From NCBI GenBank assembly GCA_963754875.1, contig CAVWHO010000015.1, positions 128,001-192,000 on the forward strand: DNA of 64,000 nucleotides, in the 5' to 3' direction. The first letter of the stretch is position 1. Each line of letters begins with the position of its first letter. The notes beneath the pieces were generated by a model. It was not told the origin of the DNA, did no database searches, and was given only the letters and a program-made list of their open reading frames with translations. Shown piece by piece: positions 1 to 64,000 of the stretch. This DNA comes from Nitrospirota bacterium (GTDB taxonomy: Bacteria > Nitrospirota > UBA9217). The translations under genes were made by a program, and so were the position numbers.

Positions 1-1150
1 TCCTGAACGACGGGAAAGCAAAGCCGGAAGGCGCTGCCCTTGCCCGGCTCGCTCGTTACTTTGATGTAGCCGCCGACGGACCTGCATGATGTTTGACGCT
101 ATCACGAGGCCGAGGCCCGTTCCGCTGTCCTTTGTCGTGAAGAACGGGTCGAAGATGCGCTCCAGGTCCTGGCGGGGTATGCCGCATCCCGTGTCATTGA
201 TGCTCACCACGACCGTATCTTTGCCCCTCTCCAGGCGAACATCGATAGCGCCGCCGTCCGGCATGGCCTGGATCGCATTGATCATGATGTTCATGAAAAC
301 CTGCTTCAGCAGTTCGGCATCGCCGGACAGCTCGCATGCGGTCATCGCTGTGGAGAGCCGCACGTTCCGCGAGTCCATCATCGGCTGGAGCAGGCGCACG
401 GATTCTGTCGATAACGCTATCGAGCCGCATGGCTTTGAGCGCCGGCTTGTTCGGCCGCGCGAAGAAGAGCATATTGGTCAGGATCGTATTGAGGCTGCCG
501 ATGCCCGCCGTTATGCCCTGCGCAAGGTCCTTGTGCGAGGTCGTCGTGAGTTCTTTTTCAAGCATGCTCGCGAAGAGTTCGATGCTGCACAGCGGGTTTC
601 GGATCTCATGCACGAGTTTGGCGGCCATTTCGCCCATGGAGATCAACCGCTGGTTCCGTTCGTGCCGGAGTTCGAGCTCCCGAAGCCGGGTGATGTCCTT
701 GATTAGAATTACCCGTCCCTGGAGACATCCCTCGGCATCGACGACGTCGGAGCGGGACAGGATGACCGTATAGCGCTTACCACCCGCTTCCAGCACGGTG
801 TCCGTGTCCTCCGTGGTCAGAGAGAATTCGATCGCAGCAACGGGCTTGCCTACGGCCTCGGCAACGGAAGTCTGGAGGAGTTTTTCTGCCGACCGGTTCA
901 TCGTGGTCACCCGTCCGTCGGGGCCCGCCGCGACGATCGCTTCTTCGAGATTGTAGAGGATGGCCTTGAGATAGTCCTTGTTCCGCTCCGCATCGGCAAG
1001 GGCGTCGTTCAGCTGCCTGTTTTTGATTTCGAGTTCGTTGGACAGGTGGGCGATCCGGTCCTTCAGCTCTCCGTAATACGTTTCGAGGCTCTTCGATGCT
1101 GCGGCAAACGTCTGGAATGCTTCATTCAACTGGTCGATCTTCATCAGCAC
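1..1150 (-). CDS. Flagellar PAS sensor histidine kinase (FleS/FlrB/FlgS-like); two +1 frameshifts (~407, ~78); runs off the window edge
   Basis: N-terminal coiled coil, PAS, and HisKA H-box (LVHEIRNPL). The HATPase_c motifs (QVFMNIMINAIQAM, DTGCGI, FDPFFTTK, GTGLGL, GGYIKVTSEPGKGSAF) continue in shifted frames. Confidence 0.85.
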
Positions 1151-1152
1151 AC

Positions 1153-2976
1153 CTATTCGGCCCTTCTTCGGAGCTGGGCCCCCTTGAGTTCGGCGGCGGC
1201 AAAGCGTCCGATCGCGTCGTTTTCCGCCTGTATCGCTTTGAGGGAGTTCTCGGAGTCTTCACCCTTCGCAATGGCCGCTATGCGGTAATACGCCCATTCC
1301 GTATCAGCCGCGGTCTTGGCGTCCCTGGGCGCCTTCCCGGGTCTCGCGGCAACGGCGGCGCGATAATAAGCGAGCGCCTTTTGCCTGTTTCCCGCTGCGT
1401 ACAAAATATCGGCGAACCGCACGGCGATCGTGGGCGAGACGCTCGTCTTCGCGATGGCCCGCTCGCAGAATGCCGTTTCCTTCTTGATGTTCGCGAGCAG
1501 CTTCATCGAATCGAGAAGCAGGCGAACATCGTCTTCGCTCACGTCATGGATTTTCATAATCGACTCCGCCGCGTTCGTGCCCTCCTGGGAGGCCAGGGAG
1601 ATCTTGGCCCGGATGCGCAGGACCGTGTCGCTGACGACCGCCGGATTCGCACGCTTCAGATAGTCGCGTGCGGCCGCCGCGTCGCCCAGGTCCGCGTAAA
1701 AATCGGCAAGCAGCAGCAACGCTTCCGATTGAACATCACCGGTGCCGTACTTGATGAGCCAGGAGCACACGTCGAGAAAAGGCTTGCCGGCGCTCCGAAG
1801 GTGGGGGGCGATTTTGACGATCGAAGCGGCCCGTGACGGATCCAGGAGCAAGCTTCCCGCCGTGTTCCATAGTTTGACGAACTGAGCGGGGTCGCGGTCC
1901 TTCGCTTCATTGAATATCGCCTCGATCTCATTGAGCGCGGCGGGGACCGGGTTCCTGCGCAGAATGAGCTCTCTCAGGAGTGCAATGGACTCATTAAATT
2001 TTCCCTGGGTCCTGTACAGTCTGGCCAGAAGGACGAGCGCAGCATCGTACTGCTTCCCGTAGGGATAGTTCTTCTTGATCTCCAGGAGCGAGGTCTGGGC
2101 TTCCTCATTTTTCCCCGCCTGCATATAGGCATCGGCACGGTTCATGATGGCTTCGCGCCTGAGGGAGCGCTCCGGTGATTCCGCCGCAGTGTTAAATGCG
2201 GCCACTGCATCATCGAACCGTTTCTCTGTTAAAGCAATAAGCCCGAGCCCACGGGCCGCTTGGTATTTAAAGGCCGGATCTTTCACCAATTCAAAGAAAC
2301 TCCTCGCATCGTTCAATTTGCCCATTCGCCGATAACTTTCTCCGAGGTTGTAAATCCATTCCGGCGATGAACGGACCAGGTCCGGGTCCTGCTCGATCAT
2401 ATCGCGGAAAATCTTGTGCGCCTCCTCGTTTCTGTTCAGGGCTTGGAGAGTGATGGCCCTTTTGATCAGCGTCTGGTGTGATGTCCCCGCTTTTTCATAG
2501 TGATCGAGCGCCTCCCGGAATTGCCCGAGCCGGTAGCGCGCATCGGCGATGCCCAGGTGCGCCCGTTCGGAAAAGCTCGAACGCGGAAATTGTTTAAGAA
2601 AGGTTTTAAAGCAAACAGCCGCTTCCGAGGAATAGCCCATGCCGGCATACACCTCGGCCCGCTCGAACAGCATACGTTCTTTATCTGCCGGTGCATTGGC
2701 GTATAGATAAGCCAGCCGGTAGTGCTCGATGGATTCATAGGGGTGGTTGAGCGCAGTGAGCGCCCGCGCATACACATAATGATAGTCCGAGAGTTCCTCG
2801 TGTGATGGTCGATAGGCGGAGAGGGCGTCGATAGTCATTGCCGGTTTGTTCTCGGCAATCAACACCTTTGCCCTTTCCAGGGGGGTAGGCGGAGTGGCAC
2901 GCTCTCCTGCCTTCACATTGTGCGTGTTCGCAAGGATGAGCATGAGCGTTACAAAGATAAGAAAATAAATCCTCAT
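1153..2976 (-). CDS. Exported tetratricopeptide-repeat protein
   Basis: Signal-peptide-like N-terminus (MRIYFLIFVTLMLILANTHNVKA) and many TPR-like repeats. Start moved to ATG 2976 because a sigma54 promoter overlaps the ORF-track start. Confidence 0.8.
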   Translation of the reverse strand: MRIYFLIFVTLMLILANTHNVKAGERATPPTPLERAKVLIAENKPAMTIDALSAYRPSHEELSDYHYVYARALTALNHPYESIEHYRLAYLYANAPADKERMLFERAEVYAGMGYSSEAAVCFKTFLKQFPRSSFSERAHLGIADARYRLGQFREALDHYEKAGTSHQTLIKRAITLQALNRNEEAHKIFRDMIEQDPDLVRSSPEWIYNLGESYRRMGKLNDARSFFELVKDPAFKYQAARGLGLIALTEKRFDDAVAAFNTAAESPERSLRREAIMNRADAYMQAGKNEEAQTSLLEIKKNYPYGKQYDAALVLLARLYRTQGKFNESIALLRELILRRNPVPAALNEIEAIFNEAKDRDPAQFVKLWNTAGSLLLDPSRAASIVKIAPHLRSAGKPFLDVCSWLIKYGTGDVQSEALLLLADFYADLGDAAAARDYLKRANPAVVSDTVLRIRAKISLASQEGTNAAESIMKIHDVSEDDVRLLLDSMKLLANIKKETAFCERAIAKTSVSPTIAVRFADILYAAGNRQKALAYYRAAVAARPGKAPRDAKTAADTEWAYYRIAAIAKGEDSENSLKAIQAENDAIGRFAAAELKGAQLRRRAE

Positions 2977-2989
2977 GTCCGTGGGTATA

Positions 2990-3005
2990 AGCAACAAGCG
3001 TGCCC
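2990..3005 (-). promoter_or_regulatory. sigma54 (-24/-12) promoter for the TPR/kinase operon
   Basis: Minus strand GGGCACGCTTGTTGCT versus consensus TGGCACG-N4-TTGCW. Confidence 0.75.
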
Positions 3006-3051
3006 GGAGATAACAGGTTGAATTTTAATGAGTATAGGTTGGAGAGGGGCT

Positions 3052-3065
3052 GTCAGTTAACTGAC
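3052..3065. promoter_or_regulatory. GTCA-N6-TGAC palindrome, candidate enhancer (FleQ-box-like)
   Basis: GTCAGTTAACTGAC upstream of a sigma54 promoter; the motif recurs at 4581, 4671 and 42728. Confidence 0.55.
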
Positions 3066-3090
3066 GTTGACGAAGGATTGGCGGAGAAAA

Positions 3091-4545
3091 TTACCGTTTC
3101 TGCATCTCGATTCCCATTTTCTTCATTTTCTCGAGCAGTGTCGTGCGGTTAAGGCCGAGCAGTTGTGCGGCTTTACTCCGTACGCCGCCTGCCTTCTCGA
3201 GGGCCTTGCGTATCATGTTCCGTTCCATGGTGCTTACTATTGCATTCAGGTCAATGCCGCCTTCACCGATTTCGACAGTGTTGTTTTGCGCGGCAGCAGG
3301 AAGCGCAGCAGTTTCGCCATGCCCCAGAGGCTCCTCAGCCGACGACGTCGCCGTTGCAAGAGCGGCAAAGGTCAACTGGTGAAGTTTTTCCGGTAGGTCA
3401 GATACTTTTACGACCGGACCGGACGCAAGGATGGTCAGGCGCTCGATGAGGTTTTCGAGTTCACGAACATTTCCCGGCCAACCGTATTTCAGAAGGCATT
3501 CCATGGCGTCCGGTGAGAACGTGAACGGCTCCCGTTTTCTCTTGCGGCAAAACTCTTGGACAAAATGGGCCATCAGAAGAGAAATGTCCTCGATCCGGCT
3601 TCTGAGCGGAGGCAGATGGAGCGGGATCACATTCAGGCGGTAGAACAGGTCTTCCCGGAACAACCCGTCTTTTGTCGCTTTTTCCAGGTCCTTATTCGTG
3701 GCAGCCAGGATGCGCACGTCCACTTTTATCGTCTTCACACCGCCCACGCGCTCGAACTCTCGCTCCTGAAGCACCCGGAGCAGCTTGACCTGAAGCGATG
3801 GATCGAGCTCGCCCACCTCGTCGAGGAAGAGCGTTCCCCCCTGCGCGAGTTCGAAGCGGCCGACGCGTGTGTTGATCGCTCCGGTGAAAGCGCCCTTTTC
3901 GTGGCCGAACAGTTCCGACTCGAGGAGGTCTTTCGGAATGGCGGCGCAGTTCAGGGGAACAAAGGGGCCGCCTGCACGAGAGCTGTTGTTGTAGTGGATG
4001 GTCTTGGCGATGAGTTCCTTGCCGGTGCCGCTCTCTCCGGTGATGAGCACGGTACTGTCCGTGTCCGCGATCTTTTCGATCAGTTCGTACACGACCTGCA
4101 TCCTCGGTGAGTCTCCGATGAGCCCCTTGAAGTTATACTTCTTCTTGAGCTGCATCTTGAGCATGACATTTTCTTTTTGCAGTTTCGATACGGAGAGCGC
4201 CTTCTCGATGACGATCATGAGCTCGTCGAGGTTGAAGGGCTTGGTCAGGTAATCGAATGCGCCGAGCCGCATTGCTTCGACAGCGGTCTGGACCGTGCCG
4301 AATGCCGTCATGACAATGACGGGAATGCTGACCTTGGATGCGAGGACTTCCTTGAGCACGTCCATCCCGGTGACGCCGGGCATCACCAGGTCCGTGAGGA
4401 TAAGATCGAACTTCTCCGCCCGAAGCATGTCGAGGCCCGTTTCACCGTTTTGGGCGAGCGTAGCCTCGAATCCTTTTTCTGAAAGAAACGAACGGAGTAC
4501 GTCCCGGACAGTATCGTCATCTTCTATGACAAGAACTCTATGCAT
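3091..4545 (-). CDS. sigma54-dependent response regulator (REC-AAA-HTH), probable flagellar master activator (FleQ/FlrA-like)
   Basis: REC ([10 protein letters not shown]), Walker [25 protein letters not shown], and Fis-type HTH ([14 protein letters not shown]); divergent from fliL. Confidence 0.9.
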
Positions 4546-4580
4546 GTCGTAGCACTAACATAACAAATTAAATCTTCTCT

Positions 4581-4594
4581 GTCAACTGATTGAC
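4581..4594. promoter_or_regulatory. GTCA-N6-TGAC palindrome, candidate enhancer
   Basis: GTCAACTGATTGAC in the divergent intergenic region. Confidence 0.55.
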
Positions 4595-4670
4595 AGGATA
4601 AACCACTGCTAAACATTGCCTGATGAAAGAGGTAGCGCTCCGTCACGTTTTCGCGAGCTCTTATGAAAAA

Positions 4671-4684
4671 GTCATTCCTTTGAC
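4671..4684. promoter_or_regulatory. GTCA-N6-TGAC palindrome, candidate enhancer
   Basis: GTCATTCCTTTGAC upstream of the fliL promoter. Confidence 0.5.
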
Positions 4685-4727
4685 ACTGCTCGAAAAACTT
4701 ATCTCTTTATTTTCAACATGATGGCTC

Positions 4728-4743
4728 CGGCATAGTATTTGTA
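4728..4743 (+). promoter_or_regulatory. Probable sigma54 promoter for the fliL operon (non-canonical -12)
   Basis: CGGCATAGTATTTGTA; GG-N10-GT instead of GC. Confidence 0.5.
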
Positions 4744-4776
4744 TATGTTCTCAGCATTGACATAAGGAGGAAGCTT

Positions 4777-5268
4777 ATGGCCGAAGAAAAAGAAGATAAC
4801 CAATCTGATGAAGAAAAAGCGACGAAGCCAAAAAAGAGCAACAAGAGCCTGTTTATCGTAATTGGAATCATCGTGGTTGCTCTCGCCGGAGGCATTGCCG
4901 CATATTCTCTGCTGTTCAGCAAGGGCGGAGAAAGCGCAGCGGAAACAAAACGTGAATTGAAAAAGGACACGAAGACCTCACTCATCGCACTTGATTCGTT
5001 CGTATTGAACCTCGCGGAGCAGGGGAGGTTCCTGAAGGTGACGATGCAGTTCGAAATCGCCGATCAGGCCAACCTGCCGTTGGTTACCGAGAGGACCCCC
5101 CAGCTGCGCGATGCAATAATAACGCTCATGAGCAGCAAATCCGCGGAGGCCCTTTCGAGCCCCGAAGGAAAACTGCAGATCAAGGATGAGCTTCTCCTCC
5201 GGGCCAACCAGGCGATAGGAAAGGACGTGTTTAAAAATCTCTACTTTACGGAGTTTGTAATGCAATGA
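4777..5268 (+). CDS. fliL: Flagellar basal body protein FliL
   Basis: Single TM, FVLNLA..RFLK, LRDAII, C-terminal LYFTEFVMQ; RBS AGGAGG. Confidence 0.95.
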   Translation: MAEEKEDNQSDEEKATKPKKSNKSLFIVIGIIVVALAGGIAAYSLLFSKGGESAAETKRELKKDTKTSLIALDSFVLNLAEQGRFLKVTMQFEIADQANLPLVTERTPQLRDAIITLMSSKSAEALSSPEGKLQIKDELLLRANQAIGKDVFKNLYFTEFVMQ

Positions 5269-6236
5269 GCGACATCCTTTCCCAAGACGAGGTTGATGCC
5301 TTACTCAGGGGCGTGCAGAAGGGCGAAATCGGCACCGAGGAGGCAAAGCAGAAGATCATGACCGGAGTGAGGGCCTATGACCTCACGAGCCAGGAGCGGA
5401 TCGTCCGTGGACGCATGCCGGGCCTCGAGATGGCGAACGAACGGTTCTCCCGGTTCTTCAGAAACTCGGTCTCCACGCTGGTCATGAAATTCGTCGACAT
5501 CAGCATCCACAATGTCGCGATCATAAAATTCGGCGAGTTCATGAAGACCATTCCTTTTCCCTCGAGCATCAACATCTTCAAAATGGAGCCGCTCAAGGGA
5601 TACTCGCTCCTGGTCCTCGAAGCCCCGCTGGTCTTCGCGTTCGTCGAGTTTTTCTTCGGCGGCGCCACCGTGCGGAACGTCAAATCCGAGGGGCGGGCAT
5701 TTACCACCATCGAACAGCGGGTCATCAAGAAGGTCGTTGCCATGGCGCTCACGGATATCGCAAGCGCCTGGGCCGGGATTTCGCCGATCAAACCCGAGCA
5801 CGTCGGCTCGGAAATGAACCCCCAGTTCGTGACCATCGTGACACCGAGCGAGATCGTCATCAAAATCGAAGTCCACATTGAGGTGGAAGACTTTACCGGC
5901 AAGCTTTTCTTCTGCATCCCCTATTCCATGATCGAACCGGTGAAGGAAAAACTCTACTCGGGGATCCAGAGCGACAAGTTCGATATGGACCAGCGCTGGG
6001 TCAGCCGGCTGAAAGAAATCCTCATGACCTCGGTGGTCAATGTTGCCGCGGAAATCGGCAGCGCGACGCTCACGTTCGGCGATCTGATGAGCCTGAAGGA
6101 AGGCGACGTCCTGACCCTCGACACCTCGACCACCGACGACCTGGTCGTAAGTGTGGAGGACACGCCTAAATTCGGCGGGCGCCCAGGCTTTAGCAGGGGA
6201 AACCAGGCCCTCCGGATCACCAAGATGCTGACGTAA
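5265..6236 (+). CDS. fliM: Flagellar motor switch protein FliM
   Basis: N-terminal LSQDEVDALL CheY-binding motif, CheC-like middle domain, SPOA C-terminus. Confidence 0.97.
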   Translation: MSDILSQDEVDALLRGVQKGEIGTEEAKQKIMTGVRAYDLTSQERIVRGRMPGLEMANERFSRFFRNSVSTLVMKFVDISIHNVAIIKFGEFMKTIPFPSSINIFKMEPLKGYSLLVLEAPLVFAFVEFFFGGATVRNVKSEGRAFTTIEQRVIKKVVAMALTDIASAWAGISPIKPEHVGSEMNPQFVTIVTPSEIVIKIEVHIEVEDFTGKLFFCIPYSMIEPVKEKLYSGIQSDKFDMDQRWVSRLKEILMTSVVNVAAEIGSATLTFGDLMSLKEGDVLTLDTSTTDDLVVSVEDTPKFGGRPGFSRGNQALRITKMLT

Positions 6237-6270
6237 AACGGAAATCCCCATTCAGAAAAGGAGCTACCTA

Positions 6271-6633
6271 ATGGAACAGGCTCAAGCAACAGGCAAGACT
6301 CAGGTGCAGAATCCGCCGCCCCAGGGAGCACGGTTCGAGGAATTGAAGGCCGGCAACGGGACCGGGGGAGTACAGCGGGACATGGATTTTCTGCTCGACA
6401 TCCCGCTCGAGGTCTCGGTGGAACTCGGCAGGACACGCATGCTCATCAAGGACCTGCTGCAGCTCGGACAGGGGTCCGTGGTCGAGTTGGACAAAATCGC
6501 CGGTGAACCCATGGAGATACTGGTAAACAACAAACTCGTGGCGCGAGGCGAGGTTGTCGTGGTCAATGAAAAGTTCGGGGTGAGGCTCACCGACATCATC
6601 AGCCCCACGGAAAGGATTCAAAAACTCAAATGA
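6271..6633 (+). CDS. fliN: Flagellar motor switch protein FliN
   Basis: LLDIPLEVSVELG ... GEVVVVNEKFGVR. Confidence 0.97.
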   Translation: MEQAQATGKTQVQNPPPQGARFEELKAGNGTGGVQRDMDFLLDIPLEVSVELGRTRMLIKDLLQLGQGSVVELDKIAGEPMEILVNNKLVARGEVVVVNEKFGVRLTDIISPTERIQKLK

Positions 6634-7070
6634 TGGACCTTTACCTGCATATGGGACTCGCGTTGGTTCTGGTCAGCGGATTGATCTTCCTGCTCGGCCT
6701 GTTCGTCAAGAAAAAACAGGAAAAGGGCAGCCTGATGAAGATCATGGGATATCAGTCCCTGGGCCCGAAAAAAGGGATGGCCATGGTCAAAGTCGGCCAG
6801 GAAGTGCTGCTGCTCGGTGTAACGGCAAACGATGTTAAATTGCTGAAGACCCTGAGCGGTCTCGATGATGAGACCGGACATCACCGGTCTTTCGAACAAG
6901 TGGCTGCAACCGTCGCGGCCGATACCGCAGAAAGGCTCGATGCCTTCACCGCTGCGGGAGGAACCATGGAGCACCGGCAGCTGGAAAAAGCCGACCGGGT
7001 GATCGTCGCCAACACGGGCGATAAACTCAAGAAACTCAGGGCAATCAAGGACGCTTTGGTATGCAATTAA
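6630..7070 (+). CDS. fliO: Flagellar biosynthesis protein FliO
   Basis: N-terminal TM, SLGPKK..MVKVG...LLLGVT; position between fliN and fliP. Confidence 0.85.
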   Translation: MMDLYLHMGLALVLVSGLIFLLGLFVKKKQEKGSLMKIMGYQSLGPKKGMAMVKVGQEVLLLGVTANDVKLLKTLSGLDDETGHHRSFEQVAATVAADTAERLDAFTAAGGTMEHRQLEKADRVIVANTGDKLKKLRAIKDALVCN

Positions 7071-7693
7071 CCGATCCCGCAATCCAGGTATTTCTGATCA
7101 TCAGCTTTCTGTCCTTTCTGCCGGCAATCCTGGTCATGTTTACGTCCTTTACCAGGATTGTGGTGGTGCTCTCGTTTTTGCGCCAGGCGATCGGCGGCCA
7201 GCAGATTCCGCCGAACCCGGTGATCATCGGCCTCTCGATCTTCCTCACCTTCTTCGTCATGTCACCGACGATCGACGTGATCACGAAAGACGCGATCGGG
7301 CCCTATATGGACAAGAAAATTACGATCCAGCAGGCGATCACCATTGCATCGCCGCCCCTCAAGACCTTCATGCTGAGGCAGACGCGCCAGAAGGACATAG
7401 CACTTTTTTTGAATATCGCGAAGACACCGGTGCCTGCGACCCCCGCAGACCTGCCCATGCGGATCGTGGTGCCGGCATTTGCGATCAGCGAGCTCAAGAC
7501 CGCCTTCGAAATCGGCTTCCTCCTCTTCCTGCCGTTTTTGATCATCGACGTCGTTGTCTCGAGCGTACTGCTCTCCATGGGCATGATGATGCTCCCGCCC
7601 GTGCTCGTATCGCTCCCCTTCAAACTTTTGCTCTTCGTGCTCGTGGACGGGTGGAACCTGGTCGTGGGATCTATCGTAAGGAGCTTTCAATGA
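7061..7693 (+). CDS. fliP: Flagellar export protein FliP (short, no obvious signal peptide)
   Basis: TSFTRIVVVLS, PAFAISELKTAF, MGMMMLPP, FVLVDGW. Confidence 0.97.
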   Translation: MQLTDPAIQVFLIISFLSFLPAILVMFTSFTRIVVVLSFLRQAIGGQQIPPNPVIIGLSIFLTFFVMSPTIDVITKDAIGPYMDKKITIQQAITIASPPLKTFMLRQTRQKDIALFLNIAKTPVPATPADLPMRIVVPAFAISELKTAFEIGFLLFLPFLIIDVVVSSVLLSMGMMMLPPVLVSLPFKLLLFVLVDGWNLVVGSIVRSFQ

Positions 7694-7959
7694 CCGTTGA
7701 TCTCGTAAAAGAGCTTTCCGGAGAGGTCTTCAAGACCGTGGTGATTGTGTCGGCCCCGGTGCTGCTCGTGAGTCTTGTGGTGGGCCTCGTCATCAGCCTG
7801 TTCCAGGCAGTAACGCAGATCCAGGAGTTTACCCTGACCTTTGTGCCGAAAATTCTGGCCGTCTTCGTCACCTTGTTCCTCTTTTTTCCCTGGATCGCGA
7901 GGGTCTTGATCACATACACCACGGACCTTATCACGAAGATCCCGGTGTACATACGATAA
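7690..7959 (+). CDS. fliQ: Flagellar export protein FliQ
   Basis: FQAVTQIQEFTLTFVPK; ATGA overlap with fliP. Confidence 0.96.
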   Translation: MTVDLVKELSGEVFKTVVIVSAPVLLVSLVVGLVISLFQAVTQIQEFTLTFVPKILAVFVTLFLFFPWIARVLITYTTDLITKIPVYIR

Positions 7960-7981
7960 AAAAGTACAGCGTTAAGGAACT

Positions 7982-8734
7982 ATGGAATCATACGCCCACT
8001 ACATACCGAACTTTCTTTTCATCCTCCTCCGGGCCGGGATCGTGTTGAACATGCTCCCGTTCATCGGCAGCACAAGCCTGCCGCACCAGTTCCGGATCGG
8101 CCTTGCCGTGGCAGTCGCTCTCGTTCTGACGCCGGTCGTGGATGTTCAGGTCGCAAAAAGCGCCATTCCCCTCGTCGTGGTCCGGGAAGTCATGTTCGCC
8201 ATGATCTTCGGTCTGGCAGCGCGGTTCGTCTTTTTTGCAGTAGACATGGCGGGCCAGGTCATGAGCAACGCGACCGGCCTTTCCATGGCCGCAATCATCA
8301 ATCCCGAAATCGGCCAGACCACGGAGATATCGCAACTGTACAGCATCATCGCGACACTCCTGTTCTTCGCCATCGATGCGCACCATGATCTTATTACGAT
8401 TTTCGTCAGGAGCTACGAACTTGCCCCTCTGGGGACCATCAACATGCAGGGAATCATGACGGCGGGAGTTTCCTTTACCACCAGCATTTTCATCATCGCG
8501 CTCAAGATAAGCGCCCCTGTGGTCATCATCATGCTGATCACGAACATCATCCTCGGGTTCGTTTCAAAAGCGGCGCCGCAGATGAACGTGTTCTTTGTCG
8601 GCTATCCCCTGTACCTGTTCCTCGGGTTCTTGACGATGTTTTTGAGTCTCCCGGTTTTCGTTTTTGTCATGGGCAGGTATTTCAAGGGCATCCCCGATGA
8701 GATGGGCAGGGTCTTGCTCCTCATGAAACGATGA
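7982..8734 (+). CDS. fliR: Flagellar export protein FliR
   Basis: Polytopic membrane protein, KAAPQMNVFFVGYP. Confidence 0.95.
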   Translation: MESYAHYIPNFLFILLRAGIVLNMLPFIGSTSLPHQFRIGLAVAVALVLTPVVDVQVAKSAIPLVVVREVMFAMIFGLAARFVFFAVDMAGQVMSNATGLSMAAIINPEIGQTTEISQLYSIIATLLFFAIDAHHDLITIFVRSYELAPLGTINMQGIMTAGVSFTTSIFIIALKISAPVVIIMLITNIILGFVSKAAPQMNVFFVGYPLYLFLGFLTMFLSLPVFVFVMGRYFKGIPDEMGRVLLLMKR

Positions 8735-8805
8735 TCGGACAAAGGCAGAAAGAGAGTAGTTAAGGATTTTAGCCCTATGCTCCATCCGGTTTTTGAAAGG
8801 CAGTC

Positions 8806-9840
8806 ATGGCGGAAAACAACGACAGAACAGAACAAGCAACACCGCGGCGGCGCGAGAAGGCACGGGAAAAGGGCCAGATCGCGCGAAGCCGCGAGCTCGT
8901 TTCCATGGCCACAACGGCCGGTATTCTGTTCGTGTTCTACTTTGCAGGAACGTCGTTCATGAGGAACGTCACCGGGCTTACCGGCAGGCTATTGGGCCTC
9001 CGCTACGGCAGGGACCCGCTCACCGTTATGCGGGCGGCATCCGTGGACATGGCGATGATCCTTGTTCCCTTTTTCGCAGCCGCCATCGTGTTCGCGGTTC
9101 TCTCCAATGTGCTGCAGGGAGGCGTCCTGTTCAAGCCGCTGTCGTTCGACCTGTCGAAGCTTAATCCGCTCTCCGGGATGCAGAACCTCTTCTCGATAAG
9201 CGCTTTGCCGGGCCTTTTCAAGAGCACGTTCAAATTCATTCTGGGCATCGTCCTGTTCTACATTATGGCCAAGAAGGCCCTCGTCATCCTGCCCATGACC
9301 TCAGCCATGGAACTGCACGATATCCAGTCCGTCGCATTCGGTCTTATCGGCAAGACCGTGGCCTATGCGTTCACCACCTACTTCGTCCTGGCCCTGCTCG
9401 ATTATTTGTACGAACGATGGAAGTTCGGCCGCTCTCTCAGAATGACCAAGGAAGAGATCAGGGAAGAGGCCCGTGAATCCGAAGGCGACCCGCTTATTAA
9501 AGCAAAGATCAGAAGTATGCAGCGAGACATGGCGCGCCGGAGGATGATGGAGGCCGTGCCCAAGGCAACGGTGGTGATCACCAACCCGACCCACATTGCC
9601 GTGGCGCTGCTCTATAAAAAAGATCAGACCTCTGCGCCCAAGGTCATTGCCAAGGGTAAAGGATACGTTGCTGAAAAAATCCGGGAGATCGCACGCAAGC
9701 ACGGCGTGCCGCTCATGGAAGACAAACCCCTGGCCCGGGCGCTTTTCAAGGTCAAACTCGACTCGTTCATCCCTGAAGAGCTGTACCGCGCGGTGGCCAA
9801 GATTCTGGCATACATCTACAAACTGAAAGGAGCGGCCTGA
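8806..9840 (+). CDS. flhB: Flagellar export switch protein FlhB
   Basis: TEQATPRRREKAREKGQ; NPTH autocleavage motif. Confidence 0.97.
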   Translation: MAENNDRTEQATPRRREKAREKGQIARSRELVSMATTAGILFVFYFAGTSFMRNVTGLTGRLLGLRYGRDPLTVMRAASVDMAMILVPFFAAAIVFAVLSNVLQGGVLFKPLSFDLSKLNPLSGMQNLFSISALPGLFKSTFKFILGIVLFYIMAKKALVILPMTSAMELHDIQSVAFGLIGKTVAYAFTTYFVLALLDYLYERWKFGRSLRMTKEEIREEARESEGDPLIKAKIRSMQRDMARRRMMEAVPKATVVITNPTHIAVALLYKKDQTSAPKVIAKGKGYVAEKIREIARKHGVPLMEDKPLARALFKVKLDSFIPEELYRAVAKILAYIYKLKGAA

Positions 9841-11882
9841 TGAGCGTTTTAGAACAGATACAGCAGCGGGGAGACGTCATTGTCGCGGTGAGCGTGGTCT
9901 CCATCGTGGGCGTCATGGTCCTTCCGGTACCGCCCTTTATTCTGGACCTCCTGCTGTCTTTTTCCATATCGCTTTCCATCGTGATCCTGGTGTCGGCTGT
10001 CTACATCAAAAAGCCCCTGGACCTGTCGGTGTTTCCGACGATCCTGCTCATGACGACCCTCTATCGCCTGTCGCTCAACATTGCGTCCACGCGGCTGATC
10101 CTGCTCCGGGGGAACGAGGGCATCGACGCCGCGGGCCAGGTGATCAAGTCCTTCGGCAGCTTTGTCGTGGGCGGCAATTACGCCGTCGGCTTCATCATCT
10201 TCCTGATCCTGGTGGTCATCAACTTCGTGGTCATCACCAAGGGTTCGGGCAGGATCGCCGAGGTCGCGGCCCGGTTCGTCCTCGACGCCATGCCCGGCAA
10301 ACAGATGGCCATCGATGCCGACTTAAACGCAGGCATCATCAATGAAGCAGAGGCCCGGCGCCGCCGGTCTCAGGTCGCGCAGGAGGCGGATTTCTACGGA
10401 GCTATGGACGGCGCCTCCAAGTTCGTACGCGGTGACGCCATTGCCGGCCTGATCATTACCAGCATCAACATCATCGGCGGGTTAGCCATCGGCACTCTCC
10501 AGCAGGGCATGCCCTTCGTCGAAGCGCTCAAAACCTACACCGTCCTGACCATCGGAGACGGCCTCGTTGCCCAGATCCCGGCACTCCTCATCTCCACGGC
10601 CGCCGGCATGGTCGTCTCCCGCGCCGGTTCCGATGCAGACATGGGCAAGGACATCTCCAAACAGCTCTTCGTCAACCCAAAGGTGCTGCTCACGACCGCG
10701 GGCATCATGGCCGTGCTCGGCATGGTCCCTGGTTTGCCGCACATTCCTTTCTTCCTTCTTTCTGCGGCATCGGGGGGCCTCGCCTATGCCCTCGGACAGG
10801 GCGCGGTGGAGGAAAAGGCGGCCGCGGAGCTGCACAAGGTGGAAGCGCCGCCTCAGGAAGCTCCCATTGAGACGTTTATCGAGCTCGAACCTCTCACATT
10901 TGAAATCGGCTACGGTCTCATCCCGCTCGTGGAAGGCGGCAAGGCTGAGCTCCTGAGCAAGATCAAGGCCATGCGCCGACAGCTGGCTTCCGATCTCGGG
11001 TTCGTCGTTCCGTCGATCCATATCAAGGACAACCTGCAGCTCAGGCCCCACGAATACACGCTTTTGATCCGCGGCATCGAAGTGGCGCGCGGCGAAGTCA
11101 TGATGGGATATCACCTGGCCGTTCCCGCCGCAGACGCCCAGAAGATCGAGGGTATTCCCACGAAGGAGCCGGCGTTCGGCTTGCCTGCATACTGGATCAG
11201 CGACCGCGACGTGGAACAGGCGCGGGCCAGAGGATATATGGTCGTCGATCCGGCCACGGCCATCGTCACGCACCTCACGGAACTCATCAAGGCGCATGCC
11301 TGGGAGCTGATCACGAGGACCGAGGTACAGAACCTGCTCGACAGCGTGTCGAAAAACTATCCCAAGCTCGTGGATGAGCTCATTCCGGCAAGCCTCAGTC
11401 TCGGCGGTCTCCAGCGAGTGCTCCAGAACCTGCTCAAGGAGCGCGTTCCGATCAACGACCTGATCACGATTCTTGAAACGCTCGTCGACCATGCGCCTGC
11501 GACCAAAGACACCGAACTCCTGACGGAAGCCGTGCGCCAGTCGCTCTCGCGGTTCATCACCAAACAGTATATCGCCTCGGACGGCGGCCTCCACGCGATG
11601 ACCCTCGACCCGCGCTTTGAGCGGGCACTGATCCAGGCCACCGAGTCCGGCGGGGCCATCAGCCCTGAAGTCGTAACGAAGCTCATGAAGTCGCTGGAAA
11701 AAGCCATTGCGAATGAACGCAATCGGGGCCTCCAGCCCATCATCCTCTGTTCCACCCAGGCGCGGCGGTTCCTGAAAAAGATCACCGATCGGTTCCTTTC
11801 TTCGCTGGTCGTGCTGTCGAATGCCGAGCTGGCGCCGAGCGTGCGGCTCTATACTACCGGAGTGTTGAAATATGAAGATTAA
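9840..11882 (+). CDS. flhA: Flagellar export gate protein FlhA
   Basis: RIAEVAARFVLDAMPGKQMAIDADL, FYGAMDGASKFVRGD. Confidence 0.98.
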   Translation: MSVLEQIQQRGDVIVAVSVVSIVGVMVLPVPPFILDLLLSFSISLSIVILVSAVYIKKPLDLSVFPTILLMTTLYRLSLNIASTRLILLRGNEGIDAAGQVIKSFGSFVVGGNYAVGFIIFLILVVINFVVITKGSGRIAEVAARFVLDAMPGKQMAIDADLNAGIINEAEARRRRSQVAQEADFYGAMDGASKFVRGDAIAGLIITSINIIGGLAIGTLQQGMPFVEALKTYTVLTIGDGLVAQIPALLISTAAGMVVSRAGSDADMGKDISKQLFVNPKVLLTTAGIMAVLGMVPGLPHIPFFLLSAASGGLAYALGQGAVEEKAAAELHKVEAPPQEAPIETFIELEPLTFEIGYGLIPLVEGGKAELLSKIKAMRRQLASDLGFVVPSIHIKDNLQLRPHEYTLLIRGIEVARGEVMMGYHLAVPAADAQKIEGIPTKEPAFGLPAYWISDRDVEQARARGYMVVDPATAIVTHLTELIKAHAWELITRTEVQNLLDSVSKNYPKLVDELIPASLSLGGLQRVLQNLLKERVPINDLITILETLVDHAPATKDTELLTEAVRQSLSRFITKQYIASDGGLHAMTLDPRFERALIQATESGGAISPEVVTKLMKSLEKAIANERNRGLQPIILCSTQARRFLKKITDRFLSSLVVLSNAELAPSVRLYTTGVLKYED

Positions 11883-13008
11883 GAAATTTACCGCCAGAAC
11901 ATTTTCCGAGGCCCTCGCACTGGTCAAGAAAGAACTGAGCCAGGACGCCATCATTTTATCTACGGAAGAAAAGAAAGGTTTGCGGCCCCACGTCGAGGTC
12001 ACGGCGGCCGTGGATTATGATGCCGCGGAAGTCCGCGAAGTTCGGAGTTCCGGGTTCGGAGTTCAAAGTGAACTGCAGAAACTACAACCCAAAACTCACA
12101 ACTCACAACTAAAAACTGACTCGTCCCCCCGTCCCGTACGGGTCACCCCCTACAGCATGACGCCGGCGATCGATGATGCGGCCGACGACCTCAAGAGCGA
12201 GATCGCCGGTCTCCGGCTGATGATCGAATCCATGAAGAACAACGGCTACGAGGTGTCCCTGCCGTCAAAAAAACGCGCCATGATGACGTTTCTCAGGGAA
12301 CGGTCGATCCGCGAGGAATTCGCCCTTCGCCTCTGCGACCGAACCACGAACATCGACGAGCTCCCGCTCATGGTCTCGGCCGACATCAAGATCAAACGGC
12401 AGGGCGGCTCCCGCAAGGCCGTCATGCTGGTGGGCCCCACGGGCGTTGGTAAAACCACGACGCTGGCCAAGCTCGCGGCCCAGGCCGTCAAGGCCGGGAA
12501 AAAAGCCGCCATCATCAATCTCGACACGTACCGGATCGGCGCCGTGGAGCAGGTGCGGATCTATTCGCGGATCCTCGGCATTCCCCTGACGACGGCCCAT
12601 ACCGGGGAAGAATTCAAAAGCACCCTCGCCAAATACGCCGAAAGCCGGGATATCGTGTTCATCGACACGACGGGGAGAAATCCCCGGGACGAAGCTTACA
12701 TCGAGAGCATTGCCGGGCTCTGCAATTCCGACGTGCCCCTGGAGCTCCACCTTCTCATGGGCGCGAACGTCGACGATGAATCGATGATTGAGGCGTACCG
12801 CTCGTACCGGAAGCTCCCCATAGACTACCTCACGTTTACCAAGGTGGACGAGGCCGTACGCTTCGGGTCCCTGTACAACATTCTCATCACCTATCAGAAG
12901 CCGGTTGCCTATCTCACGACGGGCCAGCGTGTCCCCGGCGACATCGAAGCCGCGACGGTCAACAGGCTGGCAGGGCTCATCGTGAAGAAGGAGTGTTATT
13001 CATGCTGA
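11872..13008 (+). CDS. flhF: SRP-type GTPase FlhF
   Basis: MKIKKF N-terminus, GPTGVGKTTT, DTYRIGA, DTTGR, TKVDE. Confidence 0.95.
   Translation: MKIKKFTARTFSEALALVKKELSQDAIILSTEEKKGLRPHVEVTAAVDYDAAEVREVRSSGFGVQSELQKLQPKTHNSQLKTDSSPRPVRVTPYSMTPAIDDAADDLKSEIAGLRLMIESMKNNGYEVSLPSKKRAMMTFLRERSIREEFALRLCDRTTNIDELPLMVSADIKIKRQGGSRKAVMLVGPTGVGKTTTLAKLAAQAVKAGKKAAIINLDTYRIGAVEQVRIYSRILGIPLTTAHTGEEFKSTLAKYAESRDIVFIDTTGRNPRDEAYIESIAGLCNSDVPLELHLLMGANVDDESMIEAYRSYRKLPIDYLTFTKVDEAVRFGSLYNILITYQKPVAYLTTGQRVPGDIEAATVNRLAGLIVKKECYSC
12039..12117. repeat. Period-7 imperfect inverted repeat embedded in-frame in flhF
   Basis: agttcgg-agttccg-ggttcgg-agtt ... aacccaa-aactcac-aactcac-aactaaa-aact. Confidence 0.7.
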
Positions 13009-13853
13009 CGGAACCGCTGCAAAACAAGAAATACGTAAAGACCATCGCGATCGCCAGCGGCAAGGGCGGCGTGGGCAAAACTAACATCGCGGCCAGTCTC
13101 GCCATCGCCTTGAGCAAGCTCGGGAAAAAAGTCGTTATCGTGGACGCCGACCTCGGACTCTCCAACATCAATATATTGCTGAACAAGCATGCAACGTATA
13201 ACATCGGCCACCTGCTTGACGGGTCGATCACGCTCAAGGACATCCTTATCGACGGGCCGCAGGGCGTCAAAATCCTGCCCGCCGGGGAAGGCGTCCAGGA
13301 CCTGACCCGCCTTGACGAGTTCCAGCGGCTCAAAATCCTCGACGCCTTCGATTCCTACGACGGCGATATCGACATCATGCTCATCGACAATTCAGCAGGC
13401 ATTTCGGAGAATGTGACCTTCTTCTGTTCCGCTGCGCAGGACCTCATCATTGTGACGACGCCGGAGCCGACCGCATGGGTCGACGCCTATCACCTGATCA
13501 AAGTCCTCTACACGGAATACCAGGAGAACAAGTTTCACGTGCTCGTGAACGCCGTGAAAAACGAAGAGGAAGCCGACGATGTGTTTCAGAGACTCGCGCA
13601 AGCGACGGACCGGTTTCTGAACATTTCCCTCGACTACCTGGGCTACCTCCCCTATGACGAGGACGTCAAGAAGGCGGTACGTTCGCAGGCCGCATTTATC
13701 GACCTCTATCCCAAGAAATTCATTTCCAAGTGCGTTAACGAGATTGCGGCAACGCTGATCGACCGGCCGCAGAAAGTCAAGGGCTCGCTGCAGTTTTTCA
13801 TCGGCAATCTGCTTTCGGCCCGCGTAGATCCGGCCCGGGAACAGGTGCGTTAG
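13002..13853 (+). CDS. flhG: MinD-like ATPase FlhG/FleN
   Basis: ASGKGGVGKT, VDADLGLSN, TTPEPTA; follows flhF. Confidence 0.93.
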   Translation: MLTEPLQNKKYVKTIAIASGKGGVGKTNIAASLAIALSKLGKKVVIVDADLGLSNINILLNKHATYNIGHLLDGSITLKDILIDGPQGVKILPAGEGVQDLTRLDEFQRLKILDAFDSYDGDIDIMLIDNSAGISENVTFFCSAAQDLIIVTTPEPTAWVDAYHLIKVLYTEYQENKFHVLVNAVKNEEEADDVFQRLAQATDRFLNISLDYLGYLPYDEDVKKAVRSQAAFIDLYPKKFISKCVNEIAATLIDRPQKVKGSLQFFIGNLLSARVDPAREQVR

Positions 13854-13891
13854 GAGCAATGCGAAACAATCAAAATGGAGAGGGTGCGACG

Positions 13892-14629
13892 ATGACAGAT
13901 TATAAAGTTGAAATGAGCGAAGCGGAGAAGGAGAAGATCATTAACGATTCCCTTCCCTTTATCAAGTATACGGCCTATCGGCTGGCACACCGCCTACCGC
14001 CCCAGCTTGCGGTAAACGACCTCATCAGCGTCGGGATCGTGGGCCTGTTGGACGCGCTCCAGCGCTATACCGAAGGCCGCGTAAAGCTCAATACGTTTGT
14101 GGAATACCGGATCAAGGGAGCCATGCTCGACGAACTGCGGTCCCACGACTGGGTGCCGCGGTCGCTCAAGACCAAGATCGGCCAGATCAGAAAAACGCAC
14201 CGCGAACTGGAGCAGGACCTCGGTCGCATGCCCCGTGAGGAAGAGATCGCGGAGCGGCTTGAGATCACCCTCGACGAATATTTCCGGACCGTCCAGAGCG
14301 CCAGCAACGCCGTCGTGTTCAGCTTCGAGGATTTCCGGGACAAGATGTATGAAGAGAGCGATATGGACGTGATGGAATGCATCCCGGACCCGGACGCGAA
14401 GAACCCGCTCGAACTCCTTGAAGAGAGCAGTTCGAAGGAAGCCCTTGCCCAGCTCATCGAACGCCTGCCGGAAAAAGAGAAGCTCATTCTGTCGCTGTAC
14501 TACTGGGACGAAATGACGATGAAGGAAATCGGCAAAGTCTTGCATTTGACCGAGGGACGGGTGTGCCAGCTCCACAACCAGGCGCTCATCAGGTTGAAGG
14601 CCCAAATCAACCTTCCCGTCCACCGCTAG
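13892..14629 (+). CDS. fliA: RNA polymerase sigma28 FliA (alternative start 13859)
   Basis: RIKGAMLDELRSHDWVPRS, LTEGRVCQLH. Confidence 0.96.
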   Translation: MTDYKVEMSEAEKEKIINDSLPFIKYTAYRLAHRLPPQLAVNDLISVGIVGLLDALQRYTEGRVKLNTFVEYRIKGAMLDELRSHDWVPRSLKTKIGQIRKTHRELEQDLGRMPREEEIAERLEITLDEYFRTVQSASNAVVFSFEDFRDKMYEESDMDVMECIPDPDAKNPLELLEESSSKEALAQLIERLPEKEKLILSLYYWDEMTMKEIGKVLHLTEGRVCQLHNQALIRLKAQINLPVHR

Positions 14630-14677
14630 TCCTGTTATTTCCCCCGCCCTGCAGATTCTCTTCCGGCCCGTGCGGGC

Positions 14678-14705
14678 TAAAGAAATATTTGTTTTGTGAC
14701 GATAA
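14678..14705 (+). promoter_or_regulatory. sigma28 promoter of the che operon
   Basis: TAAA-N16-GACGATAA versus consensus TAAA-N15-GCCGATAA. Confidence 0.65.
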
Positions 14706-14726
14706 GAGCACTACTGAGGTCTATGC

Positions 14727-16577
14727 ATGAAACCAACCGAGGAACTTTCTACAGCGATACGGGACCTTGCGGCTCCCGATCCGTCGGCGCGGCGCATTGC
14801 CGCGGAAGCGCTGGCAACAGCGGATGAGCGGGCCATCTACCCGCTCATCCGGTCTCTCCGCGACGAAAACCCCGGCGTGCAGGACGCGGCCATGCGCTCC
14901 CTCATCGCGATCGGCGGCGAAGTGACGGCATACATGACGCTGCCGCTCCTGCGGGAAAGCCCTTTTCTCCGGAATACCGCGCGCATCATTCTGAGCCAGA
15001 TCGGCATACCCGCGGTCCCGCTCCTGCGCTCTCTGCTCGCCGACAAGGATGACGACATCCGGACCTTCGCGGTGGACCTTATTTCGAACATCGGCTCCTG
15101 CGATTTTCCGGAAGAGCTTGCGCGTTTGCTCGAGACGGATCCGAACCAGAATGTGAGGGCTTCCGCTGCCAAGGCGCTGGGAATGCTCGGATACCGCGGC
15201 GGCCTGCAGGCGCTGATTAACGCGCTCAAGGACAGCGAATGGGTCTGTTTTTCCGCCCTCGAATCCCTCGCCCACCTCAACGACGACGCGTGCGTGGAGC
15301 CGGTCCTTGCCCTGCTGCAGGGTCCCTCGGAAACGGTGCGGTATGCGGCGATCGAAACGCTCGGCAGGATGGGCACCAACCGGGCAGTCGATTCTTTGAT
15401 TGGCCTCCTCCCGAAGTCAAACGATATGGAAAAATCCGCAATCGTGAAGAGCCTTGTCCAGATCGGCATCACTCCGGCCATGGCCCAGGTCGCCGATCTG
15501 CTGGTCGACCTGTACGTAAAGGGAGAATGGGACGACCGTCTCCTCGCGCTCACGGGGCTTGCCGATCTGCGACACGAGCAGGCACTACCGGTCATTCTGG
15601 ACAGCGCCGGCTCTCTCGACCCCTCGGCCCCGGAAAGCGAAGATCGGCTCTTCGCGGTGAAGCAGGCGCTCCTCCGGTTCGGTTGTGCTCCCCCGTTGAT
15701 CGCAGCCCTTGCCGACCCGGCGGTACGGTTCCGTGCAAAGACAATCGCCATTGAAGTCATCGCCGAACTCCGGTGCCCGGAGGCGGTTCCACCGTTGCTC
15801 CGGATTATGGACGGGGACCTGCGCGAGGTGCGTCGGTCCGCCGTTCTTGCGCTCGCGGAAATGCCGGGAGATGAGGCGCTCCAGGCGCTTAGGAAATGCA
15901 TCGAGGACCGCGACGGTCACGTCCGCAACGTGGCCCTTTCCGCTCTCGGCAGGATCGGCGACCAGGCGTCATTCGACCGTCTCTTCCGCCACCTCGATCT
16001 CGAAAATTACCGGGACGTGCTCGAAGAAACGGTCAAAGCTCTCCTGATGATCGATGCAAACCGGCTCTTCTCCTCTCTGGACGCCCTTTCGCCGAGGGTA
16101 AAGGAAATACTCGGACGGAACGCCCGGAATGTCGACGTCCTCCTTACCCTGTCCCGCGACCGGGAACCCGGCATCCGTCTCGCCGCGCTTACGGGTCTCG
16201 GCCGGGTCCAGGACGAGCGTGCCCGCAAGCGGCTGTCCGAGGCGCTTGCCGAAGGGGACCCGGAAATGAGGAAGGCCGCCGTTCTGGCGCTGGGCGCGCT
16301 GCACTGCTCCGTCGACGATATGAAGCAGGCGCTCGCAGACAGCGATATGTGGGTAAGGCTCTATGTGGTCAAGGCGCTGGGGGACTCGCAGGACCCGGCT
16401 GCGGCCGCGGCCGTCCTTCCGTTGCTCACAGACAAGGATGTCCCCGTCGTTCTCTCGGCGATCGATGCTTTGGTCCAGCTGGGCAGTGCAAATCCGGCCG
16501 CGCTGCGTGCTCTCCAAGACCATGGCGATGAAACAGTACGGCAACGCGCAGCGGGCGCAATGGAGCGTTTATGCTGA
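14727..16577 (+). CDS. HEAT-repeat (PBS-lyase-like) protein
   Basis: Many D.D..VR..A..ALG repeats across 616 aa; overlaps cheR. Confidence 0.9.
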   Translation: MKPTEELSTAIRDLAAPDPSARRIAAEALATADERAIYPLIRSLRDENPGVQDAAMRSLIAIGGEVTAYMTLPLLRESPFLRNTARIILSQIGIPAVPLLRSLLADKDDDIRTFAVDLISNIGSCDFPEELARLLETDPNQNVRASAAKALGMLGYRGGLQALINALKDSEWVCFSALESLAHLNDDACVEPVLALLQGPSETVRYAAIETLGRMGTNRAVDSLIGLLPKSNDMEKSAIVKSLVQIGITPAMAQVADLLVDLYVKGEWDDRLLALTGLADLRHEQALPVILDSAGSLDPSAPESEDRLFAVKQALLRFGCAPPLIAALADPAVRFRAKTIAIEVIAELRCPEAVPPLLRIMDGDLREVRRSAVLALAEMPGDEALQALRKCIEDRDGHVRNVALSALGRIGDQASFDRLFRHLDLENYRDVLEETVKALLMIDANRLFSSLDALSPRVKEILGRNARNVDVLLTLSRDREPGIRLAALTGLGRVQDERARKRLSEALAEGDPEMRKAAVLALGALHCSVDDMKQALADSDMWVRLYVVKALGDSQDPAAAAAVLPLLTDKDVPVVLSAIDALVQLGSANPAALRALQDHGDETVRQRAAGAMERLC

Positions 16578-17389
16578 ACCCGGTGTTGCCGGACATGGTC
16601 TTCAAACAGATCAGGGATTTCATCTACGAGAAATGCGGAATCTACATTTCCGATGCAAAAAAGTATCTCGTCGAAAAAAAACTCGTCACGCGTCTTCAGC
16701 AGAAAAACCTGAACACCTTCGAGGACTATCTCTCTCTGCTGAAATACAGCAGCAACGGCGACGAGCTCTCGAAGCTCTACGACGCCATAACCACGAACGA
16801 GACCTATTTTTTTCGGGAGCCGCAGCAGTTGGCGGTCTGCGTCGACACGGTAATCCCGCAGGTGATGGAACAGAAAAAGTCCAGGGACATCAGGATCTGG
16901 TCTGCAGCCTGCTCCACCGGAGAAGAAGCATATACGCTGGTCATGATGCTCCTGGAAAAAAAGAGCTGTACCCGTATCGACGTGGTCGGTTCGGACATCA
17001 GCAACGAAGTGCTGGAGTCGGCAAAAAAAGCCGTATACGGTTCCTACTCCATGAGAAACGTGGCGGAGCCGTTCTTGAAAAAATATTTCCGCAGCAACGG
17101 CTGGACCCACGAGCTTGATGCGTCGGTCAAAAGCATGGTCAGGTTCACGAACATCAACCTTATCGATCCCGGCAAAATGCGGACCCTTCAGGCCATGGAC
17201 GTCATCTTCTGCCGGAACGTGCTCATCTATTTCGATGACAAGGCAAAGCAAAGAGCGGTCTCACTGCTCTATGACAGCCTGCGGCCCGGCGGATTCCTCT
17301 TTATCGGCTCGTCGGAAAGCCTCCACAGCGTCACGAGGGCGTTTAAACCGGCCATATTCGGCAAGGTCGTTGCCTATCAGAAGGTGTGA
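16571..17389 (+). CDS. cheR: Chemotaxis methyltransferase CheR
   Basis: TTNETYFFRE, IWSAACSTGEE, DVIFCRNVLIYF. Confidence 0.97.
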   Translation: MLNPVLPDMVFKQIRDFIYEKCGIYISDAKKYLVEKKLVTRLQQKNLNTFEDYLSLLKYSSNGDELSKLYDAITTNETYFFREPQQLAVCVDTVIPQVMEQKKSRDIRIWSAACSTGEEAYTLVMMLLEKKSCTRIDVVGSDISNEVLESAKKAVYGSYSMRNVAEPFLKKYFRSNGWTHELDASVKSMVRFTNINLIDPGKMRTLQAMDVIFCRNVLIYFDDKAKQRAVSLLYDSLRPGGFLFIGSSESLHSVTRAFKPAIFGKVVAYQKV

Positions 17390-17390
17390 T

Positions 17391-17783
17391 ATGAAAATAC
17401 TGATCGTAGACGATGATTCAACGACAAGAAAACTACTCGGGCTGTTCCTGAGGTCCAAGGGATACGAGGTGGCTTATGCGGAAAACGGCATCGACGGCCT
17501 CGAAAAACTCGGCCAAGAAAACCCCAATATGATCATCAGCGATCTCAACATGCCCTATATGGACGGCATCGAGTTTGTAAAAAGTGTGCGGTCCGATCCG
17601 GCCCGTGCGGAGCTCCCCATTTTGATGGTGACGACCGAGGGGGACCCCGAGGAACGGGAACGCGCGCTCTCGGTCGGCGTCAACGGCTACCTGGTCAAGC
17701 CGGTGACCGCCGAAGTGGTGATCCAGCATATCCGGCATATATTGAAGAACATGTTCGCGCAAGGAGGAGGTTCCCATGCCTGA
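17391..17783 (+). CDS. Single-domain response regulator (CheY-like)
   Basis: [21 protein letters not shown]. Confidence 0.9.
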
Positions 17784-18168
17784 TTATAAGATGAAGATCC
17801 TCGTGGTCGATGATTTTTCGACCATGCGTCGGATCGTTAAAAACGTCCTGAAGCAGCTCGGCTTCGAGAACATCGACGAGGCAGAGGATGGCGCGCAGGC
17901 GCTCGCAAAATTAAAAAGCGGCAGCTATGGTTTTGTCGTGACCGACTGGAACATGCCGAACATGGACGGTCTCGACTTTTTCAAGGCCGCGCGTGCGGAG
18001 CCGAATCTCAAGGAGCTCCCCTTCCTGATGGTGACCGCGGAAGCGGAAAAGGAAAAGGTCATCATGGCGATCCAGGCAGGCGTCAACAACTACATCGTCA
18101 AACCCTTTACCGCGGAAGTGTTCAAGGAGAAAATGGACCGGATCTTCGAGAAGCTGGCGAAAAAGTAG
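17776..18168 (+). CDS. cheY: Chemotaxis response regulator CheY
   Basis: [33 protein letters not shown]. Confidence 0.97.
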
Positions 18169-18225
18169 CCGCGGCCGACAGGCCGCTTCGCTTGCAAGCG
18201 TGCAAGCCGATTAGCGAGGTGCAAC

Positions 18226-20001
18226 GTGCCTGATGAAATGGAAGAAATAATCGCCGAATTTGTTACCGAATCGGAAGAGACCCTCGACAAGATCGACCCC
18301 CTCTTCATCGAGCTTGAGGCGAATGGTGAAGACAAGGAAATCCTGAACCGGCTGTTCCGGAGTGTCCACACGATCAAGGGCGCCGCCGGCTTCCTGGGTT
18401 TCCAGTCCATGGTGGAAGTATCCCACAGCGCCGAAAACATCATGAAGAAGCTTCGGGACGGCGACATCACGGTCTCTCGGCAGCTCATGGACATCGTCTT
18501 GAAGAGCGTCGATATGCTGAGGCTCCTGCTCAGGCACGTCAAGGACAAGGACGGCGTTCGGGAAAATACGACGCCTCTGGTGCAGGAGCTTAACCAGGCG
18601 CTCGAAGCGGCCCTTGCGGCTGCCGGCACTGCCCCCTCTGCTGAGCCAGCTTCTGCTGTGCCTGCAGCTCCTCCCGCATCGACGGCGCCGACAGTGGTCC
18701 CCATGGAGCAGAAGAAAGCTGCTGCTGCGATGCCTGCCCCGGTCCTCCATGAGGCTGCGATTGCGGAGAGCGGCCAGCAGAGCGAGACGGCGGCGAGGCC
18801 GGAGTCGCTTCAGACGCTCCGTGTCGAAGTGAACAAGATTGACAAGGTCATGGACCTGACCGGAGAGGTCGTGCTCGTCCGGAACAGGCTCCTGAATATT
18901 GTGAGCCGGCTCGAACACCAGTACAGCGACGACCATGACGTGCAAAGCCTGCTCGAGGCCGTTTCTTTCCTCGATCTCATCACCTCCGACATGCAGCTCG
19001 GCGTCATGAAGATGCGCATGCAGCCCATCGCAAAAGTCTTCAGCAAATTTCCGCGCCTCGTGCGCGACCTTGCCGGCCCGCTGGGAAAATACGTCGACCT
19101 GAAGGTGGCCGGAGAGGACACCGAGGTCGACAAATCAGTGATCGAACAGATCGGCGATCCGATGGTGCACATCATCCGGAATGCCATCGACCACGGGCTC
19201 GAACTGCCGAAGGACCGCATGGCAAAGGGAAAATCGGAGAAAGGCACGATTTCCATCACAGCATCACAACGGGGGAACCAGATCGTCATCGAAGTGTCCG
19301 ACGACGGCCGGGGTATCGACCTCGATAAAGTAAAAGCAAAAGCGCTCCAGAAAAAACTCATCACCGAGGACGAAGCCGTCCGCATGACGGACGAGGCTGC
19401 CACCAACCTCATCTTCCTTCCCGGCTTCTCCACCGCCGAGGTGGCCACCGAGCTCTCGGGCAGGGGCGTCGGCATGGACGTGGTCAAGACGAACATCTCG
19501 AAGCTAAACGGCACCGTCGAGATCGCGACGCACAAAGATCGAGGGAGCGTGTTCACGATTCATATTCCCCTGACCCTTGCCATCATCCAGACCCTCATGG
19601 TGCGTTCCGGCAAAGCGCGCTACGCGATCCCCCTTGCGCCCGTCGAAGAAACGCTTACCGTGTCCGAGGGCGACGTGTCCGATATGGGAGGGACCGAAGC
19701 GCTCATCATCAGGGGCAAAGTATATCCCCTCTTTACCCTCTCGAGTGCGATCGGTGGCGTTCGGGACGCCAAGACCGGCTGCAAGTACGCCGTCGTGGTG
19801 GCCATAGGGGACAAGCGGTTCTGCATCGGTGTCGATGAACTCCTGGGCCAGGAAGAAGTGGTGATCAAGACCGTCTCGGGCATCAATACGGGGTCGTCGT
19901 TCATCCTCGGCGCGACCATAACAGGCGACGGGAAAGTGGTCTTCATTCTCGATCTTGCTGCCATTTCAAAGAACGCGTACAACCTTGCGCAGGTTTCATG
20001 A
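18226..20001 (+). CDS. cheA: Chemotaxis histidine kinase CheA (no P2 domain)
   Basis: Hpt (FRSVHTIKG), Ala/Pro linker, dimerisation domain, HIIRNAIDHG, SGRGVGMDVV, CheW-like P5. Confidence 0.97.
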   Translation: MPDEMEEIIAEFVTESEETLDKIDPLFIELEANGEDKEILNRLFRSVHTIKGAAGFLGFQSMVEVSHSAENIMKKLRDGDITVSRQLMDIVLKSVDMLRLLLRHVKDKDGVRENTTPLVQELNQALEAALAAAGTAPSAEPASAVPAAPPASTAPTVVPMEQKKAAAAMPAPVLHEAAIAESGQQSETAARPESLQTLRVEVNKIDKVMDLTGEVVLVRNRLLNIVSRLEHQYSDDHDVQSLLEAVSFLDLITSDMQLGVMKMRMQPIAKVFSKFPRLVRDLAGPLGKYVDLKVAGEDTEVDKSVIEQIGDPMVHIIRNAIDHGLELPKDRMAKGKSEKGTISITASQRGNQIVIEVSDDGRGIDLDKVKAKALQKKLITEDEAVRMTDEAATNLIFLPGFSTAEVATELSGRGVGMDVVKTNISKLNGTVEIATHKDRGSVFTIHIPLTLAIIQTLMVRSGKARYAIPLAPVEETLTVSEGDVSDMGGTEALIIRGKVYPLFTLSSAIGGVRDAKTGCKYAVVVAIGDKRFCIGVDELLGQEEVVIKTVSGINTGSSFILGATITGDGKVVFILDLAAISKNAYNLAQVS

Positions 20002-21209
20002 AGGAGGGTCCCGTGCAACAGTACATCGGCTTTAAACTGCACACCGGGGAGTTCGGAATCCCGATCACGAAGGTCCGTGAGATCATCAATCTGCCGGAGA
20101 TCACCAGGATACCGCAGTCGCCCCCCTACCTGAACGGCATTACCAATCTCCGCGGGAGCGTCATTCCCGTGGTGGACCTGAAAAAACTGATCAAAGTTCC
20201 GGCAACGGAAGCCGGCGGCACCAAGGTCATCGTTATCGCAAGCGGCAGGATAACGTTCGGCCTCCTGATAGACGGTATTACGGGTGTCATCAGCATCGAT
20301 GAAGGAATGATCGAATCTCCGGAGAACCTCCCCCAGGGACATGTGGACCAGGTCGAAGGCGTCGCAAAGCTCGACGGCAGGCTCATCGTCCTTCTGGACA
20401 TAAAAAAATTGATCCCCCTCGATGACATGAGTCTCCTCGAAGACATGGCAACGGAGGTAAGCGCCGAGGACGAGAACGGCAGTGTCCAGGTGACCCATGC
20501 AATACAGACCATGGCGGGCGAGGTCCGCGTTACGGAGCTTCGAAACGCAAAAACATTTTTTGAGAAGACGAAAGGCATCAGTCCCGACGATCCCCGCAAG
20601 GAAATCCTTGAGGATATCGTGAGCTTCATGACCGCGGTCTCGGAGCATGATTATGAGAAGGCCGACACGGCAATCCAGCAGATCGTACAGCTGGGCCAGG
20701 GAGACCTGTTCAAGGAGGTCGGCAAAATAACGCGAAAACTGCATGACGCAATTAAGGGCTTTAAAGAAGCTGTGGACCCGCGTTTAAAGGGCCTGACCCA
20801 GGCGGAGATCCCGAATGCCGTGGACAAGCTCCAGTTCGTGATCGACAAAACCGAGGAAGCCGCCAACAGGACCATGAGCGTCGTAGAGAAATATATACTG
20901 TCCATGGACGATCTCGCCACCCACCTCCGGAAAGTCCAGGGGCCTCCGGAAACGGTAGCTTTTTTGAAGGAGTTCAAGAACGGCCTTGAAGACGATCTGA
21001 CGGAAATCCTGACGACCCAGTCCTTCCAGGACCTGACCGGCCAGACGATCAAGAAGGTCATCACGCTCGTTCATGATATTGAAAACGAACTCGTTCGTCT
21101 TGTCTCGTCCTTCGGCGTTAAAATCGAGGGGGCAAAAGAACCGGTAGCTGCTGTAGAAAAGGTTTCGCAAAAGGACGTTGATGAGCTGTTGAAGGATCTC
21201 GGCTTTTAG
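19998..21209 (+). CDS. CheW-CheZ fusion protein
   Basis: N-terminal CheW (GITNLRGSVIPVVDL). C-terminal CheZ (TEEAANRTM, QSFQDLTGQTIKKV, terminal SQKDVDELLKDLGF). Confidence 0.92.
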   Translation: MKEGPVQQYIGFKLHTGEFGIPITKVREIINLPEITRIPQSPPYLNGITNLRGSVIPVVDLKKLIKVPATEAGGTKVIVIASGRITFGLLIDGITGVISIDEGMIESPENLPQGHVDQVEGVAKLDGRLIVLLDIKKLIPLDDMSLLEDMATEVSAEDENGSVQVTHAIQTMAGEVRVTELRNAKTFFEKTKGISPDDPRKEILEDIVSFMTAVSEHDYEKADTAIQQIVQLGQGDLFKEVGKITRKLHDAIKGFKEAVDPRLKGLTQAEIPNAVDKLQFVIDKTEEAANRTMSVVEKYILSMDDLATHLRKVQGPPETVAFLKEFKNGLEDDLTEILTTQSFQDLTGQTIKKVITLVHDIENELVRLVSSFGVKIEGAKEPVAAVEKVSQKDVDELLKDLGF

Positions 21210-21273
21210 GGAATGCACAGGGGGCGCGACGCAGTCGATGACCCGCCCATCACTTTTTTATCGGGAGGAGAGT

Positions 21274-21681
21274 ATGGCACTCATAGACTGGAATGACAAT
21301 CTCAGCGTCAATATCAAGGAAGTCGACTCGGAACACAAAAAACTCATCGGCATGATCAATGAACTGCACTCAGCTATGGGCGCGGGAAAAGGCAAAGACG
21401 CTTTAGGCAAAGTCCTCGCAGGGCTGGTGGAATATACGAAAACCCATTTTTCCTATGAAGAGAACCTTATGCAGAAGCACAACTACCCCGGCTACGTGAG
21501 CCACAGGGGCTTGCACGATGCTCTCGTCAAGAAGGTCCTCGGTTTCCAAAGTAATTTTCAAGAGGGTAAAAGTCTTGTCACCGTAGAAGTCATGAACTTT
21601 TTGAAGGACTGGCTCACGAACCATATCCAGAACACCGACAGGAAGTACGGACCGTTCTTAAACGGCAAAGGGGTTGTATAG
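21274..21681 (+). CDS. Bacteriohemerythrin
   Basis: W...LSV...D.EH, HFSYEE, HRGLH, WLTNHIQNTD di-iron ligands; RBS GGAGGAG. Confidence 0.93.
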   Translation: MALIDWNDNLSVNIKEVDSEHKKLIGMINELHSAMGAGKGKDALGKVLAGLVEYTKTHFSYEENLMQKHNYPGYVSHRGLHDALVKKVLGFQSNFQEGKSLVTVEVMNFLKDWLTNHIQNTDRKYGPFLNGKGVV

Positions 21682-21770
21682 AAAAGGGAAGTTTTTTGCC
21701 CGGCTCAGGAAAAGGGCCGGCCGCGGCGTTGCCCTGATACGCTCACCGCAGAGAAAGTACGGAAACCACC

Positions 21771-22829
21771 ATGACCGTAACAGTGCTCATCGTAGACGAT
21801 TCGGCGTTCATGCGGAACGCGCTTACCACCATGCTCGGGTCTGATCCCGAGATCAAGGTGGTCGGCACGGCGCGGGACGGCGTGGAGGCGGTCGAGAAGA
21901 CGGCGCTGCTCAGGCCGGACATCGTCACCATGGACGTGGAAATGCCGCGCATGGACGGCATCGAGGCGCTCCGGCTCATCATGGACAAGACGCCGGTGCC
22001 CGTGATCATGGTGAGTTCGCTCACCACCGAGGGGGCCCATGTCACCCTCGATGCGCTGGACCACGGGGCCGTGGATTTCATACCCAAAAACCTTTCCGAG
22101 CTTTCGATCAACATCGTGAAGATCAAGGCAATGCTGATTGACAAGGTAAAGCAGATAGCAAAGAGCGGCGTGGCAAGAAGGACGAGGCGAAGCGCGGCGA
22201 CAGCCGCGCGTCCTGTCGACAAGCCCAGGATGTCGTCGATACTTGCTACCGGCGCGAGGCGGGTCAGCATAGTGGCCATCGGCACGTCCACGGGCGGACC
22301 GCGCGCGATCCAGGAGATCATCCCCCGCCTGCCCAAGGACTTTCCGGTTCCCATCGTGATCGCGCAGCACATGCCGCCGAACTTCACCAAACCCTTCGCC
22401 GAGCGCTTGAACCAGCTCTCCCAGATCGCGGTGAAGGAAGCCGAAGAAGGCGAGACGCTCAAGCCTGGCGTCGCGCTTGTGGCGCCGGGTCGGGGCCATA
22501 TGCGCACGTCGCGTCTCCGCGGAATCGAGACGGTGGTGAACATTTCGGAAAACCGCGAGGAATTCATTTACCGGCCTTCCGTCGATTATCTCATGCAGTC
22601 CGTTGCCGAGTGCTTCCCCGGCAGGGCGCTCGGGGTGATCCTGACCGGCATGGGCAGCGACGGCGTCAAAGGTCTTACGGCGCTCAAACAGACCGGCGGC
22701 AGGATCTTTGCTCAGAACGAAGAAACCTGCGTAGTCTACGGCATGCCGCGTGCCGTGGTGGATGCAGGCATTGCGGACAAGGTGCTGGGTATAGAAGAGA
22801 TGGCGGGAGAGATCATCAACGCGGTTTGA
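21771..22829 (+). CDS. cheB: Chemotaxis methylesterase CheB
   Basis: REC plus GTSTGGP, QHMP, RPSVD, LTGMGSDG. Confidence 0.97.
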   Translation: MTVTVLIVDDSAFMRNALTTMLGSDPEIKVVGTARDGVEAVEKTALLRPDIVTMDVEMPRMDGIEALRLIMDKTPVPVIMVSSLTTEGAHVTLDALDHGAVDFIPKNLSELSINIVKIKAMLIDKVKQIAKSGVARRTRRSAATAARPVDKPRMSSILATGARRVSIVAIGTSTGGPRAIQEIIPRLPKDFPVPIVIAQHMPPNFTKPFAERLNQLSQIAVKEAEEGETLKPGVALVAPGRGHMRTSRLRGIETVVNISENREEFIYRPSVDYLMQSVAECFPGRALGVILTGMGSDGVKGLTALKQTGGRIFAQNEETCVVYGMPRAVVDAGIADKVLGIEEMAGEIINAV

Positions 22830-22902
22830 CCAAGCCTGGCAACGGGGTGCGGGAAAACGAGCCGGATTTTGAAACAGCAATTCATCAGGGGGTATGTGTG
22901 CA

Positions 22903-24498
22903 ATGAAGATAACCTTGTCAAAGAAGCTCTATGGTGCAGTGGGCGTCGTGCTCGTCGCGATGATAGTGATATCAGCCATGTCCTATTTCACCAACCGCAG
23001 CCTGATCAAGGGCTACCAGCAGCTGTCTAATGAGGACGGCGTCCAGATGCAGGTGAGCGTCCATGCCGAGAACGAGCTCGGCCTGTCGGTCCAGGCATTT
23101 AAGGACTACCTGCTCCGGGGAGACGATAAGTATGCAAATGACTTCCGCGAAAACATCGGCAAAATCCGTGATGATATGGCCGTTTTCGAGAAGCTCGTCG
23201 AGTCCGAGGAAGAGCGGACAGTGCTCGGCAATGCGAAAGAAGCTTTCGCAAAGTATGAGAACTCGATCGACAACCTGATAGCGGGAAGGAAAACGAACCA
23301 CGATGCGGCCTATCTCGACAAGAGCGTGCGCGGAGCTGATAAGCCGCTCCGGCTCGCGTTGGAAGAGATGAGCAATGTGGCGGAGCAGGCCTATTCGGAA
23401 AAGAAAGTTATGCTCCAAAAGCATGCCGTACGTAGGGAACTGATAGAAATCGCCATCGCCCTCATCGCAGTCCTCGTGGGCATCGTTCTCAGCACCCTGA
23501 TCATCAAAGGCATCCTGAAGTCCATCCTCCAGGTCACAGCGGCTGCCGAACATGCGGCCAAAGGGGACCTGTCCCACGAGATCACCGTGCACACCACCGA
23601 CGAAATCGGGGAAATGGCCCAGAGCTTCAACCTGATGATCACGAACATCCGGCGCATCATCGGCGAGATCAACGCCGCAACCAGCTCCCTGGCCTCCAGC
23701 TCCGAAGAGCTGTCGGCCACCTCCGACGACATGAGCAAAGGCGTCAACCAGCTTTCGTCCCAGACCGAGCAGGTGGTAACGGCCATGACCGAGGTGTCCC
23801 AGACCATCATGGACATGGCAAAAAACGCCAGCAATGCAGCCGCGGGCAGCAAGAACGCGTCGGAAACGGCAACGAAAGGAAAACGGACCGTCGATACAAC
23901 AGCCGAGGACATGGTCAAGATCGCCCAGACCGTCCAGGAGGCAGCCGGCACCATCGAGGAACTGGGCAAAAGCTCGGCCCAAATCGGCGAGATCGTGGCT
24001 GTGATCAACGGCATAGCGGACCAGACCAACCTGCTGGCGCTGAACGCGGCAATCGAGGCTGCCCGGGCGGGTGAACAGGGCCGGGGGTTCGCCGTTGTTG
24101 CCGACGAGGTGCGTAAGCTGGCCGAGCGGACCGGTCAGGCCACGAAGGACATCGCCCAGCGGATCGAAGCGATCCAGGCGGCAGCGGGAGAATCGGTAGA
24201 TGCCATGAAACGGGGCAGCGACGAAGTGGACAAGGGTGTGGGCCTTGCCAAGGAAGCCAGCGCGGCCCTTGACTCTATCGTGTCCGCCTCGACGAACGCC
24301 ATGGACATGGTCCAGCGCATTGCTGCGGCCACGGAGCAGCAGTCCGCTGCGACCGAAGAAGTGACCCAGAATATGGAGAGCATTTCGGGCATCAGCAGGC
24401 AGTCCTCGGCTTCAACGGAGCAGATAAAGGTATCGGCTGCAGAGCTGGCGAAGCTGGCTACCAGCCTGAAGGAGATGACAACGTTTTTTAAGACGTAA
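22903..24498 (+). CDS. Methyl-accepting chemotaxis protein (2 TM, helical periplasmic sensor, HAMP)
   Basis: [37 protein letters not shown]. Confidence 0.96.
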
Positions 24499-24666
24499 AA
24501 GAACACATAGGAAAAACATGGATGATCGTCTTTTTTACAACGCCGTGAATCGGCGCTTTCATGGGCAGATGGACATTCTTTGATTCGTTGAGCTCTTATG
24601 CTTACAGATTTTTTTCATCAGATCGTGGCGGAACGTCACCTATTACACAAGAAGGAGGAAGTAGAG

Positions 24667-25119
24667 ATGAAGAAAGTGCTGGGAGTGGTACTGATGGTAA
24701 GTTTCTTTATGGTGAGCCTTGGTTTTGCCGGCGATAAAGGCACACCGGCCGAAGCGAAAGCGCTGGTAAAAAAGGCGATCAGCTACATCACGGCGAACGG
24801 CAAGGACAAGGCCTTTGATGCATTCACGAACAAGGATCCGCAGTTCATTGACAGGGACCTTTATATCTTCGTCTACGACATGAACGGCAAGGTCCTGGCC
24901 CACGGCCAGAACCCAAAGATGGTCGGAAAAGATCTGTATGATCTCACTGACCCCGACGGCAAACTGTTTGTCAAGGAAAGAATCGACATAGCAAAAACAA
25001 AGGGCAGCGGCTGGCAGAATTACAAGTTCTCCAACCCGAAAACAAAAAAGATCGAGGAGAAAACCTCGTACATCGAAAAGTATGATGCTTTCATCGTGGG
25101 ATGCGGGGCCTATAAATAG
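24667..25119 (+). CDS. Stand-alone periplasmic single-Cache domain protein
   Basis: Signal peptide, DLYIFVYD..G..LAH, D.DGK, GSGW..Y.F.NP....EEK.SY, VGCG.Y. Confidence 0.88.
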   Translation: MKKVLGVVLMVSFFMVSLGFAGDKGTPAEAKALVKKAISYITANGKDKAFDAFTNKDPQFIDRDLYIFVYDMNGKVLAHGQNPKMVGKDLYDLTDPDGKLFVKERIDIAKTKGSGWQNYKFSNPKTKKIEEKTSYIEKYDAFIVGCGAYK

Positions 25120-25195
25120 CCGTCAAGCGGCCGGCCGGGCATGCTCCCGGCTGGCCGCCGTCTGAATCCCGACGCGACACTCGCACCTCAGCTGT

Positions 25196-25401
25196 CATTC
25201 GCAAAAGGACCGCACTGCTGTCCTTTTGCGAATGGGACTCTGAACCGGACCGGGCAGCACGGATTTTCCAAACGAAGGAGCGTGGTTGGTGATACCGGCA
25301 GTGGACTTCAGGGAAAGGACGGCAGAGTTTAAGATAAACAGCGGCGGGCACGGCAGCGTGTCCGGGAAAATCCGCAGGACCTCGCTCGCTGTAGTTCAGA
25401 G
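25196..25401. other. Highly structured intergenic segment, candidate ncRNA or leader
   Basis: Perfect 15-bp hairpin 25196-25234; nested stems 25238-25245/25394-25401 and 25260-25269/25365-25374. Confidence 0.4.
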
Positions 25402-25436
25402 ATGACGATATCACCGAAATTGTTGAGGAGGACACT

Positions 25437-25646
25437 ATGAAACAATTGCTGAAAAAACTCAAAAAATTGCTGGCCGGAATGTGGTTCACCAAGAGCAGCG
25501 CGGGAGCAGGAAAGCGCACGATAACCAGGACCAAGACCTATGCACGCCGTTCTCAGCCGGGTGCTGCCAGGGGTGAAGCACCGGCAGCCAAGCCAAAACG
25601 AAAGGCATCTGCACCGGCGAGGCGCCGCAGGCAAGCGAAGGATTAA
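25437..25646 (+). CDS. Small, very basic hypothetical protein (69 aa)
   Basis: Strong RBS GAGGAGG, co-directional with the operon, K/R/A-rich. Confidence 0.6.
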   Translation: MKQLLKKLKKLLAGMWFTKSSAGAGKRTITRTKTYARRSQPGAARGEAPAAKPKRKASAPARRRRQAKD

Positions 25647-25699
25647 ACGACCGCGCTCCGGCACGAAGCCGCAGCTTTTTTTCTGGTAAAAAGGAGGTC

Positions 25700-26185
25700 A
25701 TGATCATGCAGACAACCGCGCATACGGAGATGCTCCAGCTTGTCACGTTCAAGCTGGACGGGCAGAAATACGCCGTCGATATCTTGAAAGTACAGGAAAT
25801 CAACAATATGAAGGAAATTACTTCCATACCCAATGCGCCGGCGTACCTGGAGGGAGCCATCAACCTCCGGGGCAAGGTGATCCCGGTCCTCAATCTCCGG
25901 AAGAAATTCGGATTTGAGGAAAACGCCAGCAGCGAGCTTCGCAAGATCGTCATCATGGATGTCCGGGGGGTCATCATGGGCCTGGTCGTTGATGCGGTAT
26001 CGGATGTCTTGAGGATAACCCGTGACGTGGTCGAGCCGCCGCCCCCGGTTTCTTCGAACGTCAGCTCCGAATTCATCGCCGGCATCGCCAAGCTTCCCGA
26101 AGGACTCGTCATCTTGCTGGATATGGACCGGCTCCTCGACGCCGAGGAACACAAGACCGTATTTGGTGAAGCACCCGTCTCGTAA
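25700..26185 (+). CDS. cheW: Chemotaxis coupling protein CheW
   Basis: [34 protein letters not shown]. Confidence 0.95.
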
Positions 26186-26220
26186 GGATGGCAATGTTTC
26201 GCTCAATGGTGGGGGAACTT

Positions 26221-27894
26221 ATGATAAAAAATATGATCTATAATATGAACCTGAAGAAAAAATTGTACATCATTTTCGGCGTCATTATTGTGGCGACCGC
26301 CTTGGGTATTACTATCGGCGTGTCAGCCTTTTCCCGCGTCCAGGTGGGCGGGAAAACCTATAGCGCCATCGAGCGGAACATGCTGATTGCCGATAATATA
26401 GCCAAGCTGCGTGCGAATCTAGCATTCGTACGGACCACTCTCCTGACCATGATTATCGATGATGATGCGGGAAGGCGGGAGTCCTCTCGCCAGGACATAA
26501 ATGGCCTGTCCGTTCGGATCGATGAACTGTTCGACCTTATCGATGGGCAGCTGAAAGCGTCCGATCATCCTGAAGTGGTGGAAAATATAACGGCAGCTCG
26601 TGATGCCTGGACCGCATTCAGGGAAACACGGGACAAGGAGTTAATTCCCGCCATCCTTGGAGGAAAGACCAGCGCGGCGATGGCGCTCGCCCGCGGCGTT
26701 CAGTCGGACCGCTATCTCGTGATGTCGGAAGAGACCAAAAAAGCGGTCGATCGCGTGCGCGCAGAGGTCCCCGAAACGGTGGCCCGAATGAAGGGCGAGT
26801 CGCGTTTGATTCAGGTTTCATTTATTGTCGGGGGCGTGCTCATTGTCCTGTTCTACATCATCGTAGCCTTCTTCTTTTCGAAAACCATCATAATCCCTGT
26901 CGGCCTGGTTTCTGACCGGTCGGCGCAGATGGCGCAGGGCGATTTTTCCCATGCTGCCCTGCATGCACGGGGTAAGGACGAGATCGGCGCCATGATCACG
27001 AACTTTTCGACCATGACATCAAAAGTCGGCGACGCCGCATCGCGACTGAAGATGAGCATCATGAATCTTTCTTCCTCGTCCGAAGAGCTGTCCGCGACGG
27101 CGGAGGACCTTGGCAAGGGCACTGCGCAACAGACGCACCAGGCAAAGGAAGTGGCCGCCGCGACGACCCAGATGTCCCAGACGATTTCCGAAGTGGCCCA
27201 GAACGCCGTCTTGGCGGCAGACGCTGCCAAGAACTCTTCGGAGAACGCTACGACAGGCAAGGAACTCGTAAAAAAGACCGTCGAACGGCTGGCTTCAATC
27301 ACTGAAACGGTCGGGGAAGCCTCGCAGACGATTGAAGAACTTGGCAGAAGTTCGGGACAAATCGGCGAGATCGTGAACCTTATCCATACCATCGCCGACC
27401 AGACAAACCTCCTCGCACTGAACGCGGCAATTGAGGCCGCCCGTGCAGGAGAACAAGGCCGCGGTTTTGCGGTGGTCGCCGATGAAGTGAGAAAGCTGGC
27501 GGACAGAACCACGAGCGCAACCAAGGACATAGAGCAGAAGATCACCACCATCCAGGCGGAAGCGGAAAAATCACTCGTAGCGGTGAAAAAAGGAAACGCC
27601 GAGGTCGAGAAGGGAGTAGGCCTGGCAAAGTCCGCCAGTGAAGCCCTCGACACGATCGTCAAAGCGTCAACCCAGGTCCTGGACATGATCCAGCGCATCG
27701 CGGTGGCCACCGAGGAGCAGTCCGCGACCGCGGAGGAGATCAAAAAAAACATGGGGACCATCTCCGAGGTGACAGACCAATCTTCGGAGTCGACGAACCA
27801 GATCCAGCAGGCCGCCCATACTCTTGCCCAGCTGGCGTTGGAAATCCAGAACAGCACAGCCTGGTTTAAAACGGAAGGCGCTGATCCGAAGTAG
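26221..27894 (+). CDS. Methyl-accepting chemotaxis protein (4HB-like sensor)
   Basis: 2 TM, HAMP, MCP signalling hairpin. Confidence 0.95.
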
Positions 27895-27931
27895 ACAGTC
27901 ATAAGGCGCCGCTGGCCTGAGGAGAAAAGAC

Positions 27932-29488
27932 ATGCATATTAACAGGCTGCTCAAACTGATCGTAATGGTCCTCGCGATAATCGCGATTCTGGGCGCTTTT
28001 TCCGTCTTTCTTCAGCTCAGCGCCATGTCTGCCGACGGGAGAGTGGTAAATTACGCCGGGATCGTCAGGGGTGCGACCCAAAGGCTCGTCAAACTGGAAC
28101 TGGAGGGGCAACGTTCGGATGCCCTGATCAGCAAACTGGATATTATCATGCAGGGACTCTTGACAGGAGACAAGGAGCTTCAGCTGCCTCCTGCAGCCGA
28201 TGAAGTCTTTGTTGCAAAAATGCAGGAAGTAAAACAGGAATGGGAAACCCTTAAGAAGGACATTGCCGCATTCAGGCAAAATCCGGCAACAACGCGTGAG
28301 CAGCTTCTAAAGGCAAGCGAGTCCTATTTTGAATTGACTAATGCGGCAGTATCGTCAGCGGAGGCCGCTTCCAAAGCGAAGACAACAAAACTGCAAACCC
28401 AGCAGATGTGTATTCTACTGTTAACCCTTATTATTCTTGCCGTTGTCTGGACCATCAGCAGCAAGAGAATATCCCGACCCCTCAGGGACCTTGCCGACAA
28501 GCTGGCCCCTCTTGCCGAAGGCGACCTGAGGGTCTCCATCGGGCAGACAAGCGACGATGAGATTGGACGACTATCAAAGGATATGGATAAAGTAATTGGG
28601 TCATTCAATACCATGATTCAAGCCATTCTGGAAATCGTAAGAGATGTCGTGGGCTCCATTGATATCATGCGGGTAAAAATGAAAAGCACCCGCGAGGCGA
28701 CCGCCCTCCAGTTCCAGCAGGTGGGTCTGATATCAGCCGCGGCTGACGGCATGATGGGTACGATCGTGAACGTCAGCGAAAACTCCTCGAGTGCAAACGA
28801 AAGTTCTTTGTCTGCCATGAAGACCGCTCAACAGGGCAAGGAGGTCTCCAATGGGGCCGTACAAACCATACAAAGCGTCCATGCGACCACCCTTGAACTT
28901 TCCGACGCGGTCAGCGGCCTTAATAATAAAGTCTCCGAGATCGGGGAGATTGCGACGGTGATCAAAGGAATCGCCGATCAGACGAACCTTCTGGCCCTCA
29001 ACGCGGCCATCGAAGCAGCCCGCGCAGGCGAACAGGGCCGCGGCTTCGCGGTCGTCGCCGATGAGGTGAGGAAGCTTGCCGAACGCACCATTCAAGCCAC
29101 CGGCGAGATAGATTCGAAAATAGCCGGCGTCCAGGAGAAAACCGAAACGACCACCCGGTCCATGAAAAAAGCCTCGGAAGAAGTGACGAACGCAACCCGA
29201 CAGATCAGCGACGTGGGCAATTCCCTGGCCTCAATAGTCGAGGCGATCAGCAGCTCCCATGCCAAGATAGCAAAGATTTCGGGAGCGGTAAGCGAACATA
29301 CCGTGGGGTCTCTCGACGTATCGGTCAATATTGAAAAGACCCTGAGCGTTTCCCATGACGTTCAGGACATGACCGAATCGATGGTGAAGGAGGTGGACAA
29401 TCTCATCCTCATCGCGGAACGGCTGCGGTCAAAAACCTCCGTCTTCACCATAAAAGGAAGCGCTCCGGGCATGCAACCGGGGCGATAA
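27932..29488 (+). CDS. Methyl-accepting chemotaxis protein with NarX/PilJ-like sensor
   Basis: [13 protein letters not shown] after TM1 resembles the NarX P-box; MCP hairpin. Confidence 0.93.
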
Positions 29489-29587
29489 GAACAAGGTCGG
29501 ACAAGTTTATAAGCAGTTGGAGGCAACCTCGAAGGAGGTGATTGGCCTCCTCGATATGATAAAACAGGAATACCGGTAGAAGCATCT

Positions 29588-30490
29588 ATGGAAAACCAGC
29601 GGATAGATACCCCTGAGAACATTAAAAAAGCGGAAGAAATCCTCGGACAGATCGGGCTTCCCCTCCAGCCGAGGGCCGTCATGGATATCCGCAGGGAGAT
29701 GGCAAAACCGGACCCTGACTTTCAAAAGATAGTGCATTCTGTGAGCACGGACGTCGCGCTTTCGGCCGCAACCCTGAAAATCACCAATTCCGCTTTTTTC
29801 GGCGGGATGAAGACCGATTCCATACCTCATGCCCTCCTCCGTCTGGGGCTGAGCAACTTCTATTCCATCGTGTTGACGACAGCGCTGTATAACGCAATGG
29901 GGTGCGGCACAAATCGCGCTCTCGACAAGTTCAGGAGACACTCTTCGTCCGTGGCACTTGTCTGCTCGCATATCACGCATAAGCTTCAGATTGACCTTGA
30001 AGAAGCAGCGTATACGCTCGGCCTTTTCCATGATTGCGGGGTACCTCTTCTTCTGAGGAAATTCCCGGACTATGCGAAAATGGCCGACTATGCGTTACCC
30101 TCTTCGCCTTTGGAGGCGATCCCCGACTACTTCGAATCGGTCGTCGGTCTCGAGACGGATCGCTACAACACGAATCACTGTATCATGGGCTATATCATGG
30201 CTAAGTCATGGGGACTGTCGGATACCGTGCTTTCGGTAATTTTGAACCACCACAACATCAGCATGCGCGCGCTGAAAGACCCCGTCCGAAGAAAGTTGCT
30301 GGGGATTCTGTTCCTCGCAGAGTTTATCTGCCAGTCCTGTGATCCGGACACCTATGCATTCCATCAAAATGCGTCGGAATGGCATGGTGTTCACCACAGG
30401 ACCCTTGCGGTGCTCCGGGTAAATCCCGTTGATATCAGGATACTGGAAGAGGAATCATGCGAGATCATAAAAAACAATGACTGGCTTTGA
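29588..30490 (+). CDS. HDOD-domain protein
   Basis: D.ALSA..LKITNSAFFG, GLFHDCG, H...GY.MAKSWGL, HH. Confidence 0.9.
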   Translation: MENQRIDTPENIKKAEEILGQIGLPLQPRAVMDIRREMAKPDPDFQKIVHSVSTDVALSAATLKITNSAFFGGMKTDSIPHALLRLGLSNFYSIVLTTALYNAMGCGTNRALDKFRRHSSSVALVCSHITHKLQIDLEEAAYTLGLFHDCGVPLLLRKFPDYAKMADYALPSSPLEAIPDYFESVVGLETDRYNTNHCIMGYIMAKSWGLSDTVLSVILNHHNISMRALKDPVRRKLLGILFLAEFICQSCDPDTYAFHQNASEWHGVHHRTLAVLRVNPVDIRILEEESCEIIKNNDWL

Positions 30491-32138
30491 CGAAATCAAG
30501 CACATAGCTGAAAGACTCTCCGTCCTTGGCGTATCGTGCGACGCAGCAGTGAACGACCTTTTCAACGATCTGCTTGCCGGACTTTTTAAAAAGGCAGTCA
30601 TCGTAGGTGACGCCGAAGAAGGCGGCAAAAAGCTGCGTAACGGCGATACGGACGTCCTTATCGTCGATGGTGCCCCCCCCACGCTTGACGGGCTGAAGTT
30701 GCTGAAGGAAATACGGCGGACGGATCAGAAACTATCGATCATCGTGATCGTTTCCCGTGAAGACGCCGGGGGCGTGTTCGACGCAATTTCCCACAGCGCG
30801 ACGCAGTTACTCGTAAAGCCTGTTCAGGTGGATAAACTCCTGAGCGCGTTGGATGCTGCCCTACAACGCAGCATGGGAGAACGTCAAAAACTGTTGGTAC
30901 ACGAGTTAACGCTTACGAGACAGCGGGAACGGCAGAGGCTCATTGAAGAAAAAATTTCTTTTTTTAAGGCATTGAGCACCATCAGAAATGATTTATATTA
31001 TAAAAAACTCGACGTTGTTGCAGCAGACGGGGAAAAATCGGAGTGGCTCATCAATATCCGCTATAAGCCGAAGGACGTGCTTTCCGGGGACTCCTATTCG
31101 ATCAGGACCGTGGATGAGGACCGGGTTTTCGTGTTCCTTATTGACGCCATGAGCAAAGGGCTTTCCGCATCATTTACCGCGCACCTGGTGACCGCTTTTG
31201 CGAACTATTTGATAGACAGGGAAAAGAACAATTTCAACTTCGGACTCTTTGTCCGCGAGTTTCAGCAATTCATCCGGCGAAACCTGCACGAGGAGGAGCC
31301 CTTGTCGGCCTCTCTTGCTCTTCTGGACCTGAAGAAGGGGATCATGGATTATGCGCTCTTTTCCATGCCCCCTCTCTATCTCCAGACAACCCATGATGAG
31401 GTGCTGAAACTCAATGGCTGCGCTATACCGATCATGAGGGATGCTCATGAAGTTGAACTCCGGCAGGCGGCGCTGCATCAATGCAAAAAAATACTGATCT
31501 GCAGCGATGGGTTGCTGGATCCCGACTATTATGAGCATCTTGAAGAGGATTTTGCCTCCTCATCGTTCAAGAACATGCTCTACAACCGGTTTGTCGACAG
31601 GGTGGGCGAAATACGGGATGATCTTACCATGGTTTTTCTCAGAAAGCTTGGAGGAGCAGTCCGCTGGGAGAAAACGTTCACGATACGCGCCCTCTTCGAT
31701 GAAGTAAACCGATCAATCCAGGATGTTGAAAAGCTGCTCACGACAATGGAGTATCGCTTCGAGTTTGTCATGGAATGCATAAATGCATATACCGAGATCA
31801 TCATGAACGCCTATGAGCACGGCAGCCTTCATATAGGGTCAACGCTGAAGAACAAGCTTGTCAGGGCGGGTGAATATGAAGACTACCTTCTCAAGAGGGA
31901 ACAGGAGGCGGGCGCAAAGATAACGATTACCCTGAAAGCGCTGGCGGACAACAAAAATGACATCGTGGTGGTAAAAGTCCGCGATGAGGGTGAGGGATTC
32001 GACACTGTCATCTTCAGGGAAACTATTCGCAATCCGGAATTTGTGGACGGGAGAGGGTTAAAAATGGCCCGCTCGCTCGTGGATGAATTATATTTTAATG
32101 ATGTCGGCAATGAAGCGATACTTATCAAGGTGGCCTAA
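30477..32138 (+). CDS. REC + SpoIIE/PP2C phosphatase + RsbW-like HATPase_c fusion (HsbR-like)
   Basis: REC with KP; SGDSYS, DAMSKGL.AS, SDGL, DDLT (PP2C); EIIMNAYEHG, D.GEGFD, GRGL (Ser kinase). Confidence 0.88.
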   Translation: MTGFDEIKHIAERLSVLGVSCDAAVNDLFNDLLAGLFKKAVIVGDAEEGGKKLRNGDTDVLIVDGAPPTLDGLKLLKEIRRTDQKLSIIVIVSREDAGGVFDAISHSATQLLVKPVQVDKLLSALDAALQRSMGERQKLLVHELTLTRQRERQRLIEEKISFFKALSTIRNDLYYKKLDVVAADGEKSEWLINIRYKPKDVLSGDSYSIRTVDEDRVFVFLIDAMSKGLSASFTAHLVTAFANYLIDREKNNFNFGLFVREFQQFIRRNLHEEEPLSASLALLDLKKGIMDYALFSMPPLYLQTTHDEVLKLNGCAIPIMRDAHEVELRQAALHQCKKILICSDGLLDPDYYEHLEEDFASSSFKNMLYNRFVDRVGEIRDDLTMVFLRKLGGAVRWEKTFTIRALFDEVNRSIQDVEKLLTTMEYRFEFVMECINAYTEIIMNAYEHGSLHIGSTLKNKLVRAGEYEDYLLKREQEAGAKITITLKALADNKNDIVVVKVRDEGEGFDTVIFRETIRNPEFVDGRGLKMARSLVDELYFNDVGNEAILIKVA

Positions 32139-32209
32139 GGAGGAGGTATGATGCACATTATTGAGGTCCGCACAGTTATGGGAGCAACATGCTCTAGGGA
32201 GGTGTCCAA

Positions 32210-32497
32210 ATGGACATAGCCTCGACGGGCCCATCCGAACTTACCATTCGGGGACAGATTCAAACGCTCGAAGATTATATGCGCATTAAAATAACCATTG
32301 TGGACCTGGGAGGCATTAACGCTATTACCATAAAAATTCCGGACTCACTGTTCATAACGTCTGCTGTCATAGGCTTTTTTCTGGTGCTCGTTCGTGAAAA
32401 AAAAGTGCGTCTTTCTCTGCTGGTGGGAAACGAGAAACTGCTCAAGCACCTTGATGTGCTGCAGCTGTTGTCTGTCCTGCAAGTGAAAAAGGTGTAG
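32210..32497 (+). CDS. STAS-like anti-sigma-factor antagonist
   Basis: 95 aa, FITSAVIG at the FxDSxGLG position; directly after the PP2C/kinase gene. Confidence 0.65.
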   Translation: MDIASTGPSELTIRGQIQTLEDYMRIKITIVDLGGINAITIKIPDSLFITSAVIGFFLVLVREKKVRLSLLVGNEKLLKHLDVLQLLSVLQVKKV

Positions 32498-32633
32498 CCA
32501 CGGGAGCCAACGACACGAGCGCCGGGGCGCTGCAAACCCCCAGATTCGCCGAGGTCATGACTTACTTAACTGAAAAGAGATTATTGATGGCATTCATGGA
32601 CCGGAACGACCGTCAGAGCGTCAGGAGGCTACT

Positions 32634-34874
32634 ATGGTGAGTCGAGAGAATACATCCGATGCCGACGCAGCTCGTAAACAAGAGCTCCGGGACATCCAGG
32701 CCCAGAACGCCGCAGATGCCAGACGCATTGCCGAACTGCGTGCTGAACTTAATGCGGTCAAAGCAGAGCATTTACAGGAAATGCTGGCGCGCACCCGGGT
32801 GGAAGATTCTCTCCGGGAGTCGGAAGCGCGGTACCGCACGATCTTTGAAACATCGGAAGCTGCAACGATCATCATCGAAGAAAACATGATCATCTCCCTC
32901 GTGAATGCACGTTTCGAGACATTGACCGGCTATACCAAGGACGAGGCCGAGGGGAAGCTTCCCTGGACCATCGGCATCCTTCCTGAAGACCTCGCGCGGA
33001 TGCAGACCTACCATGTCCAGCGCAGAAAGCAGACCGACGCGGCCCCGAGCCGGTACGAGTTCAGGATCAGGGACAAGGACGGCGCTGTCAAGGACATCTA
33101 TGCAAACGTGGCATTGATTCCCGGGACGCGGAAAAGCGTGGCGTCCCTGATGGACATAACGGACCTGAAAAAGACCGAACGGGAGCTGCGTAAATTGTCG
33201 CTTGCGGTCCAGGGCACCTCCGACTGGGTCCTCATTACTGATCGAAACGGCACCATTGAGTATGTGAATGATGCAGTTGTCGACCTCAGCGGTTACCGAA
33301 GAGAAGAGCTCATTGGACAGAACCCGCGAATTCTCAAATCAGGCAAAAACGATCCTGGGGTCTACAAGGAGATGTGGGCAACGATCCTTGACGGGCGGTC
33401 CTATCAAGCCATCCTGACCAACCGCAAAAAAGACGGCCAGCTTTTTGAGCTTTACCACACCATCACGCCACTCGAAGATGAAAATGGCGAGATCTCTCAC
33501 TTTGTTGCCACATCAAAAGACCTGACTCAGATGCGGCTCCTGGAGGAGCGGCTCAATTACGTTGCCAATTACGACAGCTGTACCAATCTGCCGAATAAAA
33601 CCCTGCTGCTCGACCGGATCAAGCTGGAGATCCCGCGCGGGGAATTCCGGAAGCGGCTTGTCGCCCTGCTGGCCGTGGAAATCGACCGCTTTACCTTCCT
33701 TAACGAAACATTCGGCACAGCTTGCGGAAACGGGGTCCTTGCCGAGGTCGGCCGCCGGCTCACGACTGTCGTGCGCGAGGGGGACACCGTGGCCCGACTG
33801 GGGGGAAATACCTTCGGGGTCCTGCTCGTGGACATGGCCCAATCTCAGGACGTCATCTTAGTTGTGAGCAAGGTGTTCAACGCGCTCAAGCCGGCCATCT
33901 CCGTCGATGGCACCGTTCTTACCGTGGCCGTGCACATAGGAATTTCGGTCGCACCCCAGGATACCCAGGATACCGACGCGCTTGTCACAAACGCGGAAAT
34001 TGCACTCTCCAAGTCTCAAGAGCAGGGTCTGAACACGTACCAGTTTTTCACTGCGGACATGAACCGGGCTGCGTCAACCTTTGCACAGCTCCAGAAAAGC
34101 CTTTTCCACGCTCTTGCGAATAACGAGCTCGCGCTTTACTACCAGCCCTATTTCGATGTCCATACCCGCAAAATCGCGGGAATGGAGGCCCTGCTCCGCT
34201 GGAACAGCCCCGAACACGGCTTCGTCTCTCCGTCGAGCTTTATCCCCTTGCTCGAGAAGACCCGGATGATCATTGACGTAGGGAAATGGATCGTGCAGGA
34301 GGCCTGTCGCCAGATCAGGGCCTGGCAGGACAAGGGCTATGCCACGGTGCCTGTCACCACGAACCTTTCCGTAATCCAGTTCAAACAAACAGACCTGGGT
34401 GAGTTTCTGGAACAAACAATAGGAGCTTCCGGCATAGACCCCCGGAATCTTGCCTTTGAGCTGACAGAAAGCTCGCTCATGCAGAACGAAGAAAAGGTAC
34501 AGGCGCTGCTTGCCCGACTCAAGGAGCTGGGATGTCCGATCAGCATCGATGACTTCGGCACCGGCTATTCGTCCCTGAGCTATCTCAAAAAACTTCCTGC
34601 AGACAACCTTAAGATCGACATCTCCTTTGTCCGGGACATCGCGAACAATCCGGACGACGGTGCGATCGTTTCCAGCATCATCTCCATGGCGCACAATCTA
34701 CGACTCAAGACCATCGCTGAAGGTGTTGAGACCGAGGACCAGCTCAAGATCCTTCACATCCTGCGCTGCGACATGGCCCAGGGATATTACTTCAGCAAAC
34801 CCGTGACAGCAGCAGTTGTTGAAGAACTGTTGGTTAAAAGGCATGATGCGCTGAGAATGGATGGGGCCCGCTAG
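32634..34874 (+). CDS. PAS-PAS-GGDEF(degenerate)-EAL protein, probable c-di-GMP phosphodiesterase
   Basis: GGNTF instead of GGDEF; intact EALLRW, ELTE, DDFGTGYSSL, KID, EGVE, QGY. Confidence 0.92.
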   Translation: MVSRENTSDADAARKQELRDIQAQNAADARRIAELRAELNAVKAEHLQEMLARTRVEDSLRESEARYRTIFETSEAATIIIEENMIISLVNARFETLTGYTKDEAEGKLPWTIGILPEDLARMQTYHVQRRKQTDAAPSRYEFRIRDKDGAVKDIYANVALIPGTRKSVASLMDITDLKKTERELRKLSLAVQGTSDWVLITDRNGTIEYVNDAVVDLSGYRREELIGQNPRILKSGKNDPGVYKEMWATILDGRSYQAILTNRKKDGQLFELYHTITPLEDENGEISHFVATSKDLTQMRLLEERLNYVANYDSCTNLPNKTLLLDRIKLEIPRGEFRKRLVALLAVEIDRFTFLNETFGTACGNGVLAEVGRRLTTVVREGDTVARLGGNTFGVLLVDMAQSQDVILVVSKVFNALKPAISVDGTVLTVAVHIGISVAPQDTQDTDALVTNAEIALSKSQEQGLNTYQFFTADMNRAASTFAQLQKSLFHALANNELALYYQPYFDVHTRKIAGMEALLRWNSPEHGFVSPSSFIPLLEKTRMIIDVGKWIVQEACRQIRAWQDKGYATVPVTTNLSVIQFKQTDLGEFLEQTIGASGIDPRNLAFELTESSLMQNEEKVQALLARLKELGCPISIDDFGTGYSSLSYLKKLPADNLKIDISFVRDIANNPDDGAIVSSIISMAHNLRLKTIAEGVETEDQLKILHILRCDMAQGYYFSKPVTAAVVEELLVKRHDALRMDGAR

Positions 34875-35041
34875 AGGGTACGTGTTTTCCTCCTGTTTGA
34901 AACCGAACGGCTACAGCCGGCCCATCTGTGATTTACCGATGAATTGTTACGTCACACCGCCCCGCCTGTTGACTATATAAAGATCACAGGCCAACATTTC
35001 TTGAGGATACTGGCGGCGGTTCTGGCATGCAGGGAGGGCTG

Positions 35042-35863
35042 ATGAGAGGCATTCTGCGCACGATGTTCTTGCTGTTGTGTCTTTTTGCAGTTCCTGTGCC
35101 CGCCCGGGCATCGGAAGCACTCATCGGGAGCGGGTGCTCCGTGAGCGTGCCGGGATATCTGTCCGACCTGGCCAAGGCCTATGAGAAGGAAACCGGCGTC
35201 GCGGTCCTGGTCCTGGGCGGCGGGAGCATCCGTGGCCTCGCGGACCTAAAGGACGGCAGGATGGATTTCGCCGCGTCCTGCCAGTCGAAGTCGGCGGACG
35301 ACCCCGCGGACTTTGACTACATCATCGCCTCCTGGGACGCCCTCGTGTTTATCGTTAACAAGGCAAACCCCGTGAATTCCATACGTCCCGGGCAGGTCAG
35401 GGACATCTATGAAGGCAGAATCAACAACTGGAAAGAGCTCGGCGGTCCCGACATGAACTTAATTTCCGTTATAACGACGACGAAAGGCTTCGGCGGCATC
35501 GGCGAAGCCCTGGCGAAATACATCCTGAACGGCAAGCGTCCGCTGAAGCAGAAGAATTCGACCATGCAGGCGTCTTCAACCACTATCTGGGAGCAGCTTG
35601 TCGAGGATATGCGGGAGGCCTTCGCCAGTTCCGGCTTCGGAAGTGCACGCAAGCGCAACATCAAGATGCTGAAGGTAGACGGCATTGCTCCGACCCGGGC
35701 GAACATCATATCCGGTAAATACCCGTACCGGAGGCCGCTGTACATCGTCATCAAGAAAAACGCCCGGCCGGAGGTCAGGCGGTTCGTCGATTTCGTCCTG
35801 AGCGCGAAAGGACAGAAGATCATATCCTCCATCGGTATGCCGTCGCTCGCTGATATCAAATGA
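35042..35863 (+). CDS. PstS-like (PBP type 2) periplasmic binding protein
   Basis: Signal peptide, GGGS..G, DALVFIVN..NPV, IY.G.I.NWKELGG, GKYP..RPLY. Confidence 0.85.
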   Translation: MRGILRTMFLLLCLFAVPVPARASEALIGSGCSVSVPGYLSDLAKAYEKETGVAVLVLGGGSIRGLADLKDGRMDFAASCQSKSADDPADFDYIIASWDALVFIVNKANPVNSIRPGQVRDIYEGRINNWKELGGPDMNLISVITTTKGFGGIGEALAKYILNGKRPLKQKNSTMQASSTTIWEQLVEDMREAFASSGFGSARKRNIKMLKVDGIAPTRANIISGKYPYRRPLYIVIKKNARPEVRRFVDFVLSAKGQKIISSIGMPSLADIK

Positions 35864-38118
35864 CATTCTCGCTGCGTACAAAGGTGACCTTCTTCATTAC
35901 GGTCGTGGTGCTGGTCGTCAGCACCGCCAGCACCGCCTTGTTCTTCATCGCACAGAAACGGAGCCTGGAACGGGAAGTCGTGGCCCGGGGGGGCGCCCTG
36001 TCCGAGGCCCTGGCGCGGTCCGTGAATGAGGGCCTCGCCGCGGAAGACCTCAACCTCATTAAGCAAGTCCAGAATATCGTCCATACCGACGATATCGTCC
36101 TTACCCAGGTGTTCTCGCCGGTCTGGCTCGGCATCGCCGCGGTCCCGGTCGAGCAGCTGAACGTTCCCCCCGGCCCCGCCGCGGTCGCATACTTCAAAAC
36201 GCATAAAGAGGAGCGGGATCATTTCACGGCCGATGACGGCATGTGGATCGATGTTTACAAGCCGGTTTTTCTCGATCCCCACGACCCGAGAATCGCGAGA
36301 AAAATATTCATCGGCTATGTCCGGCTCAGGATCTCGACGCAGCCGGTGATTGCGGCCGCCCGCAAGGCCGCATTTTACAACATCCTCGACGCTGCCATCC
36401 TCACCCTGGTTGCAGTCCTGTTTCTCCGTCTGATCCTCGGGAAATACGTCGTTTCGCCGCTCCTGGGTCTTCACCGGGCGGTGTTGCAGCACAAACTCGG
36501 TGAGACTCCCGAGAGGGTCCCGGTTTTTGCGGCCGATGAAATCGGGCAGCTTTCCCGGGAATTCAACCTGATGAGCGCCGCCGTCAAGGAACGCGAGGGC
36601 CGGCTTGCGGAGGAAAAAGAACGTCTGGCAGTGACCCTGCGCAGCATCGGAGATGCCGTGATCGTTACCGATGTGGAGGGAACAATCACCCTGCTGAACA
36701 AGGTGGCCGAGCAGCACACGGGTTGGACGGCGTCCGAAGCCGTGCATAAGCCACTCACAGAAGTTTTTCACATCGTCAATGAAAAGACAGGCGAACGCTG
36801 CGTGAACCCTGTTGAAAAAGTCATAGAGTCCGGCGCCATCTGGGAGCTGGCCAATCACACCGCCCTCATAAAAAAAGACGGGACGGAGATTGTCATTGAA
36901 GACAGCGCAGCACCGATCCGTGACCGGGAAAGCAGGACCATCGGTATTGTGCTCGTGTTCCGGGACGCGACGGAGAAGCGCAAGAGGGAAGAAGAACAGG
37001 TCAAAGTGGAAAAGCTCCAGTCCCTCGGCGTGCTTGCAGGCGGTCTCGCCCATGATTTCAACAATCTTCTCACCGCCGTGCTCGGCAATATCAGCATGGC
37101 GAAAATGTATGTCGACGGCCGCAGTAAGGCGTACGGGCGGCTGGTGGAGGCGGAATCGGCTTCCCGACGGGCAACGGAGCTGACCTACCAGCTGCTTACC
37201 TTCTCGAAGGGTGGAGCGCCCGTCAAGTCAACAACGTCGATCGTCAATATCATCCGGGAGGCAGTGAGTCTCTGCCTCCATGGCACCAATGTGGCGGCCC
37301 GATTCAACATCGCCGAACATGTCCGGCCCGTGAACGTCGATAACAGCCAGATGAGCCAGGTTTTTAATAACCTGATCATCAACTCCACGCATGCCATGCC
37401 GAATGGTGGCGTGATCACCGTTACCGTTGAAAATATCGTGCTCCAGGACAGGGCGATCGCCGCACTGCGAGCAGGAGTCTATGTGAAGATCACCATCCGC
37501 GACGAAGGGACGGGAATTCCCGACGAGCATCTCACGAAAATATTTGACCCCTATTTTACCACCAAGCAGCAGGGAAGCGGCCTCGGGCTTGCGTCCGTCT
37601 ACTCAATCATAAAAAAACATGACGGCCATATCACCGTTGCATCGAAACCCGGCCAGGGGGCGGCCTTCCATGTCTATTTACCGGCCTCGCAAAGCGTTTC
37701 GACGGTCCAACCTGCCGCACCGGCCTGCCCCGTTGTCGCTGGGCAGGGAAGAATTCTCATCATGGATGATGAACAGCTCGTCCGGGATGTTTCAGGAGAG
37801 ATGCTGAAGGAACTTGGCTATGGTGTTGACTTTGCACGGAACGGGGCGCAGGCAGTCGAGATGTACCAACAGGCGCAGGAAGCGAAGACGCCCTTTCATG
37901 TCGTGATCATGGACCTCACCATCCAGGGCGGCATGGGAGGCAAGGATGCGATCGTCCACCTGCTCGCATTCGATCCTGATGTGAAGGCAATTGTGGCGAG
38001 CGGTTATTCGAACGACCCCGTCATGGCAGAGTACAAAAAATTCGGGTTTAAAGCAGTCATTATCAAGCCCTACACCATTGACGTTTTCAGCAAGACGCTC
38101 CGCGAGGTGCTGCAGTAA
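35860..38118 (+). CDS. Hybrid sensor kinase (2TM-HAMP-PAS-HisKA-HATPase-REC)
   Basis: AHDFNNLL, FDPYFTTK, GSGLGL, C-terminal REC; ATGA overlap with the binding-protein gene. Confidence 0.94.
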   Translation: MTFSLRTKVTFFITVVVLVVSTASTALFFIAQKRSLEREVVARGGALSEALARSVNEGLAAEDLNLIKQVQNIVHTDDIVLTQVFSPVWLGIAAVPVEQLNVPPGPAAVAYFKTHKEERDHFTADDGMWIDVYKPVFLDPHDPRIARKIFIGYVRLRISTQPVIAAARKAAFYNILDAAILTLVAVLFLRLILGKYVVSPLLGLHRAVLQHKLGETPERVPVFAADEIGQLSREFNLMSAAVKEREGRLAEEKERLAVTLRSIGDAVIVTDVEGTITLLNKVAEQHTGWTASEAVHKPLTEVFHIVNEKTGERCVNPVEKVIESGAIWELANHTALIKKDGTEIVIEDSAAPIRDRESRTIGIVLVFRDATEKRKREEEQVKVEKLQSLGVLAGGLAHDFNNLLTAVLGNISMAKMYVDGRSKAYGRLVEAESASRRATELTYQLLTFSKGGAPVKSTTSIVNIIREAVSLCLHGTNVAARFNIAEHVRPVNVDNSQMSQVFNNLIINSTHAMPNGGVITVTVENIVLQDRAIAALRAGVYVKITIRDEGTGIPDEHLTKIFDPYFTTKQQGSGLGLASVYSIIKKHDGHITVASKPGQGAAFHVYLPASQSVSTVQPAAPACPVVAGQGRILIMDDEQLVRDVSGEMLKELGYGVDFARNGAQAVEMYQQAQEAKTPFHVVIMDLTIQGGMGGKDAIVHLLAFDPDVKAIVASGYSNDPVMAEYKKFGFKAVIIKPYTIDVFSKTLREVLQ

Positions 38119-38295
38119 GCCCGCCAACGCCTCCTTTGACGGCCATACCAGAACAGCGGGGACAACCCCCGATGTCCGTCCCTGTACCGAATCCTTACCG
38201 GGAAATTGTCATTGCTCATAACGTATGATAAATTCATCGCATCTGAGCGTATGCATGCGTCCGGCATTTCGCTGTTTCCTGCGGCACCTCATAAA

Positions 38296-38327
38296 AAAGG
38301 CCGCGGATCTTACAATCCGCGGCCTTT
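38296..38327. terminator. Rho-independent terminator (flgE end; probably bidirectional)
   Basis: AAAGGCCGCGGAT-loop-ATCCGCGGCCTTT between convergent genes. Confidence 0.8.
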
Positions 38328-38346
38328 CTCGGTATTGTCGCCCTCT

Positions 38347-39687
38347 CTACTGCTTAAGGTTCACGAGCTCCTGCATCAGCTGGTCCGTCGTAGTAATGAT
38401 CTTCGAGTTCGCTTCGAACCCGCGCTGCGACGCGATCATGCTCACAAACTGCGTTGCGAGATCCACGTTCGAGAGTTCGAGACTGCTCGAAAGCACCTTC
38501 CCGAGGCCCGAGGTATTTGCCGTGCCGACGACGGGCTGACCCGAATCGAACGACTCGGCGTAAAGATTTTTGCCCAATTTTGTCAGTTCCGTTGGCGCTA
38601 TGAACCGGGCAAGCGCCACCTGGCCGATTGCCCGCGTCTGGCCGTTCGTGAATACCCCGTCGATGACGCCGGCATCTGATACGTTCACACTCTGGAGGGA
38701 CCCCGAGGCATACCCATCCTGGTTCACGCTCATGACCGAGTTGCTGCTTGCATACTGCGTTGACAGGTCGAGGCCGGTTCCCGGCGGCGTTTCGCCGGTG
38801 CCCGTGCCGTAGTTAAAATTGACCGTTGACGCAGCTACTGCAGCGCCGAAGTTGAAGGTAACCGCCGTCCCGCTGTTGTCCGTGTTGAGGGAGCCGTCCG
38901 TATTAAATACGAGTTGCTGGACCGTGGCGGCGCCCGTCGGTACACTGCCCGCGCCGCCTGATGTCTGGCCCGGTTCTATGAGCTGGCTGGGTTGCGCCTG
39001 GTCCGCATAGGCGTAATGGACGTCCCACGTGTTCGCCGCAGTCTTCACAAAGTACATCGTTACGGGATGGGCGCCGCCCTGGGAATCATAGACCGTCGTG
39101 GTGTTCGAGAAATTGTAGTTTGCAGGATCGTTCGGCACGCCGTCCCCGTTGCCGTCAAGCGTGAATGCGCCTGCCGGCGCAGTCGCCGAAGCGTCAAGGT
39201 TGATTGCCGCGTTGACCCGGGTCGTGGCGTTCGCCGGGCTTTGGCTTGCCGCAAGCTGCAAGTTGCCGATCGTACCGGTTATGTTCCCTGCCGCGTCGGC
39301 AAGGTAGCCCTGTAAGACGTACCCGTCGGGATTCACGATGTTTCCGCTCTTGTCCAGCGAGAACTGGCCGGCCCGGGTATAGGAACGCAGGCCGCCGTTG
39401 TTCACCATGAACAGCCCGTCGCCGTCAATGGCCAGATCCAGGCCGTTTGACGTGGATTCAAACGAGCCCTGCGTGAAACTCGGCGATACACTCGTTACCT
39501 CGACCCCGCGGCCGACCTGCGAAGATCCGCTGGCGTCGGAGATGCTCTGGCTCAGCACGTCGCCGAAGGCAACCGTACTTCCTTTAAATCCGACGGTGTT
39601 CATGTTTGCGATATTGTCCCCGATCACGGAAAGCGAGGTACTGTTTGCGTCCATGCCGCTGACTGCCGTATACAATGCCGATAACAT
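38347..39687 (-). CDS. flgE: Flagellar hook protein FlgE
   Basis: NIANMNTVGFK, DLAIDGDG, YTRAGQF, LELSNVDL. Confidence 0.96.
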   Translation of the reverse strand: MLSALYTAVSGMDANSTSLSVIGDNIANMNTVGFKGSTVAFGDVLSQSISDASGSSQVGRGVEVTSVSPSFTQGSFESTSNGLDLAIDGDGLFMVNNGGLRSYTRAGQFSLDKSGNIVNPDGYVLQGYLADAAGNITGTIGNLQLAASQSPANATTRVNAAINLDASATAPAGAFTLDGNGDGVPNDPANYNFSNTTTVYDSQGGAHPVTMYFVKTAANTWDVHYAYADQAQPSQLIEPGQTSGGAGSVPTGAATVQQLVFNTDGSLNTDNSGTAVTFNFGAAVAASTVNFNYGTGTGETPPGTGLDLSTQYASSNSVMSVNQDGYASGSLQSVNVSDAGVIDGVFTNGQTRAIGQVALARFIAPTELTKLGKNLYAESFDSGQPVVGTANTSGLGKVLSSSLELSNVDLATQFVSMIASQRGFEANSKIITTTDQLMQELVNLKQ

Positions 39688-39688
39688 A

Positions 39689-40351
39689 TCAAGCTCCTCC
39701 TAATATTTCGTGAACGTCTCCGAGCTGAACCTGCGTCGAATTGTCCAGGGTCAGAGAGGTCACGTTATTGTTGAACGAAATCCCGGTCACCGTTCCGCTG
39801 GTCAAGGGCGTCGCGGTGATAGCCTGCCCCGATCCGTCCGCGGCATTAACGGCAAAGGTATACTTGCCCGCCGGAAGCGTATTGCCGTTCTGGTCCCTGC
39901 CGTCCCACGTATAACTGTTATTGCCCGCCGCCTCTTGGCCGAGCACTGCCGTCTTCACCAGGGCGCCGGTTGCGTCATAGACCGATACTGAGACCGCGGC
40001 AGCATCGCTCGGGAGCGTATAGGACATGACGGCTTGCCCGTTGAGCGTGGCCGTGTTTCCCGTAACGACGACCTTTTTCCCGATGAGGTCCGAGGCCATC
40101 GTATTCTGCAGCGAAGTCTGGGACGCAGCCATGTTCGTGAGCTGGGTATTAATGTTCGTCAGTTGTTCGACGGAACTGAACTGGGCAAGCTGTGCGGCAA
40201 AATTCGCGCTGTCCATGGGGTTCAGCGGGTCCTGGGCCTGCATCTGTGCGGTCAGAAGCTTCAAAAAATCATTCTCACCCAGGGTCTGGGTCGGCCCTGC
40301 GGTTGCCGCACTTGCTGTTTGGGTGGCGCTCGTGGCGCTTGTTATGTCCAT
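39689..40351 (-). CDS. flgD: Hook capping protein FlgD
   Basis: FLKLLTAQMQAQDPLNP, QLAQFSSVEQ, WDGRD..G. Confidence 0.96.
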   Translation of the reverse strand: MDITSATSATQTASAATAGPTQTLGENDFLKLLTAQMQAQDPLNPMDSANFAAQLAQFSSVEQLTNINTQLTNMAASQTSLQNTMASDLIGKKVVVTGNTATLNGQAVMSYTLPSDAAAVSVSVYDATGALVKTAVLGQEAAGNNSYTWDGRDQNGNTLPAGKYTFAVNAADGSGQAITATPLTSGTVTGISFNNNVTSLTLDNSTQVQLGDVHEILGGA

Positions 40352-40369
40352 ATCCCCTCCTTGTACGAT

Positions 40370-41464
40370 CTAAATGAAAATATTCACCATGCCCCGTGTC
40401 GTAGTTGTGCTTGGTGAAATGACTGACTGAAGGGCGGGCCTGCTGCTTTGCCGGGCCTCGTCCTGCTGGTACGAATCCGAGCCGTCCCGGGTCCCCTGCT
40501 GTCTCAGTGACACGGAAAACCCGCCGACGCTCACGCCGTCTCCGAGAAGAGAATTGACGATCTGCTGCATATTGTTTTCAATCATTTTTTTCGCAGCGTC
40601 ATCGGCCACATTGATCTGCGCGTTGACGGCCCCTTTATCGAGGCTCAGGTTGATATCGAGTTTACCAAGACCGTTGTGGTCCAACTGTACGGCAATACGG
40701 TTTCCGTCCTTCACGATAGAGACCGCATGGTCAAACGCGTCGGAAGAATCAACCCCATGGGGCCGCGTGGCAGCCGGAAAAGCTCCGGTGTCCGTTGTTT
40801 GGACAGCCGCGTCACGGGGCGCCGTATGCTGGCCTGAAGATTGGGCCTGCTGAACCATCGTTGCGAAGTCCGTCTTTGCCGGCCCGGATAGCGTCGGCTC
40901 TGTTTTTTGTCGTCCCTCGTCGTTTTCGCCTTGCCTGTTCAATATTGCGGCGTCCTGCAGCAGCGAGGCGTCGCGCTTCCCGGACTTGTCCGATAAATAA
41001 AAAACATTCTTGCCGTCGAGATCATTCTGTCCCGTTTGCGCATTCCCGTCCGGGGACGTTCCTTTTGTTTCTGCAGGGGCCTTCCGAACACGATCAGGGT
41101 CTTCCAAATTCTCCTTGATGTTCTTCAGCGACTCGGCAAACTGGGCTGCTGCATTTCCCCCGTCTGTCGTTTTGTCTTGATTTTGAATTCCCAGGAACAG
41201 CTTGGAAATATCGGCTTGCTGCTGAGCCGCAGGCTGGGCTTGAGGTTGCTCTGCGGGCTTTCCAGCCGGCTGCGTCTCATCGCCCAGTTTCGCCGCGTCA
41301 AAAGGCGTTTGCTGTCCATTCTGGAGGACTGCCGCCAGCAACTGGCCCAGCAGAATGCCGAAGGCAGGATCAGCAGTGTCGCCTGCTGCGCCGGGTTTGG
41401 GAGCTGCGGCCGGGCCGTTCTGTACGTCCGATGACGGGATTTTTGCTGCCGGTATCATGAGCAT
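40370..41464 (-). CDS. fliK: Hook-length control protein FliK (start uncertain: 41458-41482)
   Basis: Low-complexity N-terminus, C-terminal T3S4-like L...GLGKLDI; upstream of flgD. Confidence 0.8.
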   Translation of the reverse strand: MLMIPAAKIPSSDVQNGPAAAPKPGAAGDTADPAFGILLGQLLAAVLQNGQQTPFDAAKLGDETQPAGKPAEQPQAQPAAQQQADISKLFLGIQNQDKTTDGGNAAAQFAESLKNIKENLEDPDRVRKAPAETKGTSPDGNAQTGQNDLDGKNVFYLSDKSGKRDASLLQDAAILNRQGENDEGRQKTEPTLSGPAKTDFATMVQQAQSSGQHTAPRDAAVQTTDTGAFPAATRPHGVDSSDAFDHAVSIVKDGNRIAVQLDHNGLGKLDINLSLDKGAVNAQINVADDAAKKMIENNMQQIVNSLLGDGVSVGGFSVSLRQQGTRDGSDSYQQDEARQSSRPALQSVISPSTTTTRGMVNIFI

Positions 41465-41488
41465 GGTACTCATCGTACTCATGCCTAG

Positions 41489-41504
41489 AGCAACTCCCAT
41501 GCCA
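41489..41504 (-). promoter_or_regulatory. sigma54 promoter of fliK-flgD-flgE
   Basis: TGGCATGGGAGTTGCT. Confidence 0.8.
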
Positions 41505-41733
41505 GAGCGACCAGGGACTGCAAATCCGCTTTCATTTGATTGAAATAGCTGTAAAAATCGTACTCTCCCTTTCCGGCCCCCTGCTGCACTGGGCTTCGCG
41601 TGCATGAACACTTTTTGCCGGAGAGGGAAAATTTTTCTTAGCCGGGGATCTCCGAAAAGAGCCGGCCGCCGAAATGTTGTATTTACCCACGAACAGGGCA
41701 TTCAAAAACGTGAGCCCCTGCTTTTTCCATGAT

Positions 41734-41761
41734 TAAAGTTACAAGCCCCGAATGCCGATAA
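41734..41761 (+). promoter_or_regulatory. sigma28 promoter of the HDOD gene
   Basis: TAAA-N16-GCCGATAA. Confidence 0.75.
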
Positions 41762-41797
41762 GAACGATGGGAGACGAAGATCCATTTCGGGAAGCCG

Positions 41798-42625
41798 ATG
41801 ACGGACAGTGACGTAAAACGTTTCATCAAACAGCTCCACGATCTTTCCACCACGCCGGCCTTACTGGGTAAAATCCTTTCCCTCGTAGGAGACGAAACAA
41901 AATCAACAGAGGATCTGTGCGAGCTGATATCGTACGATCCGGCCATGGCCCAACGGGTATTGAAAATCGCCAATTCCGCCTTCTTTGCGCATTCCGGCCA
42001 GATCAAGGACATTCATCAGGCAGTGCTCTTTCTCGGCCTGGACAGGATCAAGTCCATCGTCATGGGCATGACGGTCATGAACATTTTTCCATCTTCCGGG
42101 GCGTTCCGGGTGGAAAATCTCTGGATCCACAGCTATGAAGTGGCGTTCCTTTCCTCGGTGCTGACCGAGAAGATCGCCATTACCATGCCGCAGGAGTCGT
42201 TTCTGGCAGGACTGCTCCACGACATCGGGCGAATCGTGTTCTACAGTTTGGACCACGCATCATTTCAGACAATCGAGACCACGGATACCATGCTCGAGCA
42301 AGAAACCGCGGTCTTTGGATGCACGCATGCGGAAGCCGGAGCATGGTTTGCCGAAGACATCGGCCTGCCGGACAGTATCGTTTCGACGATCAGGTACCAC
42401 CACAAGCCGTCTGCCGCACCCGGTGAGATGAACCTTGTTTCCCTGGTTTCTCTCGCAGAAGCATTTGCCAGGATGTTCAGCCCGCGCGTAGAGGACGATG
42501 GTATCTGGACACGTGAACATGACGCCATCCTCCTTGAATTTTCTCTGTTCAACGAAGATATTCACGCCATCGGCGACAGATTCAGCGCCGCGCGTGACGA
42601 CATGGAAAGCTTCTTTGCTTCCTGA
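41798..42625 (+). CDS. HDOD-domain protein
   Basis: DPAMA.RVLKIANSAFF, AGLLHDIG, THAEAGAW, IRYHH. Confidence 0.92.
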   Translation: MTDSDVKRFIKQLHDLSTTPALLGKILSLVGDETKSTEDLCELISYDPAMAQRVLKIANSAFFAHSGQIKDIHQAVLFLGLDRIKSIVMGMTVMNIFPSSGAFRVENLWIHSYEVAFLSSVLTEKIAITMPQESFLAGLLHDIGRIVFYSLDHASFQTIETTDTMLEQETAVFGCTHAEAGAWFAEDIGLPDSIVSTIRYHHKPSAAPGEMNLVSLVSLAEAFARMFSPRVEDDGIWTREHDAILLEFSLFNEDIHAIGDRFSAARDDMESFFAS

Positions 42626-42727
42626 TCACTGGCTCGAATGATATTCCTAACAACCTGCGCAATTCTTTTTTTCATCTCAATATCCTGACCCGTTCTGACT
42701 TCGCACATGATTAAATTACATCAACTC

Positions 42728-42741
42728 GTCAAAAAGCTGAC
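42728..42741. promoter_or_regulatory. GTCA-N6-TGAC palindrome, candidate enhancer
   Basis: GTCAAAAAGCTGAC about 170 bp upstream of a perfect sigma54 promoter. Confidence 0.6.
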
Positions 42742-42910
42742 GTCATTTCATATTCATTTCCTCTCTTGCAAATCGACATTATAGGTCATCGTTTTCAAGC
42801 CAATCTGCAATGATGCATAACATACTGAAATACCGGTGCTTTATTTACTCTTTTTGTTCTCTAAAAAAATCATACTCAGTATATGACTGTCTATGAATAC
42901 AATCTTACTA

Positions 42911-42926
42911 TGGCACGCCTCTTGCT
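42911..42926 (+). promoter_or_regulatory. sigma54 promoter
   Basis: TGGCACGCCTCTTGCT, consensus match. Confidence 0.9.
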
Positions 42927-42992
42927 TTTTAAGATACAGATGTATGGCTGTCATAAAACAGTCAATGGCTAACAAACAAGAGGACCCAGGCG

Positions 42993-43142
42993 ATGCCGAT
43001 AGAACCTCCGGGAAAAATAAGCGGGTTGAAGATAGTACGGCGTGAAGAAAATGCGACCCTCGGGCAGAAGAAAAAGCAGGCAAAGAAAGAACGGCCGAAG
43101 CAGGAACAGGAAAAAACCGGGAAGATAGACATTAAAATCTGA
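42993..43142 (+). CDS. Small flagellar-associated hypothetical protein (49 aa; not in the ORF track)
   Basis: MPIEPPGKISGLKIVRREENATLGQKKKQAKKERPKQEQEKTGKIDIKI; RBS GAGGA; fills the gap between the promoter and the next gene. Confidence 0.7.
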   Translation: MPIEPPGKISGLKIVRREENATLGQKKKQAKKERPKQEQEKTGKIDIKI

Positions 43143-43145
43143 AAT

Positions 43146-44066
43146 ATGGGAAAGAACATCATAACAGCCGACGCAAAAACGGCGGCAACGAAAGAAAAGA
43201 ACCTCCTGACGCTCGAGCTTGCCGAGATCAAGGAGATTTCGGAGCTTATTTTTAAAAAGCTGGAAAAGAAAATACAGGCCGTCGAAACGCTCGAAACAAA
43301 GGTGGACAAAAAAATATCCCTGTTCCAGCAGCTGATGCAGCAGGCGGCCGGCAACGCATCACCGTCTGCTGTTGAGACATCACTGGACGGCAAAATGGCA
43401 GCGCTCAAGGATACGATCCAGCGCTCGGAAGCCGCCGGATCACAGGCTCTCGCCGCACTCGAAGCATCGATGAAAACGAAGATGGCTGCATTCCAGCAGA
43501 TGGTCGAGCAGTCGGAAACAGCACGGTCACGCGCGCTTGCTGCACTCGAGGCGGCGGTGAATAAAAAAGCTCTTGCCGCGCTCGAAGCATCAATGGAAAC
43601 GAAGATGGCCGCATTCCAGCAGATGGTCGAGCAGTCGGAAACAGCACGGTCACGCGCTCTTGCTTCACTCGAGGCGGCGGTGAACAAGAAGGTGTCCGCC
43701 ATCGAAGGGCTGGTCCGGCACGAAGAGACGCTGCAGAAAAAAATCGAAGACGTCACTTCGCGGGAAGCGTCGCTCGACAAAAAGGCAGCCCTCCTCGACC
43801 GGCTGATCCAACGGGCCGGCGTCCTGGAGCAGAAGATACAGAACGTTGAGTCGCTGGAAGGATCGATTGACAAAAAACTGGGCGCCCTGGAACTTCTGGC
43901 GCGCAGGGCAGAGACGGTTAAGTCCCACTGGGGAGGCGCGGGCCGCCAACACGAAATCTTCGCCCTGTGCCAGAAAGGACTCTCATCGGCAGAAATCGCC
44001 GGGGCACTGGACATGCCGCAGGGTGAAGTAGACCTTACCCTGGAGCTGAACGCGCAACAGGCCTGA
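43146..44066 (+). CDS. Coiled-coil protein with C-terminal DUF2802/DUF6115-like HTH
   Basis: C-terminus IFALCQKGLSSAEIAGALDMPQGEVDLTLEL; upstream of flgF. Confidence 0.7.
   Translation: MGKNIITADAKTAATKEKNLLTLELAEIKEISELIFKKLEKKIQAVETLETKVDKKISLFQQLMQQAAGNASPSAVETSLDGKMAALKDTIQRSEAAGSQALAALEASMKTKMAAFQQMVEQSETARSRALAALEAAVNKKALAALEASMETKMAAFQQMVEQSETARSRALASLEAAVNKKVSAIEGLVRHEETLQKKIEDVTSREASLDKKAALLDRLIQRAGVLEQKIQNVESLEGSIDKKLGALELLARRAETVKSHWGGAGRQHEIFALCQKGLSSAEIAGALDMPQGEVDLTLELNAQQA
43446..43691 (+). repeat. In-frame tandem duplication, 2 x 123 bp (41 aa)
   Basis: ALAALEASM(K/E)TKMAAFQQMVEQSETARSRALA(A/S)LEAAVNKK twice, with several nucleotide differences. Confidence 0.92.
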
Positions 44067-44211
44067 GGCAATTCTTACCACGGGAGGGAATTTTTTTCCC
44101 GGTATGGGGAAGCGGGTCTCAAACACGGTCCTGCGAAACAGCTCACAGTAAGGGCGTGAATATATGATGAATTTTTTCAGCTTCTCAGCAGAGCAGGAAA
44201 AAACAGGCCGC

Positions 44212-44227
44212 TGGCACGAGACTTGCT
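44212..44227 (+). promoter_or_regulatory. sigma54 promoter of the flgF operon
   Basis: TGGCACGAGACTTGCT, consensus match. Confidence 0.9.
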
Positions 44228-44242
44228 CATTCAAGGACTGAC

Positions 44243-44971
44243 ATGTACAAAGGAATCTACATAGCAGCATCCGGGGCCGTATTAATGCAGACGCAATTGG
44301 AAATGATCTCGCAAAATTTGGCCAACGCGAACACCGCAGGGTACAAGAAGGACACGCTGGCGTTTAAAGATCATCTCGTGCAAACGGATGCGAGCACCGG
44401 GCCCGACGGCCGGGACATGAGCGATTATTCCGGCTCCAAGATCGATATGTCGAACGGCACCTCGGTCAAGACCGGTAATACGCTCGATATCGCCCTCGAT
44501 GGCGACGGTTTCATCGCGCTCGAAGGCAACCGGTATACACGCCGGGGAGACCTCAAAAAGAACAGTGACGGCTACCTTACCACCCATGATGGGATCAAGG
44601 TCATGGGCACGGGCGGTCCGATCTCGCTGCCGGAAGACAGCACGCAAATCAATATCGACCTGGAGGGAAAGGTTTCGGTAATGCAGGCCGGTAATGCACT
44701 GCCGACGGAGATCGATACAATAAAGATAGAGAATTTCGGTCCCGATGCCGGCATGACCGAGGCAGGCGACGGGATGTATACGTTTAGCGGCGAGGGAACG
44801 CAGTCGACCGCGACGGTGAAACAGGGATATATCGAAACGTCGAATGTCGATGCGATAAAGGAAATGGTGCGCATGATCGATACCATGCGGGAATTCGAGT
44901 CCTATCAAAAAGCCATTCAGATGTTTGATAACGCCACATCAAAGGTCACTAACCAATTGGGGAGTCTCTAA
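44243..44971 (+). CDS. flgF: Basal-body rod protein FlgF
   Basis: [27 protein letters not shown]; precedes flgG. Confidence 0.92.
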
Positions 44972-44972
44972 C

Positions 44973-45761
44973 ATGCTAAGATCACTTTTTATCGCCGCGA
45001 CGGGAATGGAAGCACAGAAACTGAGCATCGACGTGATATCCAACAACCTCGCCAATGTCAACACGACGGGCTTCAAGAAAAGCAGGGCCGACTTCCAGGA
45101 CCTGCTGTACCAGACCATCAGGACGCCGGGCGCGACGTCCGCGGAAGGCTCGCAGATCCCGTCGGGCATCCAGGTGGGTATGGGGGTAAAGCCCGTGGCG
45201 GTCGAGAAAATTTTTCAACAAGGCGATTTTGTCCAAACGGGCAACAAACTAGATACGGTCATCGAAGGCGACGGCTTCTATCAGATTCAGACGCCGGACG
45301 GCACGACGGCTTACACCCGGTCCGGCGCCTTCAAGCTCGACAGCGACGGCCGGATCGTGAATTCCGACGGCTACCCGCTCGACCCGTCGATCACCATTCC
45401 GGCGAACGCAACGGACATCAGCATAAGTTCCGACGGAAAGATATCGGTGACACAGGCCGGCAGCTCGACGCCGACGCAGATCGGCCAGATCGAGCTGGCC
45501 AACTTCATCAACCCCGGCGGCCTCAACGCTCTCGGCAAGAACCTTTTCCAGCAGACCGGTTCGTCGGGAGACCCGACGACCGGCAACCCGGGCACCAACG
45601 GGCTCGGCACCATCTCGCAGGGATTCGTCGAAATGAGCAACGTAAACGTCGTCGAAGAAATGGTGAACATGATCGTGAGCCAGCGGGCGTACGAGATAAA
45701 CTCCAAGGCTGTCCAGGCATCCGATCAGATGCTGCAGGTCGCGAACAACTTGAGACAATGA
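44973..45761 (+). CDS. flgG: Basal-body distal rod protein FlgG
   Basis: [37 protein letters not shown]. Confidence 0.97.
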
Positions 45762-45950
45762 TATGTTAGTTCTACTCAAATTTGATCTGTTCGCGCGAAT
45801 TCTGGGCAAAAAATCTTGGACACGGATAAAGGCGGATTTTGTTTTTCAAAACCGGGATTACATCATTTATTTTTCCGCCTTGATCATGGCCTTTATCGGA
45901 TTTTATCCGGGGCAAAGGTCTATTCTTTAGTTGCTGCCGGAGGCAGTGCT

Positions 45951-46702
45951 ATGAATTTGGAGTGCGAAATGCGTAATGCGGAATTTAAACGCGGCGGGCG
46001 GACAACGAGGCTTGCTTCTTTCTTCCTCCTTGTTTCACCCGCCGTCCTCCCTATCGTCACGGCGTTCTTCTTTTCGTTCCTTCAACCTGTGGTCGCTTCC
46101 GCCGCGTCCTGGAGTCACCGAGAGCGAGCTCAAGATCCTACTTGAAGGAACACTACCCCTGGGCTGAAGTGGACATCAGCGATCTCCAGGTGAGCACTGC
46201 TCTTCCAGCGGAACGGCCCGTCACCATCATCGTGGAAAAAACCCCTCCCGGCCGCTCCGTGTTCCGGTTCGAGTTCCGAAAGAGCAGGAGCATAATCGCA
46301 ACGGCACTGGTCAAGACCTTTGACCGGGTTTTCATGAGCAGGACCGCATTCAGAAAAGACTACGTGTTGCGCGCGGGCGATTTTTATCCTACGCTGATGG
46401 AGACCAGCCGCCTTCCGAAGGGCGCAGTGCGGGAGGAAGGCAGGCTCATCGGAAAGCCGCTCGTCCGCTCCATTGTGCCGAACGCTCCCATTACGGACTC
46501 GATGGTGTCGGAAACACCGATCGTGAAACGGGGCCGTAGCGTCGTTCTTTGCGTCGAGTCGGCGGGATTTTCGATCAAGGCGATGGGCGAGACCATGCAG
46601 GATGCCGCGGTCGGCGATTATGTAAACGCAATGAACCTGTCATCGAAAAAGATCGTGACCGGTCTGCTGGTGGACGAAGACACGGTCCGGGTGGAGTATT
46701 GA
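45951..46702 (+). CDS. flgA: P-ring chaperone FlgA (frameshifts near 46115-46140)
   Basis: Signal peptide in the upstream frame; SAF domain and P.VKRG..V, G..MQDA.VGD.V...NLSSKK. Confidence 0.85.
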
Positions 46703-46703
46703 G

Positions 46704-47472
46704 ATGAAGAGCAGTCATGCGGTAGAAGTGGGAAGCGAGGTGCGGATTGAACAGGCGGAACAGGAAGTGCGGGTCCGACTCCTCGTCGTCTTCATTTTAT
46801 TGGCGTCGTCCTCCTCGTCCTGCGCTTCCACACCCAAGCTTCCTCCCCCGCCGCCGCGTTACGTGTACCAGAACCGGCCGTCCGACGAGACCAGGATGCC
46901 GACCCGGGGAAGCAACTCGCTCTACCGCGATACGGCAAGCCTGTACGAGGATGTGAAGGCCCATCGTTTGAACGACCTCATCACCATCAACGTCGTGGAA
47001 AATATCTCCGGATCGGGCACGGCCGACACGGCGGCAAACAAAGCATCGACCGTCGACGAATGGCGTCAACAGCCTCCTGGGCATACCGATGAACCTGAAC
47101 CTGTCGAACCTCTACGGCAAGGGCAATACGTTCTCTCCCACCGTAAACGGTGCGGCAAAAGAAGACTTCAAAGGCAGCGGCGCGACGAACAGGGCGGGAA
47201 GCCTGGTCGGAACGATCACGGCCAAAGTCGTCGAGGTGATGCCGAACGGTATTCTTTCGATCGAGTCCAGAAAAGAAATTACGATCAACAATGAAAAACA
47301 GATCCTCATCCTCCGCGGCATGGTCAGGCCCGACGATATCGCGGTGGACAATTCTGTTTTGAGCAACCGGATCGCGGACGCCGAGGTCTTTTTCGTCGGC
47401 GACGGCGTGGTACAGAACAAACAGGATACGGGCTGGCTCGTAAAATTAATGGATAAAGTATGGCCATTCTAA
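46704..47472 (+). CDS. flgH: L-ring protein FlgH (+1 frameshift ~47057)
   Basis: LY.D.KA....DLITI.V.E, then in the next frame ITA.V.EV.PNG, LRGMVRPDDI, WPF end. Confidence 0.92.
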
Positions 47473-48628
47473 GAAAAGCAGAATACAGGGGTCAGGGGGC
47501 AGGAGTCAGGAGAAAAAAAATCGTGAGGCTGCTTTTCTGTTTTTGCCTTACGCTGGCTACTGGCTACTGGCTACTAGCTACTGATATTCACGCCGAGCGT
47601 ATCAAGGACATTGCGAGCTTCGAAGGCATGCGAGAGAACCAGCTGATCGGCTACGGCCTCGTGGTCGGTCTTGACGGCTCGGGAGACAAAGGCAACCAGA
47701 CGATCCAGACCATCGCCAATCTGATGAAGCGGATGGGATTGACCGTGTCCATCGCCGATATTAAAACAAAGAACGCAGCGGCCGTCATGGTAACGTCCTC
47801 TCTCCCGCCGTTTCCGAAACCGGGAATGAAACTGGACGCCCTCGTTTCGACGATCGGAGACGCCAAGAGCCTGCAGGGGGGGACCTTGCTTCTCGCTCCG
47901 CTCAAAGGACCGGACGGCAAAGTGTACGCGCTCGCGCAGGGCGCAGTGTCTGTCGGCGGGTTCATCGGCGGGGGCGGCGGTACGACGGTCCAAAAGAACT
48001 TCACGACGGCCGGCAGGGTGCCGAGCGGCGTTACGATTGAGAACGAACCGCCGTTCACGCTCGGTTCCGGGAACAAGATCAGGCTTTTTTTACAACGGCC
48101 GGATTTCACGACCGCGACGGAGGTCGCCCGGAAGATCAACGAAGCGCTCGGCGACGAGACGGCAGCCTCGACACTCGATCCGACGACCATTACGATTAAG
48201 ATCCCCGAGCAGTATCGGGGCAAGCTGGTCCAGCTGATCTGCGCTCGTGGAGGGTCTTGACGTGCCCGTGGACCAAACGGCACGCGTGGTGATCAACGAG
48301 CGCACAGGAACGGTCACCATCGGTGAGAACGTCAGGATCTCTCCGGTCGCGATTGCACACGGCAACCTGACGATCGAGATCAAGACCGAGTACCGGGTTT
48401 CGCAGCCGCCGTCCGTTCGCACCGAACCAGGCCCAGACCGTGGTCGTGCCGGAAAAGACCGTAAATGTAAAAGAGCAGAACGCTTCGCTCATGCAGGTGT
48501 CGGGAGCCACGCTTGGCGAGGTTGTGCGGGCGCTCAACGCCCTTGGCGTTACGCCCCGCGACCTGGTATCGATCCTCGAGGCGCTCAAGGCCGCCGGCGC
48601 GCTTCGGGCCGAGATGGAGATCATCTGA
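47460..48628 (+). CDS. flgI: P-ring protein FlgI (+1 frameshifts ~48240 and ~48412)
   Basis: RIKDIA..G.RENQLIGYGLVVGL.G.GD, GDAKSLQGG, VINERTGT, ALKAAGAL.AE. Confidence 0.93.
47479..47583. repeat. Period-7 repeats in the FlgI signal-peptide region
   Basis: cagaata-caggggt-caggggg-caggagt-cag ... (ctggcta)3-ctagcta-ctg. Confidence 0.75.
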
Positions 48629-49384
48629 TGCGGGACCTGTCGAGCATACAACCTTCTTTTACCGGGAATATCGAGGAGCTTCGCAACAGGAAAGATCCCG
48701 CGGCCGTCAAAGCGGTCGCCAAGGAAATGGAATCACTTTTTGTGTACGAGATGCTGAAAGTCATGAGGGAGTCATCGGGCACGTCTTCGTCAGGCAGCCT
48801 CGGCAGCGACACGTACACGAGCATGTTCGACATGGAACTTTCCAAAGTCATATCCCAGCGGCGGCCTCGGTTTGGCAGACATGATTGCAAAGGAGATGCT
48901 CGCCACGACCAATAAAGCAGGACAGTCTCCTGCACCTGCAGCGCCGTCCCAAGGGACAGGTCGCAAAAGCAGTCCCCGGAATCGGAAATTCAGGCGGTGC
49001 TTCCTGACATCACCAATCCCCGCATCAGCTCCGGCTACGGCACACGGCATGATCCCGTTCAGCGGAGAGCTTAAATTCCATCATGGTCTTGATATCCCGG
49101 CACCGGCGGGAACGAACGTCCATCCGGTTAGGCCGGGCACGGTCCTTTTCAGCGGTCAGCAGAGAGGATATGGAAATGTGGTGATCATTGATCACGGGGA
49201 CGGTTTTACGTCCAAGTACGCGCATAATCAGGAAAATCTCGTACAGGAGGGAGAGAAGGTCGATTCAGCGTCCGTTATAGCCCGGGTCGGTTCTACCGGA
49301 AAATCAACGGGCTCGCACGTTCATTTTGAGGTGGCCTACAGGGGTCGAGATGTCGACCCCGGCATGCTCCTGGCCCACAGGTAA
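48628..49384 (+). CDS. flgJ: FlgJ: rod-binding domain + M23 peptidase (frameshifts ~48860-49056)
   Basis: AKEMESLFVYEMLK.MR...Y.SMFD.EL, then the M23 motifs HHGLD, GYGN, YAH, STG.STGSHVHFEV. Confidence 0.85.
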
Positions 49385-49387
49385 GAT

Positions 49388-49414
49388 TAAAGTTTTTCCG
49401 GCAGTTGCCGATAA
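49388..49414 (+). promoter_or_regulatory. sigma28 promoter of flgM-flgN-flgK
   Basis: TAAA-N15-GCCGATAA, consensus match. Confidence 0.88.
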
Positions 49415-49450
49415 GAAAACCACAAATCTTACCTCGCAGAGGAGGACCAC

Positions 49451-49759
49451 ATGAACATCAATTCCAGCAAGCCCCCTGAAGGCCAGGGACCGAACCGGAG
49501 TGCCCAGCCGGCGCAGAACGTCCCGAAACCCGCGAACGTTGAGTCAAAAGACAACGCGGCCCCGGTCAAGAACGCGAGCCCGAAGGACCGGGTGGACATA
49601 TCAAGCAGGAGCAAGGAAATCGCCGATATCATGTCTGCGATCAACCAGCTCCCTGACGTGCGGACAGACAAAGTCCAGGAAATCCAGAAGAGCGTCGAAG
49701 CCGGCACCTATTCCGTGGATTCGAGCAAAGTCGCTGACAAGATCCTGAAAAACATATGA
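49451..49759 (+). CDS. flgM: Anti-sigma28 factor FlgM
   Basis: DRVDIS, PDVR.DKV..I...V..GTY.VD...VADKIL. Confidence 0.93.
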   Translation: MNINSSKPPEGQGPNRSAQPAQNVPKPANVESKDNAAPVKNASPKDRVDISSRSKEIADIMSAINQLPDVRTDKVQEIQKSVEAGTYSVDSSKVADKILKNI

Positions 49760-50211
49760 GCACTGCCGATCACATAAAGTCCATTCTCACCGAGCAGGTC
49801 AACGGCTACCGCACCCTCCTCGAAATTCTCCGGCGGGAGCGCGAGTCCCTGCTCCACTTCAATGCGCCTGAAGTCGAGGCCCTTTCGAAGGAAAAGGACA
49901 CCATCGTCCTCAAGCTGAAGCTCCTCGAAGAAGAGCGTATCCGGCTCGTCCGGTCCTTCGTTTCGGAGCACGCCGTTGACGAAAAGGCCGCATTTCAGAC
50001 ATTAAGCGAGAAGACCGGCGATGATTCCTTCCAGCGGCTGCGGCTGCAGCTCATCTCGCTCCTCCAAAGCATCACGGAACTGAACGGTTTCAACCGTGTA
50101 TTGATCGAGCGTTCGGTAACGGTAGTAAAGAACGCCCTGAACTTTCTCGGTTCAATAGGCGTGACCGTGCAATCCACCAAATCAGGTTCGCTCCTGTCGA
50201 GGGAAGCATAA
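49756..50211 (+). CDS. flgN: Export chaperone FlgN
   Basis: Helical, L..ERE.L, N..N..LI; between flgM and flgK. Confidence 0.88.
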   Translation: MSTADHIKSILTEQVNGYRTLLEILRRERESLLHFNAPEVEALSKEKDTIVLKLKLLEEERIRLVRSFVSEHAVDEKAAFQTLSEKTGDDSFQRLRLQLISLLQSITELNGFNRVLIERSVTVVKNALNFLGSIGVTVQSTKSGSLLSREA

Positions 50212-51843
50212 ATGGCTCTCTCCGGCCTCTATGAAATCGGCAAATCTGCGCTCATTGCCAGCCAGACCGCGCTCGCCGTAACCAGTAACAATATCGCGAA
50301 CGTCAACACTCCCGGCTATTCCGCGGAGTCCGTGACGCTTGATATCGCGTCCCCAACCTCTACCAGTGCCGGCCAGGTCGGTAGCGGGGTGACGGCGGCG
50401 AACGTCACGCGTAACTACAACAGTTTTGTTGAGGCCCAGCTTTTGAACGAACAAAAAAAGCAGAGCATGTCCGCGTCCATGGACCAAACCTGGGGACAGG
50501 TGGAACAGGTATTGAACGACTCGCAGGGCATCGGGCTTTCGGGACCGCTCTCCAACTTCTTCAACGACTGGAGCGCAGTAGCCGCCAGCCCCGATTCTTC
50601 GGCTGCCCGTTATCAATTACTACAAGATGCGAATACGCTTGTCCAGACTGCGCAGTCGATCGCGAGCAGTATCAACGACACGGTGAACAATGCCAACGCC
50701 ACCATAACGACCGACGCCAAGCAGGTAAACACACTCGCCTCGGATATTGCATCGCTCAATCAGCAGATAGTCGCGGAGGAGGCGGGCACTAGGGGGACGC
50801 AGGCGAACACTCTGCGGGACCAACGGGACGCAAAACTCACGGCGCTTGGCAAGCTCGTCGACTTCACGTCATACGAAGACCAGAATGGATCTCTCACCGT
50901 TGTCGTTGGAAATCGGAATCTCGTGTCTGGCTACCAGACCAACCAAATGACCACGGGTTCGGACACGAACGGCAATACAACCGTGATTCTAGACAACACC
51001 GACATTACATCGAACATTCAAGGCGGCGATATCGGCGGACTCATGCAGTCCAGGAATGACATCCAAACGAAAACGCTCGCGGGGCTCAATTTGCTTGTTG
51101 CTTCGATAGCACAGCAGGTGAACAGCGTGCATACTCAAGGATTCGGCCTCGATGGATCCACAGGAAATAACTTTTTCACACTGGCCGTACCCACGGCCAG
51201 TAACGCAGCTACGGCAACAATTTCACCGCCGAAAGTGACCGGCCCGGCTGCACTCACTTCAAATGAATACATGGTGAATTTCAATGCAGCAGGCACCACA
51301 TATACCATCAGCAATAAACAGACCGGTGCAATCCTTGCGACCAACGGGTATACATCGGGGAGTGCCATTAACTTCAACGGGTTGAGCTTCACCATCACTG
51401 GCGCAGTCGCGAATACTGACAGCTTCACCATCGGGAGCCCACTTCCCACAGCCATCAACAGTTTCGGCGTTGCAATAACCGATCCTAATAAGGTCGCTGC
51501 CGCGTCAACGGCCGCAGGAGTCCCCGGGGACAACGGGAGCGCGAGCCAAATAGCTCAGCTTACAAACACAGCGATCGGTACGCTCGGAAACACCACCTTT
51601 TCAGGATACTACAGCGGTGTGGTGACCACGGTCGCATCGACCAAACTGGCAACATCTGACAGCCTTACATTCAACAATAATCTCTTGTCTCAGCTGCAGT
51701 CCAGTCGCGATTCGGCTTCGGCCGTGTCGCTCGATACCGAAGCGACCAATCTTATGCTGTTCCAGCGGTCCTATGAGGCCGGAGCACAGGTAATCAAAAT
51801 TGCCGATGAGCTTGTCCAGTCGGTCCTCGCTCTCGTTACATGA
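50212..51843 (+). CDS. flgK: Hook-associated protein FlgK
   Basis: NNIANVNTPGYS, N.LRDQRD, VSLD.E..NL..FQRSY.A. Confidence 0.95.
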   Translation: MALSGLYEIGKSALIASQTALAVTSNNIANVNTPGYSAESVTLDIASPTSTSAGQVGSGVTAANVTRNYNSFVEAQLLNEQKKQSMSASMDQTWGQVEQVLNDSQGIGLSGPLSNFFNDWSAVAASPDSSAARYQLLQDANTLVQTAQSIASSINDTVNNANATITTDAKQVNTLASDIASLNQQIVAEEAGTRGTQANTLRDQRDAKLTALGKLVDFTSYEDQNGSLTVVVGNRNLVSGYQTNQMTTGSDTNGNTTVILDNTDITSNIQGGDIGGLMQSRNDIQTKTLAGLNLLVASIAQQVNSVHTQGFGLDGSTGNNFFTLAVPTASNAATATISPPKVTGPAALTSNEYMVNFNAAGTTYTISNKQTGAILATNGYTSGSAINFNGLSFTITGAVANTDSFTIGSPLPTAINSFGVAITDPNKVAAASTAAGVPGDNGSASQIAQLTNTAIGTLGNTTFSGYYSGVVTTVASTKLATSDSLTFNNNLLSQLQSSRDSASAVSLDTEATNLMLFQRSYEAGAQVIKIADELVQSVLALVT

Positions 51844-51950
51844 GATCGTGTGGGTCACGATCAATAAGAACATAAATACGCTTTCTTAGGATTCTTTTGC
51901 TGATTTTCTCCGCCGACGAAGTCAGCGGATGTCGTGAACGGGGTAAGACC

Positions 51951-53000
51951 ATGCAAATAACCACTTCTACAATATACAATCAGATCCGAAGCGGTCTCCA
52001 AAACTTCCAAACGAGTTATTCAGATCTGACCACGCGCCTAGCGACGCAGAAGAAAATCCTTGCTCCTTCCGATGACGTCGCGGGCACAATGCGCGCCATG
52101 GATTACCAGGTAAGCATCAACAATAACAGCCAGTACAAAAACAACATAACCATGGCTTCGACGAATCTCAACCTGACAAGCACCGTTCTTACAGGGGTCT
52201 CAAGTGCATTATCGACATTAACAAATTTGACCTCGTCCAGCAGCTCAGATCCTGCCACTTTGGCTTCCTCCGCGCAACAGGCAGCGCTGGTGCGAGATGA
52301 GCTTTACGATTACGCGAACACAAATAACGGCAATGGTGGTTATCTTTTTTCAGGATTTCTTTCCAACCAGCAGCCATACACAGTCCAAAACCAGCCCCCC
52401 GGCACAGTGCCATCCACGGCGTATGTCTATAACGGCGATAATGGCGCGCTCAACGTCCCGGTCGCCCCCGGCGCAACTATGCAAGCCAATGTCACCGGCA
52501 ACGAGGCTTTCAGCTTATCCCAGAGCGCTCTTCCAGCCCAAGTCAATTTAAGCAATGGCCAAATAGTCCAATACGCTGCTGGAGCGGGCACAACCGTCAA
52601 CGTCACAATACTGCAGTCTGACGGCGTGACAGTTGCAGACACGTTTAGCTTTTCGAACATGATGGACATGGCCAATATCATCAGCTCGGCTATCGGAGCG
52701 AATAATACGTCCCGTATCGAAGCAATGGCCCAGCCACTGAGTAAGATGCTGGACCAAGTGAATGCTAGCGAGGCTCAAGTCGGTACTCGGATAAATGCTC
52801 TTACTGACCAGTCGTCCCAACTAGACCTGAGCACGAATACCCTGGAAAACGAGCTCTCTTCGGTCCAGGATGCGAACACGAACGAGATTTCACTCCAGCT
52901 CACGCAGACCGATACGGCGCTGAAAGCCCTCTATTCGACAGCAGCACAGCTCCTCCCCCAGTCACTCATCAGTTTTCTATCAACAGGGTCAGCTGGATAA
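51951..53000 (+). CDS. flgL: Hook-associated protein FlgL
   Basis: T.KKI..PSDD, YLFSGF, YNGD, VG.R.N; follows flgK. Confidence 0.92.
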   Translation: MQITTSTIYNQIRSGLQNFQTSYSDLTTRLATQKKILAPSDDVAGTMRAMDYQVSINNNSQYKNNITMASTNLNLTSTVLTGVSSALSTLTNLTSSSSSDPATLASSAQQAALVRDELYDYANTNNGNGGYLFSGFLSNQQPYTVQNQPPGTVPSTAYVYNGDNGALNVPVAPGATMQANVTGNEAFSLSQSALPAQVNLSNGQIVQYAAGAGTTVNVTILQSDGVTVADTFSFSNMMDMANIISSAIGANNTSRIEAMAQPLSKMLDQVNASEAQVGTRINALTDQSSQLDLSTNTLENELSSVQDANTNEISLQLTQTDTALKALYSTAAQLLPQSLISFLSTGSAG

Positions 53001-53041
53001 TCTTCTCCAACCGAGTAGCGCCAGCCTTTATCGAACTCCAT

Positions 53042-53076
53042 AAAAAAAGGCCCCTATACTATGGGGGCCTTTTTTT
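53042..53076. terminator. Bidirectional Rho-independent terminator
   Basis: A7-GGCCCC-loop-GGGGCC-T7 between convergent genes. Confidence 0.88.
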
Positions 53077-53095
53077 GTAGGTACTTTTCGTCCTC

Positions 53096-54964
53096 TCAGA
53101 GGAACAGTCCTTCGACGATTTCCGAGTTCACCCGGTGGATCCAGTGGAGGATGTCGTACTTTGCCGGCTTCCGGCAGGTCTTCAAAACAGAGCCCGACAT
53201 AGTAGGCCCTGTCCTGTTTTCTGGCGTGATAGACCGTGGCGCGGACCGTGATGTTGCCCAGCGCGATCATGTTGAAGTTGACGTTCAATTTGGAGCCGAT
53301 GCCGATCGGGCCGCCGACTTCCAGAAGGCAGCCGGCCGGGCCGATGTTCTTTACCACGGCGGCGTTCGATTCATCGGAAAAACCTTCGAGCGAATAGGTC
53401 ACCGACGCGTCCGTGGCCTTTCTCATGAACCGCCTGGTCCCGCCTTTGACGGCCACGGCTTCGGCGATGCTGATCGGATGGTCCTTTCCCTTTACCATGA
53501 CCGGTGACAGTTCTTTCCAGGTCGCCTGATCGCCGATCTCATCGGCGATGATCTTGCTGACCAGCACCTGTCCCGGCTGCGCAACGCCGCAGAGCCGCGC
53601 CGCGATATTGATGTTGTCGCCGATCACCGTATAGTCCATGTGGTCTTCCGAACCCATGTTGCCCATGACGACCTCGCCGCTGTTCAGGCCGATGCCGATG
53701 GCTGATCTGTTTTTCCCCGGCCGCCGCCCTCGCCGCGTTCAAGGCCCTGCAGTAGCTCTGGATCTCCACCGCCGCGCGGACCGCGTTGATCTCCATGCCC
53801 TTCCCTTCGAAGATGGCCATGACCTCGTCGCCCACGAATTTATCGACGATCCCTCCCCAGTGATGGATGACCGTGGTCTGCAGGTTCAGATAGATGTTCA
53901 TGAGACTGACCACGTCCTCGGGGCTCATCTTCTCGGACAGGGACGTGAAACCGCGCGCGTCGGAGAACAGGGCGGTCACGTACTTCCGCTCGCCGCCCAG
54001 CTTCAGCTGCGTCACGTCCCGGTGCTCCTTGATGGAGAGGACCGTTGACTGGGACAGATATTTTTCCATGAGGAGCTTTTCCCGGAGGCTCAGGATCATC
54101 TGGTTGAAGACGTTGGTCAATTTCCCGATCTCGTCGTCGGAGGGGACCGCGACCAGCTTGCGCAGGTCCCCGCGGGCGACGACCTGGATGCCTTCCTCCA
54201 GCGAATCGAGGGGTTTCGTGATCATCGCGGGCGAGCGCGAAGGAGACCAGCAGGCCGACGACGACGAAACCCAGGGCGACCCAGAGATAGGTGATTTTCT
54301 GTTCGCGGATCGCTTCGTTCAGCGCTTTTTCGGAAAGCCCGATCCGCGCGACGCCGAGCTTGAGTTTTTTCGTCTGCAGCATGATGGGGATCGAGGCGTC
54401 CAGAACCGAATCGTTGTTCAACACCGTCTCCTGGAACAGGAGCGCATCGGCCTTCAAAGCCGCCTTATCAGCCGCTTCGGAAAAGACTGCCCCCTTCTTC
54501 GAAAAATCGCTGTGCGCAAAGACGCGTCCCTCGTCGTCGATGACCATGGCATACACGACGCCTTCTCGCTTCTGGATGTCCGTGATGGTGGAAAAGACCG
54601 GCAATTCCTGTTTGGTCAGCAGGCCTTCCTTGCCCACGTTCGCAAGCTGCTGGACCAGGACGGCAGCCCGGCTGTTCAGTTCATTACGAAGGATCGCATT
54701 CTGGCGGGCAAAGGTCACGACGCCGAGAGAAAGAACGGCGAGGCTCAGGACCATGATGAGCGTGCCTGCAATCTTATAGCGGACCTTGATCGAGGAAAAG
54801 AAACGGAACAGCCAGGAATGGCGGAGCGGTTGCTGGACAATCGGCTTTGCCGGTGCAGGCGCAGCTACTGCGCTCCTTTTGTCAGGAGGAGTTTTCTGCA
54901 CGTCCGTTGCCGGCCCTGCGGCACCTTCGTTTTCGGCAATATTATTTCCGCCGTCGTCGCTCAT
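53096..54964 (-). CDS. Membrane class III adenylate cyclase (2TM, periplasmic sensor, HAMP, cyclase, C-terminal PilZ); +1 frameshifts ~54226, ~53700, ~53165
   Basis: FSDARGFT, DKFVGD, DYTVIGDNINIAARL across three ORF fragments; RRFMR ... NIGPAG PilZ-like tail. Confidence 0.85.
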
Positions 54965-55317
54965 TTGGATTCAAGTTCGTTCAGCGTTTTCAATATCTTT
55001 TCAATCTTTCTGAGGTTCTCCTGGGCCTTAATCCCGAGAGCGGTATGCGGGCCGAGATCAACGACCTCCTCAAAGGCCCCCTTGGCGTTTGCATAGTCCT
55101 CCGCGGAATAATATTGAAGGCCCTCGTCATAATAACGCTTCTGAGCCTTCGCATCAACCGGCCTCTGCTGCGGACGGACCACCCGTTTGGGGTGCCGCGG
55201 TGGCGGCGGAGGGGCTTGCGGCGCCGTAGCACAGCCGGCAACGATGAGGAACGCAGCGCCGTACAACAACAGTTTGCGAAACGCTGTTTCTGTCAACACG
55301 AACTTCCTTGATATCAT
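54961..55317 (-). CDS. Small TPR lipoprotein
   Basis: Lipobox VAGC, Pro-rich linker, one TPR-like unit; ATGA overlap with the cyclase. Confidence 0.8.
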   Translation of the reverse strand: MISRKFVLTETAFRKLLLYGAAFLIVAGCATAPQAPPPPPRHPKRVVRPQQRPVDAKAQKRYYDEGLQYYSAEDYANAKGAFEEVVDLGPHTALGIKAQENLRKIEKILKTLNELESK

Positions 55318-55606
55318 GTAACGTGCTTCCTCTCTGTTACGGAAAAAGAAACCAGAACACGCCGTTTGTTGTGAATAACCCGCATCCTGTTTGTTTCGCG
55401 TGGGAATTGAACCGTGCGCCCAGAGGGGACATGGACGGAATTAAAATTTTCTGGACAAGCATATCACACGAGATTCGCTGTTGTCAACGTGATTGCGCAA
55501 CTGGTCCGGGCAGCCGGCCAACCTAAAACTTTTTTCCTGTGCGCTCGGAAAGCACCGACAGCCCGTGCGGAAACGCGGCACTGCAGGCAAGAGATTGCAC
55601 GCCCCT

Positions 55607-56455
55607 TCAGCCCTGCTCCCTGCCTGCGGCCTCCCGTGCAAGCATCGCTTTTTTCCGCGCAATGCCCCATCTATAGCCGCCCAGTGCGCCGCTCTTCTGC
55701 AGAACGCGGTGGCAGGGAATGAGGTATGCTACCGGGTTATGGGCCACGGCATTCGCGATTGCGCGCACGGCTTTCGGCTGTTTGATGGTCCTGGCGATGT
55801 CCGAGTAGGACACGATAGTGCCGCGCGGGACGGTGAGGAGCGCTTGCCAGACCTTGAGCTGGAAATTCGTGCCCACGAGGTGGATCGGAAGCGCGCCTTT
55901 CGGATACCTGGAGTTGAATATGCGGTCGACATAGGGCCGGGTGCGCGAAGGGTCCTCGGCAATATCGGCGAGACGCCATTGTTTCCTCAGGTCAGCGACG
56001 ATCTTTTTTCGATCTGCCGGTCCTGCAAAGGCGAGATGGCAGATCCCCCTCCCCGTTACTGCCACGAGACATTCGCCAAAGGGGCTCGGATGGACGCCGT
56101 AGAAGATCTTCACGTGCAAGCCGCGCTTTTTGAACTCGCCCGGCGTCATCGCTTCGCTGTTCACGAACAGGTCGTGTAGCCGGCCCGCGCTCGACAGGCC
56201 GCTTTTATCCGTGACATCAAGCAGGTTTGCAGACTCGTCCATGACCTGCTTTGCGTAGGAAACGGTCAAAAGCTGCAGGAACCGCTTCGGGCTGATCCCG
56301 GCCCAGCGCTTGAAAAGCCGCTCGAAATGGTACTCGCTCAGGTGGACCGCCTGGGCGATTTTCTTTAGATCAGGCTGCTCGCGGAAATGTTTCTCCAGGA
56401 AGAGAATGGCCTTTTCAATGCGCTCGTAATCTTTTGCCAGTGATTCTCGGTTCAT
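55607..56455 (-). CDS. ada: AraC-HTH + O6-methylguanine-DNA methyltransferase (Ada-like, no Zn domain)
   Basis: LS.YHF.RLFKRWAGISPK, GTNFQ.KVW, IPCHRV, GGYRWG. Confidence 0.93.
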   Translation of the reverse strand: MNRESLAKDYERIEKAILFLEKHFREQPDLKKIAQAVHLSEYHFERLFKRWAGISPKRFLQLLTVSYAKQVMDESANLLDVTDKSGLSSAGRLHDLFVNSEAMTPGEFKKRGLHVKIFYGVHPSPFGECLVAVTGRGICHLAFAGPADRKKIVADLRKQWRLADIAEDPSRTRPYVDRIFNSRYPKGALPIHLVGTNFQLKVWQALLTVPRGTIVSYSDIARTIKQPKAVRAIANAVAHNPVAYLIPCHRVLQKSGALGGYRWGIARKKAMLAREAAGREQG

Positions 56456-56579
56456 GGTAAATACCTCATCTTGATGTTATCATAACGCGGTGTGTATGCC
56501 GACACAACCCGATTCTTGCTCTTTTTGGGACCACCAAAGGCTGTCATCGATGAAAGCTCCAGAAAGATTCTCGTACTTT
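56220..56579. repeat. 360-bp direct repeat, copy 1 (ada 5' end + upstream region)
   Basis: Appears identical by eye to 61496-61855. Confidence 0.93.
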
Positions 56580-56763
56580 CGGGGAATTGCTGGTATCTCA
56601 GGAGTGATATCTTTTCAGCAAAAGAATTGAATATCGCAGAAGGCGAATGTCAAGAGTAAAGACCTGTATAACCATATAAAGGGCACCTCCAGAGCATACC
56701 AGAGTGGTTAAGCTCTGATATGCTCTTGGGAGAAGAGACCAATCTTATCCCAGGAGGTGCTTT

Positions 56764-57792
56764 ATGAGATTGTACACAGGAATTGATCTACATTCAAGCA
56801 ACAGTTATCTGGCGATCATCGATGAAACTGGTAAACGGGTGTTCAAAAAGAAGCTTCCCAATGATCCGGAACAAATTCTTTCCGCTCTCGCACCATACAA
56901 GGATACGATTATCGGCATCGTCATCGAGTCCACGTACAACTGGTATTGGTTGGTGGATGCACTCATGGCAGAAGGATACAAGGTGCATCTCGCAAACCCT
57001 ACGGAGATCAAGCAATATAAGGGGCTCAAGTATTCAGACGATCAGCATGATGCCTTCTGGCTGGCCGAGATGCTGCGGCTCGGGATCCTTCCCGAAGGCT
57101 ACATTTACCCGAAAGAAGATCGACCAGTCCGTGACTTGTTACGCAAACGAAGCCATCTCGTAAAGCTCAGGACCTCGCTCATCATCAGTTTGCAGAACAT
57201 CATTTGCCGTAACAACGGGTTCCGGCTCAAGACGAACGACGTCAAGGCATTGAAAACGGATCGCGTTGCGCCGTTTCTTGAGCAGAACGAGGACCTGGCC
57301 TTGGCCGGCAAGATCAGCAAGGAGTCCATAGATTTTCTGACGCTCAAGATCAAAACGGTTGAGAGCATCATAGAAGACAGAATGGAGCTGCGCGAACCAT
57401 ACAAAAATCTCCTCACGTTGCAGGGAGTGGGTAAAACGTTGGGACTTACCATCATGCTGGAGACCGGCCCGATCAGCCGCTTCTCGCAAGTCGGCAACTA
57501 TTGCTCCTACTGCCGGAAAGTTTCAACCAAATGGATCAGCAACGATAAGAAAAAGGGCAAAGGGAACAAGAAAAGCGGCAACAAGTACCTGGCATGGGCC
57601 TTTTCCGAAGCTGCCGAGATCGCCCGACGCTATTATCCGGAAGCCCGGGCATATTACCAGCGCAAGATGCAAAAGACCAACGCCATGATAGCCCATCAAG
57701 CCCTGGCCCACAAACTGGCGCGGGCAGCGTATTACATCATGCGAGATGGAGTTCCCTTTATGCCGGAGAAAATCTTTACACAAAGTTCATAG
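56764..57792 (+). CDS. IS110-family DEDD recombinase/transposase
   Basis: GIDLH, IEST, SDDQHDA (DEDD); GVG HhH, GNKYL.WA..EAA, A.AHKLAR. Confidence 0.95.
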   Translation: MRLYTGIDLHSSNSYLAIIDETGKRVFKKKLPNDPEQILSALAPYKDTIIGIVIESTYNWYWLVDALMAEGYKVHLANPTEIKQYKGLKYSDDQHDAFWLAEMLRLGILPEGYIYPKEDRPVRDLLRKRSHLVKLRTSLIISLQNIICRNNGFRLKTNDVKALKTDRVAPFLEQNEDLALAGKISKESIDFLTLKIKTVESIIEDRMELREPYKNLLTLQGVGKTLGLTIMLETGPISRFSQVGNYCSYCRKVSTKWISNDKKKGKGNKKSGNKYLAWAFSEAAEIARRYYPEARAYYQRKMQKTNAMIAHQALAHKLARAAYYIMRDGVPFMPEKIFTQSS

Positions 57793-58170
57793 GCTGGCTG
57801 GGACGGTGAACCTTGCTTAGGGTTGGCAAAAAACCACGAGACCTGATTGGTAATCCGTCCCACCCTTTTATAGCGTTATCAGCATCTTTACTGCCCATGC
57901 CGCGAGCCATCATGGGGCTGGTTAACAACCATAAGACTTGTACATACTCCTGGACACGGCATGGAACCGAAGATTTTCTGGTCCGCCATAAGGCGGAAAG
58001 GGTCATGGATAAAAAGCTTCACCAATGACCTTAATCCCGATGGGTGACTGGTGCAGTGAAGACTGACACCGAAACCGAATGAAACTGCGGCAATGGTAAT
58101 GATGAAGATAACGAAAAGGCTCGGCGAGAAACATTCGTTTCTCGCCACAAGATAGCTTTTTCCGCTTGAC
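57793..58170 (+). ncRNA. Candidate bridge/seek RNA of the IS1111-group element
   Basis: About 380-nt structured 3' non-coding end containing a target-like GAGACCTGA and a donor-like ATGGGTG. Confidence 0.55.
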
Positions 58171-58419
58171 GGTGCCCTTTAAATGGGTGACCTGAGATGT
58201 TCATCTGGTATTCTCCGCGTACTCCGTTTATGGCCGCGTTTTGGACACAGCAGGCTTACACCTCCGCGGGAAACGTCTCTTCTTCTTAATTCATCCTTCC
58301 TACGTCTTACTTCCTGCTTCTTAATTTAATAAGGATTCATTTGCCGAGCAGGGCCATGATGCGTATAATAGAAAGAAAATGGGTCGAATCCAGCTTCATC
58401 TTCCCCGGAAACGCCATCC

Positions 58420-61400
58420 ATGATAAAACTGAAACGAAAGTATTTCTGGTGCGCCTCTATTACGGGTTTTCTGACGATCCTGGTGATCGCCATGACCGTA
58501 GTCGTCCCGATCTACCTGAATTCCGCGGCTGTAAAAAGTAGGATCAAGACCGCGGTGGCGGAGAAGCTCGGCGGGAAAGTTTCCTATGGGAAGATCGATA
58601 TTTCTCTGTTCCCCCGGCCCCAGGCAACGATCGAAGATCTCAGCCTGGCCTATCCCCATACGTTCAGAGGCACGCTCCGGTCCCTCAGCATTGCCCCGCA
58701 GATCCTTCCCCTTCTGAGAGGCCGCGTCCAGTTCTCCAAGATACGGATCCAGGAGCCCGACTTCAGGATCATCATGCCTGTTGCGAAGCCGGACACGACA
58801 TCCGAGGCCCCAACCCTGGAGGAAGTGAAAGCGAACATCAGGTCTGTGCTCGGCTATCTGCAGATGATAGGCCCCAGACTTGTTGTCGAGATGGACAACG
58901 GGAAATTTCTCCTGAGGAGAAACCACAGGGATTTTCTGTCCCTGAAAAATGTGGCCGTTCATTTCAATGCCCCGCCCGGCGACATGCACGTCCTGGTCAA
59001 GGCCGGCACGGACCAGTGGGGAGATTTTACCCTGAGCGGAGCCTACTCCTTTACCGAAACCCAAACGGAGATCCGGGATGTGACCTTGTCCCTGGGACAC
59101 TCCAGCCTCACGAACTTTTCCGCGCTCCTCTTCTGGGACCGCAATCCGCGCATTGAAATTCGTTCCGGCAAGGCCGAGTTTGCGCTGAAGGAAATCTATA
59201 CCTGGCTCAAGTCATCAGACAGCCTGACCCCCTTTATGAAAGAGCTGTCGTCCTTAAACGGCACGCTCTCGATCACGTCCATGCAGGGACGGGGGTTGAT
59301 CTCCGAGCCCGAGAAATGGCGTCTGCGGCTGATTGGCGAAGCTCGTCATATCGAATTCTCGTCCCCGCGGCTTCCCGCTCCCGTTATGGTCAATTACTCG
59401 TTCACCGTCGAGGACAATCTGCTGGAAATAACCGAATTGTCGGCGCGCATGGGCACGTCTTCCCTGTCTCATGTGTCCGCGCTTCTTACCGGACGGGACA
59501 ATCCCGTGCTCGAGCTCCGGAGCGGCAACGCGGCCATCAATATCACCGAGATCTTCGGTTGGCGCACCTGGCATCCGGCATTGGAGCATCTTCTCGAAGG
59601 AGTGGACACCCTGGCCGGAAAGTTCACCCTGACCGCGCTTAGGATCAACGGGCACCTGTACCGGCCCGAGACATGGAGGATCATGGCCAGCGGCGTGCTG
59701 GATCGCATCGTCTTTCATGCGCCGATACTTCCTGGCCAGATCAGCCTGGTGCAAGGAACGTTCAGCTATGTTCCCGACAAACTGTCTTTCAGCCTGAAGC
59801 AAGCCTCGATCCTCGACTCGACCATAACCGGCACCGCCGTGGTGAGCAACATCACCACGACCGTGAGCGACGTGGACCTGACGCTGAACGGCAGTTCAGG
59901 CAGAAAGACCGTTGACTGGGCCTTTGAGAACCTCAAACTGCCCCCCGAGCTCATGGTCAAGACCCCCCTTGCTCTTTCCGATGCCCATCTGGTCTGGCAG
60001 CGGAAAAAAGGCGTCTCCTTTTCCGGGACCGCGTCCGTAGCAAAGGGACCGAAGTTCGACCTGGACCTCTCCCAGCAGGGCACGGATCTGGCGGTCCATA
60101 AACTCACGATCAGGGACCAGGAAACAAAGGCGTCGTTCACCCTGAACTGGCAGAAGCAGGCGGCGGACTTCTCCTTCTCCGGTCTTCTCGCGGAAACAAC
60201 CTTGAGCAGGATATTCGAGCAGGGAACCTTCGGGAGCGGGACCATGCAGGGCGACCTTCATTCCAAGGTCCGCACTGACGAGCCGCTCAAGTCGCGGATA
60301 CGGGGAAGCCTTACAGGCAGCGATCTGTTCATTCCCTGGGGAATGCCGATCCCGACCACGGTGAACAAGTTCGTTCTCCACGCCGAGGACGACGTGCTCA
60401 CCGTCGACTCCGCGGACGTGACCTGGGGCAAGAATCATCTCTTCCTGACCGGGGCCGCGACCACGTCGGACGAGGGACTTGCCTTCGAGCATGACGCTCA
60501 CTGCAGACGGCATTGATATCCAGACGATCCAGCAGGCCCTGAAGCAGTCAGACAAGAAAACCGCACCTGTCCCCCCGACCGAAGAGAAAGAGAAGGTGAG
60601 GTCGTTCCCCCTGCCGCCCTATCGGGGCTGACTTCACCGCCTACTCGACGTACGTCAAGTTCGGACGCTTTACCCTGGCGCCCGCGCACGCCGTCATGAC
60701 CGTGGAGCCCGGCAAGGTGGGCATGGAGTTCAACAATACGAAGACGTGCGGAGTTTCTTTGGCAGGCGCGGTCCTCATGTCCGGGGCAACCATGTCGTTC
60801 ACCTTTACGCCCTCGGCAAAGGCGGAGCCCCTGGAGCCGACCATCGACTGCCTGACCGGCAAGGAACTGCACATAACCGGCGACTATGACCTGACTGCGG
60901 ATATTCAGTCCCACGGAACAGGCACGGACATGCTTTCCGCCCTGGAAGGCCGGGTGGATTTCAAGGCGCGGAAGGGAAAGATCTATCAATACCCGACGCT
61001 CGCAGAAAGTACTGTCCGTTCTGAGCGTGCTCGAGATCTTCCGCGGGCGGATCCCGGACATCGGGGGAAACGGCTTCCCCTACAACTCCATGGCGCTCCG
61101 GGGAGACATTCACAAGGGCGTATTCACGATCGAAAAGGCCTACATCGGCGGGCAGTCGCTGGACATCATTGCGGAGGGAGAGGTCGATCTGGGGAAACAG
61201 AAGATCGACGTGGTCGTGCTCGTGGCGCCGTTCTCGACGATCAACTGGCTCATCAGGCACACGCCGCTCCTCGGCACGATCATGGGAGGCACGCTCATCT
61301 CGATCCCGACCCGCGTGTCCGGCGATCTGACCAATCCTGACGTGGTCATTCTCTCCCCCACGGCCGTGGGGGGGAGAATAGTGAATCTTCTGAAAAATAT

Positions 61401-61461
61401 CGTCACACTACCTGTTGAAATCATCTCGCCGATCTTGCCGAAGGAGGAGAAGAAGAAGTGA
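58420..61461 (+). CDS. AsmA-like (YhdP-type) envelope protein; frameshifts ~60489, ~60590-60650, ~61005
   Basis: N-terminal TM anchor, beta-rich body, AsmA_2-like C-terminus (GEVDL, V.GDL.NP.V). Confidence 0.8.
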
Positions 61462-61491
61462 TGCGCAGAAGACTTGAGGAGGGCTTGAGAG

Positions 61492-61731
61492 TCAGAGCAG
61501 GTTTGCAGACTCGTCCATGACCTGCTTTGCGTAGGAAACGGTCAAAAGCTGCAGGAACCGCTTCGGGCTGATCCCGGCCCAGCGCTTGAAAAGCCGCTCG
61601 AAATGGTACTCGCTCAGGTGGACCGCCTGGGCGATTTTCTTTAGATCAGGCTGCTCGCGGAAATGTTTCTCCAGGAAGAGAATGGCCTTTTCAATGCGCT
61701 CGTAATCTTTTGCCAGTGATTCTCGGTTCAT
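61492..61731 (-). pseudogene. Truncated duplicate of the ada 5' end (79 aa)
   Basis: Identical to the first 79 aa of 55607..56455, then a stop. Confidence 0.88.
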
Positions 61732-61855
61732 GGTAAATACCTCATCTTGATGTTATCATAACGCGGTGTGTATGCCGACACAACCCGATTCTTGCTCTTT
61801 TTGGGACCACCAAAGGCTGTCATCGATGAAAGCTCCAGAAAGATTCTCGTACTTT
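61496..61855. repeat. 360-bp direct repeat, copy 2
   Basis: Offset 5276 bp from copy 1. Confidence 0.93.
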
Positions 61856-61964
61856 TGTTGAATTGATATTATTTCAGGCAGTGGTATCTTTTAAGCAGAA
61901 GTGTTGAGCATCAGGGGCGCACCGCGCTCAAGTGTACAATAAGGAGATGAAGACATGAAAATAA

Positions 61965-62520
61965 GTGAATTACCCCGCAGCAGAGCTGCGGGGCATCCTA
62001 AATGCGCTAGAACCTAAAGCCAACTTGCTCATCATGCTGATACCGAATATACTTTCTTATAACTTCTGCCGTTACTTTGTCGCCAACCGAACGGACAAAG
62101 TAGCCGTCATTCCAGAGTTCTCCTCCCCAAAGTTTTTTCTTTATCTCGGGGAATTCTCGAAACATCATCTTTGCCGATATGCTTTTGATTATCTGTACTA
62201 CCCTCGCTGGAGCATACTTCGGTGGCACAACCAAAAACAAATGCACATGATCATCCATTGCTTCCATCGTATCTATTTCAAATTCATATCGCTCTGCGAT
62301 CTCACGAAATATCTCTTTCAGTCTCGTCGTCATTCGATCGCTGAACAGCTTCCTTCGATATTTTGGTATCCATACAAAATGGTACTTCAGATCATAGACG
62401 CTATGTTTGCTTCTTCTCAATGGGCTCATGGCCCGTATTGTAACAGATTCTCATCCTGACTTCGTCAGGATATCCTTTTCATCCCAGCAGCAGAGCTGCT
62501 GGGTATTTCAGGATGTTTTT
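61965..62520 (-). mobile_element. Minimal IS200-type element (tnpA only, 556 bp)
   Basis: Near-identical sub-terminal hairpins (CCCGCAGCAGAGCTGCGGG, CCCAGCAGCAGAGCTGCTGGG), right end TCAC, target TTAT, no TSD. Confidence 0.9.
62007..62429 (-). CDS. tnpA: IS200/IS605 Y1 HUH transposase
   Basis: YHFVWIPKYRR, DHVHL, LW..GYFV.SVG, YI..Q. Confidence 0.96.
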   Translation of the reverse strand: MSPLRRSKHSVYDLKYHFVWIPKYRRKLFSDRMTTRLKEIFREIAERYEFEIDTMEAMDDHVHLFLVVPPKYAPARVVQIIKSISAKMMFREFPEIKKKLWGGELWNDGYFVRSVGDKVTAEVIRKYIRYQHDEQVGFRF

Positions 62521-63212
62521 ATAAAATTGGTATCGTCGGATCAGGCAGTATCGGGGGAACGCTTGGAATTCTGCTCGCAAAGGCAGGTTACGAGATCTTC
62601 TATAGTTCAAGACATCCCGGTACTCTCAAAGACCTCGTCAGGATTGCCGGGGCCAAAGCCCGCGCCGGGACCGTGGCCGAAGCAATCGCATTTGGAGAGG
62701 TGATCGTGCTGTCAGTTCCCTTGAAGGCCATACCGGAGCTTGACGCTGAAACAAAGGAGTCCCTGAAGAGCAAGATTGTGATTGACACGTCGAATCCTTA
62801 TCCTCAGAGAGACGGGACGATTGCAGAAGAGGCAAGGAAAGAACCGGGTGGCATGGGCACTTTTGTGGCCCGTCTTCTACCGGGCGCAAGGATAGTAAGG
62901 GCGTTCAATACGGTTTATTCTGAAGACCTCAAGAAAACAGTGAACAACAAGGGTGAAAAAATCGGGATTCCGATAGCCGCCGACGACGAGGAAGGATTGA
63001 AAGCCACCGCTGAGCTCGTGGAGCAGGCGGGTCTTGACCCTGTTGTCGTAGGAGGCTTGAGCACATCGAAATTGTTCGATGTGGGAGCAGCTGTGTATGC
63101 AACGAGCGCCCCGGCAAGAGAGATCAGGGAAAAATTAAACTTAAAACCTGCCGGGTCAAGGCGTGCGGCTTAGTCGGATCGAGAAGAGGGATTATTCAAC
63201 AGGAGGTTGGCT

Positions 63213-63419
63213 ATGGAGACACTTTCTCAAAAATGCGTGGATATCAATGCGGTCGGTTCATTCTGCGACTGCATCGCCGGCGAGGAACCCGTGGATCCGG
63301 CGGCAGAGGCATTCTGCAACCGGGCGAAGTCCGATAAAAACATCACTGGCGAGGATCTGGCCGAGTTGAAAATGGCGTTGATAGATCTGGAAGATGATGC
63401 ATGCTGCTGCGACTGCTAG
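63213..63419 (+). CDS. Small Cys-rich acidic hypothetical protein (68 aa)
   Basis: RBS AGGAGG; 8 Cys; ends in CCCDC. Confidence 0.7.
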   Translation: METLSQKCVDINAVGSFCDCIAGEEPVDPAAEAFCNRAKSDKNITGEDLAELKMALIDLEDDACCCDC

Positions 63420-63468
63420 GAAAGAGGGCTGCGGCTTCACCCCAGGGCGGCACGGAAAAACCGACAGG

Positions 63469-63545
63469 ATGTCAAGAAAGCAGACCGGACCCTCAGATGC
63501 TAAACTGGCAAAGTCTAACATTAAAGGCCTGCCCCCTCAGATGTT
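63469..63545. repeat. Two degenerate copies of the IS110 target-like motif
   Basis: atgtcaagaaagcagaccggaccctcagatgct and gtctaacattaaaggcctgccccctcagatgtt. Confidence 0.55.
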
Positions 63546-63612
63546 TGCGTGCTGCAGAACCTGAGGAGAAAGAAGGTACGGACTGAGGGTGAGGTGCAGC
63601 TGTGGTTGGACC

Positions 63613-63747
63613 CTATACGCCTCTGCTTTTTACCTCAAAGGAGCTTTTCTGCTGCTTGTCCTTCTGCTGCTGCACTTCATGTACATGCTTCATTGTTTTC
63701 TGCTTCTGGCTCTTTTCCTTGCCCTTCCTGCCGCCCTTGTCTCCCAT
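63613..63747 (-). CDS. Small K/Q-rich hypothetical protein (44 aa; not in the ORF track)
   Basis: MGDKGGRKGKEKSQKQKTMKHVHEVQQQKDKQQKSSFEVKSRGV; RBS AAGGAG. Confidence 0.65.
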   Translation of the reverse strand: MGDKGGRKGKEKSQKQKTMKHVHEVQQQKDKQQKSSFEVKSRGV

Positions 63748-64000
63748 TGCGCGTCTCCTTTTTCTACCTGAATAGTGTGCATTTGATTATTATACCATTT
63801 ATTTTTCTTGTCAGGGGCACAGGAGAGATCGGGAGGGGATGATATTGTTATAAAAGGGAAAGAGGTAAATGAGGGTTTCTACTTCTCGATCCTGGACATG
63901 CATGCCAAACATTAACGGGCTGTTGCCCAAATCATATTGAGAAAGCCGCTAAGTAATGCTATATTGCTGCGACGTTAATCATGACATGAGGATTCGATAG

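Follow-up and report, generated by a model that had tools for sequence, protein, structure and literature searches.

The window, a stretch of 64,000 nucleotides from the genome of a Nitrospirota bacterium, carries an intact IS1111-group IS110 element that is almost certainly RNA-guided, with guides in a target-binding loop (loop 1) and a donor-binding loop as mapped below. The best explanation for its organization, held with moderate confidence, is that its 3′ end carries a predicted guide RNA with three loops, of which loop 1 aims insertion, the donor loop matches the right end of the element, and a looser second target-type loop (loop 2) helps the element to exit from its old site. RNA guidance of IS110 and IS1111 elements has already been published, and the element described here is a good new example of it rather than a new mechanism.

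Assignment to the IS1111 group, proposed in an earlier note on this DNA, is borne out by the agreement among the recombinase score, the sub-terminal inverted repeats (sTIRs, or IRs) and the 3′ non-coding region. The gene and the repeats, the latter at the extent and 15/16 match originally proposed, are located as follows.

56764–57792, + strand: open reading frame for an IS110-family DEDD recombinase of 342 aa (NCBIfam, Pfam, alignment to IS621)
56672–56687, + strand: left sub-terminal IR, 16 nt, 94% (15/16) complementary to the right IR
58171–58186, + strand: right sub-terminal IR, pairing with 56672–56687

The recombinase scores 175.4 bits against NF033542, the NCBIfam IS110 model (cutoff, 140 bits), and is above cutoff for both PF01548 and PF02371, corresponding to an N-terminal RuvC-like DEDD domain and a C-terminal domain. 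Its length of 342 aa falls inside the range of 330–350 aa reported for IS1111-group transposases. Alignment with IS621 and ISCro4 puts D8, E55, D93, D96 and S259 at the catalytic positions, the roles of which in IS621 are described in passages of PMC11208158; the first four are invariant in 15 of 15 aligned recombinases, and S259 is conserved at 90% or more. The serine motif reads SN, the usual form being SG. The closest relatives of the protein are 92–96% identical to it. Between its stop codon and the right IR lies a non-coding stretch of 378 nt with a fold z score of −4.09.

The same genome contains three full copies of the element, namely that of the window (C15), an identical one (C5) and one at 98.9% (C20), together with two remnants, of the 3′ end on C7 and of the 5′ end on C18. 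A search of the element against Rfam gave two sub-threshold matches and nothing above threshold; the viral contigs searched held no relative, and none of the public runs searched by the element's words contained half of them. In four metatranscriptome contig sets, parts of the gene and of the 3′ end are covered by relatives 85–99% alike, some continuing into the flanks; the circle joint was absent from these four sets, whose contigs cannot show RNA ends or level.

The motifs on which the earlier note had built its reading are all in place: GGGACGG at 57800 and CCGTCCC at 57855, GAGACCTGA at 57838, GGGTCA at 58000, ATGGGTG at both 58040 and 58183, TTGACG at 58166, TATAAC at 56667, GCACCTCC at 56683 and GGAGGTGC at 56753. 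Those at the element's ends belong to the following junction and leader features, in which the origin of the core bases is deduced from the junctions of discordant relatives.

56665–56666, + strand: left TG core; T probably target-derived, G probably the first base of the element
58188–58189, + strand: right TG core; T probably the last base of the element, G probably target-derived
56667–56672, + strand: −10 hexamer TATAAC of a predicted circle-junction promoter (motif position)
58166–58171, + strand: −35 hexamer TTGACG of the predicted circle-junction promoter, 18-nt spacer (motif position)
56680–56763, + strand: predicted 5′ leader fold, in which GCACCTCC (56683–90) pairs with the ribosome-binding site (RBS) GGAGGTGC (56753–60) (fold prediction)

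Among 115 distinct left junctions, the core is TG in 110, CG in three and AG in two, with G as the second base in every case. Of 44 elements anchored by IRs at both ends, 36 have TG/TG as left and right cores, two CG/CG, one AG/AG, three TG/TA and one CG/TA, and one is mis-anchored. In the 4/44 discordant relatives, the first base of the left core and the second base of the right core vary with the target, so that the net crossover falls at a single point between T and G. Without duplicated bases, the element thus spans 56666–58188; the span of 56665–58189 given earlier is right about TG at both junctions and one base too long at each end. With this crossover, the extensions past the 15-bp IR measure 7 bp on the left and 3 bp on the right. 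A GT core, which the earlier note had named as the alternative to its preferred TG, was rejected on the predominance of TG at left junctions and on the finding that most relatives lack the extra T. No GT-type empty site was found in the genome, where less than one is expected, so this count alone says little.

Joined in a circle, the two ends would bring together a sigma70-like promoter, TTGACG-18-TATAAC, as first suggested from the window alone, and relatives agree: TTGAC lies 17–18 nt ahead of the −10 hexamer across the predicted circle joint in 39/44 elements. The −10 region of the window copy, TATAAC, has one T more than the GATAAT of most relatives. A linear promoter scan is blind to a promoter of this kind, which spans the junction. 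The proposed pairing of a left-end segment with the RBS also stands, the leader fold having a z score of −7.25 (reached by 0/200 shuffles) and complementarity of 7 nt or more between leader and RBS occurring in 99/115 left ends, compared with 48/2300 shuffles. One relative, L163, shows a compensatory pair in this hairpin. As modelled, the leader hairpin is likely to damp translation from read-through transcripts.

The principal guides reside in two modules of the 3′ end.

57799–57862, + strand: loop 1, the main target-binding hairpin (motifs, covariation, structure)
57816–57823, + strand: right-target guide CTTAGGGT of loop 1
57824–57836, + strand: inner hairpin of loop 1
57838–57843, + strand: left-target guide GAGACC of loop 1
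57844–57845, + strand: core TG of loop 1
57846–57847, + strand: handshake AT of loop 1
57967–58051, + strand: donor-binding multiloop (motifs, covariation, structure)
57969–57978, + strand: weak candidate 5′ guide GAAGATTTTC of the donor loop
57982–57997, + strand: hairpin of the donor loop
58000–58004 with 58027–58031, + strand: stem of the donor loop, GGGTC with GACCT
58039–58044, + strand: donor guide GATGGG
58045–58046, + strand: core TG of the donor loop
58047–58048, + strand: handshake AC of the donor loop

In the window sequence taken alone, these guide matches are near chance. When the 3′ end was shuffled 2000 times with dinucleotides preserved, the 8-nt target match was reached in 160 shuffles, the 7-nt donor match in 491 and a 9-nt right-junction match in 43. 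Support for the guides therefore comes from covariation across relatives. These were drawn from 70 genome loci, 30 loci from a search of 401 genomes of the phylum (partly overlapping the former) and the best 80 of 595 metagenome stretches, giving 183 records, including the three genome copies, of which 123 have the right end. Records were left out if either flank was missing, if a loop could not be parsed or if the right junction read TA; the remaining 81 form 56 units with distinct guides (61 when the TA right-junction group is added). Pairing between guide and flank was scored out of 6 and compared with 20,000 permutations, both across these units and with the set reduced to a single representative per target class (24 classes); the score of a right-side guide is the best of three registers, with permutations treated alike. 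In addition, own and swapped flanks were compared within non-overlapping, phylogenetically independent pairs. In a FastTree tree of the relatives, the target has switched in several separate clades.

Across the 56 units, the left guide of loop 1 scores 4.88 with its own flank and 3.01 under permutation, and the right guide 5.26 and 3.91, with 0/20,000 permutations reaching the observed value in either case. In independent pairs, loop 1 favors its own flank 17 to 0 of 18 on the left and 6 to 0 of 7 on the right. Thus, covariation of the loop segments with the flanks of homologues, the check that the earlier note had proposed, upholds both its general view of a (predicted) 3′ bridge or seekRNA and its specific reading of GAGACCTG as the guide for the left target plus core. 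The top-strand match (57816–23) stands 5′ of the bottom-strand match (57838–45), which is the IS1111 order, and both covary. The note had missed the right-target guide CTTAGGGT, as well as the handshake dinucleotide at 58047–48, the second target loop at 57896–57963 and the identity of the target repeat.

Similar agreement is found for the donor loop. The ATGGGTG segment, singled out at the outset as matching the donor side plus core, behaves as a donor guide: its last letter (G or A) is the same as that of the donor in 95/97 distinct elements. The two bases that follow the donor-loop TG equal bases 1–2 of the right flank in 85/93 distinct elements, including 29/37 of those with a flank other than AC, and this is the handshake pattern of IS621 on the opposite strand. 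In loop 1, the corresponding dinucleotide equals bases 1–2 of the left end in 53/61 units. The candidate 5′ donor guide at 57969–78 shows no covariation across relatives; it pairs at 6/7 positions with the usual left end and less well with that of the window lineage. Another segment, GTTATCA (57875–81), was considered as a donor guide and rejected, as it sits in the long-range helix described below.

A further proposal concerned GGGTCA at 58000, which is complementary to TGACCC, the consensus core plus right target, and was suggested to act as a guide, reading the right junction from a loop shared with ATGGGTG. This is scarcely credible. The segment lies in the stem with GACCT (58027–31), where 3/5 pairs show compensatory changes, and it is indifferent to the target, GGGTC being kept in 25/47 elements whose right flank does not start with ACC and in 30/51 whose right flank does. 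The motif also arises in 112/2000 of the shuffles.

The DNA to which loop 1 corresponds can be followed on both sides of the insertion.

56649–56664, + strand: left target half in host DNA, a TIRYT-type terminal-inverted-repeat sequence ending AAAGACC (uninterrupted copy elsewhere)
58190–58200, + strand: right target half, starting ACCTGAG, a degenerate version of the consensus ACCCTA (junction comparison)

All three genome copies (3/3) have AAAGACC|TG on the left and TG|AC on the right and occupy one motif in one orientation. Uninterrupted AAAGACCTGAC occurs 12 times in the genome (3.9 expected) and uninterrupted AAAGACCTGACCC three times (0.22 expected); the 16-nt left flank of the window copy plus TG recurs intact at G000:C14:180260, and one of the AAAGACCTGAC copies repeats the insertion site on C5. 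Several uninterrupted copies stand at the ends of 283-aa genes of the Y1_Tnp+HTH type, and one pair of them constitutes 21-nt terminal inverted repeats (TIRs) that start AGGGTCAGG, with three G rather than four. In L181, a Y1_Tnp gene, PF01797 is above cutoff and HTH_23 is weak and below it. Such an arrangement resembles TIRYT elements (TnpA-Y1 subclass 2.1), which passages of PMC3733652 and 10.1101/279083 characterize by Y1_Tnp with a C-terminal HTH and by TIRs bearing a GGGGWSAS motif. By sequence, the target of the element is the repeat GGGTCAGGTC found at the ends of TIRYT elements, irrespective of where that repeat is located. The C5 copy is inserted in the TIR of a TIRYT-type element, and the site in the window is a solitary repeat. 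Only 5/79 distinct insertion sites have a TIRYT-like open reading frame within 500 nt, which restricts the claim about the target to the repeat, not the gene.

Downstream of loop 1 is a second module built on the same skeleton, which shares with the donor loop a domain closed by a helix.

57896–57963, + strand: loop 2, a target-loop module with the loop 1 skeleton (profiles, covariation, structure)
to 57918, + strand: 5′ guide of loop 2, ending GGGGC
57919–57931, + strand: hairpin of loop 2
57933–57938, + strand: 3′ guide AAGACT of loop 2
57939–57940, + strand: TG of loop 2
57941–57942, + strand: TA of loop 2
57874–58113, + strand: predicted long-range helix, 57874–91 with 58096–113, enclosing loop 2 and the donor loop (structure model)

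The structural model, derived from the window and RNAalifold, has 54 pairs and was checked on 27 diverse 3′ ends; as it was derived from the same sequences, the fit is biased upward, with 93.9% of cells paired (30–44% when the model is slid) and 30/54 pairs changed on both sides (10–16 when slid). In the long-range helix, 8/12 pairs show change on both sides. Loop 1 is a free hairpin in this model, and loop 2 and the donor multiloop lie together in the one helix-closed domain. The skeleton common to the three modules is CC, guide, TGG, insert, CC, guide, TG, two bases and TGG; its short CC/GG and TGG/CCA pairs are nearly invariant and thus uninformative on pairing.

With a profile built from both loops, two target-type modules are found in 110/123 3′ ends, and with the donor loop beside them this differs from the IS621-type layout of one target and one donor loop. 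A profile of a single loop recovers the other loop in 39–51/101 distinct 3′ ends at 5 bits, as opposed to 1/505 shuffles; for the element in the window, the loop-1 profile misses loop 2 and the loop-2 profile does find loop 1. Loop 2 also covaries with the flanks. Across the 56 units, it scores 4.05 on the left (3.15 permuted) and 4.31 on the right (3.65 permuted), with 0/20,000 permutations each, so that all four target guides of the two loops exceed 20,000/20,000 permutations, as they do in the 24 units taken one per target class. In independent pairs, its own flank is ahead 13 to 0 of 18 on the left; on the right the result is 5 to 1 of 7, which is non-significant (p 0.11). The left signal is concentrated next to the core, where pairing reaches 0.90 at −2 and 0.93 at −1 (0.54 and 0.58 permuted); it is weak at −3 and absent at positions −4 to −6. 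These observations make selection for pairing of loop 2 with target DNA quite probable.

Alternatively, loop 2 could be a structural or vestigial duplicate that reads no DNA, its likeness to the target arising from occasional copying of loop 1 and from shared ancestry. This account, which seems rather improbable, fits the slow response of loop 2 to retargeting: the three closest retargeted pairs retain an identical loop 2, which indicates that the loop lags and may be partly dispensable. It also fits the better match of loop 1 to the left flank in 38/56 units (loop 2 in 6), the C20 copy, in which the 3′ guide of loop 2 is identical to that of loop 1, and positions −5 and −4, where, in 17 cases of disagreement between loop 1 and the flank, loop 2 sides with loop 1 in nine and with the flank in four. 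Nearer the core, however, at −3 to −1, loop 2 follows the flank six times, loop 1 four times and neither three times, and the two loops are the same over 6 nt in only 7/56 units. Where the flank has C at −2 (30 units), loop 2 has C in 17, T in 12 and G in one; use of C or T is expected if wobble-tolerant pairing is selected, and the wobble-compatible T is found in only 2/30 units for loop 1. Also against a vestige are the TGG/CCA skeleton of loop 2, invariant in 27/27 aligned sequences, and its legibility by eye in relatives near 45–50% protein identity. Copying from loop 1 into loop 2 is neither shown nor excluded.

It is very unlikely that loop 2 provides a second, independent target specificity. 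The loops do differ in 49/56 units, and loop 2 is the better fit to the left flank in six, but both loops track one and the same flank, and 3/3 copies in this genome lie in the loop-1 motif.

The handshake of loop 2 differs from that of loop 1, equaling bases 1–2 of the left end in 7/61 units and the right flank in 0/61, the latter result indicating that loop 2 lacks a positive excision handshake. The window lineage reverses the general pattern, in that the loop 2 dinucleotide, TA, matches its left end (TA) and the AT of loop 1 does not; the extra T at the left end accounts for this reversal.

Returning to the three-loop explanation, its steps can be outlined as follows. Sequence and covariation show that the 5′ guide of loop 1 reads the right target half and its 3′ guide the left half plus TG; covariation likewise shows that the donor loop reads the right end plus TG, its next two bases being identical to bases 1–2 of the right target half. 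Handshake bases of this kind pair in IS621 once strands have been exchanged and push insertion forward; handshake pairing ahead of exchange inhibits recombination (passages of PMC11208158 and PMC13626964). By analogy with IS1111 biology, rare excision would give a circle whose joint forms the promoter, and the transcript from this junction would supply the guide RNA along with the recombinase mRNA. Loop 1, perhaps released as a short, seekRNA-like fragment, would select the new site, while loop 2 and the donor loop, tied by their helix, could engage the junctions of the integrated element without a lock. An exit role is proposed for loop 2 because this loop needs only the core-adjacent bases and is not handshake-locked. 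A TBL-only RNA cooperates with full bridge RNA according to passages of 10.1101/2025.10.25.684509; those of PMC13626964 have IS621 excising with only two loops, which counts against this explanation. Assignment of loop 2 to excision or copy-out is tentative. More speculative still is the extension to a whole clade of IS1111-group elements, in which transposition might be split between a free, exact target loop that picks new sites with an insertion handshake and a helix-bound, loose target loop that handles exit with the donor loop.

Conceivably, loops 1 and 2 might instead act jointly in a direct transfer that uses two target loops, one holding the old flanks and the other the new site, with no need for a circle. 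That both loops follow the same target would suit this scheme, as would the support that a TBL-only RNA gives to transfer from junction to new target in CazIS110-1 and IS621 (passages of 10.1101/2025.10.25.684509) and the finding, in passages of Siddiquee et al. (PMC11187229), that intact flanks are required and a target-only seekRNA is enough. On the other hand, conservation of the circle-junction promoter in 39/44 elements implies that circles matter, and the structural model groups loop 2 with the donor loop, leaving loop 1 apart. Direct transfer is regarded as unlikely.

Should loop 2 indeed serve exit from the old site, excision and insertion could be separately tunable in bridge recombinases, in which excision is the weak direction; if the clade-wide division of labor were true, the loaded loop would set the direction, and the two reactions could be separately programmable. 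The many natural retargeting events among relatives provide ready guide-target pairs for testing. The seekRNA and bridge-RNA accounts disagree about donor reading by IS1111 RNAs and about the function of the long RNA; the clade bears on this dispute through its covarying donor guide and handshake and its third loop.

Comparisons with published systems were made from parts of the cited texts. The IS1111 seekRNA elements ISEc11, ISKpn4, ISPst6 and ISPa11 (Siddiquee et al., 2024; PMC11187229) resemble it in their sTIR extensions of 7 bp on the left and 3 bp on the right, a transposase of 330–350 aa, a 3′ non-coding region, a top-strand match 5′ of the bottom-strand match, a junction promoter (predicted for the window copy), the lack of a true target duplication and natural retargeting among relatives. 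In the passages concerned, PMC11187229 maps target matches only, in a seekRNA of 70–100 nt, and leaves the role of the long form open, whereas in the window clade covariation also locates a donor guide, a handshake and a second target loop, within a structured region of ~320 nt. With the bridge RNA of IS621 and ISCro4 (PMC11208160; PMC11208158; PMC13626964), the likeness extends to the DEDD and serine site, target and donor loops, a 2-nt core and handshake dinucleotides. The IS621 RNA, however, lies at the left end and has two loops and a CT core; the RNA predicted here lies at the right end, reads in the opposite orientation and combines three loop modules with a TG core in which the second base is the constant one. 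A right-end RNA with a donor multiloop was predicted for IS1111 members in passages of Durrant et al. (2024; PMC11208160).

The CazIS110-1 dual pathway, as presented in parts of 10.1101/2025.10.25.684509, likewise has a free target loop acting beside the full bridge RNA; that loop arises by truncation of the same two-loop RNA, whereas the element in the window encodes an extra target loop of its own. Literature searches found no account of a second target loop, within a scope that included passages of PMC11208160, PMC13604230, PMC12288879, PMC13626964 and 10.1101/2025.05.14.653916 and the supplementary text of PMC11208160; the 2026 Science papers by Perry et al. and Pelea et al., like figures and bioRxiv supplements, lie beyond that scope and may be relevant. 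With respect to target choice, IS4321 and IS5075 are reported to be IS1111-group elements that are likewise aimed at the ends of another mobile element, namely the terminal inverted repeats of the Tn21 family; the target here differs, being the GGGGWSAS-type TIR of TIRYT elements, as defined in parts of PMC3733652 and 10.1101/279083, and the majority of insertions are in solitary repeats.

Literature searches found no description of an RNA for the ISGsu4 family, whose IS110 transposases are, among the matches listed, the nearest named element (plasmid matches H7 and H8 by annotation, 48% identity). These elements have the same end motifs and, by eye, the same three-module 3′ end, but a different target. 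ISGsu4 itself appears in Supplementary Table 1 of Durrant et al. (PMC11208160), among the parts of that source considered here.

Almost identical copies that reside in a single genome (records L007-L014) differ in the guide letters of loop 1, the main target loop, and of loop 2, the second target-loop module, and these letters vary with each copy's own flank (for example, GAAAAG versus GAGAAA). This variation is a snapshot of retargeting. The left flanks of three of these copies (L007, L008 and L013) and of the related element L030 also carry the sequence TGATAATGTCC, located ~35 nt upstream of the genuine left end, which resembles the target plus a few left-end bases and is possibly the footprint of a previous insertion.

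Tandem duplications of 14-15 nt occur at the right end of 9 of the 123 elements with a right end (L018, L029, L034, L084, L112, L128, L131, L144 and L157), with six additional copies in L157. These duplications begin at GGTG within the sub-terminal inverted repeat and may reflect either slippage or self-targeting.

Remnants of related elements are present elsewhere in the window's own genome (G000):

C7:59909-60258, orphan 3′ remnant (L182)
C18:61212-61395, 5′ remnant

The 3′ remnant, ~90% alike to the related elements L016 and L101, starts at the long-range helix and comprises loop 2, the donor loop and the right end, abutting a ACCCTAAG flank, and is devoid of loop 1 and the transposase. The 5′ remnant retains the first 34 codons, and its junction reads AAAAGACC|TG|CATAACC.

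The same genome contains five TIRYT-type genes, 72-94% alike to the reference copy, with AGGGTCAGGTC as their inverted ends:

C20:374174-375022, reference copy
C20:172935-173777
C20:165940-166788
C6:17-865
C5:131859-132164

Several lie close to ORFs that, judged by eye, are toxin-antitoxin-like or methylase-like.

Other genes within the window are as follows:

53028-54964, minus strand, cyclase-like gene (labeled by eye), apparently broken across several frames
55607-56455, minus strand, Ada-like gene (AraC and O6-methylguanine methyltransferase), pointing away from the insertion site
58420-61461, plus strand, AsmA-like gene, apparently broken across several frames
62007-62429, minus strand, IS200/IS605 TnpA gene (140 aa), scoring above the cutoff

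The multi-frame splits of the AsmA-like and cyclase-like genes are possibly assembly frameshifts.
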